Source: Ministeria vibrans ATCC 50519
Taxonomy: Eukaryota > Protista > Filasterea
Assembly (NCBI GenBank): GCA_943704425.1
Contig: CALSCP010000985.1
Span: 1-50,356, forward strand
Reading direction: 5' to 3'
Length of the DNA: 50,356 nucleotides
Numbering within the stretch: the first letter of the stretch is position 1; each line of letters opens with the position of its first letter. The notes beneath the pieces are model-generated. The model was not told the origin of the DNA, made no database searches, and saw nothing but the letters and a program-made list of their open reading frames with translations. A program made the translations under genes and the position numbers. Positions 1 through 50,356 of the stretch are shown here, one piece after another.

Positions 1-107
<107 letters not shown>

Positions 108-133
108 CACTAAAGTTATTGAGGCAGACATAC

Positions 134-862
134 GTATGGGACTGAGTGTGGCTGAGATGGTATAGGATGCAGAAGTGGACGCAGAGCGGATGGTCGACGA
201 AACAAGAGTGTTGCCAGAGGATGCTTGTGTGGCGGTGGTGAGGGGCAGTGAAAGGGCATTGTCTGCGCGTAGTTGCATGGCACGGTTGTACGCGGGAGCA
301 TTGCTGAGGGCAAGAATGTTGCTTGCGTGTTCGTCTGTGGCTGCGGTGGTGCTCGTGCTGACTGTAGGGTTAGGGTTGAAGGTGGAGATGTTTTTCTTGG
401 TGGTGGTGGTGGTAGTGGTGGTGGTGGTGGTGGTGGACAGTGTGGAGGTTGTAGCGGTTGTGCGGGGCAGCACAATACGACCGTGCACGAGAGTACCGCG
501 TCCGCTTGCTTTGTCTTCGGGCACGAGTGTGCTGTCTTTGATGCGTGTGGTGTATTCATTCAGGGCGCCGTTCCCATTGAAGACGCGCAGACCAAGACGC
601 TCGACGACACTTGAGCTATGGAACAGCTCGATGACAGAATCATCAGTGTTGATCTCACTGGAGTCGGGTGGGAGCCACGTGAGCGGCACTTTGGTCTGTA
701 TGACGCGCACAACCAAATCGGGATCGTGCAAAACTTGCTCGCACGACACCGTACGCATGTTTGCTGCTTGCGCGTGTTGAAGATGAGACTCAGACCGATA
801 TACATACACTGATCCCTGCGTGCAAAATACATGAGTTCTCTCTCTCTCTCTATCACTTTGTT

Positions 863-955
<93 letters not shown>

Positions 956-2020
956 CTCTCTATCTTCAACGGCTATTCTTCGCACCTTGTGAGTAAGAGA
1001 AAGACAATGTGCACGCTGAGCAAAGGGAATGGGAAATGCAGTGCCGAGTTGCGAGGAAATGTGCTGGATGGGATCGGAAAGATTGGCATGGACAAGAAAG
1101 AGGGGAAGGGACGGGAGGAGGGCCGCAAGCTGCTGCATAATGTCGACAGAGGAGGCGCAAAAGACACTGTAGTCGGCCACGTGGTGCATGTCGTCGTTGT
1201 CGGTGACGCACAGAACACGGCCCAGTGGGAATTCGGTGGTCCACAGACGGATAAACTTGGCAATGCCGTTACGGAGGGCGATGGAGGCGCCGGCGGCAGG
1301 TGGCACGACGAGCGCTGTCAGTTGGATGAAGAGCGCTGGGAAGCAGAGAGACGTGCTCGATTGGGGCAACTGAAGCGGGAGGCGGACCTGACGAAGAGAG
1401 CGAAACACAATTTCGTCGACGTTGGGTACGGCGACGGTGCAATGTTCACGCGTGAACCAGCGTCCCAAGACGGGAACAAACCAGTTCGCCTGGAGCCCTG
1501 ATGGCAAAGAAGCTGTTGGTTCGGATGCCACCACATGCTCGGCCAGGTACCATTGGCGCGCCCAATGACACTGTTTGGCGCCGCCGACGGGATCGACCCA
1601 GACGCACGACGGAGACGCACTATCCAGACGACCACTGAGCTTCTCACAAATTATCTTCGCAATCATCTTGAGCTGCTCGCTCTGCGTCACATAGCTGCAC
1701 TCAATCACGCTGTCGCGATTGATACGCTTGCACAGTTGGAGAATTGCCTGGAACGAGAGGGAGAGAGGAGTTTGTGTTTGACAGGTCGCGACGCTTTTTG
1801 CTCGAAACGAACCTGACGCAGGCCCAGGTTGTTCTCTTGCTTCGGCCTGTCGCCATTGAGTAACTGGAAGTGTCGATACTCGGTCCGGCAGTACTGAGAT
1901 TTGCCCTGGAACAGACAAAACGCGCGATTGAGTGGCGAGATCAGTCTTTGACAGGTGCACCCCTCAATGCCATACCGAGCAAGGCGGGCCACAGACGAGC
2001 ACAACTCGCAGCCGGTCCAT
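134..2020 (-). CDS. P-loop (AAA_33/PNK-like) kinase followed by a degenerate HAD-like domain and a Thr/Ser-rich region; 3' end runs out of the window
   Basis: Exons 2020-1976, 1905-1813, 1747-986 and 815-134 join in frame across GT-AG introns. They give MDRLRVVLVCGPPCS|GKSQY (Walker A split by an intron) and later HAD-like segments PALFIQLTALV, LRNGIAKFIRLW, GRVLCVTD and SVYVYRSESHLQHAQAANMRTV. Confidence 0.7.
836..966. repeat. (TC)n microsatellite with one CTATCACTTTGTTTCT minisatellite unit (intronic)
   Basis: Seen directly; lies in intron 985-816 of the minus-strand gene. Confidence 0.9.
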
Positions 2021-2187
2021 GCAAAACACACGACTTGTCGACGGGCAAACAAGTCAAGAAGAGTGCCGAGGGGCAGGAACAAGTGTGATTTGAACTTTGA
2101 AATTTGATCTGCCAGAGTGAAACGTCAATCATAAAAATAATAACACCTAAAAAGACATTTTTTTATTTTTTAACTGCGCTGCTCGCC

Positions 2188-5100
2188 ATGCGTTGGCAAT
2201 CATTGGTAGCGTTCGTGTCCATTGCGGTGGTTGGCGCACTGGCTCTGCCCGTGAGCGATCAACAAAATGCCAATGAAAATAACGACAACACTTCCGCAAG
2301 TGACCCGGCCACGCCCCACTCGCGTGCACGTCGCATCATTCCGGCGCCCCGCTACGAGGGCAACGGAACAGTCATTCGAATTTGGGTATATTTGAAGAAC
2401 CAAAAAAAACAAAAATTATTCTAAAAACGTTTTCAACGATACTGAGAGCTCTCTTGCTCGTGTGCCCGTGACCATGTGTCCCCTCCGTTTGAAGCACGCT
2501 CAATGTGTTACATGCGCGCCGCGTTGGTTGGTTCGCTTTCGCGTTTGTTCTCACGTCAAAAAAAAAAAAAAAAAAAAAAGCCGAAAACGAACTGTACAGT
2601 TTAATCACTTCACATCGCACTCTTTGCCCTTTGCCGTGCCACGTGCGCACCTGTATTGGATTTTCCGGGGCTGTCGCGCAGTCGTGGACGGCTGCAGCTG
2701 CCCCAGACATCCTTTATTGTGTTTGGAGGTACACTCTCACTCAACTCCCATCACTCTCTGTTTTCTCTCGCACATTTTCAGATGGAGGAGCTCCTCTTTG
2801 CCATTCGGCGCGATACTCCCCGCCCCACTGTCCACGCACGCAACCAATACCATGTCACGCTGGTAAGCTCCTTCGAAACGCCGCCAAAGTGCTTGTTTTG
2901 ATCACGATTTTGGTATTTTGCGCTCAGGCTTGTTGGGACGCATTTGCCATTGTCCGTGACGACGTACGACTCGCTGTCATGACCGAACGGGATCGTCAAC
3001 ATGTGCGTGGACACATTGCGAGCATGAGTGCCGACGAGGTGGCCGCCTATGTCAACGAAACAGTGAGTCATGCAGCGTTTACTCTGCTCTCAGCGCGCTT
3101 CGACCAGAGTGCGGGCCGTGCCGAGCAACTGGCATCGTTCCAGCAACGCATGACCGAACTTGGCTACAACTTTGTTAATACGGCGACGACGGGTTACAGC
3201 GCGGCGGCGCTCGGTAACCGCATCGGCACGACTGTCGAGCAACGCTTTCTTCACGACGGTGCCAACGAACACAACGATTACGCTGCCAACAATGGCTACA
3301 CGCCCGTCAACAGTCCGCTCATTGTGGACGGTCTTGGCGTTGGCGACACCGTTGTCGATCCCAACCGTTGGCAGTCGCTGGCGCTCGACTCCTTTGTCAC
3401 GCAAAACGGCATTGTTCTGGGCGACGTGCCTGATTTTGTGGGTCCGCACTGGGGCGGTGTGAAGCCGTTTGGAATGCGCTCGACCGATCGCAGCTCGCGG
3501 GGCGTCTACTTTGATCCCGGTCCGCCACCCTACCTTAACGGCACGGGTCACAACGAGTTTATTCAGGACGTCATCACCGTCCTGCGCTTCTCTGCCTTGC
3601 TTGATCCCACGTTCAACACCACCCTTGACATCAGCCCCGCCTCGATCGGCAACAACACGCTGGGTGTGTCTCCGAGCGACGGTACCGGTTGGTCCGTGAA
3701 CCCCGTCACGGGTGCTCCGTATGCTCATCAGGTGCATAAATTAGGCGACTACGGTCGTATTCTCGCCGAGTACTGGGCCGACGGTCTCGACAGCGAGACA
3801 CCGCCGGGCCACTGGAACACGCTTGTGGGGTTTTTAACAGACCATGAGGATGTGGAATTGCGCTACGAGGGCAAAGGACCCCTGTTGGATCCGCTCGAGT
3901 GGGACGCCAAGCTGTACCTGGCGCTTGCGGGAGCCATGCATGACGCTGCAGTTGCCGCATGGGGCTGCAAGGGGCACTACGACTATGTGCGACCCATCAC
4001 GGCCGTCCGCTACACTACGTCGCCCGCCGTCTTTGGCACGAACATGCAGTTGCCCGAGGTGCCGGGTCTCATTGAGTTTATCACGGCTGAGTCGGCGGCC
4101 TTTGGCGAGCGCCACTACCTCCTGCGCTTCAGCATGGGCCGCATGGCCTGCTTCGCCTACAACGGCCCCCCCAGCCAGGATCACCAACCTCCCGCTGGTG
4201 TCGGCTGGATTCTCTGCGAGCGCTGGACCAGCTACCAGCGTCCCAACTTTGTCACCCCTCCCTTTGCCGGTTACGTCTCAGGTACCTGTTTCCTTCATAT
4301 TTTCTAATTTGACGTTTTTTATTCTTCTTGATCTAAATTCCCATTGTCTTATTTCCATTGTTACTCTCTTATCGTTTGTTTCTGTGTATCTCTCTCTTTT
4401 TTTCTCTCTCTGTTGTGATGGCATTTAGGACACTCGACATTTTCGCGAGCGGGTGCGTATGTGCTCCACCAGTTTACTGGCTCTGCGACGTGGCCCGGCG
4501 GCCTCGGACGACTTTCCGTGCCTAAAGACCACTTTCTTGAGTTTGAGACGGGACCCAGTGAGGATATGGAGCTGCGATGGAGCACGTTTTACGACTCGGC
4601 CGACGAAGCGGGCGTGTCGCGCATTTATGGTGGTATTCATTCAACTGCCGACGACTCCAAAGGGCGCATTATGGGCCAGAGTGTGGGCGAGCGCTCGATG
4701 GAGATGGCTCGCTTCTTTTACACGAAACCCTGCTCGATCTTTTGCACGCCTCTCTTGGCCAACGGTGTTTGCGATGCGCAGTGCAACGTGACCGAGTGCT
4801 CGTGGGATCTCGGTGATTGTGTTGTGGCGCATCAACAGGCGTCGTTCGTCTTTGATGTGTCCAAGTCAACCGAGACAACGCACACCGAAAGTGGACTGGG
4901 TTTCAGTATTGTGGTAGGCAACGCGACGGCCGCGTGTAATGGCGCCGCCTGCCCAACGGTGACCGTGCGGCAATTGGACCCGTCCACTTTGCCGGTGGCA
5001 CTGAATTCGTCTGTGAGCGCTCGCAGTCGTTTCTACGAGGTCACGCCACACGGTGTGACCTTTGCCGAACTGCTCGAGCTGCGTGTTGACGTTGTGGAGT

Positions 5101-6389
5101 TGTCGGGCGAAAATCTGCAGCTGTGGCGTTTGGCGTCACCGTCGGCCAGCCAATGGGAGATTGTCGCGGGGGTAGAGGCCCTGGGTGGCAAGTTGATGGG
5201 GCATGTGAACACTTTTAGTTACTTTGTGGCGGCCACCGACAGTGCTCAGACGCCCGCTGCGCTCTGTGACTCGAATCCGTGTGGCAATGGAGCAACCTGT
5301 GCCGACGATGGTGTCACGTACACGTGTACGTGTCCCGCCGGGATCACAGGCACTCTGTGTGATACAGATATTCTCGAGTGTGTGTCGTCGCCGTGCATGA
5401 ACGGCGCATCCTGTGTGGAAGGCACCAATTCGTTTGTGTGCATGTGTGTGGAGGGTATGACCGGTGATTTGTGTGAGTCGGACACGGACGAGTGTGCCTC
5501 CTCGCCATGTGTAAATGGCGGCACTTGTACTACACCTTCGTTGGGTGTATATGCGTGTCAGTGCATGCCAGGTTTCACCAGTGAGATGTGTCAAGAGAAC
5601 TTCAACGAGTGTGTTTCGTCGCCGTGTGAAAATGGCGCGACGTGTGTCGACGCTGTCAACGGTTACACTTGTACGTGTGTTGCGGGCTTTGCAGGCCCAT
5701 CGTGTGCCACCAACACCAACGAATGTGTGTCGTCACCCTGTCAAAATGGTGCGACGTGCATCGACCAGCTTGGCATGTTTACGTGCACTTGTGTTGCCGG
5801 CTACACGGACGCAGTGTGCTCGAGCGACATTGACGAGTGCGCGTCGAATCCGTGCGGAGCCGGTGGAACGTGCACGACTGCGGGTGGCGTTGGTTCGTTC
5901 GTGTGCACGTGTCCATCGGGCATGACGGGCGTACAATGTCTACAGGCGGTGAACGAGTGTGCGTCTTCACCGTGTCAGAATGGCGCCTCGTGTGTCGACC
6001 AAGCCGACGGCTTTGCATGTACGTGTGCCAGTGGTTTTTCTGGCGTCACCTGTGCTTCGGACATGGACGAGTGCGCGTCGTCGCCGTGCCTCAATGGTGG
6101 CACCTGCACCGACCAAGTGGATGCGTTTGTATGTACATGTACCGCTGGTCTCACCGGTCCCGCGTGCGGTGTGCTAGTGGTAACGAATCATCTGTCGCTG
6201 TCCAAGACCGCTTGGATTGCGCTGTGGGTGTCGCTCATCTGCGGCGGCTCCCTACTTCTGTTTGTTATTGTCTCCTTCCGCTTTGGTGGGGTCGACGGCG
6301 ACGACGAGCGCGATCCCGAAACCAAAGCAGAGAGCCGGTCGACGGTCAACATGATCGACAACGAAGCGGCGGCCACCACCCACGTCTAA
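2188..6389 (+). CDS. Type I membrane protein: signal peptide, vanadium-dependent haloperoxidase (PAP2 superfamily) domain, LNR repeat, ZU5-like domain, 8 EGF repeats, TM helix and short tail
   Basis: Exons 2188-2385, 2782-2862, 2928-4281 and 4429-6389 splice in frame. Motifs: signal MRWQSLVAFVSIAVVGALA; W|MEELLFAIRRDTPRPTVHARN; WGCKGHYDYVRP; PPFAGYVSG|HSTFSRA; SRIYGGIH; LNR CTPLLANGVCDAQCNVTECSWDLGDC; ZU5-like FYEVTPHGVTF...NTFSYFV; 8 EGF repeats; TM AWIALWVSLICGGSLLLFVIVSF; C-terminus ATTHV. Confidence 0.88.
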
Positions 6390-6597
6390 TTCTCATTGTT
6401 ACTTCAAAATTTTAGTACATTTTTTATATTATAGTATGGTTTATACTTCCGTTCGAACGTAAATGAGAGAAAAAAGGAGAAGAAAAAGAGAGAGACTCAG
6501 ATTATGATGGGTTACAAAAACAAGATTTTTATTCAGTTCTAGTGCGCAGCACATAGAATTAATTGATAGAATTGTGTGCTTATTTGGCGTGTGGCAC

Positions 6598-6806
6598 TCT
6601 TCTCTCTATCACTTTCTCTATTTGGTTCTCTCCCTCTTCTCTCTATCACTTTGTTTCTCCCTCCTCTCTCTCGATCACTTTGTTTCTCCCTCCTATCTCT
6701 CTATCACTTTGTTTCTCCCTCCTCTCTCTCTATCACTTTGTTTCTCCCTCCTCTCTCTATCACTTTGTTTCTCCCTCCTCTCTCTCTATCACTTTGTTTC
6801 TTTCTC

Positions 6807-6893
<87 letters not shown>
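6598..6893. repeat. Minisatellite (unit ~CTCTCTCTATCACTTTGTTTCTCCCTC) grading into (TC)n
   Basis: About 7 imperfect copies between two convergent 3' ends. Confidence 0.9.
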
Positions 6894-6896
<3 letters not shown>

Positions 6897-8737
6897 CAAT
6901 CTTCGTCGTCATTCCAGCCCTCAGCAACCACATTGGGCTTCACGGGTGACAATGGAGCGCGTTGCGTGGCAGAGTGGCCGCCGGACGCAGCAGAGTGCGC
7001 GCCAATAGCAACGTCGTTCCAACCGTCTTCCTCGTCGTCATCATGTGACTGTACCGATCCCCCATACGCTGTTGCTGCGGTAGCGGTCGTGCCACTGCCT
7101 GTGCTCCGCACTGGCTTCCATGACTCCCAGTCCTCGCCCTCCTCATTTGAACGTGCTCCTTCTTCCCGTCTCCCCATGTCCCTTCCCTCGCTCAGTCGAC
7201 GCGCCTTCTCTTCCTGTGTCAGCATTTTCCACCCTTCTTCTCCCGCAGAGCTCACTTTGGCCGCCAGCTTTGTCATTCCTTGAGTCACTTCGTCTAAAAG
7301 TGTTCCATTTGCCACCTACGAATAGTTTTTGTTTTAGTTTTCATTTTCTATTTTTTATATATAAAAAAGTTGGTGCGTCTCGTCGGACCTTTTCCTTTGT
7401 GGGCTGAATCACGGCGTCATCAAGATCCTTGGCCAGCTCCCCTGCCTTGGCCGAGACGGTCGCTGATATTGCCTTGGCAGCTGAAATTAAGACAAAAGGC
7501 ACATAGTCAATATCAAGACTAGTTAATTGCATCCATTGCAAGTGCAATGAAGGCGATTGAGCGTTACATTCGGTGAATGCGCTCCAGCCCCAACTAAGAC
7601 TTGCAAGAGCGTCTTCAACCATGCGATCTGTCGACTTGTCACCACTGTCACCGCTGCCACCACTCGAGCCAAACCCAACGTACTTGCCCCCTTGGCTGGG
7701 CGGAACATTACTACACACAGAAACACACATTAGTAGGCGTATGGCACATACCCTTTCACTACCTTGAGCGAGACTCGTTTTGAGCCTGCAGGCGTGCAAA
7801 ATAGCTGTCCTTATTGGCGGCCGAGGCGCGCATCTCGGGAGTCATCACTGCACCGTCGCTGCTCATACTACTCATTACAACGCTATTGCTCAAACTGTTA
7901 CTACTAGCACTGCGCTGGGCATGTGCGGGTCGTTCGGGCCGTCGCCACGATCGCCCCTGCGAAACAGCGTCGAGCTGTGGCCACAGGACAAAGTGATTGG
8001 TCAGAAGTGCGTGCGGACGTGCTCTTCTCTTTACCTTTTCGCGATACGTCGACGCTGTCCAAGTGCTATACTTACTAGGCAACGACATGCCCTTGGAGAT
8101 GTCCGGCTGGCCTTCAAAAAACTGCTTGGCTGCCTCATTGCCGCCCACCTGTAAAAAAAAAAGAAAAAAAATCATAATAGAATAATTATGGAAGTCAGAA
8201 TAATTATTATCATCATCATCTTCATAATTATCATCAGCACTCGTCTCTTTTTTTTTTGACTGTCTCGACACGAACCTTCATGCGCGCGAGCTGGGCGTCA
8301 GTCCACTTGTCCATGCGCACGGACCGGACAAATCTGGAACGGGGGAGGCGGGTCAGCGACAAGGCGGGCGCACGAGAGGCCGTGATGCGGCGGGTGGGCG
8401 CGTCGATGGAAAACGGGAAAGGGACAAGAAGAAACGTCAAAAAAAAAAAAAAAAAAAAAAAGGGNNNNNNNNNNCGACCAAGACACCACCGCACCCTTTT
8501 GAGAATCAATCCCAAATCAAGATGGCTACCGTGTCGGGGAATGGAATGGAAAATGAATGGAATGTACGAAATATGGGTGCCCATGGATCGATGGGTGCCG
8601 GAGCACTGTAGGCAGATGAAGGTGGCGTGGCTCAGCGAGACCCAGTTGGGGTTGCGTTCGCCGCAGTCGAAGCAGAGCTTGTTTGCCGGCTGTGCCTGCA
8701 TGGGCTCCAGCACCTTCAGTGCTTCAGGCGAGGCCAT
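6893..8737 (-). CDS. ARFGAP1: ADP-ribosylation factor GTPase-activating protein 1 (ArfGAP1/Gcs1 family), multi-exon
   Basis: MASPEALKVL...ANKLCFDCGERNPNWVSLSHATFICLQCSGTHRSMGTHIS zinc finger with catalytic Arg; FVRSVRMDKW; GGNEAAKQFF; YFARLQAQNESR; PPSQGGKYVGFGS; ALPS-like ALASLSWGWSAF; acidic Trp C-terminus EGWNDDEDW. Confidence 0.92.
8465..8474. other. Assembly gap (10 N) in an ArfGAP intron
   Basis: N run. Confidence 0.99.
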
Positions 8738-9048
8738 GTTGACGGAGTTGTGCACAGGTAGAAACTACAATATTTAAATGAGATTATGAGAGTGAATGAG
8801 TGATGAGACTTAATGATTGATGTCTGATTGATTCATTTATGATTCGATGTGGGGTTAAGCGGGTTGATTTGATTGAACCTCTCTGATCCCTCTCTCTTTG
8901 ACAGTCAGTTTCTTTACTCTCGTATAACGTTACGGTGCTCGCTTGGAGGGAGAGCTTCTTTTTTTTTTGTGTCATAACGATTGTTGTATTAGGGTGATTG
9001 AATCATTACGTCTTAAAAATTTTCAATTTATTATTATTTTCTTCCACT

Positions 9049-10640
9049 ATGGGCAAATTGTGGATCCCAGTTGTGGTAGTCGCCGTAGCAGTGGGCATTG
9101 CCTTCTACTCGGGTGGATTCGACGGCCTGTCGTTGCCCGAAATGGACGTTTCCGTCGTGCAACGCGATGTGGAGACTTCCGCCGCCGCTGCAAGCGATCT
9201 GCCTGCTACCGGCTCGCCCAAGACGGCCACTGTTGCCCAAGCGACGCCCACGGCACGTCCCGAGCCACCGGCACCGACCGTAGCGGACGAGACGGCGGCA
9301 GACGAGCGCAGCAACGCTCAGACGACGCCCACGCCGACAACAGCACCGCCCGCTGAACAGAGCGCCCCCAAACGCGAAAACGCCGCCATCGTCTTTCTTG
9401 TCAACACAAAGCGAGGCATGTGCTTCCGCAATCTTGAGAAATCGCTGCCTCTGCTCGACAAAAACTTCAACGATCAGTTTCACTATCCCGTCTTCATCTA
9501 CTACGACGAGCCCGACTTTGAACGTCCCGAGCGCCAGGCCAAAGTGCGCGCCCTCACCCGATCCACTATTACGTTTGTTCGCGTTGCCGACTTTCTCGAT
9601 CTTCCCAAAGGCTTTGCGGTGAGACGCGCGATCATCGCTCGGGGTGTGTGTGTGATTTGTGTGCTGACGTGCACTGTCGCATTGCTTTGTAGTTGACCGA
9701 CGCGAGCGAGTGGGCCTCCAACATTCAGCTTGGTTACCGTCAAATGTGTCGTTTCTGGTTCAAAAAGGTACGTCCCCCCTCCCTCTACGACCACAACAAT
9801 TAATCCATGCTGATGATTGCATACATCCATCTCTCAGATTTTCCACCGTCCCGAACTGGCCCACATTGATTACTACTGGCGGTTTGACGACGACTCGTTC
9901 CTGTTGGAGCCAGTCAAGTACGATGTGTTTGAGCTGATGCGCAAAGGAGGAATCCGCTATGGGTACCGCAGCGACGGATTCAAAGAGCAGAAACTGGTCA
10001 TTGAGGGACTGTGGCGTGTCATTGCCGCGTATGCCAAGAAGAAGAAGCTCAAGTTCAAGCAGGAGCCAGTGGAGGATCTGTCGCGTCTCATGGCAGCCAA
10101 GCCGTCCGAACGCGACCGCCTTGCCGATGTTCTTCCTATGCGCATTTACTATAACAACTTTGAGATTGTCGATGCAAACTACTGGCGCAACAACAAGGAC
10201 ATTATGGACTTCACTGACCACATTGACTCGGTAAGAAAGGAAAGGGCGAAAAGATGTTTTCCGGAATAGTATGTGTATTTTACTGTGAGCCAATAAGAAA
10301 GAAGGAACAAAGAAAGGAGAGAGAGCTACTCACTCACTCACCTGCGTGCGTACTACTTACTCACTTGGTCATTGTAGACACACGGCACTCTGAAGTACCG
10401 ATGGGGCGACGCTCCTTTGCGGTGGGTTACAGTTCAAATGTTCCTCACAAAGAAACAGGTGCAAACAATATAATTATTTGCGTTTCTTTTTTTGCTCTTC
10501 TAAATCGCTCCCTCTCGCACTCTCTCTAGATTCACTGTTTCTCTGACATGGACTATCATCACAAAGTGTTTATGCGCGCGCGAAACTGTCGCGAATTCAC
10601 CAATGACGATCCCAAGAACCCCAAACCAAAGAAGCCGTAA
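9049..10640 (+). CDS. Golgi alpha-1,2-mannosyltransferase, GT15 (KRE2/KTR) family, type II membrane protein
   Basis: N-terminal TM, Pro/Thr/Ala stem, RENAAIVFLV, FNDQFHYPVFIY, GYRQMCRFW, YYWRFDDDSFLLEPVKYDVF, YYNNFEI and YRWGDAPLR across five exons; stop TAA at 10638-10640. Confidence 0.88.
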
Positions 10641-10679
10641 AATAACAACAATGATATTTTTTTTAAGAATTTATTTCGT

Positions 10680-13600
10680 TCAGTCTGACTGGTCCGTCTC
10701 ATTTGGCGAATCAACATCGACCACGACAAGCGACCAGCGGGCTTGGTCGCGGGTGAGTTCGTCGAGGGACGGATCGCCGACAACAGCTGTGGGGGCATGG
10801 GCGAGCAGAGAGGGTGTCAGGTAGCGCTGCGCAGCCAGCGTGAGTGTCTCGGGGGTTGCTGTGAGCAGATGTGTGCGGTGCGCCTGTCGCGCTGCGTGTG
10901 TGAGTCCGCGGCTAAAGAGCGACATGCCTCGCTCGTGGGGCGCCAGTGGAGCGTCGACGTGCTTGAAAATTGCCATTTTGGCCTGTACACAGTGGTCGTG
11001 CGTGATGTTGCCTGGTGTGCTCGCCCACTCGGCGGCCGCCTGGAATCGCTCCAGCGTGCGCAACATGTGTGGGTCGCGATAAGAGTAGAACGAGAAGGTG
11101 CCCGAGACGTCACTGCTCGAGGCACCGCCGCCATAGGCTCCGCCAATCTCACGTACTTCGCGATGGAGATAGTTGAGGGACATAGCATTAGCAAGAAGTT
11201 TGAGTGCAGCCGAATCGGGCGACGTGTAGGGTGCCGACGGTACCGCCACCGAACAGTAGTTGACGCCGGGCGAAGGCAAGCCAATAAAGAGACGTTGTTG
11301 TTCTTGTGGCTGCTGCGCTTGGCGGTCGGCGAGGGGCGGTAGTGCACAGTCGAGGAGGTGTGCGGAGGATGCGGTGGTGGTGGTGGTGGTGGTGGTGGTG
11401 GCAGTTGTCGAAGTGGTGGGCAGGGCATCCAAAAGTTTGCTATTGAGAAGCTCGTGTGCGCGGTGAATCTGATCGTGAACGGCGTGAATTGCCACGTTGG
11501 TGCGTCCAGTGGTGTCACGAACAAAGAGCGACTGAGCGAGTTGACGTAGCGCTTTGCTGGTGGCGGCGGCGTTGTACTCGCTCGCGTCGTTGTTGAAGTC
11601 GCGCAGGAGACGCTGCAGGAAGAGCAATTGAGTGGTGCCCGTCAGCTGTTCGTTGAGTCGAGCGGTGGGCGAAAGTGACACGCCGGCGGCGCTCACGGCG
11701 TAGCCATGGCCCGAATGGCTCATGGCATTGCACGTGTGCTGCACCTTGCTGGCGAGCAGTGTTTTGAGGCGGTCATGGTCGTCGAGACGTGCTGTCAGTA
11801 GAACTTCGTGGACGAGCGAGAGGATGCACTCGACGTTAGTATCGAGCGACATGAACGACATAGTGATGCTCTGATGGGTATGAGTGAGATTGGTGGGGTC
11901 CGATGCGACGGAGACGCCGAGCGAGAGGCCGTGGGAGCACGATTGGAATTCGCGCGCGAGCTGACCCGCATCGAGTCGCTGGGTGCCCATGTTGGCAAGG
12001 ACCGAGCAGAAGAGTGGCAAGTAACGACGGAGATGCGGCGACAAATGGTCGGTGTTAAGCTTGAGCGACACATACGTAATCTCATTGGTCGGCTGTGCAA
12101 TGAGCGACACACTGCCGTTGAGTCCACACGACTCCACATCAACCGTCTTGATCTCACTCGCAATGTCGGTGTGCACATCAAGACAGGGCAATACCTCCAC
12201 GTTGGGCTCCTCCTGCTGCAACTGTGCCAACACACGACCTTCATTTGCAATGTGTGCTCGTTCAGCATCCGTCAGGGCCTCCACACGCTCCTGCAACAAC
12301 CGCCGTTCATGTTCGCTCTCCAGCTCACCATACTCACGCGTCCCATGCATTGCAAACGTCAAGCGATGGCGGTTCTCGAGAAACAACGCACGCACTTTCT
12401 GTCGCGCCCACTCATTCCCCAACACAGCAATTTCGCTGCGCATTCGTTGAATGTGTGTGTCTGCGCGCAACGCCACAAACATATCTTCACAATGGTTCAC
12501 AAAGCGAGGCATCAACGACGACATGAGATCTGCTCCAAACGAGCTCGACTGGTGGCGCAACCGAAGATCAATCTAAGCGGGAAAAAATACGTACACAAGG
12601 CAAAAAAAAAAAAAAAAGTCCGTCTCAGTGACAACACAGAATTGAAGAGTAAATCTGATGTACCAGGTCGAGAAGAGCGTTAGCACGAGCGGGGTCAATG
12701 CCTTCAGAGGCAACACGATGAAGGGTATCGAGCACAATGGATTCGATGCGAGGGACGTCGTCACGCAAGACACCCTGGAGACCGACGGTGAAGGACGGGT
12801 TGATGGAGTCAGACTCGTAGCCGACGCCTGGCGAGTAGGCCGTCCCGATGCGAGGTTCGATAAGTGCCTTGTACAGAGGCGACTCGGGACTCTGGTAGAG
12901 AAGTGTGCAGAAAATGCTGTTGCTGAGAAGGGAATAATGGTCGTCGGTGGGAGGGAAGGCATAGGAGACGCAAGCGATCGTCTGGCGGTCCGGTGGGAGG
13001 GCACTGCTATACGGTCCCTGCACGGACGCTTGCTGCGGCCACTGCCAGGCGGGTGCGGGAAGTGTACGTGCGGGAGTGATGCGAGGGGGAACACCGCGAG
13101 CGAGGAGATCGTCGATGGCTGACGAGATGCGCTTGAGAATGGGCGGGAGAGGAAGACGCCCGTACGAGTAGGAGAGTGCATTGCTCGGGTGGTAGTGCTC
13201 TTGGTGGAACGCCACCAGCTCGTCGTGCGTCAAATCGAGGATGTCATGAGGCAGACCACCCGACTCGTGGGCCAACTGCGACGGAGGGACAGACGCGACG
13301 GGGCGTGGGAGAGCGAGCAGGAGGCGGTTGAGCCGTGTGCCCAGCAGCGACGCAGGCGTGTCCAGCGCACCCTTCATCTCGTTGAAGACGACGCCCTTGA
13401 AGACCAGCGGCGACGCAGCATCGGCGACATCAGCGTGCTCCAGGCGCCAGCCCTCCTGCGCGAAGTCCGTCGCGGCCAGCAGCGGCGCATACGCGGCGTC
13501 CAAGTACACCTGCATCAGATTGTCCAGATCGCGCGCGTTGGGCGTCGAAAACGGATACACCGTGTAGTCGCCCGCCGTGTACGCGTTCATGTCCGACGAC

Positions 13601-13992
13601 AGCGACCGTCCTGCAACCACTGACGATTAGCTTTCCGATACCAAATGACTTCATTTTCGTTTTTTTGCGTTTGTCATCATTTTCACGCATGAATGATCAC
13701 TCTCATTCCAAACTCATTCATGTGTGTTACCCAGCATGCGAAAGAAGGGGTCGCGGACGCGGAATTGGCGCGATCCACACAGTACTGTATGTTCAAGGAT
13801 GTGTGGCACGCCATTGGATGATGCTGGCGGTGTGCGGAAGCCAAGGGCGAAGGCGGAAGCGTCGTCGTTGCGATCAACATGAATATGTTTTGCTCCCGTC
13901 TGATCATGCTCCAAGAGGGTCGCTGTCATTTGGAACGCTGGGAAGCGTTCCACAGTGATCACACGAAAGCCAGACAAAGCCGCTCGGATCAT
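10680..13992 (-). CDS. PITRM1: Presequence protease (M16C, PreP/Cym1)
   Basis: NGVPHILEHTVLCGS (HxxEH), RDPFFRML, MNAYT, FAQEGWRLE, FKGVVFNEMKG, YHPSNA, LHREVREIGGAYGGG and FYSYRDP; 3 exons. Confidence 0.93.
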
Positions 13993-14082
13993 TGTTTGTA
14001 CTTCAAAAAAAATGGTTTTCACTTTTCATTCACGTTTGATAATTGATTTTTTAGTTTTGCACTCACTTTTTTTTTTCCAATC

Positions 14083-14218
14083 ATGCTCAAGATCACTCTC
14101 TTCGTCGCATGCGTCGTCGCTGCCGCTTCGGCCGACCTCATCCGCGTCCCTCTCCAGCGCATGCCTAGTGCTCGCGATCAGTACCGCGCTGCCGGCGTCA
14201 CTTCCAAGGAAGTGCTCG

Positions 14219-14256
<38 letters not shown>

Positions 14257-15564
14257 CACATGACTGCCAAAAACGACCCTTATTGGACCTTCTATGGCGA
14301 TGGGTGGGAGTGACTGGTCAATACGCATGTATTGGGGCGCCAGGAAGCGGAACAAGCACGTCGCTAGTGTCTTTCACGTGTCGTTCTTTCGATGTCGCGT
14401 TGATGTCGCTTATTCTTGTTTCCTCCTCCTTCTCTCTCCAGGGCCAAGTACGGCTCGTCGGAGCCCATCACGGACTACATGGACGCCCAGTACTACGGCC
14501 CCATCACGATCGGCACGCCTCCCCAGACCTTCCAGGTAAAGTCGATGAGTTGTCGTAACATCATAACAATAATCATAAGACTCATTGAAATTAATACTCA
14601 ATAATAATAATAATAATAATAATTATTATTATTATTATTATTATTTATGTTGTAGGTCGTCTTTGACACTGGCTCCTCCAACCTGTGGGTTCCCTCGGAA
14701 CACTGCGCCAAGAGCAACGTTGCGTGCAAGCTCCACGCCAAGTACGACAGCTCCAAGTCGAGCACGTACGTGGCGAACGGCACAACCTTTGACATTCAGT
14801 ACGGCTCGGGTGCGCTCTCGGGCATTGTCTCGCAGGACACCGTCGCGTTCGCCGGCGTCACCATCCCCAACCAGCTCTTCGCCGAGGCCATCAAGGAGCC
14901 CGGTGCCGCGTTCATCGCCGCCAAGTTTAGCGGTATCCTCGGTATGGGCTGGCCTCAGATCAGCGTGAACCACATTACGCCGCCTTTCTTCGCCGCCGTC
15001 GAACAGGGCCTCGTCGACAAGCCCGAATTCTCCTTCTACCTCGCCTCGGACCCCAACGCCGAGCTCGGCGGTGAGCTTACCCTCGGCGGCAGCGACCCCG
15101 CTCACTACACGGGTGCGCTCACCAACATCCCCGTCACGCGCGAGGGCTACTGGCAGATCAACATGGACTCTATGTCCCTTGCCGGCACCAACTACTTCAG
15201 CAACTACCCCACCATCCTCGACACCGGCACCAGCCTGCTCGCGGGCCCCGTCGACCAGGTTGCCAAGATCCAGGCGGCCATTGGTGCCAAGAAGGTCCTT
15301 GGCGGCGAGTACTCCATCGACTGCAGCCTCATCCCCACCCTGCCCGTCCTCAACGTTACCATCAACGGTGTTGACTTCCCCCTTACCGGTGCCGAGTACA
15401 TCCTTCAGGTCACCCAGCAGGGCGAGACCCAGTGCATCTCGGGCTTCATGGGCATTGCTCTCCCCGAGCCCCTCTTCATCCTCGGTGACGTCTTCCTCCG
15501 CAAGTACTACACCGTCTTCAGCGTTAACCCCCCGCGCGTCTCTCTTGCCCTTGCCAAGGCCTAA
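14083..15564 (+). CDS. CTSD: Lysosomal aspartic protease, cathepsin D-like (A1 family)
   Basis: Signal and propeptide [24 protein letters not shown]; [20 protein letters not shown]|[14 protein letters not shown]; second catalytic motif ILDTGTSLL; [15 protein letters not shown]; strong C-ending codon bias. Confidence 0.92.
14599..14646. repeat. (AAT)n(ATT)n AT-rich inverted trinucleotide repeat in a cathepsin intron
   Basis: ataataataataataataataattattattattattattattatt seen directly. Confidence 0.9.
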
Positions 15565-15658
15565 ATCAAAAACTCAGTGAAAAACTTGAATTTATTTGAT
15601 TTTTCATTTTATTATTCATTCATCAATCGAGTAAATCGACATTATCACATTATTTTTC

Positions 15659-17360
15659 ATGATCCGCGCCTCAACCACCACCACCGCGGCGTCGTCGTCT
15701 TTGAGAGGACACAATGTCTTTTACAAAAATGCTCTAACACACCCTAGGGCTGTGACACGACGCCAGTTGGCTCCTACAGCCAAAGCGGACGTGTGCACTA
15801 CGGCGTTGCTACGTCTCGTCGAACGACCCCAAAAAATGAGTCATCGTGAGCCAAAATACCCCGGAATCACCTCTGCCGAAGCGCTTCTATCCGTTACGTC
15901 GCACCTATGCTCCATGGGCCACCCCGTTCGTCTTTGCACCGGTAAAATTGTGAAATATAGTATTGTTGTGTTTTCACTCATTTTCGATTCATGTCGCGCA
16001 GGAGGCGTTGCTGGCTTGGCAACCGCCATCGTCGTATTCCTTAATGTGCCTCAATGTCCATTGCCTTACAACGTGACGGCCAGGTACATATTCGCTGAGA
16101 GTGCGTATTTTCAAGTCTCACTCAATGTCATTATTCTTTATTGTATTATTCTTTGCGTTTCGTATAATTATTATTATTCTGGCTGTGTCTTTGTGTGGTG
16201 ACTGTATCATTAATAAATGGGTTGTATTCTTTTTCTAATTATTATTATTCCTTCTTCGAACCTTCTTCTTCTCATTTATTTTAGCGATGCACTGGAAGCT
16301 TTCGACGACGATTCGCTCGAACCGTACGACGTGCGCAACTACACTCGTGTTCTTGCTGACGCAGTACGCAATGCATTGCCATCCAAAAACACCTCTGTGT
16401 GCGTTGACGAGCACCAGTGTCTTCGTGTGTGCACCATCAACTGTGTGGAACTCTACCTTGTTCCAGCACTTCCCACCGAAGACCCTTCAAGGTACAATAT
16501 GCATCAAGTAACAGTTTAATTTTCGAATTCGATACATAAACTTCTCCGCATGACGTACTCATTAATACGACTAATTATTATTATTATATCATTTGTAGAT
16601 GTCTCGTGCCCTTCTCGAACCACCCAACACTGTGGCGTGCGGATCCAGTCTCACCGGACGAAAACCTATTCCCACTGCTGGAACAATTTTTCCCGGACAT
16701 TCAACAACTCACACAGGTCGTCAGCACACTTGCAGTGCGTCGCCACTGGACCATCCCTCTCTCGGTTATTGCCAACTCAGCAGTGGACGCAACCCTTGCG
16801 CCCTTTCTCTCCTTCCAAGAGCGCTCGCATGTCGACCGTCGTGTCGCACGCTGTCCCGTGCGCTACAGCCGTCCGTGTCATTGGAATGAGCTTGAGCACC
16901 TCTGGCACGACCACTCGGCCCTCCACACTCGCTTTCGCTTTCTCGTGAACTCACTTGCAGAGCAGCTTTCAGGCGCACACATAAGACACGTCACAGTGCC
17001 CGCCCGAATGCAGTCCACGTCACAAAAGGCCGCAGGTGTGCTCCCGCGACATACAGACCATCAAGACACTCTTGCAGATATCCGTCACATACAAGTAAGC
17101 TCATGACCCCTCACTTTCTTACAGTCTTCCTATGTAACAATGTTTTCCCTATGCTATATTAATTGTAGTCACTCATGGACTACTATGACCACTGTGAGAT
17201 CACCGACCACGTCACATTCAACCGGAGTGTCGATGCACTTTACACAGTGCTCACAGCACATCATTCCATCGCGTCCCCTCAGCGGGTCAGTGCCACTGTG
17301 TGTCGCTCTCATCACTCTCATATTGTTCCTCACTCTTGTCTGAGCAGTAGTCACGACTAA
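15659..17360 (+). CDS. Uncharacterised five-exon protein, possibly a degenerate nucleotidyltransferase fold
   Basis: Exons ..15941, 16002-16083, 16285-16491, 16599-17094 and 17169-17360 keep frame across four GT-AG introns. Start may be 15659 or 15837. The product call is weak. Confidence 0.6.
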
Positions 17361-17393
17361 GAAAGTAAAAATAATACACGTTCTATTTCACAA

Positions 17394-17657
17394 CGAGAGA
17401 GAGGAGAGAGAGAGAGAGAGGAGGGAGAAAGAAACAAAGTGACAGAGAGAGAAGAGGGAGAAAGAAACAAAGCGATAGAGAGAGGAGGGAGAAAGAAACA
17501 AAGTGATAGAGAGAGGAGGGAGAAAGAAACAAAGTGATAGAGAGAGAGAGAGAGAGAAAACAAAGTGATAGAGAGAGGAGGGAGAAAGAAACAAAGTGAT
17601 AGAGAGAGAGAGAGAGAAAACACAGTGATAGAGAGAAAAAACAAAGTGATAGAGAGC
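17394..17657. repeat. Minisatellite (unit ~GAGGAGGGAGAAAGAAACAAAGTGATAGAGA), reverse complement of the 6598-6893 family
   Basis: About 8 imperfect copies between convergent stop codons. Confidence 0.9.
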
Positions 17658-17660
17658 CAG

Positions 17661-18826
17661 TCAAGAGAAGCAACAGCTTGCTTCGTTCGGCTCGGGCTCA
17701 GCAAACACCGACAGCTCACTGCCCGTGGTCTCCAACACAGTTAGCTTCGTGTCGGACGCACGCACTGCCTCAAGACACGCAACCACAGCAGCTCGTTCAA
17801 TCAGCCCCTGAACATGATCTAAGGAAACAAAACAAAACGCCATCAAAGTTCAGTGTGTTCGCAAACACTCACAAATCAGTCAAACGCTGTTCACCTCCTG
17901 TGAGTCCTGATACTTCCCACAACTCTGCTCCCAACGCTTGAGCAGCCTCTGTCGCCGCTCTGTGCAGTGACTGTACATCATTCGTCAGTCGTCTATTCTC
18001 ATGTGTTTTGCTTCAAACAATTCCTTTCGTACTTGATATGACGGCCCAGACTCGACCAAGTCAATTTTGGTCGCCACCAAGAAGATGGCGAGTTGGTTTC
18101 CGGGCGGGTTAATGTCGCGCACCTGTGCAATCCAACGGTGCGTGTGTTGAAGTGAGGTGCGGTTGGTGGCGTCAAACACTGCGAGTACAACGTGCGTTTG
18201 ACGCATGTACGAGACGGTGATGCTTTTGAAACGCTCTTGTCCGGCCGTGTCGTAGAATGCAACTTTGTAGGGGTATTGGTTTTGGAATAGTGATACGCGA
18301 ACCATTTGGAAATCAAATCCCTATAAAGAGAAACAAACAGTGCGTTACATAATAACACAATCACATAGCAGCACGCAACACAAGTCATCACAAGTACTAT
18401 ATGACAAAACGTACGATGGTCGACGACTGCTCTCCACTCTCCCCAGCAAGATAATGGGTTAACAGCGACGTCTTGCCAACACCCGAGTCGCCCACAAGAA
18501 TGACTTTGGGTCGCTGGTTCAGCAAGTGGCCCGTGTGGCCCTGAAAGGCGCAAAAGGAAAAGAAACGTTGAGGCGAACTTGTTGAACACCGACACAGACG
18601 AAAAAAACATACTCGTAGAGTCGTTTTCAGGCATTTCTCGGCGGAAGCGCCAAGATGAGGTCGAGTTGTCCATAGTGGGGGTGCTTTAGGCGTGAACTGA
18701 CGCGGGGGAATCTGCCACCAAACGCTGTTTGAGACAATGTGAGACAAGAGATGTGTGTTGTACGTCGTCAAAGACGATTGAGCGGGATGTCGCACTGGGG
18801 GCGTCTTGAGTCTCCTCCGAACTCAT
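17661..18826 (-). CDS. RAB34: Rab GTPase, Rab34/Rab36-like
   Basis: N-terminal extension, then KVILVGDSGVGKTSLL, YDTAGQERFKSITVSY, SLQHTHRWIAQVRDINP, IFLVATKIDL (T/S-K-x-D as in Rab34/36), AELWEVSGLTG and a C-terminal CCFS prenylation motif. Confidence 0.75.
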
Positions 18827-18923
18827 GTAAACAAATCAGAATGTGACGGGCAAAAGTCAGTCTGTGCGGAAAAAGTTAAAAAAAAAAAACTACATTTTCA
18901 AGTCACTTTCAGTTTTATTTGAC

Positions 18924-21900
18924 ATGTCGGCTCGTCGAGCGTCAGTTTCACATTCCTCCCGACGAAGATCATCGTCGAGTTACTCGGCAGTGGAACGATC
19001 GGTGACAGCTGCACTACCGATCGAGGTCGGTAACACCAAGGTACTGCGCCGTTGCCTTGGTGATGAGTCGAAGATCACTCTCTCCTTTGTCTTCTCCTCT
19101 CCTCTCTGTCTCTCTTTCTTGCCTGTAGCTCGTCCATGTGCGACCTCCTATTGTGCCCGAGTTGCTGAGGGAGAACTACAGACCGGCCAAGGTGTTCTCG
19201 TCAAAGCCAGATGCAAAGCGCACTCTGCTCCACATTGCCGCCGCTGAAGACGACCCAACCGCCCTCGTGGCGGCCATTCGCGCCGCTCCCAAGAGTACGG
19301 TTTGGCCCAGCCAGTCTATTGCGCATGATATCGATGCGGCTCTGATCTTTACTCAATTCCTTAGGTGATATTAACGGCAGAGACGCGACTGGCTCGCCCC
19401 CTTTGCTGTACGCTGTCATTCAGTGCCTTCCCGACAATGTGCGTCTCCTGCTCAAAGCTGGCGCCGACCCCAACCTGAGACGCACCCAAGACAACGTAGG
19501 TGCACTTCATCTTGCCGCCATGCACGGCTGTGCACTTATTTGCGCTCAGCTGGTGAACGTGCGAGGCACTGACATTGTCGCGCGCGACGCCTTTGGACGC
19601 ACTCCCTTGCATCATGCGATGGCCAATCGAAGCAAGGACACCGTTGAGACGCTCTTGTCGGCAATTGAGGCCAAGGAGAGGAACATAAAAAAGCCCATGA
19701 GCGCTGCACACTCGGGGGTGAATGCCAGTGACAACGAAGGAATGTCACCGTTGGTACTAATTATTTATTGATGATGATATTTTAAACCAGTGATCTGATA
19801 TGATAATTAACCAGTGATCTGCAGGACGAGTGATATAAACTTACAATATTGCTCTTTCCCTTGATATGTGTATATTTTTAATTAGCACTTTGCTGCACTG
19901 TATGGTCGACAAGACTGTCTGGGGAAACTCATAGAGGCGGGAGCAAAGGGTTCGCAGACAGACGGACTGGGAAGAACACCACTGCACTGCGTGTCAGCGC
20001 ACAGTGAATACATGGTGCGTGCTTTGCTGACCCACAAGACGTGTGCACAAACATGCACTTGGTGCGATCACAACGGAACGACACCTTTGCACAATGCAAT
20101 TGCCGACGGAGATGTGCAGTCGGCACAGGTGTTGTTGGAGTACGCGGGAAGTGCTGTTGCCTCGACAACGGACGCACACGGTCGTACGCCGCTCCATTGG
20201 GCCGTTATAGTGGGAAACGCCCGTCTTGCAGCCTTGCTTATGCGTCACGCTGCCAACCCACTTACTGCCGACAAGATGGGACAGTGTGCAGCCCACTATG
20301 CAGCACAACACGACAACGTCGAGTGTCTCGAGGCACTTCTCACATCCACTGCTGCACACGATGCACGTCCCGACGAACCAGATGCGCACGGACGCACCGC
20401 GGCCCAGTGGGCTGCCGGAAAGAGATGCACCAATGCATTGCGCACACTACTGCAGCACGGTGCCAATGCCAATGCGGCCGATCAGCACAGCATGACAGCG
20501 CTGCACTTTGCGGCGTACGCCGGTCATGTCGAGTGCATGCGCTTGCTTCTTGCAAACGGCGCTCGTGTCGAGAGCATCGACGCCATCAAGTTTACTCCGC
20601 TCTTTCGTGCCTGTCAGAGCGGCTCATCAGACGCCGTTCACCTGTTGCTCTCGCATGGTGCCTCCGTCAGCGCTACCAGCATTGACCATCGCACGGCCTT
20701 GCACATTGCCGCTATATCGGGCAACCTCCCTTGTGTCACTGCCCTCGTCAATGCCCGTACCACCGTGACTCATCGCGACGCACGCGGCCACACCCCACTT
20801 GCTTGTGCTGCCTTCTCCGGCAACGCCGACGTTGTCCGCTACCTGTTGTGCCAACGCAACGTCGACGTCAACGAACAAAACAGCGACGGACTTACCCCCT
20901 TGCACTGGGCGGCCACGCGAGGCCACCGTGACGTCGTCCGTGAGCTTCTCCTGCAGCCCCACATTCACCCCAATCTTACCGAGAACGACGGCGACAAACT
21001 CACTCCACTTGACTATGCACTGCGCAGTCAACATGTTGAATGTGCAAAGGTACGTAAAAAAAAACATTGAGACATAAAGACGTAATTTTACGTAGTAGAA
21101 GTAAAAGCTTATTTTTTTGTTTTGTTTTTGTTTTTCTATCGTCCTTATTGTAGTTGATACGTGAGCTTGGCGGTGCAAGTGTGCTGAAACTGCGCGTGTT
21201 TGCCTGCATTCGCATTCAGATATGGTGGAGACGAGTATGGCGTGCTCGACAGCTACAGCGCGCACGAGCGACACGCAAGGGCAGTGGGAGGGCGTCATTG
21301 CGCCAACCGTCGTTTACGCCACTCGTCGAGGAAGACGAGCCACGAGAATTGGGTCCGCTGCGTGCGCCTCGGCGCTATTCGGACGACGAGAGGCCGTTCC
21401 GTCATGTCTCGGACGTGAGCATTTCGGAAGTTCACGAGCCGATGAGTAGCGCTGTCAGCGACATGGCAAGTGCGCCGTCACCGGGAGGACTTGCGCGCCG
21501 ACGCACCACACGCACTCTCTCTAGCTTGAGCCTGATCAAATCTGAAGCCGAAGCGGATCCCGTGGAGGTGTATGAACGCAAATTGCGCACGCGAGCACGC
21601 GCCGCGAACGAAGGAATCCGACGTGCTTCGTCACTACTTGGCGGTAATGACCTGCTCAGTGCACAGAAGCGACGCATGTCCGAACCGGGTTTCTTCATCA
21701 AAAAGGCCCCTTTTGGGCGCTACAGGCGTCGTTCAAGTACGCAGCTTCCGCCCATTCCTGCGTCCCCCTCACAGCACCACCACCAGCGTCAGAAGAGACT
21801 CACACGACGCCACACAATGGGCGAGACCAGTGCCAATCGTGAGCGACGTGATCGCGAGGAGGAGACACTCAGCGAAATGATGGAGAACCTGTCGGCAGTG

Positions 21901-22293
21901 GATGTGGACGACAGTGCCAGCGAGCATGCAAAACAGTCGGCGGCACGTGCCATTCAACGTTGCTTCCGAAAATTCCTGCGACGCAAACTGACACGCGGCG
22001 TCTTTGAGAGCGACTCTGGTGCCGACTCGGGGCTCTTCAAGTGGTCTCCGGCACTGGTAAACCGTGTCCAAGAGGACAGTGTGCGCCGTGTTTACCACAC
22101 CTCCCAACCACAACTTCCCGCGCTCTACACACCAAACCCGCCTGCCGTGTCGCGGCCTGCGTACCTCCGCGCTGCTCCTTCCGCCGCCATTCGCTCCTAC
22201 AGCGTCGCCACTGCCCTCTATGCCTCGGGTATGGCGCAAGTGTACGAGCCCATTTTGCACGACAACTTTCGCGATGACCAGAGCGACTTTTGA
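18924..22293 (+). CDS. INVS: Inversin (NPHP2)-like ankyrin-repeat protein with two IQ motifs
   Basis: Long ankyrin array (GRTPLHWA, TALHFAAYAGH, LTPLHWAATRGH) ending LTPLDYAL...GGASVLKLRVFACIRIQIWWR (IQ1), a low-complexity linker, then SAARAIQRCFRKF (IQ2). This matches the inversin layout. Confidence 0.8.
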
Positions 22294-22372
22294 AGGAGAG
22301 ATATCATCTTATAAACATTTCTGTATCATCATAGCGTTGTAACAAAAAAAAACTGTAAGGCACTTATTCATT

Positions 22373-23652
22373 TCACACAGCGTCGACTGCGAGTTGGAGA
22401 GCGACAGACTGGAGGAGACGGAAAGCGTCTTCGAGGTAGGCAGTGGCATTGGCGGCCTCCAGGAACACGGCAGTGCTGGTGCGCTTCGTGGCGACAGCAA
22501 GCATGTCGGCCGAGCCTGCGCCGTGCTGCTTCTTCTCCTGGTCCACAACGCTCGTGTAACGCCCGGCAGCATCGTTGCACTCGCGGGCAATGGCACTTGC
22601 GATGGCCGAGATGCCGTGTGCCGCCGCAAGAGCACTTTGTGGTGGTCGCAACAGCAGTCCTTCGGCAACCTATAAAACACGTGTCAGCGAGAAATGCATT
22701 CGCGTACCAATCTTAGATCATGTGAACCTTTCTTAAAAGACAGATGCCGCGCGCCGACACCTCTGCAAAGTACTCGATGGCAGCGCGATGGATAGCGTCG
22801 ATGCGCTGGTGAGTCTCTGTGTGCGAGTCGGGAATGACAGCGGCGCGAGTGCGCAGTTGAGCAAGACGCTGAGTGCCCTGATCGACTACCGAGGCAAGTC
22901 GCTCGCTTTGAGTGTGTGCGGCTCGCTCAAGCCCCAAGTCGGCAAGAGAACGACTCACTGTGGTGGGCAGTGGAACGTGCTGCGCGTTGTCGTCGTCGCC
23001 GTCGACGTCAAGACCCGACGCAAAGAACTCGGCGAGAGTGGCACACGCCTCTTCGGCGTGCCACTTGGCATCGTCTCGCAGCAGACGCATCTGCTTGCGC
23101 ATTGCCGTCGAGCTGTCCTGCGTGAGTGCCTCAAGTGCTTCCATGTGAATGAGTCCCTGAAAGCGATCAAACTCGGCTGGAAAGCTCGCTGCAGCACCAC
23201 TACTCCTGTGCTTGTCAACACCGTCCCCTTGAACGGCGCTCTGGCGGGCCTCACGGAGCACAGCGGACACGGTAGACGCAGAGGCGGTGGAGCCTGACGA
23301 GGCAGCAACTGCTGCACGAATGCGTTTTCCAACGGCCGCAATGGCAGAGAGAGAGAGGTCCTCGACGGCGTCCATGGTGCGGTGAACACGATTCACTGTT
23401 ACAACCGACCCAAAGGCACTGCCAAGCTTGTCCAGGGGATCCAATTCTGGTTCGGTCTCAGCGACCGTCGATGCGGTCGATTCGACATGATCATGAGGCC
23501 GCTGGTCGTCGTGGCTGCTGCATGTGTGTGTATGACTGTATTTCTCGGGTGCTGGAATGCCAATGGTTTCCTCGAGAGTGCTCACTAGCGACGTTGCCTG
23601 GTTCCACAGCGACCCCCAGCCCCAACCAGACGACTGCTGTTGTTGTTGTTGT

Positions 23653-23690
<38 letters not shown>

Positions 23691-25671
23691 TTGTTGTTGT
23701 TGAGTTCGTTTGTGTGCGAGTCGATCAAGTGCCGAACGAGGGTCCTTGTCAACTGATGACGATTCGGTTGCGTGTGTGGTACGCTGCGCAAGTCGATCTA
23801 GAGCGGAGCGAGGATCACGATTGGGCGACGATGTCCCTGGCGATGCCTGGCTCTGTTGTTGTCTCTTTGCCTCCTCTGCACGTGCTCGTATGCGCTCAGC
23901 AACCGTGTCTGGCACACCAGGTGAGCTCGTAATAAGAGAAACTGGGCTTGCGGTGTCCAGAGCCCCTTCCCCTTCGTCATCGTCCGACCATCCCTCGGCA
24001 ATATTGACCGCAGTTGGTTTTTGTGGCGGTCGTGGCATGCGCACACTGTCCTCATCATCATCGTCCGACCAGCCCTCGACCACATTGGTGACGGGTCCCG
24101 TCGCACGAGACACAGGCAACACCACATTGTGCGCTGTCGCCTCCTCCTCGTCGTCCGTCCAATCAGCCACCACAGGCAGTGTCTTCTGCACTGGCACAGG
24201 CAAGTCGTCCTCGTCAGACCATCCTTCAACTACTTCGAGCCGATGGTCAACTTCACTTTGTGCCACCGGTTCCACTGTTGGTTCTGTCGCGTCTACTTCA
24301 TCAAAGTTCGTTGCATCCTCTTCTGCGACATCTTCCTGTGTTGCTGCTGCTGCTTTAGGCGCTTCTTCTGCGGTCGTCTCCGCCATCTCCTCTGCTGCGG
24401 TTGTCTCCTCCGTCTCTACTGCTGCGGCTGTCTCTCCGGTGGTCGTCTCCGCCATCTCCTCTGCTGCGGTTGTCTCCTCCGTCTCTACTGCTGCGGCTGT
24501 CTCTCCGGTGGTCGTCTCCGCCATCTCCTCTGCTGCGATCGTCGCCTCTATCTCTGCTGCTGCAATCGTCTCTTCCGTTTCTTCTACTGCGGTCATGTCC
24601 TCCATCTCTTTTGCTGCGATCGTCTCCTTCACCTCTTCTGCTGTCGTCATTTCCTTCACCTCTTCTGCTGTCGTCGATTCCTCCGTTGTTTCCACTGCGG
24701 TCGTCTCCTCTGTTTCTCCTACCATCACTTCTTCTGCAGACGGTCCCTCCCTCTCTTCGTCTGCAATCGTTTCTTCCGTCGGCTCATCTTCTACTCCAAG
24801 TCCGGCACCCCCCTCCACACAAGCTGCGACCTCTTCATCTCCGTTAGTCGTCTCGTGTTCTTGTACCCCCATCGCTTCCACCGCTTCTTCTTCAACTTCC
24901 ACCTGTTCAACTAGCTCCCGTCGTTCTCTGTCCTCCTCCTCTGTCCATCCCGCCACGCCCATTGTCGTGAGAACCGATAGGTTTCGCTCGATATCCGTCG
25001 CCGACAAGTCGTTCACCCCACCTTCCACTTGCTCTGACTCCTCATCGGACCAGCCTTCTTCTTTGGCGCCATCTTGCAGTTCGTTGTTGCCTTCTTCCAC
25101 ATCGGGAGAGGTGGTGGTCACCTCGGGACGCGCATCGATCATCTCCGGGGACGCTACAGCGTTGCCATCAATGACTACAGCTTCATCATCGTCGTCGGCC
25201 GCACAGCCCTCAGCCACAGCATGTTCTGCGGCTGTGGTGGCCGTCAGGTCGTCGCAAGACAAGCCGTCGGCGACAATCGCCGTCTCATGCGCTGCTGCTG
25301 CTGCTGCTGCTACTACCAATTCGTCGTCGGCGACAACCCCAGCAGCACCAGAGTCACTCTGGCATGCACCGCCTCGCTCGCTCGCCTCCGCCGGCCCGCT
25401 CGCGTCGACAGCCGCCGCAGTGCCAACGTGGCCATTGACCGCCTCCTCAAAGGCATCGTCGTCGTCGTCCTCCTCCTCCTCCTCCTGCACAGTCTCTGTC
25501 GCCATGCCCGCCGCCACTGCTGTCTTCATCGTCGCCACAGCGTCATACTCCTCACCAAAGTCCTCGTCGGCACTCTGGAACTCATCGTCGGACGAGTCGC
25601 TATTGCTGGACGAGAGAGGAGAGCGAAAACTGAGCGACACGGACAAACTTAAAATGCACGCCTCACCTCAT
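22373..25671 (-). CDS. FAM114A: FAM114 family protein with a greatly extended acidic N-terminus
   Basis: 5-nt first exon ATGAG|gtgagg, then SNSDSSDDEFQSADEDF; SGWGWGSLW...LEETIGIPAPE; FDRFQGLIHMEALEAL; last exon VFLEAANATAYLEDAFRLL. Confidence 0.82.
24372..24537. repeat. Coding tandem repeat, 69-bp unit, about 2.4 identical copies (AAEEMAETTTGETAAAVETEETT)
   Basis: Units start at 24372, 24441 and 24510; degenerate shorter sub-repeats continue to about 24720. Confidence 0.9.
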
Positions 25672-25789
25672 GACTGTTCGTTCTTAGCACAAGAATGAAG
25701 GGTGAAGCGCTGCTCGCCGAAGAACAATGGGAAAGAAAATATTTTGATCGCGCCAATTTTTAAAAATAATAAATCCAATTCACTTTTTT

Positions 25790-26121
25790 ATGCTCCAACG
25801 ACTCCGTCAAGTCCACGCGCACCTTACACCGTTCTCCCGAGCTCTCTTTTCACACCGCCGCCCCACCATGTCAAGCGCCTCCCAGTGGAAGTACCCCAAA
25901 GCGCGTCGTGACGACTCGATTGCAGATCAAATCCTTCGCGATCGCCCGTCCATTCCCGACCCGTACCGCGCTCTCGAGGACCCCGACCACCAGGACACAA
26001 AGCGCTTCGTTGACGAGCAGAACGTGCTCACCCGACGCGTCCTTGACCATGACTGTCCGACCCGTTCAAAGTTTGTCGATCGTATGACCGAACTTTATAA
26101 CTACCCCAAAATTGGTACGAA

Positions 26122-26152
<31 letters not shown>

Positions 26153-26265
26153 CTCTCTCGTTTCTCAAAGACGGAAGAGAGAAAAAAAAGTGAATAAAGT
26201 GCNNNNNNNNNNNNNNNNNNNNNNNNNNNNNNNNNNNNNNNNNNNNNNNNNNNNNNNNNNNNNNN

Positions 26266-26355
<90 letters not shown>

Positions 26356-28142
26356 CTTTTTTTCTCTTTTTGTTGTTGTTGCTTTGTTTCTCTGCCCTTG
26401 TAGGCACTCCGTTTCGTCGTGGCTCGCGCTACTTTCACTACTACAACGAGGGACTGCAGGCGCAAAGTGTGTTGTACATGCAAGAGTCGTTGGACAGCGA
26501 AAAGCGCATTGTCATTGATCCCAACACGCTCTCAGACGACGGCACGGTGGCCCTGAGTGGCTCGGCCTTTAGCGAGGACGGATCGCTCATGTGCTATGGC
26601 CTGTCGAAGAGTGGTTCCGACTGGATCACCATTCGTGTGCTGCGCATAGAAGAGGGCTCGGGCGACATTACGACGCTCGACGACTCGCTGCAGTATGCCA
26701 AGTTTAGCTGCATGGCCTGGACCCACGACCACCAGGGTTTCTTCTACAACCGCTACCCCGTGGACGAGACGCGTCTTGACGGCACCGAGACGGACCTGAA
26801 CGAGCACCACAAGCTGTACTACCATCGCCTGGGTACACCCCAGTCGGACGACCTCCTCTGCTACGAGACGCCCGAGCACCCCAAGTGGATGTCGGGCGTC
26901 GAGGTGTCCGACGACGGAGCCTACTTGCTATTGCGCATCAGCGAGGGTTGTCAGCCGGCCAACCGTCTCTTCCACTGTCGTCTTCCCTCGGGTGACAAGT
27001 GGACAGCGGACGTCATTGCGTCGACCGTCGCTGCAAACGGACTTCTCTCGTTTGAGGTGCTCGCCGACAACTTTGACGGCGAATACGACTACATTGCCAA
27101 CGATGGAGCGTCGTTTGTTTTCCACACCAACCTTGATGCGCCTCTCAAACGTCTCGTGCGCATCGATCTCAGTCAAGCGGATCCCTCCGAGTCGTGCAAG
27201 GGTGTCGCACAGCGCCGTGGCTGGACCGAATTGGTGCCCGAGAGCTCCACGGCTGTGCTTGAGTGGTGTGCACCCGTCCGCAAGGACCGTCTTGTGTTGT
27301 GCTACCTTGAAGATGTCAAATCGGCTCTCTACTTGCATGACCTTGCGACAGGCGCGCTCATTCGACCGCTGCCTCTACCCATTGGCACTGTCTGTGGCTT
27401 CTCGGGCCGTCGCACACAGTCCGAGCTCTTCTACAAGCACACGGGGTTCCTTTCGCCGGGCGTCATCTACCGCCTAGACCTCACCGACGAGACCAACACG
27501 CCCAGCGAGCACTATGTGACGCCCGTGAAAGGGTTTGATCTGGCCGAGTTCACAACGAAACAGGTGTTTGTCACAAGCAAAGACGGTCACACACGCGTAC
27601 CCATGTTCCTCGTGTCGCGCGCCGACGTGGCCCTTGACGGTCGCAACCCAACGCTCCTTTATGGCTACGGCGGCTTCAACATCAGCATTACGCCGTCGTA
27701 CTCGGTGTCGCGCCTCATTTTCATGCGCCACTACGGCGGCGTCTTGGCCGTCGCCAACATTCGCGGTGGCGGGTATCGATATAATATAATTTATAATATA
27801 TAATATTATGTGTGTTTGTGTGTCGCATGCTCGACTGATGTATGTGCTGTAGGGAGTACGGAGAGGACTGGCACCAGGCGGGCATCAAGGCAAACAAGCA
27901 GAATGTGTTTGATGACTTTCAAGCGTGCGCCGAGTGGCTTGCCGAGCACAAGTACACCTCACCCGACAAGTAAGAAACATCGCCTGTGTTCAGAAGAACA
28001 CGAGAATGGTCATTGACATAATCATCCTTTTCACTTGCTCAGATTGTGCATTAACGGCGGAAGCAATGGAGGACTACTTGTGGGAGCGTGCATGAACCAG
28101 CGACCGGATCTGTATGGGTGTGCCGTGGCACAAGTGGGTGTG

Positions 28143-28174
<32 letters not shown>

Positions 28175-28529
28175 TGGCCATGCGTGGACAACAGACTATG
28201 GGTGTGCGGATGAGGCGGACGATGCCGAGTATTTGATCAAGTATTCGCCGCTGCACAATGTGCGTCGCCATGAGACGAGTCAGTATCCATCAACCATGCT
28301 GTTCACGGGTGATCACGATGACCGTGTGGTGCCCTTGCACACGCTCAAGTTCATTGCGACGCTGCAACACACCCTTGTGGACGACCCACGCCAGACCAAC
28401 CCGCTGCTGGTGCGCGTCGAGACGGACGCAGGTCATGGTGCAGGCAAGCCCACCAAGAAGGTCATTGACGAGGTCGCCGACATGTACAGCTTTATCGCGT
28501 ACTCTCTCAAGGCTGACTGGATTGATTAA
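25790..28529 (+). CDS. PREP: Prolyl oligopeptidase (S9A)
   Basis: [35 protein letters not shown]|[16 protein letters not shown] (Ser), [10 protein letters not shown] (Asp) and AGHGAGKP (His). Second in-frame ATG at 25868. Confidence 0.95.
26120..26351. repeat. (CA)n and (TC)n microsatellites flanking an assembly gap (N 26203-26265) in PREP intron 1
   Basis: Seen directly. Confidence 0.9.
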
Positions 28530-28663
28530 ACAAAAGATGCAAAAAAATATTACGTCTCATATCTATAATATTAAGAATGGTATTTAACAAAATACCCTCC
28601 GAGAGTCATTATAAGAAAAGAAATAAGAGATGTTGTCGTGAAACAGTTGGCATGCGTTGTACC

Positions 28664-28717
28664 AAAACATTTGATTTAACGCATTAATTGAAAACATTTG
28701 ATTTAATGCATTAATTG
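28664..28717. repeat. 27-bp direct tandem duplication (AAAACATTTGATTTAAYGCATTAATTG x2)
   Basis: Two adjacent copies with one mismatch. Confidence 0.9.
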
Positions 28718-28973
28718 CCGCATGTGGCGCCCTCACCCGCTGGGTGAGCTCCGAGCCACCCGAACGGGCCTTCTTGCGCTTGGTACGCGGACGCAGGAGC
28801 CGCACGCCGGCCGACGTGAGCGAGACTCAGCGACTACAGACAGCGAGCCACTATCAAGTGTACGGCGGAAGTATTGTGCTGGTGTTGTGCTGCTCTTTGA
28901 CTTTTGTTTTTGTTTTCTAATATTTCTATAATCTATATCATATCATTAATCATTCACAACTTTCTTGTTCAAT

Positions 28974-29931
28974 ATGTCATCATCTAGTGCTGATGACCAA
29001 ATCGCAGCCGAGCCGGTGGACGAGCGAGTGCGTGTGCTGCGCGGAGCAAAACGCGCAGTCTACGAGAAAGACACAATCAAAGAGATTCTCGACAACTCCC
29101 TGCTCGTTCACATCGCCTACGTTGCCGAAGACGGCACTCCCGTGTGCATTCCCACCGGTACGAGTGCGACGGGTGTGCGTGTGGGCTTCTGGATGAGTGT
29201 GATTGGTGTTGTTTGTTGTTTTCAGGATATGTTCGCGACGGTGACTTTATGATCGTGCACGGCAAGGCATCGTCAGCACTCATGACGCATCTGGCACGCG
29301 GTGGGGAAGTGTGCGCCACAGTCACGATCCTGGACGGATTCGTCTTGGCGCGCTCTGCGTTTCATCATTCGATGAACTACCGCTCAGTCGTGATCTTCGC
29401 TACGGGCGAACTGATCACCGACTCGGACGCAAAGCTCGAGTCGATGAAGCTATTTACAGACTCATTCATTCCCGGTCGATGGAATTTCACTAGATGGCCC
29501 AACGCAGGTGAGAGAACACACAAACACGCTGACACAGACACAGACACAGAGACACACACTAAAAGAATCGTGCAACACTCCTTTTGTGCACATCAGCGGA
29601 ACTGCGCGACACCTCAATGTGCCGTCTGTCATTGAAACGAGCGTCGGCCAAGGTACGCGCAACAGGACCCGTCGACGACAAGGCAGACATTGAGACGCTG
29701 TCGCACTGGGCGGGCGTGATTCCCATTTCACGCGTGACAGGTACACCGGAAAAATCGGCCGATTTGCACAAGGGAATAGATGTGCCCGATCATTTGACGC
29801 CCTTTCGACGAGCGGGGTTTCAAGCGGAGGAGGATATCATCCAGGCAAAGCGGACACCTGCGCCGCATGTGCTCCTGCTGGCCATTATCGGTGTGCTTGT
29901 GGCACTTCTTGTCAAAGACAAACTTGCGTAG
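28974..29931 (+). CDS. Flavin-binding split-barrel protein (pyridoxamine 5'-phosphate oxidase-like / NimA-like) with C-terminal TM anchor
   Basis: RAVYEKDTIKEILD, PVCIPTG|YVRDGD..IVHG, TILDGFVLARSAFHHSMNYRSVVIF, SAKVRATGPVDD, WAGVIP; tail VLLLAIIGVLVALLVKDKLA; 3 exons. Confidence 0.88.
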
Positions 29932-29984
29932 CAGTCTATATATTATATAGAGTATAAAAAAATCGGTGTGTTGTTCTTTTTTTA

Positions 29985-30932
29985 TCAATCGCTGAGGCCA
30001 ACGACATAAGGAGAGTGGCGGATTGCCATGGTACGGCCTCCGTCGTGTCGGAAGGAGCTGGACGAGCGGAAGTCGGGAGTGTACGCACCGGGACCCGGCG
30101 TGGGCGCTGCTGCTGGAGTGCGTGTCTTGGCGTGGAGGTGGAGGGCCGGAGCGCGCTGGCGGTAGGTGTCCAAAGAGGGTAGGCCGTAGGCGCCGGGACC
30201 TGGTGTGTGGCTGCTGGTTTGCGATGCGTGGCGGCCGCTCAGGGACGGAGCGGGTGCCGTACGCTTACGTGAGTCGGTCACTTTGGAGGGACCCAACAGC
30301 GAGGGAACGTCAAATGCGTTGGGGCCGGGTGTGACTGATTTGTCGCCCATGGGCGCTGTGAGAGGGCGCATCGAGTATTGGGGCGCACGCGAGCGGGTGA
30401 CAAATGTGTCGGTGGTGTAGGCGGCCGGACCCGGCGATTTCGAGGAATGTGCTTGACGTACCCTTCCCGAAATGCTGTAGCCGGCATGATAGTCTGTGAA
30501 AGAAATAACAAAGAGAAAGTTGACGCACTAACTAATATATTTCTTATTGTGCACCTTTTCCATTGCGAGTGCCTGTCGGATAGAGCGTGGCAGGACCCGG
30601 GCCAACACTGTTCACGCGAGATGCAGGACGCGAACCAAAACTGTACGCAGGTGCCACGGTCTGCGTTGAGCGAGGGTCATGGCGCTGGCGTCCCGTCAAG
30701 CCTGAAGATGAGTCGAAGAGATCCAGAGTCAAAGGGAAAAATCAACAAAGAACTCGAAACACGTTTCAGTTTGGCTACTGTACCTGGCAATGCCAGCGCT
30801 GGACCGGGTCTACAGAAGTGAAAACAAAATGGTGAGAGGGACCAGTACCGCAGCAGATAAAATGAGGTTGTATCGACGAGATTGAGTGGCGTGTGGAATG
30901 TACACAAACGAATGTTGCGGTTGCCAAGTCAT
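29985..30932 (-). CDS. ODF3/SHIPPO-repeat (PGP-repeat) axonemal microtubule-associated protein; 5' end uncertain
   Basis: PGPALALP|GLTGRQRHDPRSTQTVAPAYSFGSR and repeated SPGPAAY, TPGPNAF, TPGPGAYGLP and TPGPGAYTP; ends IRHSPYV. Confidence 0.78.
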
Positions 30933-31376
30933 GTGCGGTTATGAGCAAACAGCACTCTCGCAGTTGAAACTCAAGCCGGATAGGGGCATTAGAGCACTAT
31001 CGAGGGTTTCTTGTTCACAGCCAAGTGGAATTCAGGACGAGGCAGATGCGTGGGCGGAGGGAGAAGCACGTTCGATCGTTGCTATGCCTAAAGTGACCGC
31101 AAATCGAAAATGAAACCCCTCCCCCTCCAAAACATACCCGGAATCTTTGACGGCAAAGACGAGTGCCTTGGACATGGTCACCAAAGTCTAATGAAAAAAA
31201 AAAGTTATGAGCGAGAACTTTTATTCATTCATTGTCTACCCTACTTTAGGTTGTTTCATCACTCGCAAGCAAGCGTACGCCCTGATTCAGCCAACAATAA
31301 CACCATTCAGATTCTAAATTTCTGATTGGTCTTTTGATGTACAAACAATTATGATTTACTACACAAACACCATCTC

Positions 31377-32219
31377 TCATCGCAATCGAACAACACCCTT
31401 AAAGACAACGTCGTCGATGCCACCGGCAAGAATGAGCCGCTCGCCCGAGTCAATGTCCAACGCCAACGAGCGCACGTCAATGTGTCCGCGCCACGTCTTG
31501 AGAGCCCGCGCACTCATCATGGCAGTCGCGTCCTTGCCTGTGACGCGCACCATCAGCTCGATGTGGGAATGGCCAGGGAAGTACCGCTGCGCGCCCTGCT
31601 CGGAGGCGTACGCGTACGCCTTGAATCGTCCCTGCTTCATGCCGGAGCCCAATCGGTGGAGCACGGCAGGATCTTCGCTGATTTGCTTCATGAGAAAGGC
31701 CGTGAGCTCGTCGGGCGAGAGCGACGTGAGTCGTCGGGTGAAGGAGTAGCCGGCAACCAGTGCACCAGTGCTGACAAGCCCGCCCACATAGAAGCCCAGC
31801 TCGCCCATGTGCCACATCGACAGTCCAAGCGTAAAGGAGCTCGCAGAGACGGCGATCTTGCTCACACCGTAGACAAAGAAGAGTGCCGCCGCGCCAATGC
31901 CCGCTTTGCGTCCAAAACTTTTCGCCTGCTCCAATGGCGACGGTGCGGGCACAAGCGATGCGTCGTGGGCGTCCTTGGTCTCTTCAAGGGCCGATGAAGA
32001 CGATGGGGGGGCCTGCCTTGAGAAGGGCCACCAGGATAAGGCGCGAGTGGTCTTGGGAGCAGCTAAGATGCAATCATGAGCATTTGTCATTGATGCGGAC
32101 GACACGTTCCTCAGCGACATACCCAGCGCGGCCGAACGCATTGAGAGTGCTGATGTAAATGATCTCGAGTTGATCATGATGTCACCTAGACGGCAGGCGG
32201 GCCTGAGGCTTCGAATCAT
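31377..32219 (-). CDS. Probable mitochondrial inner-membrane protein, TIM21/Coa1-like C-terminal domain
   Basis: Arg/Ser-rich N-terminal presequence-like segment with few acidic residues, two hydrophobic segments, then ISEDPAVLHRLG...MVRVTGKDATAMMSARA...SLALDI. Confidence 0.55.
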   Translation of the reverse strand: MIRSLRPACRLGDIMINSRSFTSALSMRSAALGMSLRNVSSASMTNAHDCILAAPKTTRALSWWPFSRQAPPSSSSALEETKDAHDASLVPAPSPLEQAKSFGRKAGIGAAALFFVYGVSKIAVSASSFTLGLSMWHMGELGFYVGGLVSTGALVAGYSFTRRLTSLSPDELTAFLMKQISEDPAVLHRLGSGMKQGRFKAYAYASEQGAQRYFPGHSHIELMVRVTGKDATAMMSARALKTWRGHIDVRSLALDIDSGERLILAGGIDDVVFKGVVRLR

Positions 32220-32410
32220 GTTGCAGATGAAAATAAAGTAGATTATTNNNNNAATTTTCTCATTCTCTCCTATCGACTTTCGCGCTGCCGTCTCACTTCC
32301 CCACTCGGCAGTCGGCACTCTCCAATATATTATAGTATATGATTATTCACTTTCATTTTTGTCTCTCTCACTCTCTTTTGTTTTTTTTTGTTTTTGTCTT
32401 TTAAAGTCTC

Positions 32411-33767
32411 TCACTTCTCCTCTTCCTTCTTCGGCTCCGATTCGTCGCCATCGATTACAGAGCATTGGATCTCGCGCAGCAAAGCGGTATCGTCGCACAA
32501 CGACTGGTACAACTCCCAGACAAACTTGCCGGTCGTCTGGTCGATGAGACGGTGAGCGAGCTTGTCAATGGCAATGACACTCAGACACGTTTGGACGTAG
32601 GCGTCAATGAGATCGTCCATGCCAATGCCAAGCGAGTTGAAGTCCTTGCCGTCCATGAGCACGAGGCGCTGCGACTCGGTGGTCCACGAACCGTCTGGTC
32701 GCTTCACCGACAGATTCGTGCCCAGCTGTGCCCATGAGTCTGTCTCGCCACTCAGCTCGTACTTGAGCGGCTCGTGCGCACGTCGCGCGTAAATGGCAAT
32801 CGGTGCAAATCCTTTGCCTCCGCGGTTGCACACCATCATACGCAGGTCCGCAACAAAGATTTTGAGTGCCTTGTTGGGTACGGTACCCACATGGTAGAAC
32901 TTGCCCGTCTGCGTTGTCGAGCTCCATGTCGAGTTGCCCACCAGCGACTGCACAATGAATTTGTCGTACGTGTGCTTGAGCGCAAGGAACCGGTCCAACT
33001 CGGCTTCGCTTGTAATCGTGTACACTCCCTGACCAGCATTCGCATACGGCACTATAAAAAGACAATAATTAAATTTGAATACGTCTTCTCAGTGGACACA
33101 CGCAAAATTAAATATAAAATAATAACACACCTTTGATGACGGCGTGGTAGCCAAAGCTGCGCACCCAAATGGGAACTTCGGAGAGAGAGACGTCTTTGAT
33201 GGTCTCGGGGGTGGCAACGGCAAGCGAAGTGCCACGTGACTTGAGTTCGGCGTTGTAAAAGTCGTACGCTTTGGAGGCGACCAACTTGTTTCGGCCGCCC
33301 GCGAGACACGCCACAATGGGATTGAGAACAAGAGTGTCGGAAGTGAGGGGGAAGCGACTCCACGGCTTCTGCGTAACATAGCGGAAGCAGACGCTAATAG
33401 GACGCCACACACCAGCGGCTGTGCGCACTTCCATGATCGTTTTGCCGTCAATCTTGCGCCAGCGCACATTCGCCTCAGCCTCATCGGTGTCGTGGTAGAA
33501 TTCAACAAGATGGACGCCGTGGCCCACAAGGTCGGCCAGCGTGGCGGCATACCCCGACGCCTCCATCTCGTTCTTGTCGTACACCACTGCCAGGTCGGCG
33601 TCCGGCATCTCCGCCATCGCCGACTTGACCATCGGCAGAAACACCTCGTTGAGCAGCGTCAGGTAGCCCCCTTGCTCGTTCGTGGCGTTTGACAGCGGCA
33701 TGCTCTTCTGGCCGGACGGACAAGAGTTTGTCTCAATGACCTTAAAAAAAAAACATTAATAATTATT

Positions 33768-33802
<35 letters not shown>

Positions 33803-34158
33803 TAAACAACTTACGACCATTTTGCGCATTCCCGTCTCTGTAGTGACATTGAAGAGGTCGCTGCCGGCCCACATGAAGTACTTCGGGACGTAGGCGAGGA
33901 CGGCGCGCAGTTCGTCGCGTGTCACGTCCGGATGGAGATGGCAGTAGCGCAGGACGATGCGCTCGTTGCCCAGGTTGATGAACGACTGTACAATCGGGTG
34001 GATCGTGGAGTTGAGGACGCGCGGGTAGAAATGAGCCGCAGCTGCAGTCACAACAATGTTTATTATTATTAATGGGTTTGTTTGGTGTTGGACCCTTTGC
34101 TGTTCGTACGCTCAAACGAGTCGGGCGCGATGAAGTCTGTTTTGTGTACTTTGGCCAT
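32411..34158 (-). CDS. Circularly permuted ATP-grasp family amide/peptide ligase
   Basis: Four exons. The metal-binding strands GSDLF...VIETNSCPSG (ExN) sit near the N-terminus, before the pre-ATP-grasp part and AVIK|VPYANAGQGVY (K + Gly loop), FIVQSLV and ADLRMMV. This order is what marks the permuted fold. Confidence 0.75.
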
Positions 34159-34651
34159 GGTTAACGTGTCAAATGAGAGACAAGAAAAACAAAAACGGAA
34201 AGTGAGAAGAAGAGAGAAAAAAAAGTGATTGAAAAGATCAATGCAATGAGTGAGTTTCATTTTGGAAGTCGTCCAGAACAGAACGGTTTTTCGATGGTAA
34301 TAGGCCGCGGATCAGTGGAGCCCAATAGAAACACACAATATGGTGTGCACCAACTCACCGAATTGCAATAGGCGTCGGTAGAGGAGAGTTACATTTCGAA
34401 ATGTTAAAGTCATCCGAGAGGCAAAAAAAAAAAAAGAAACCACAAAACGGGATGTCATCCCACACTCAATTCCAACCGCCCCGGACGCGATCTTCAACTG
34501 TGGGGTATGTGGAAGACATCGCAACGTCAGTCGTCGTCAAGCTGCTTGTGCAGAGCCTACACGCCTGGTTTCGCGTCGTGATCAGGATTAGACGGACTGA
34601 ACAGTGAAAATCCAAACTATTTCACTCCTTTTTATTCTTACTCACACCCTC

Positions 34652-36571
34652 ATGTTATTTGCTGAGCAACTGCGCCTTGTGTCGGAAGACCAGTGGCAGC
34701 GCTTCTACCTGCCGTACGGGCAGCTGAAGGCGCTGATGCGGCAGTATTCGGCGGCGAGCGACAGCGAATGTTCCGACCTGAGTCGACGCATGCAGACGCT
34801 CATCGACGACTTCACTGCTGCCCTGGAAGGCATGCACGCCGAGGAGAACAACCTTCTGCAGGCGAAGTTGATAAAGGCGCGAAGCGTAGTGAACACGCAG
34901 TCGGTCAAAAGTTCCAACTGCAGTCAGCTTCTTGCTCTGGCAACGCACGTCGAGCGCCTCAAGTACTTCGTTCAGCTGAATCGGACGGCAATAGACAAGA
35001 GCATTGCGCACGCTGGAAAGTTGGATCTGACGTTGAATGTGGACCAGGCGACGGAGAAACTGTCCGAGCTGGCTCGGTCGCTGGCCGAGCTCGCCCGGCG
35101 GTCCCGGATGCTCATGGCCAAGCTGCCTGTCCGTCCCAATGCACAAGAGGAGCTGAAGCGACAGCGCGAGGAGGCTAACAAGGGGGAGGACGAGCCCGAG
35201 AGCGAGCCTCATGTCGATAGCTTTGACTTTGAAGAATTTCCGACGGGTGTGAGGTGAGTTGAATGATATTATTTTAATTTTTTGTTATTATTATTATTAT
35301 TTTTTTGCCTTCTTGATTCTCATTAATAATTTTATTATTATTTTGTTTTGATTTGTGTCTTGTTTTCGTTTTTGCAGCACCATGATGGTGAACATGGGTA
35401 TTGGATCACTTGGCCAACCTATAGCGGTTCCCGTCATAGTGGTGCGAGGGGCGCGTGCAGGGCCTGTGCTCGGACTGACAGCGTGTGTCCACGGCAACGA
35501 ACTCAATGGCATTCCCCTCATTCACTCCGTGCTCCAAAGTGTCCATGCCGACTCGCTTCTGGGGACGCTGATTGCCGTTCCCGTTGTCAATGTTGAGGGG
35601 TTTGCGGCGGGCACGCGCTCCTACGTGGACGGAACGGATCTCAACCGCACAATGCCTGGCAGAGAGTGCGGCACATCGCCACAACAGTACGCAAATCATC
35701 ATTAAAAAAATCATTATCACTTATACATTGTTTTCTTTTTTAAAGGTTTGCGCATATGTTTGTAACCAAAATTCTCAGGCAGTGTGAGTACTTGATTGAC
35801 TTGCACACGGCGAGCCATCGGCGTGCAAACTCGCTGTATGTGCGGGCGGACTTGGCCGATGCCCGTACACGTCGCATTGCTGTACGATTGCAGCCGCAGA
35901 TTGTTGTACACAGCTCGTCGCCACATGGTAGTGTGCGGGGTGCTGCCGAGGCGATGGGTGTGACTGCGGTGACGCTGGAGATGGGCAATGCGGGTGTGTT
36001 TCAGCCGTGGATGATCGAGCGGGGTCTTGAAGGCACTCTGTCGGTCATGCACGCCCTCAACATGTTGCTGGGTGAGAAGCGCACAACTCCCGTGCTTACA
36101 GCGCACTTGAACATATCGAGGCCCGACAAGGAACCATCGGAGGACGCGACAGTTCTGAAAAAGAAGAAGACCACCGAAGCACCGGTGGTCTGTACTTCGT
36201 CGCGATGGATCTTCTCCTCCCACGGCGGACTCCTCCACGTCTACCCCAAGGTACTAGTTGTGTGTCGTTTACCTTTAGTAGTAGTATTAGTAGTAGTAGT
36301 AGTAGTAGAGTAGTAGCAACGGGACTACTAGTTTGTTGTGGCTCAACCACATCATTACTATTTGTAGGTTGCGAGTTGCGTCAAGGCAGGAGATGTGCTT
36401 GCGCGTGTTGTGGACGTTTTTGGACACGAAGTGGCGCAGTACACGGCGGAGGAGAGTGCAGTTGTTGTGGGCGTGTCGGTCGATCCCGTGTGCCGTTCGG
36501 GCGATCGCATTCTTCACTTGGGCTCCGTGGGCGATGCGTTTCACTCGGATACGCACGATGGTCACGAGTGA
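34652..36571 (+). CDS. SPX domain fused to succinylglutamate desuccinylase/aspartoacylase (AstE/AspA, M14-like) metallo-amidohydrolase
   Basis: Exons 34652-35253, 35378-35686, 35746-36250 and 36368-36571 in frame. SPX: MLFAEQL...QWQRFYLPYGQLKALM and LKYFVQLNRTAIDK. Hydrolase: VHGNELNG (HxxE), DLNRTMPG, IDLHTAS, TLEMG, and C-terminal barrel VKAGDVLARVVDVFG...GDRILHLG. Confidence 0.87.
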
Positions 36572-36681
36572 GCGTGAGTGAGTGTCCCACCAAACCAATC
36601 CATGGTGTATCAATGTGTCAAACTCAATAAAAATATAATAATAGTAATTATTCTTATTATTATAAAAATATTATAGTGCGT

Positions 36682-38605
36682 TTATAGGCTGAAAAGCACC
36701 TTTGTGTCGTACTGGGCGTAGGAGTTGCAGCAGGCGGGCGAGTGGGAGGCATCAAGACCCTCTTCAAAGGCGACCCACATAGTCTGGTCGGCGAGGGAGG
36801 GCCGGTAGACAGCCGAGAGGACGTTGCTACCCTTGGAGGCATCGGCACACGAGAGGAACGAGGGTCGAGTTGAGCCACCCTTGTCGCCTACTAATGCCGT
36901 CAGATTGACTGCTTGCAAGGGTCCAATGAGTGTGTGCGAGGCCTCGTAGGTGCGAAAAGTGTCGGCGAGCAGCTGGTAGCGCACTTCACTGTCGCCCGAA
37001 GGAGGATTGCTGTCGATGGATGTTGCCACAAAGTGCGGGTCGTATCCGTGATTCGTGCGCCACACAGCCTCTTCCAGCGGAGCACCCCATTGACTTGCAG
37101 CCTCTCGTGGATCATTGGCGCCAAACTGTGCTGTGTAGCCCCGCATGGTCTCGAGCACGACAAAACGTCGGTCGACACCCGATCCAACACCATGGTTGAT
37201 ACCCAGTGTGTTGTTGGTCGCATTGAAGACGGTCATGGCCTGCTCGAGTGTCGACGAGCGTTCCATGAGCCAGCGCAAACGGAGCGTCCACGGAAACCCA
37301 TCAAAGGTTTCCTGGCGCGTGTCGTCGCCCGCCTCGTGCACCGTAATCCCTTCGGCGCTCATGCCCGTCAGCGCGCCCGGCAGACCGCAGAAGCCCACCG
37401 TCAGGTAGGGTGTCAAGTGTGGCAGGTGGTACACCGTCAGCAGTTTGAAGTCGGCAATGCCAGTGTTGGCCATCCAGTCAAGATTGCGCGCCGTGTACAA
37501 TTCGCCATTGACCGTGCGCGAACCCCACGCGCCCCAGTTCGAGCAGTGGCCTTTCTTGCCAACGTCGCCTGCACTCGACGACGACGACGAGAGGGCCGCC
37601 AGCTGTTGCACCGCTCGATACACGTTGTGAGATTCGGCCGCAGTCTGGTTGCCGCCCAATTCGTGCACCAGCAGCCAGTAGATGTTGCTTCCAATGTCGC
37701 CCGGGAAGTTGGACACGGTGAGGCCACGCTTCGAGACAAGTTAGCAAATGGTGCAATTGTAATTGTGGGTTCTTTCGTACATAGAGATTCTTGGCCATTT
37801 CGTGCATGCCCATGTCGTGGAAGACGCTTGAGATTCCGTCCAGCTCTTCTTGCATTTCAAGGGGCACCTAAGACAAACAGAGACAGAGAGAGAAGAGAAA
37901 CATAGACAGACAGAGAGAGAGAGGATAGAGAAGAGGAGAGGAGACAGACAGAGACAGAGAAGGAGACAGACAGAGACGAGAGGAGAGGAGTAGACACAGA
38001 CAGATAGGCAGGTAGACAGAGAACAGATAGGCAGGTAGACAGAGAACAGAGAGACAGAGAGACAGAGAGAGAGAGACAGAGAGACAGAGAGACAAAGAGA
38101 GAGACAGAGAGACAGAGAGAGAGACAGAGAGACAGAGAGAGAGACAGAGAGACAGAGAAACAAGAGCGTATTTAATACTGTGGTGTCTCATTTATGCCCT
38201 CACCTGCTTGCTCAAGTGGTTCTCCCACTGGATATCGAGCCACTTAACGAGGAGCAGCTGCTCGAGTTTGTTGGGCAGAACCTACAGTGGGTGTGTGAGT
38301 ACAAGCGCGTGTGTGTGCTCATGGGCTACTCGTACTTTGTCGATCAGTCGTTTCCACGTCTCCTCCGACTCCTTTGCAACAAGATGCGCATACGCTTCGC
38401 CTGCAGCACGACGGCTCGGTTCGCGCAACACAGCAATGAGGATGGGCTTGGCATAGCCGTCGACGGCGGAAGTGTAGAGCGACGAATTGCTCCATGTCCG
38501 AAGCAACTGCGGCGCTCCCCCAGTCGAAATGCGAGGCGTAAAGGGCGGATCTTGGGCCAAAGATGAGGCCACAAGAAGTGCCATCACGAGCGTGTGCACA
38601 ATCAT
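36682..38605 (-). CDS. Secreted/lysosomal Ntn-hydrolase, peptidase C45 / acid-ceramidase-like (resembles Dictyostelium dcd1-type proteins)
   Basis: Signal peptide MIVHTLVMALLVASSLA; EMQEELDGI; autoprocessing site GH|CSNWGAWGSRTVNGELYTARNLDW; LTGMSAEGITVHE; WRTNH. Confidence 0.82.
37872..38165. repeat. Compound (GAGACA)n/(GA)n purine-rich satellite in a C45 gene intron
   Basis: Seen directly. Confidence 0.88.
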
Positions 38606-38673
38606 TAGGTCTTGTGAGTTGCGATAGGGGTTTTAAAAATGAATGAAAAACATTGAATAATATTTATTCATTA

Positions 38674-41018
38674 ATGCAGCTCGAATCGTACGCGGCGGCG
38701 GTCAGCTCTCTGATCCTATTCCCGTACGTGGTCAATCGTGGTATCCATGCCAGCACCTTGATCGACGCCGTGTCGGTGCGCAGCAGCAAGGGCGAGCCTT
38801 CTTCTCTTGCCGCCATGATCAACGCCGCCCAACACCTCCCACCACTCTTGCCAACGCCAAACGAGCCCACCGAGCACGACGACACGCACGCCACCCAACC
38901 AGACCCGCAAGCGGGCTCCTCCGCCCCGGAAACCCCCTTCTTTGAGTCGTCTGCGTCCGTCACTGAGGCACTTTTGGAGTCGGCGCAACACAACGCCCAA
39001 ATGCACTTTGTGCGACGTATCCTCGTACGCCGAGCGCGTCAGCTGACAGAAGACACTGACATGCCGACGACAACGGCAATGGAGAGCAGCACACACGGCT
39101 GCATCACGACGTATGGCGAGGTGGTCACCGTCGATTTGAGCGGCTCTTCCGCTTGGACCTGTGAGATTCGCCGGTTCTACCGCGACCCAAGCGACGCGTG
39201 CGCCGAGCACATCACCGACTATCGCATTGTTTGCGATCCAGCGTCTGCTGCAGTGGCCATCAGGGTCGAGCACGATCACAACAACACCACCAACAGCATC
39301 AGTAGCGATGTAACGCAGCACTTTGAAGCGTGGACCAGCAAGACACTCCTGCCCAAAGTAGTCAAATGGTACCAGGCAGCACTGGCGGGGCGTATGCCCA
39401 CCGTCAACTGCGCCCTCATCGACCGCGAACAGTACGTCATCTGCTTCAACGACCTCAAACAGCGCTTTGCTCTCGAGCTCGTCCAAAGCTGGCGTCAATT
39501 TGAGTGCACCGATCCGGCCAAGTACATTTACGAAGAGCTCGCCATTGCCGCCTATGTCGTGTGTCTGTGGCAACAGCAGCGTGTTGAACAAGGCTCCGAG
39601 CGCATGCAGTCCTTTGTCGATCTGGGCTGTGGCAATGGAGTGCTCGTGTACTTTCTCAACATGGCCGTAAGATCCAAACCCTCCCCCACATTACATTTAT
39701 TCAAGCTCCCCTTCTCGTTTGTTGCGTTGTTTTTTTTTAAAAATAATATGTATATATGATTAGGGGCATCCTGGCTATGGTGTGGATGGACAACGACGCA
39801 AAGTCTGGTCGTTCTTTGAGGAGAGGGGAACCACATTCAAAGTATAAAAGACACAGAAAAAAAACACCAACAATAATTTCATAACAACGGAACATCTATA
39901 GGAGGAAATGTTGAACCCGTTGGAGTACGACTGCAGTACAAGCGACTGGCTGCTGGGGAACCACAGCGACGAGCTGACACCGTGGTTGCCGTGGATGGCA
40001 GCGCATGCGTCGTACTCGTGTGCCTACCTTGTGCTTCCCTGCTGCTTCTATGAGTTCCACGGGGGTCGCTTTGACGAGAGCAAGTACCGTGCCTCCACGC
40101 CTCAGATGGGTCGTTATGCAAAGTATTTGGAGTTTCTCGAGGCAGTTGGAGTGCGTTTGGGCTTTGAGGTGCAGACAGACTCGTTGAAGATTCCCAGTCC
40201 AAAGCGCATCTGTCACATTGGCCAGAGACGCACGTATCCCCAACAAGACCACACCAAAATGCTGTCGGTTCACTTGGAAATGGTCAAAGGTGCCCACAGA
40301 AACCGCCATGTTATGAAATGATTTTTATCTTTTTTGTTTTTGTTTGCTTCGTATTAGGTGTGAAGGAGAAACTGAAGTTGCGAGCAATGCCAAGCGAGGT
40401 AGTGTTGCGGAATGGAGCGTTGATTAGTGCCGAGGCCAAACACACCATGGTGATGAAGGTGATGTGGGGATTACTACGCAGAGAAGAGGATGAGAAGGGG
40501 AGTGGAGGTGTGGGCGAGCGGCAGCAGCAGCACAAGCGAAAGCGGAGTGAGTGGCGGAGGGGAGGCTGTCTGACGATTGGTGATGCACTGCGCTTGCTTG
40601 ATGATGCTGACTTGAGTGTGCTGCGCAATCAGAATGGCGGGCTTCAGGCTCTTCTTCGCAATCATGGCCATGTCTTTTTAGGTGGGCCAACACATTTAAT
40701 CATCCCTCTTTTTATTCTTCTTGCTCATAGTGCAAAAGGGTACTGTTCAGCTACAGGACATGCGCGTGCCCGACAGCGAACGAGCACCACCCCTTCGAGG
40801 CAAAAGTAAATCCAAAAAACCCCGTCCAACAGCAACAACAATAACAACAACAACGGGCACCGCCCCTGCCTCTGTGCCTTCTCCCCGTCCTTGCTGGTTC
40901 TTCCGCCATCACCCCGATGGGTGTCCCCTGGTATGGACTTGCTTGTTTCCATTCTGGTTCCATGTTTGATCTTACCTATTCATTTTAGGACCGCGAATGC
41001 TCAAAGCTTCACGAATGA
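38674..41018 (+). CDS. TRMT44: tRNA (uracil-O2')-methyltransferase Trm44
   Basis: TDPAKYIYEELAIAAY, SFVDLGCGNGVLVY, WLLGNHSDELTPWLP, VLPCCFYEF, LRNQNGGLQALLRNH and C-terminal CCCH finger PCWFFRHHPDGCPL|DRECSKLH. Confidence 0.92.
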
Positions 41019-41290
41019 CACAATCAAACTGAAACGTCCTGTACACAAATACAACCCATTTCATGTAGGATTACCAGACCATTTTAAAACACGAATCAAG
41101 GGAAGTAAGGAAATGCAGTGAGAAAGTAGGCCGAGAAAGAAAGGTAGAAAAAAGCAGTCCCTCGAAGGAGTATAAAGGTTCGTACAAGGTACATTCGAAA
41201 AAATATCACAAGCAAACACTTTATTCGAATCTTTTATCCATCTTTATTTTTGTCTCTCTCACTTTGTTTCTTTCTCCACCTTTGTCTCTC

Positions 41291-41551
41291 TCACTTTGTG
41301 ATCGTGAGTGTCAGGCGCTTGGAACCAAGCGGGAGATTGTTGAACGTGAGCGGAGCGATGAGCGTGTCGCCGTCCACGAGTGGCACAAGGTTGAACAGAT
41401 TATGAACAGAGGGCATGGCAAGCTTGTACACTGACGATTCGGCCGTTGCCGAATCCTGAATAAGTAGAATCTCAAAAAGAGCCGTCGCGCCGGGCATTAG
41501 AGGACTCGGAGGCCATGACACCAGCTGGATTCGTGCAGCTTCGCGCGCCAC
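41291..41551 (-). CDS. Possible small coding exon of unknown function
   Basis: Coding-like segment DSATAESSVYKLAMPSVHNLFNLVPLVDGDTLIAPLTFNNLPLGSKRLTLTITK bounded by a candidate acceptor (ttattcag) and donor (aa|gtgaga). No start or partner exons could be fixed. Confidence 0.3.
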   Translation of the reverse strand: MAREAARIQLVSWPPSPLMPGATALFEILLIQDSATAESSVYKLAMPSVHNLFNLVPLVDGDTLIAPLTFNNLPLGSKRLTLTITK

Positions 41552-41601
41552 TAATTATTTTATTTATTATTATTATTTTCTTCTTCAAAGTCCAAACACA
41601 T

Positions 41602-42240
41602 ATGTGCCGATGGTACTGCAATTCCGAGGGCCCATCAACCGACCTCCAATGCAATCACTGCCAGACACACTACTGTGGCGCTTGTTTCCATGGTGACGAA
41701 GGCAAAATGAAATCCATGTCGCAATGCGCCAAATGCGGCAAGCCACCGACAACAGCGCCCAAGGGACGCAAGCCAGGCTTTTCACTAGGGCATGGGTACA
41801 CCAAGGCGAGCGAGAGGTGCGGCCAATTTGTACTTATAGAATTCGACGCAAGTTCAAATTTCTCGCGACGTCTACGTAGTGCCAACCGAGGAGGTTACGA
41901 CGTTCGCGGCGTCCCAATTGAGCCAAGTCACGCTGAGGAACCGTCCCCTGCACGTGATAAGCGTGATCAGGAGGTGGCGTCGACGCGTGAGAGACGCTCA
42001 CGGGTTGGACGAGAGAAGCAGCAGAGTGGGGTGCCGGTCTGGCAGCGATTGACGGACCCTGCAGCTTTCACGGGGAGTCATGCTCATCGGTTCTCTGCGG
42101 ACGGCAAAGGCCGAGGCATACAGGGACGGGACAGAGTGAAGAAAGGCGACGAATTGCGCTTTGAGCGTCCGCCGCGCCAAAAGAATTTGAAATTTCTTGA
42201 GGAGTGTAAAGCGGAGCGAAATCTCTTCGATGGAAGATGA
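41602..42240 (+). CDS. Small protein: N-terminal Cys-rich (zinc-finger-like) domain plus partial p25alpha (TPPP C-terminal) motif
   Basis: CRWYC...CNHC...YCGACFH...CAKC, then VWQRLTDPAAFTGSHAHRFSADGKGRGIQGRD. Probable in-frame 84-nt intron at 41796-41879. Confidence 0.75.
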   Translation: MCRWYCNSEGPSTDLQCNHCQTHYCGACFHGDEGKMKSMSQCAKCGKPPTTAPKGRKPGFSLGHGYTKASERCGQFVLIEFDASSNFSRRLRSANRGGYDVRGVPIEPSHAEEPSPARDKRDQEVASTRERRSRVGREKQQSGVPVWQRLTDPAAFTGSHAHRFSADGKGRGIQGRDRVKKGDELRFERPPRQKNLKFLEECKAERNLFDGR

Positions 42241-42314
42241 CATTTCATCTCTCAAATTTTGATCTCGCCCCCCATTCTCTGATGTGTTATGAATGTACTA
42301 CCATACTATTTTAT

Positions 42315-47347
<5,033 letters not shown>

Positions 47348-47692
47348 CCTGTTTCCCTGTTGTGTGATCGTCTTGGTGCGACCGAGCGAGCAAAGTACAG
47401 GAAAGAGAACTAAAATAAATTTCATATTTCAGATTCAATCACAAAGAGAAACGTGAAAGAAACGACAGCTCAGAATCACTTTGAAAAAAGCCAAGAGGGA
47501 GTAAAGAGTCCTAAAGACAGGTTGGCTGATGGCGAGACAAGTGAGGCGATCGCCACCAGCTACATTGAATAGTCTACTCATTTGTTTTGTTTTGATTCTT
47601 TCGATGTCTTACTTTTTTCTCTCGTTCCCGCATCCAAGCTTGACTTCTGGTTCCGCCAGCCCGCCACCCTATTTTCAGTGTCTTGTGTTCAA

Positions 47693-47770
47693 ATGGCCAC
47701 CGGAGGAGGTGAGGACGCAAATGGAAGCAGAATATCTCCACGACATCAGATGAAAATACATAACATATGT

Positions 47771-47804
<34 letters not shown>

Positions 47805-49267
47805 GATGAGCATGCTGTGCATGTTGTGGGTCTGTGACGGACCGTTGTCTGCGTTGCTGGTTTTCGCTGGTTGTGCTGTCGTGTGCGTCAAAGTTACGCT
47901 CGTTGTGACGGACCTCTCGACTGCCCCACACGACTTCCCTCCCCGCCCCTCGTGCAAGTACAGCCTAAGCTGTTACCCCGCCTGCCTGCCGAGGAACAAA
48001 CGTGTCGCTCTTTCGTGTGAATTGAGTTTTTGTTCTTGTCGCAACCAATCACTTTCTCTTACTTCCCCTCTTCTCTCTCTCTATCTCTTCTTTTTGTTTA
48101 GCATTATTAACACGCCGGACCAAGTCTGACATGCCCGAACTACAGTCCAAGATTGGGCGGCTGTACGACGCCTTCTTCAAAGTACGTCGTCACACAATGA
48201 GTATAATAATCGTATTATTATTACACTCACTGTATTGCCATTTCCCTCAGGGCGACGACCCCACTGGTGGCCGTGGTGATCTTTTCTGGGATGAGTTCTT
48301 CCTATTGAAAGTCGCCGAGGAGGAGATTCGATCGCGTCTCGACATCTGCTCTCTCGAGCGACTCCTCCAACTCAAGGTAGACAGACCAGACAGTTTGTGT
48401 GTAGTTAGTTTAGTTGCGTTGTCCCCTTATTTTCATCTTCACAGGGCATGATTCAAACACTGTACACGCGAGCGTGTGCTGCACTGGTTGACGACAGTGA
48501 CATCCGGGCGCAAAACGCAATTGAAGTCAGATTAAAGTCCAGAGAGGAGAGTGGAATGCTGATTTTGTTGTGTTCTTTTCATTTTTAGACTCTGACGTAT
48601 CTTTTGGAAGGAGTGTTTCGCAAAAAGTTTCAAGCACTGGACACCATTGAGATTTTAATGGGATACGACAACGCAAACGTGTGTGTCAAGGTAAAAAAGA
48701 TGGACAAGTCGGAATTTCTCTAACCGTAACTTTTTGATGCATGTAGAACCTGACAAGCAGTATTGAGAGTGTGCTCATGAGCAGCACCAGTGTGGCTCGT
48801 CAGACAAAAGCACTGCGTCTCTTTGTCGTACTTGCCACTGCCACAGACAATGTCAATGAGAATCTCCTCATGGAGTACCTTTTGGTTCACAACATTTTCG
48901 GAGCCTTTCTCAAGGTACATCGAAAACGTTATTGAGAGAGAGAGAGAGAGAGAGAGAATATTACTAACCAAGAGAGAGAAAATTACTAACCATGGGCTGC
49001 TTTTAGGTGTTGACTGATCCCGCGACACGCACAACTCTGTCAAGCAATGCGTTGTTGGTTCTTGCGCTGCTCATCAACTACCGCAAGCACGAAACGGGCA
49101 ATTCGTATGCAGAGCGACTCAGTCATCTCGAAGATGAACTCGTCTTGGACGTAAGTGTGTCTGTGTGTATATGACCCAGAGAGAGTGTGTGTGCGTCTAT
49201 TCTTACTTGAAAACTTTGTGTATTGTATTGGCCACGTTTGCTATGTGCGTCTCTCTCATTCTTTCTC

Positions 49268-49298
<31 letters not shown>

Positions 49299-50115
49299 AC
49301 TTTCTTTCTTTTTTTTTTCTCTCTCCCATACACAGTCTATTGGGTCTGTGATTGCGTCGATCCTCCAGCAGCAGAACCGTTCGTTCCTTGTACACACACG
49401 CGAAGACGACCAGTCTCTCTTGCTCTCCGCTCGTCCCACTCGCTCCGGCTTCTTCTCCCAGCTCAGCAGTATGGTTGGTGCCATCTTCACCGACTCTCCT
49501 CCACCCTCCGCCGATGCCGTCAATGTCACTATTGGCGGGTAAGACTCAACTAATAATACGTCATAATTTATTGATTATTGTCACTCATATATACTTCTGT
49601 GGTAACTCATTATAGCGTTTTGCTGGCGCTCTATGAACTAATTCGATTGAATCGTAACTTTATTACCGTTCTCACTCACTTAGAGACTGTCAGTAGCGCA
49701 GTAAGAGGCACTCTGAATTTCACTCTCATATATTTATCTGCATCCATCACTTTCTCTCCCTTTTCGATCTTGATATCTAGAGTGGCGTTGGATTGGGTGC
49801 ACTGCGCTCTGACGTGGCCAGCAAGAAGAGTGCTCCATCTGCGTCGCATCTCATTGACGCACACCAGACCCACCGCCCCTCGTCGCTCCTCACGCGACTC
49901 CTCACTTACCAGTCCTTTGTTTTCCAGAGCATTACTGTACGGCCATCACGACAAAAAAGAAATTGTCGATATGACTTTATTTTCTCTAGGATTCTCGTAT
50001 GGCCACGTATGGTCGATTTTCATTGGTGGTTCTCACGTGCATCACAGAAGACAACTTTGCCTGCGGTTTTCTTCACGATACCAATCTTACCCTTCCCGTT
50101 TGGATCCACAGAAAG
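47693..50115 (+). CDS. ARMH3: Armadillo-like helical domain-containing protein 3 (C10orf76); continues beyond the window
   Basis: MATGG|ALLTRRTKSDMPELQSKIGRLYDAFFK|GDDP...FWDEFFLLKV; NENLLMEYL; LLINYRKHETGNSY; LLALYELIRLNRNFITVLTH; GFLHDTN. Many short exons. Confidence 0.88.
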
Positions 50116-50159
50116 GTGCAAATCACAGACAAACGACTGACACACGCTCACACTCACCC

Positions 50160-50301
<142 letters not shown>

Positions 50302-50356
50302 TCACTTCTTTACTCACTGCTCTCTCACTCTTTAATGCTCTCTTTCCTCTTCACTC

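Follow-up and report, generated by a model that had tools for sequence, protein, structure and literature searches.

A transcript-verified gene of the marine protist Ministeria vibrans joins a bacterial-type vanadium haloperoxidase domain to an EGF-repeat stalk and a predicted membrane anchor

Vanadium haloperoxidases (VHPOs) are known from algae, fungi and bacteria, as enzymes that are either soluble or bound to the cell wall. The characterised bacterial members, which include NapH1 (3w36), NapH3 (8cxl), XhnO11 (9l8x), 9ptr and the Zobellia iodoperoxidase (4cit), are soluble proteins of about 450-550 residues that share a two-bundle fold and alignable Lys, Arg and His motifs. Eukaryotic hosts are represented by the Ascophyllum and Corallina bromoperoxidases and the Curvularia chloroperoxidase, soluble or cell-wall enzymes (the algal ones extracellular) that carry no EGF or transmembrane (TM) modules. 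A further bacterial clade of several thousand proteins combines the Pfam domains DUF6851 (PF21167) and VCPO_2nd (PF22778) and has a long insert that separates the K..RP motif from SGH; those members in which an export or anchor signal was recognised (type IX tail, IPTL-CTERM or a signal-peptide-like N-terminus) are secreted or displayed at the surface. A literature search for DUF6851 returned no papers, and we found no member of the clade with a measured activity.

Halide oxidation at an animal cell surface is carried out by thyroid peroxidase, which is supplied with H2O2 there by DUOX. It has type I topology: the ectodomain that oxidises halide is N-terminal, and small Cys-rich modules including an EGF module, a TM helix and a short tail follow. 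Notch is likewise a type I membrane protein built from calcium-binding EGF repeats and Notch/Lin-12 repeats (LNRs), with the EGFs followed by three LNRs and NOD/NODP beside the membrane and by RAM and ANK regions inside.

Here we describe a gene of Ministeria vibrans ATCC 50519, whose genome is about 30 Mb, that shares the invariant residues and the long insert of the DUF6851 + VCPO_2nd clade, but is a spliced eukaryotic gene in which an LNR, a ZU5-like module, eight EGF repeats and a TM helix stand in place of the bacterial anchors. It falls in the same superfamily as the characterised bacterial VHPOs, from which it is distant (best single-sequence E 1e-5) and differs in being predicted to be membrane-anchored; from the algal and fungal enzymes it differs in lineage, although the host is likewise eukaryotic and vanadate chemistry would likewise be expected. 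With slightly more confidence than doubt, we hypothesize that the product is a VHPO-type surface enzyme of bacterial derivation, held on a host EGF stalk, that oxidises halides and is fed with H2O2. As a transcript-verified protein of this kind on animal-type modules, with a membrane anchor by prediction, it would widen the range and the deployment of marine halogenating chemistry, and offers a clean, datable case in which a bacterial enzyme would have gained introns and been fused to a host surface scaffold, as well as a eukaryotic handle on a bacterial clade with no published activity that we could find.

One spliced gene encoding both halves of the protein

The gene occupies positions 2188-6389 on the forward strand of contig CALSCP010000985.1, within the 50,356-nucleotide stretch of DNA that was analysed (the window). 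It is a single nuclear gene of four exons with a predicted product of 1197 residues, and the order of its parts is signal peptide, RARR, VHPO-like domain, LNR, weakly ZU5-like module, eight EGF repeats, TM helix and a 36-residue tail (Table 1).

Table 1. Exons, introns and protein features of the gene, in window positions
Feature	Position	Strand	Remarks
Exon 1	2188..2385	+	66 codons: start codon, signal peptide, low-complexity linker
Signal peptide (predicted)	exon 1	+	hydrophobic core aa 5-24, from hydropathy
R-A-R-R (aa 46-49)	2323..2334	+	minimal furin/kexin consensus match; putative site
Intron 1	2386..2781	+	396 nt, GT..AG; joint 2384->2781 in X1 and X5
Exon 2	2782..2862	+	27 codons; start of bacterial-type block
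Intron 2	2863..2927	+	65 nt, GT..AG, within bacterial-type domain; joint in X1 and X6
Exon 3	2928..4281	+	451 codons + 1 base: DUF6851 helical bundle, insert region, first half of VCPO_2nd
K441-x6-R448-P449	3969..3995	+	vanadate/phosphate-binding motif 1; invariant columns K348, R355, P356 of alignment A1
S-G-H (S544-G545-H546)	spans intron 3	+	Ser and first Gly base in exon 3, rest in exon 4
Intron 3	4282..4428	+	147 nt, GT..AG, phase 1
Exon 4	4429..6389	+	VHPO C-terminal part, LNR, ZU5-like module, EGF x8, TM, tail, stop
S-R-x-x-G-G-x-H (R609, H615)	4617-4640	+	in the 4429..4721 part of exon 4
LNR, single	4728..4820	+	six Cys, spacing x3, x8, x3, x4, x6
Weakly ZU5-like beta-rich module	4821..5263	+	about 145 aa; aligned core 5016-5168
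Eight tandem EGF repeats	5264..6170	+	Pfam EGF (PF00008), 8 stretches, 7.8e-49
TM helix (aa 1139-1161)	6210..6278	+	Kyte-Doolittle windows >=1.6; sole TM after signal peptide
Acidic cytoplasmic tail (predicted)	6279..6389	+	36 aa, then stop; from translation
C-terminal T-H-V	6378-6386	+	three-residue match to class I PDZ consensus [S/T]-x-hydrophobic; putative ligand

A four-exon model had been put forward from the genomic sequence in a preliminary description of the locus, and all three of its introns are spliced in transcripts as predicted. One transcript contig begins at 2161 and joins to 2781, linking exon 1 with exon 2, and another of 3476 nt (X1, record 3) aligns to 2781-2861, 2927-4279 and 4427-6445, so that exons 2, 3 and 4 lie in one molecule, with zero mismatches across exon 4. 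A contig of a second study (X6, record 18) covers 3911-4279 and 4427-4830, and both skip 4280-4426/4427 exactly; the 4281/4429 junction, at which intron 3 had been proposed to divide the active-site S-G-H motif, is therefore present in the transcripts of two studies. The intron falls in the Gly codon of that motif (G at 4281, GA at 4429-4430), which is flanked by the codons for Ser (4278-4280) and His (4431-4433). Since spliced transcript contigs join the two halves, the enzyme and the EGF/TM parts belong, as had been proposed, to one protein from one gene and not to two.

The transcript contigs have their 3' ends near 6440-6445. Low-depth unspliced contigs of intron 1, an intron that contains an A22 tract, are present as well. 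Extra transcript joints in the EGF region were considered as splicing and rejected: most have no GT..AG, and the few exact pieces carry 2-6 mismatches; paralogous EGF transcripts that cross-match here seem to be their source.

A catalytic block belonging to a bacterial clade

Homology searches were run exon by exon and not on the joined four-exon product. Exon 1 has no match to the bacterial relative P0187 and no bacterial homology, whereas exon 2 aligns with P0187 residues 118-144 (67% identity, E 3e-12) and the start of exon 4 (4429..4721, forward strand) with residues 591-687 (56% identity, E 2e-37). Because P0187 ends at residue 693, the bacterial block terminates at this point of exon 4 (4721), and the boundary between enzyme and LNR falls within that exon. 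Collinearity from exon 2 to about residue 97 of exon 4 is found with P0187, P0165, P0186 and other members of the clade.

Identity of 42-55% links the catalytic block to a very large family of bacteria to which NCBI gives the name "vanadium-dependent haloperoxidase". Exon 3 has 1847 representative relatives at E<=1e-3, with identities of 40-53% in the top 150. At E<=1e-30 the family comprises at least 5954 proteins, among which those with a function-bearing name are all called "vanadium-dependent haloperoxidase" and are bacterial; relatives occur in at least 589 bacterial genomes of many phyla. Of the top relatives, 17 were scanned for domains, and the architecture of each is bacterial (FG-GAP/ASPIC, type IX secretion tail, IPTL-CTERM, He_PIG). 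The assignment to a bacterial VHPO-like type had been made earlier, and it agrees with these results: all close relatives that could be placed by name or by architecture are bacterial, and none has an EGF/LNR stalk.

DUF6851 is recognised at 32.1 bits against a cut-off of 27 (E 1.8e-7). VCPO_2nd, which is divided by intron 3, gives 18.9 and 14.8 bits for its exon 3 and exon 4 pieces against a cut-off of 27, and both pieces are collinear with P0187, itself a carrier of PF22778. NCBIfam gave no match to the gene. A profile of the bacterial family, when run against solved chains, matched 9ptr (2.8e-28), NapH3 (1.3e-25), XhnO11 (3.1e-25) and NapH1 (8.4e-17), and more weakly the Zobellia iodoperoxidase (8.4e-12) and the Curvularia chloroperoxidase (8e-4). 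Ten chains were matched at E<=0.01; apart from the VHPO homologue NapH3 they are VHPOs, and algal bromoperoxidases are absent from among them. Foldseek with an AlphaFold model of exon 3 placed VHPOs at ranks 1-12. The N-terminal bundle of that model, which alone is trustworthy (15 sequences, pLDDT 57), superposes on NapH3 with Z 10.7 and an rmsd of 2.4 over 103 residues. By homology, then, the catalytic domain is a member of the DUF6851 + VCPO_2nd clade of the VHPO superfamily; the gene is single-copy, as a search of the host's own genome revealed no paralogue of the enzyme.

The active site had been described as complete, and all seven vanadate ligands can indeed be read in the protein (K441, R448, S544, G545, H546, R609 and H615), each in an invariant or near-invariant column of the family; the invariant K, R, P, F and S are all kept. 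The three ligand motifs align to solved VHPOs, and K-x6-R-P aligns with the K..RP of NapH3, XhnO11 and 9ptr. His546 is retained, whereas the corresponding catalytic His is replaced in NapH3 and XhnO11. Exon 3 further carries W-x-x-K-x6-R-P and F-x4-S, with Trp three residues before the Lys and Phe five before the Ser, positions that we take to correspond to W350 and F397 in the halide pocket of the Curvularia chloroperoxidase. That all seven ligands and the columns invariant in alignment A1 are kept at about 50% overall identity suggests that selection still acts on the active site.

Stalk, membrane anchor and tail

The single LNR, the eight EGF repeats and the TM segment that had been read from the sequence are recovered by Pfam and hydropathy. 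The LNR (PF00066) scores 32.6 bits against a cut-off of 21.2 (1.1e-7), and 38.5 bits in the genome scan; it matches Notch1 NRR chains, aligns with all three LNRs of the Notch1 NRR, and ends in W-D-x-x-D-C. EGF_CA (PF07645) is found in 4 stretches (9e-17), so that at least four EGF repeats are of the calcium-binding type. The signal peptide and the single TM are the basis on which a type I topology is predicted, with the enzyme outside the cell, in line with the surface display suggested before. The RARR sequence and the class I PDZ-type end named in the preliminary description are likewise present, as consensus matches that make each a putative element.

The ZU5 assignment stands in part. The Pfam model (PF00791) found six other ZU5 domains in the genome and no match at this locus even at E<=10; by hhalign, however, the module aligns to those six with a probability of 70.7 (score 34.0, where 200 shuffles reached 20.0 at most), and ZU5 is its nearest named cluster in the Atlas (0.87), which weakly favours the assignment. 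A single-sequence AlphaFold model of the LNR and ZU5-like part is unusable (pLDDT 42).

The protein had also been called Notch-like, a label that fits only loosely, given the distance of the LNR from the membrane: the single repeat adjoins the enzyme, about 460 residues from the membrane and N-terminal to the EGFs, an order opposite to that of Notch. No NOD/NODP or ANK match was found in the protein, and its 36-residue tail has no RAM region. By its domain content it is not a Notch, and the regulated shedding to which the LNR and ZU5 had been thought to hint does not fit this domain order.

In the host's own genome, matches to the stalk are confined to the EGF part (thousands of EGF repeats occur there in giant surface proteins), and neither the LNR/ZU5-like part nor the TM and tail has a paralogue. 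Elsewhere, phmmer with the stalk gave 0 matches among the top 150 representatives of the enzyme family, a word-based search with exon 4 residues 95-280 gave no stalk relatives at E<=1e-3, and a metagenome scan with exon 4 residues 1-280 recovered bacterial C-terminal VHPO pieces only. No relative in the searched set carries an EGF/LNR stalk; as eukaryote-rich databases lay outside that set, the architecture may be more widely distributed among eukaryotes. In the literature, nothing relevant was found on haloperoxidases with EGF, or in protists or choanoflagellates. An EGF-domain gene beside the closest homologue (L089) was considered as a eukaryotic relative and rejected, since its contig is GC-rich, intron-less and densely packed and thus bacterial.

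Origin, alternatives and possible function

The enzyme block was most likely derived from a bacterium, as judged from its relatives. It contains two spliceosomal introns, and its GC3 (0.64-0.70) matches the 0.60-0.75 found elsewhere in the gene; together these support an old bacterial transfer, after which the block would have gained its introns and a host-like composition and been joined to the very abundant EGF scaffold of the host. A phylogeny had been suggested as a check; in a quick LG+G4 tree of 134 sequences this protein sits on a long branch (0.67), and no sister group for it has support. For brown algae, too, acquisition of a VHPO by transfer has been proposed (PMC11765636).

The bacterial character of all relatives of the enzyme block might also suggest contamination, a chimeric assembly or two merged neighbour genes. 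This artefact reading is effectively refuted by the two GT..AG introns spliced out of the bacterial-type block, by the contig that carries exons 2, 3 and 4 and the splice of intron 3 in two studies, by the split Gly codon and an enzyme-LNR boundary inside exon 4, and by the host-like composition. It is also improbable, by a wide measure, that the enzyme fold serves as a binding module of a non-catalytic adhesion molecule or receptor: the remainder of the protein does consist of such modules (LNR, EGF x8, TM, PDZ-type tail), in a host rich in EGF-bearing giant surface proteins, but the conservation of the seven ligands and of every A1-invariant column at about 50% identity speaks against it.

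A more serious contender concerns the chemistry. The set of K..RP, SGH and SR..H motifs is common to VHPOs and PAP2 acid phosphatases, and apo-VHPOs hydrolyse phosphate esters, so the ectodomain could be a surface phosphatase or phosphoesterase, for example one that scavenges phosphate from dissolved organic phosphorus, or could catalyse a different reaction of the VHPO fold, for instance a rearrangement of the NapH3 type. The title of PDB 3bb0 describes an apo-chloroperoxidase trapped during dephosphorylation; NapH3, an isomerase that does not halogenate, is among the best solved relatives; and the literature search gave no reported activity for the clade. On the other side, the family profile matched no acid phosphatase chain at E<=0.01, Pfam PAP2 (PF01569) matched no piece of the gene, and the DUF6851 + VCPO_2nd layout has two bundles whereas PAP2 is a single short helical bundle; the protein also keeps the acid-base His546, absent from NapH3, and has the Trp and Phe at the presumed halide-pocket positions. 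We therefore regard a non-halogenating ectodomain as unlikely, though appreciably less so than a binding module.

On the favoured reading of a halide-oxidising surface enzyme, which we infer from sequence, the enzyme would be held outside the plasma membrane and hence would also face the phagosome lumen; it would bind seawater vanadate through its seven ligands and, with H2O2, for which three DUOX-like oxidases in the genome are a plausible source, would oxidise Br-, I- or Cl- and so form hypohalous acid. Its products might be lethal to prey, or might modify prey and bacterial signal molecules; alternatively, the consumption of H2O2 itself may be what matters. Bacteria are documented to secrete VHPOs by which exogenous quorum signals are brominated (PMC11312541). 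If active, the enzyme would be of relevance to marine bromine and iodine cycling and to predator-prey chemistry.

The layout recalls that of thyroid peroxidase and DUOX, by analogy only; the fold of thyroid peroxidase, a haem enzyme, is unrelated. Coupling to DUOX and phagosomal action are conjecture, and it is with considerable doubt that we suggest a vanadium-based counterpart of the animal DUOX and membrane peroxidase pair, in which a captured bacterial VHPO on the cell and phagosome membrane would use H2O2 from DUOX to convert the bromide or iodide of seawater to hypohalous acid for prey killing or signal quenching; if true, this would be an independent invention of a surface halogenating defence. 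The three DUOX-like genes of the host genome lie on C307, C716 and C945.

Gene structure and splicing

The gene consists of four exons separated by three introns, all of the GT..AG type, and encodes a protein of 1197 aa (by arithmetic from the exons). The junctions were tested by aligning contigs of public sequencing runs to window positions 2100-6500. A 3476-nt contig (run X1, record 3) aligns to 2781-2861, 2927-4279 and 4427-6445 and, since it spans these three segments, places exons 2, 3 and 4 in one molecule; a contig from an independent study (run X6, record 18) aligns to 3911-4279 and 4427-4830, and the joint between exons 1 and 2 was found in runs X1 and X5. That these three runs are RNA is only a guess; spliced RNA is the sole possible source of contigs missing the exact GT..AG intervals. 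Run X7, recorded as a polyA RNA library and labelled marine metagenome, contributes pieces of 179-395 nt with 0-1 mismatches, and the transcript contigs begin no later than 2161 and reach to about 6440-6445. All junctions of the four-exon model put forward in the preliminary description are thus matched by run contigs, including the 4281/4429 junction, for which a check in RNA had been proposed and which is spliced in X1 and X6. Intron 3 is in phase 1 and interrupts the Gly codon of Ser544-Gly545-His546, so that the active-site halves cannot belong to separate proteins; with exons 2-4 in a single contig, this split bears out the earlier claim that the enzyme and the EGF/TM parts are one protein.

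In exon 3 the X1 contig carries a single mismatch (G>C at 3545), and in exon 4 none; X1 has C at 3545 through its whole depth, a synonymous difference between strains, since the site is position three of a Thr codon. Intron 1, which holds an A22 tract (about 2558-2579), is retained in low-depth contigs (2425-2810 and 2370-2546; depth about 4.6-4.9 versus 91-146 for spliced ones) that are unspliced pre-mRNA or DNA carry-over. A CT-rich minisatellite (unit about 27 nt) and (TC)n tracts extend from 6598-6800 onward, about 200 nt past the stop.

Exons of the gene, and DUOX-like genes and ZU5 domains elsewhere in the genome (G000; C-numbers are its contigs)
Feature	Location	Strand	Detail
Exon 1	window 2188-2385	+	66 codons
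Exon 2	window 2782-2862	+	27 codons
Exon 3	window 2928-4281	+	451 codons and one base
Exon 4	window 4429-6389	+	two bases, 652 codons, stop
DUOX-like gene	C307:12483-17983		An_peroxidase and NAD_binding_6, same strand; both in one 1302-aa open frame
DUOX-like gene	C716:11347-17301		An_peroxidase and NAD_binding_6, same strand
DUOX-like gene	C945:129972-135938		An_peroxidase and NAD_binding_6, same strand
ZU5 domain	C1214:78639-78854		Pfam
ZU5 domain	C124:27734-27994		Pfam
ZU5 domain	C1507:14694-14945		Pfam
ZU5 domain	C1157:16343-16519		Pfam
ZU5 domain	C2584:17092-17316		Pfam
ZU5 domain	C1072:8003-8215		Pfam

The enzyme block: relatives and origin

Searches and structure models of the gene product used separate exons as queries. 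Exon 3, used as the query of an exhaustive HMMER search (E<=1e-3), returned 1847 representatives, the best 150 sharing 40-53% identity; relatives with 42-52% identity are encoded in at least 589 bacterial genomes of many phyla, and at least 5954 clustered proteins match at E<=1e-30. Clustered relatives with a function-bearing name are 'vanadium-dependent haloperoxidase', all from bacteria, the others being 'hypothetical protein', and the family profile, which takes in exon 3, matches solved VHPO chains (9ptr, E 2.8e-28; NapH3, 1.3e-25; XhnO11, 3.1e-25; NapH1, 8.4e-17; Zobellia iodoperoxidase, 8.4e-12; Curvularia chloroperoxidase, 8e-4), in agreement with the bacterial VHPO-like type first proposed for the catalytic domain. 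The exon 3 structure model is mediocre (pLDDT 57, the N-terminal bundle being its confident part); with it, VHPOs fill Foldseek ranks 1-12 at poor TM-scores and NapH3 leads VIA-align (Z 10.7, rmsd 2.4 Å, 103 residues of that bundle), results that agree with the profile matches. In Pfam, DUF6851 lies within exon 3 (32.1 bits), and VCPO_2nd straddles intron 3: profile positions 2-36 match where exon 3 ends and positions 115-161 where exon 4 begins, and this division keeps each piece under the cut-off. Bacterial surface or secretion modules (FG-GAP/ASPIC, type IX secretion tails, IPTL-CTERM, He_PIG, SdrD_B) occur in 11 of 17 scanned relatives and two VHPO domains only in the other six, one in tandem; a phmmer search for the stalk among the top 150 matched none. 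P0001, a 1415-aa relative from a bacterial metagenome contig, has two tandem DUF6851 and VCPO_2nd units.

The bacterial-type block opens with codon 1 of exon 2 and closes near residue 97 of exon 4. P0187, the closest protein by identity (55%), shares 67% identity with exon 2 over its residues 118-144 and 56% with residues 1-97 of exon 4 over its residues 591-687 (P0187 ends at 693); both intron 2 and intron 3 are therefore internal to the block, and the enzyme-to-LNR boundary falls within exon 4. No bacterial match was found for exon 1. The P0187 contig is GC-rich, intron-less and bacterial. The Ministeria gene is single-copy in a 29.7-Mb genome, its enzyme block (GC 0.58-0.60, GC3 0.64-0.70) matches the remainder of the gene, and in a 134-sequence tree it occupies a long branch (0.67) for which no sister group gains support. 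Most simply, the enzyme block would derive from an old transfer from bacterium to eukaryote, after which introns were gained and host modules were joined to it; the gene may also occur in related protists. On the P0187 contig, a GC-rich bacterial metagenome contig (L089:927-4456), 138 bp separate the P0187 gene from an upstream gene whose Cys-rich product matches EGF_CA/EGF_3, so a bacterial EGF-like protein adjoins a VHPO-like gene.

Stalk and topology

A signal-peptide core (aa 5-24) and a sole TM helix (aa 1139-1161), both from hydropathy, with a 36-aa tail, predict a type I topology that would place the enzyme outside the cell. The R-A-R-R after the signal peptide (aa 46-49) and the C-terminal T-H-V, both pointed out earlier, are present, as are the eight EGF repeats (Pfam, 7.8e-49), four of which also match the calcium-binding model. 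The single LNR (Pfam, 32.6 bits) is a solid identification. The adjoining module, earlier called ZU5, gives no ZU5 match in Pfam even at E<=10, and the same model detects six ZU5 domains elsewhere in the genome. With a profile built from those six, hhalign aligns the module core at probability 70.7 and score 34.0 (best of 200 shuffles 20.0; reversed sequence 22.4), and the nearest named Atlas cluster is ZU5 (0.87), so that a ZU5-like character is suggested and unproven. Searches of protein clusters, metagenomes and the organism's own genome returned no relative of the LNR/ZU5-like part.

Regulated shedding, which the LNR and ZU5 had been taken to hint at, loses its footing: the order enzyme, LNR, ZU5-like module, EGF repeats, TM is the reverse of that in Notch, and the LNR lies about 460 residues from the membrane rather than next to it, so a Notch-type juxtamembrane switch is not supported. 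The six genomic ZU5 domains lie within open frames of 479-3401 aa, several right after EGF-type Cys motifs, which suggests extracellular use in this genome, unlike the cytoplasmic ZU5 of animals. In own-genome searches the TM and tail are unique and EGF repeats enormously expanded (query window:6051-6386; 5929 first-look candidates, at least 323 scored matches), many of them within open frames 1000-6000 aa long and arranged in tandem, for example at C916:15993-22791.

Predicted chemistry and peroxide supply

The vanadate ligands K441, R448 (with P449), S544, G545, H546, R609 and H615 are all present, as the first reading had it, in invariant or near-invariant columns of the family alignments. 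A Trp three residues N-terminal of the ligand Lys and a Phe five residues N-terminal of the ligand Ser presumably sit where W350 and F397 line the halide pocket in Curvularia VCPO, as a lead only. The best-supported reading is a VHPO-family enzyme displayed at the surface, and halide oxidation would be its most likely chemistry, because the ligand set is full, catalytic His included, the protein has the two-bundle layout of VHPOs, its extracellular, marine setting offers vanadate and halides, and bromination of exogenous quorum signals by secreted bacterial VHPOs (PMC11312541) is a precedent. Phosphatase or other VHPO-fold chemistry is a serious rival; the acid-base His is retained here, whereas profile alignments place Phe in NapH3 and Ser in XhnO11 at that position, and among solved structures no acid phosphatase or algal bromoperoxidase chain matched the family profile at E<=0.01.

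The enzyme family and each module are already known; within the reach of these searches, the novelty lies in finding them together in one spliced eukaryotic gene. A plausible surface source of H2O2 is offered by three DUOX-like genes, in each of which a haem-peroxidase homology region shares contig and strand with an NADPH-oxidase domain. Thyroid peroxidase works with DUOX, and the architecture parallels that pairing, an analogy from general knowledge.

Follow-up and report, generated by a model that had tools for sequence, protein, structure and literature searches.

Two neighbouring genes of the filasterean Ministeria vibrans, one encoding an ATP-grasp ligase and the other a zinc amidohydrolase, are best explained as eukaryotic counterparts of a prokaryotic module made of a ligase and an AstE/AspA-type hydrolase. 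To this reading, in which both genes were likely acquired together and the hydrolase would cleave the ligase product or its precursor, we would assign a probability of roughly 60%. The genes lie in the window, i.e., the whole stretch of 50,356 nucleotides that was analysed (contig CALSCP010000985.1), where they face away from each other, each with four exons. The ligase gene model (508 aa; 32411..34158, minus strand; ATG at 34158, stop at 32411-32413) comprises exons 34158-34110, 34041-33815, 33740-33131, and 33051-32411 (stop included), whose junctions are seen in RNA-like contigs, and three GT-AG introns (34109-34042, 33814-33741, and 33130-33052). On the plus strand, the hydrolase gene (539 aa; 34652..36571; ATG at 34652, stop at 36569-36571) is made of exon 1 (34652..35253) and exons 2-4 (35378-35686, 35746-36250, and 36368-36571), likewise separated by three GT-AG introns (35254-35377, 35687-35745, and 36251-36367). 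All six introns are precisely skipped in transcript-like contigs of the public runs X1, X2, and X5; the contigs of X19, a DNA-like assembly, run unspliced across the introns of both genes. Coordinates and splicing thus agree with the preliminary description, which had reported two intron-containing genes arranged head to head around a 493-bp spacer. This spacer (34159..34651) presumably holds a shared or bidirectional promoter. RNA contigs of the ligase extend as far as 34224 and, among the runs compared, none covers 34225-34681, so that no transcript supports the hydrolase ATG at 34652.

Judged from its motifs and from the model of a close homologue, the first protein belongs to the permuted group of ATP-grasp enzymes. 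It carries the motif set expected of ATP-grasp enzymes, namely a lysine with a glycine-rich loop, a hinge, DxR, and ExN (VIKVPYANAGQGV, VQSL, DLRMMV, GTNLS, and IETNS), in the order IETNSCPSG (ExN), GGRNK, VIKVPYANAGQGV, VQSL, DLRMMV, and GTNLS. The Mg/ATP motif ExN, VIETNSCPSGQKSM, is encoded by the start of exon 3 (33699..33740, minus strand) and thus stands upstream of the glycine-rich loop, and the permuted motif order proposed earlier holds both in this respect and in the co-linearity with permuted folds. The family to which the ligase belongs has no Pfam or NCBIfam model. Its members fall into 348 clusters (50% identity) and come from at least 541 GTDB species and, among eukaryotes, from fungi, a rotifer, a foraminifer, and a red alga; the M. 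vibrans member keeps every one of the 16 residues that are invariant in the family and 26 of the 27 that are nearly so. Searches of Pfam, NCBIfam, and PDB sequences with the ligase exons gave no match. As in the CP_ATPgrasp_1 and CP_ATPgrasp_2 families, the ExN motif precedes the glycine-rich loop, but these HMMs matched neither the ligase exons (E up to 10) nor any of 28 full-length homologues (E up to 0.01), and PF14403 found nothing in a genome (G002) that carries a member of the ligase family. Membership in either Pfam family was consequently rejected, no HMM match reaching the gathering threshold. When the family was compared with CP_ATPgrasp_2 by hhalign, the motifs were co-linear, the IETNS region falling on LEDNLRTPSG, at a value of only 0.039 (given as E and P-value). 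These two CP_ATPgrasp families were reportedly described with peptidase neighbours by Iyer and colleagues in 2009, the usual partners of CP_ATPgrasp proteins being an alpha-E domain and a transglutaminase-like peptidase; none of these partners was found at the ligase loci examined.

The fold class was read from the AF2 model (pLDDT 93) of homologue P0010, which is 51% identical to the window ligase over exon 4. Foldseek matched this model to many ATP-grasp ligases with a probability of 1.00, among them 3n6x (top match), 3k1t, glutathione synthetases, Cp1B, GspS, and YgiC/YjfC. In VIA-align, with Z values of 12-18 overall, the best match was 3k1t (Z 17.7 over 332 residues, co-linear). Permuted members align full-length (model residues 12-427 with 2hgs, 11-418 with 7uk6), as residues 27-418 and 43-452 do with 3n6x and 3k1t, respectively, whereas classical Ddl and LysX align solely from about 135 to 445. 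The nearest solved structures of the family are 3k1t, 3n6x, eukaryotic glutathione synthetase, GspS, and YgiC/YjfC.

The second protein is, by its sequence, an intact AstE/AspA enzyme, as had been proposed. Exons 2-4 encode the catalytic and C-terminal domains, carry an insert of roughly 28 aa, and are alignable over the whole length of the AstE proteins linked to bacterial ligases; exons 2 and 3 score 59.8 and 53.1 bits against Pfam AstE_AspA_cat (PF24827; cut-off 25). The motifs HGNE, DLNR, DLH, and TLE are all intact and aligned with those of bacterial orthologues; by transfer from aspartoacylase, we take HxxE and the DLH histidine to be zinc ligands, next to a catalytic Glu. None of the NCBIfam equivalogs for DoeB, AstE, or aspartoacylase scored above cut-off for the hydrolase. 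The closest, DoeB, gave 46.7 bits with exon 2 against a cut-off of 402.7, and the linked bacterial AstE proteins also stay far under it (76-93 bits). The best 120 matches of a profile search for AstE orthologues were all bacterial, and a metagenome scan using exon 3 did not find relatives.

The main argument for a module comes from prokaryotic gene neighbourhoods. Among loci with at least 2.5 kb downstream of the ligase, an AstE/AspA gene lies in the flanks of 51 of 57 GTDB ligase loci, and 48 of the 53 metagenome loci likewise have one beside the ligase or a short way off. Together this makes 99 of 110 prokaryotic loci (about 90%), which bears out the bacterial ligase/peptidase pairing put forward in the preliminary description. 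The loci come from Planctomycetota, Bacteroidota, and Myxococcota and further include a single Pseudomonadota MAG and a single archaeon; the two genes adjoin in the archaeon and overlap within the operon at three loci (L008-L010). Because their counterparts are so often neighbours, the window genes very probably share one pathway, and it is very likely that they are either what is left of an operon or two functionally coupled genes, and not a chance association. Our literature searches for such a ligase-AstE pairing found no description. When the ORFs of 160 loci were clustered, three clusters only were widely shared, namely the ligase (158), AstE (118), and a second ATP-grasp enzyme (113). 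This second ligase, GshB-like or RimK (RimK-type in Planctomycetota modules), often accompanies the other two, and the commonest order is ligase, second ligase, AstE, on a single strand, where the genes overlap or follow each other closely. The pair is divergent in M. vibrans and co-directional in most bacteria. A C45 Ntn-hydrolase gene, which neighbours the pair, was considered as a third module member and discarded, having no counterpart in the 160 prokaryotic loci. Saprospiraceae-type loci include, within the module or next to it, genes for a PLP-dependent Orn/Arg decarboxylase, an arginase-family protein, a deoxyhypusine-synthase-like protein, and a CN-hydrolase; these polyamine-synthesis genes point to a conjugate of an amino acid or peptide with an amine, a link limited to one bacterial family.

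Gene structures, splicing, family assignment, fold class, catalytic motifs, and the linkage in prokaryotes are thus established by the data, whereas the joint transfer, the common substrate, the make-and-break logic, and any role of SPX are inferred. In the preferred make-and-cleave reading, the ligase would turn a carboxylate into an acyl phosphate and couple it to an amine, the candidate partners being, on one side, an amino acid or a small peptide and, on the other, an amino acid or a polyamine, while the hydrolase would cut the amide bond in the ligase product or its precursor. The hydrolase may instead be a maturation step, making and breaking being one of two readings. It is conceivable, if doubtful, that one ligase, or both, would make an intermediate that is N-acylated or protected, from which the AstE/AspA enzyme removes the acyl group last, just as deacylases act as late steps in arginine or lysine biosynthesis. 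The tight, often overlapping order of ligase, second ligase, and deacylase on one strand in most bacterial loci would suit such a sequence, as would the fact that the nearest named NCBIfam relative is the deacetylase DoeB. DoeB itself is catabolic, however, its matches (46.7 and 93.3 bits) remain far from the cut-off, and the nearest functional analogue among the proteins of related fold, Gss of E. coli, pairs an opposing synthetase and amidase. Much less probable is the idea that the ligase adds, e.g., a glutamate to the C-terminus or a side chain of a protein and that the carboxypeptidase-like hydrolase takes it off. RimK or TTL-like enzymes add amino acids such as Glu to proteins, RimK-type ligases are part of the Planctomycetota modules, and RimK, LysX/ArgX, and TTLL6 are among the structural matches (Z 12-14), but small-molecule ligases (3k1t, glutathione synthetases, GspS, YgiC/YjfC, and Cp1B) give the best and longest matches, and no conserved candidate target protein is found near the module in the ORF clusters of the 160 loci.

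Several known systems resemble the pair in part. E. coli Gss and YgiC/YjfC have the same permuted ATP-grasp fold as the window ligase, without a family match at the sequence level; Gss further joins an amide ligase and an amidase on one conjugate and recalls the polyamine context of some bacterial loci, but its amidase is a fused CHAP cysteine enzyme and not, as in the present pair, a zinc enzyme of the AstE/AspA type encoded by a gene of its own. Mammalian RIMKLA and RIMKLB make N-acetylaspartylglutamate and aspartoacylase hydrolyses N-acetylaspartate, so that an ATP-grasp ligase and an AstE/AspA hydrolase again act on related small acidic amides, although the mammalian genes are unlinked and the ligase is a classical RimK, not a permuted enzyme. 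YgiC and YjfC are peptide-spermidine ligases, as cited in PMC12568646. The GshB-like second ligase of the bacterial module recalls the two-step synthesis of glutathione by an ATP-grasp-type glutamate-cysteine ligase (GshA, PF08886) and GshB; 3k1t, a structure of the GshA family, is the best match cited above. The PF08886 HMM gives no match to our ligase, and the bacterial GshB-like gene scores 142 bits, short of the equivalog cut-off (272).

With regard to the origin of the pair, the window genes are 53-61% (ligase) and 42-58% (hydrolase exon 2) identical to linked prokaryotic genes, and our phylogeny analyses place both in, or beside, clades of such genes. The AstE exons group within the linked-AstE clade (SH-aLRT 96), away from the paralogue of the same genome, and the bacterial topology of the AstE tree matches that of the ligase tree. 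The window ligase clusters weakly with fungal sequences and not within one bacterial clade; a recent joint transfer is therefore not demonstrated. A search of the 29.7-Mb genome with ligase exon 4 returned this locus alone, and only one further AstE locus was found. A second ATP-grasp ligase of the bacterial kind was not recovered from the M. vibrans genome, where a GshB-like query (one query) had no match and the sole RimK match (22.6 bits) lies inside a 724-aa frame on a different contig. The proposal that a bacterial pair has been kept linked in a eukaryote stands as regards the prokaryotic linkage and this locus. It does not extend to the ligase loci of Rotaria, Podila, Rhizoclosmatium, and Cyanidium or to those on two metagenomic contigs, six further eukaryotic loci where no AstE gene occurs within about 10 kb. 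One could argue from these loci, and from the head-to-head pairs that the preliminary description found common in the window, that the genes arrived or evolved apart and that their adjacency is without meaning, but this is very improbable, the searches having found one ligase locus and two AstE loci in 29.7 Mb, with the neighbouring AstE belonging to the ligase-linked clade, for odds that we roughly estimate at well below 1 in 1000. Most likely, both genes would have been acquired jointly and would then have gained introns and been rearranged into a divergent pair around a single spacer, the hydrolase acquiring a helical N-terminal extension of 200 aa.

This extension, which corresponds to exon 1, is missing in all bacterial loci examined and looks, from its sequence, like a degenerate SPX domain. 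Residues 1-140 score 16.1 bits (E 0.012) and the whole exon 12.9 bits against Pfam SPX (PF03105), both under the cut-off of 27.8, with residues 1-33 falling on model positions 1-33; as a control, the N-terminal exon of the genome's own SPX protein gave 29.6 bits over 25 residues. The comparison concerned the N-terminal position and the helices MxF..L...W...Y..Y..LK and LN.T..K..KK..K. M1, F3, L7, W15, Y19, and Y22 are the same in both proteins, QLNRTA is common to them, and the extension keeps Y22, K26, and two of the lysines in the helix-4 motif; three positions of the lysine cluster are changed (KILKKYDK in the genome's own SPX, KSIAHAGK in the hydrolase). BLASTP against the genome's own SPX gave an E of 1.2, a PDB sequence search with the exon gave no SPX match, a protein search returned no homologues and the protein atlas did not recognise the exon, and the sole return of a search for SPX relatives was the query's own protein. 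The AF2 single-sequence model (pLDDT 57) is all helical, with six helices, and with this low-confidence model Foldseek found generic helical bundles alone. Since the SPX score stays under the cut-off and the lysine cluster differs at three of its positions, a control by phosphate of the hydrolase, which the preliminary description had placed under SPX, is unproven and should be regarded as speculation. It is unlikely, but conceivable, that the pair represents a novel amide-metabolite pathway, present in over 500 bacterial species and, sporadically, in eukaryotes, in which a peptide-polyamine or acidic dipeptide conjugate (e.g., an osmolyte or a thiol-like or polyamine store) would be produced by the previously unrecognised ligase family and recycled by the AstE/AspA enzyme, the recycling arm in M. 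vibrans being tied to inositol-pyrophosphate or phosphate sensing through a captured SPX domain.

Whatever the product, a ligase family without any Pfam or NCBIfam model now has a definite partner and a testable chemistry, and M. vibrans offers a rare case of a prokaryotic linkage preserved in a eukaryote after intron gain. If the SPX-like domain functions, the hydrolase would be, to our knowledge, the first SPX-amidohydrolase fusion and would link phosphate status to the turnover of nitrogen or polyamine conjugates.

The two intron-containing genes lie head to head, with 493 bp between the ligase and hydrolase ATGs, and here the gene models and the public sequencing runs agree with the preliminary description. 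The ligase gene (minus strand; exons 34158-34110, 34041-33815, 33740-33131 and 33051-32411; introns of 68, 74 and 79 nt) has 508 codons and the hydrolase gene (plus strand; exons 34652-35253, 35378-35686, 35746-36250 and 36368-36571; introns of 124, 59 and 117 nt) has 539, both totals being summed exon lengths. Exons of both genes are ~59% GC and the introns are short and AT-rich; all six introns, three in each gene, have GT-AG borders, and the family consensus is restored across every splice junction. Of the words sampled from the stretch, runs X1-X4 contain 0.70-0.73, and the two coding sequences jointly make up 0.72 of the stretch. Contigs of the RNA-like runs X1, X2 and X5 skip all six predicted introns exactly, whereas those of the DNA-like run X19 (0.97 of the words) pass through the introns unspliced, and therefore both genes are transcribed and spliced. 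No RNA contig was found across 34225-34681 in the public runs, so that the hydrolase ATG at 34652 is a predicted start without transcript support. One RNA-like X2 contig fuses 957 nt of another contig of the genome, C569 (site G000:C569:14391-14420), to the hydrolase gene; the junction, at 34682, lies 30 nt into the predicted coding sequence and has no AG acceptor, so that the X2 contig is probably an assembly chimera. Ligase intron 2 (33741-33814) carries an unbroken run of ~33 A, and hydrolase intron 3 (36251-36367) a GTA/TAG-type microsatellite.

Window exons were searched one by one, and those of the ligase had no match in Pfam, NCBIfam or PDB sequences. With exon 4 as query, an exhaustive HMMER search gathered 348 related cluster representatives, the full-length members being mostly 460-500 residues long; none of 28 full-length members had a meaningful Pfam match, and every member bearing a name is labelled "hypothetical" (Podila verticillata, Rhizoclosmatium globosum, Reticulomyxa filosa, Cyanidium caldarium, Rotaria magnacalcarata and a Clostridia MAG). 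The family motifs follow the order IETNSCPSGQKSMP, ACLAGGRNK, VIKxPYSNAGQGV, VQxLIG, DLRMMV and LGTNLS, unlike classical ATP-grasp enzymes, in which the ExN motif comes last. The full-length fold was modelled on a bacterial homologue, P0010, by AlphaFold with the family alignment, and the model is confident (pLDDT 93, pTM 0.92). Its top Foldseek matches are 3n6x, 3k1t, the yeast and human glutathione synthetases, Cp1B, GspS and YgiC/YjfC, and in VIA-align the best match is 3k1t (Z 17.7 over 332 residues). In the same VIA-align comparison permuted enzymes align from residue ~12 to 430 of the model, whereas classical Ddl, LysX and RimK cover it from residue ~135 onward only. Of the residues invariant across the family the window ligase retains 16 of 16, and of the near-invariant ones 26 of 27. 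We class it as an intact ATP-grasp ligase with the permuted architecture and a predicted amide-forming activity. Against two genuine CP_ATPgrasp_2 proteins hhalign gave an E value of only 0.039, yet all motifs are in the same order as in the ligase family, which is a family of its own outside Pfam CP_ATPgrasp_1 and CP_ATPgrasp_2. The circular permutation proposed in the preliminary description is thus borne out by motif order and fold, but not as membership of either Pfam family. Another predicted protein, P0054 (1409 aa), joins an RFC1-like AAA module to a ligase homologue at residues 1169-1361; because the window itself has an RFC1 gene ~12 kb away from its ligase, P0054 may be a merged gene model from a syntenic relative.

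The catalytic part of the hydrolase is likewise intact: HGNE, DLNR, DLH and TLE, read earlier as the signature of a Zn amidohydrolase, are all in aligned place, and exons 2 and 3 each exceed the AstE_AspA_cat threshold by a wide margin. Exons 2-4 align with bacterial AstE/AspA proteins over their full length with a single insert of ~28 residues, and the closest named relative is DoeB, at a score far under the DoeB cut-off. The genome holds a second, very divergent AstE/AspA gene of one exon (C2275:11317-12273, read as L004:1441-2397; 318 aa), with no ligase in the 3.5 kb read around it.

Exon 1 of the hydrolase codes for 200 residues that are helical throughout by prediction, with no counterpart in the bacterial loci. 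The best match of residues 1-140 is Pfam SPX, at 16.1 bits (E 0.012) under a cut-off of 27.8, residues 1-33 matching model positions 1-33; the SPX protein of this genome served as control, and its N-terminal exon of 25 residues scored 29.6 bits. These two proteins share M1, F3, L7, W15, Y19 and Y22 without gaps, and QLNRTA in the lysine-cluster helix, while KILKKYDK of the SPX protein is KSIAHAGK in exon 1. Judged by the clusters that Wild et al. 2016 reportedly describe, the retained positions would belong to the phosphate-binding cluster, and those lost would be part of the lysine surface cluster. None of four further searches, by BLASTP, in the protein atlas, against PDB sequences and by fold, gave support for SPX. 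Descent of exon 1 from SPX seems somewhat probable, and phosphate or inositol-pyrophosphate control through it unlikely.

Homologues of the two proteins are neighbours in most of the prokaryotic loci examined, the comparison that the preliminary description called for. In three bacterial assemblies the ligase homologue and an AstE/AspA gene overlap by 8 bp and a RimK gene comes next, and in one archaeon the two genes adjoin convergently. When one genome per GTDB species was scanned, at least 541 species had a ligase relative; an AstE/AspA gene lies in the flanking sequence of 67 of the 80 best loci and of 51 of the 57 with at least 2.5 kb downstream, and a second, independent scan, of metagenomes, found it in 48 of 53. 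The arrangement is ligase, GshB-like ligase and AstE in Saprospiraceae and Lewinellaceae, ligase, AstE and RimK in Planctomycetota, ligase and AstE only in Tenacibaculum, one Pseudomonadota MAG and one "delta proteobacterium" MAG, and, in two Myxococcota loci, ligase and then, encoded on the other strand, the remaining two. All-ORF clustering across 160 loci left just three widely shared genes: the ligase, AstE and a second ATP-grasp ligase. In the archaeal genome (region L006:12618-14577) ligase and AstE are followed by a protein of 434 aa that matches nothing in Pfam and by a DUF3335/peptidase-C39-like one, with a MazE/ParE-type pair beyond.

The two window genes group within or beside their linked prokaryotic counterparts. 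Identity to the linked AstE proteins is 42-58% in hydrolase exon 2 and 33-48% in exon 3, and the hydrolase exons nest within the clade of these proteins (SH-aLRT 96), apart from the C2275 paralogue. Ligase exons 3 and 4 each fall beside fungal sequences, which form a polytomy with the AstE-linked bacterial clade, and the ligase and AstE trees agree in bacterial branching order. The 29.7-Mb genome contains one ligase locus (exon 4 search) and two AstE loci, and we estimate the odds of the ligase adjoining the one linked-type AstE by chance at well under 1 in 1000. Linkage in further eukaryotes, a check raised earlier for protists and fungi, was not found: in Rotaria, Podila, Rhizoclosmatium, Cyanidium and two metagenomic contigs, six ligase loci in all, no AstE lies within ~10 kb. 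One query for the GshB-like partner in the genome found none. Convergent with the hydrolase lies a single-exon ORF (36682-37716, minus strand, 344 aa) scoring 83.5 bits against the NCBIfam C45_proenzyme cut-off of 85; because this C45 Ntn-hydrolase has no counterpart in any of the 160 prokaryotic ligase loci, we rejected it as a member of the module.

ATP-grasp ligase/peptidase pairings are a familiar theme of comparative genomics, reportedly treated by Iyer et al. 2009. As far as could be found, the novel points are the ligase family, how tightly it pairs with a single AstE/AspA clade, the persistence of this pair, spliced and divergent, in a eukaryote, and the SPX-like extension on the hydrolase; literature searches gave no description of the combination.

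As to function, the structural relatives of the ligase are small-molecule amide ligases throughout, and include glutathione synthetases, an ATP-grasp-type glutamate-cysteine ligase family and Cp1B of E-64 biosynthesis. The others, GspS, YgiC and YjfC, are peptide-polyamine ligases (PMC12568646). Polyamine-synthesis genes accompany the module in Saprospiraceae-type loci (L037:9593-12881; also L065, L067, L072, L088, L160, L181 and others): a PLP Orn/Arg decarboxylase in 18 loci, an agmatinase-like arginase-family gene in 17, a deoxyhypusine-synthase-like gene in 13 and sometimes a CN-hydrolase (10). The cassette may separate the ligase from its two partner genes, or lie upstream and divergent, or downstream, its position varying while linkage stays. 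An MscS channel gene occurs in 13 loci of several phyla and adjoins the ligase in about half (directly in L017, L071, L089, L125, L182 and L187; ~3.7 kb away in L094); L071, L089 and L094 have MscS yet no AstE. The main rival reading would make the AstE/AspA deacylase the final biosynthetic step instead. The best reading, we infer, is that the pair ligates and then hydrolyses: the ligase would couple an amine, which might be a polyamine, with an amino acid or a small peptide, and the AstE/AspA enzyme would cleave the resulting amide conjugate, the same two-way logic as in the bifunctional Gss of E. coli.
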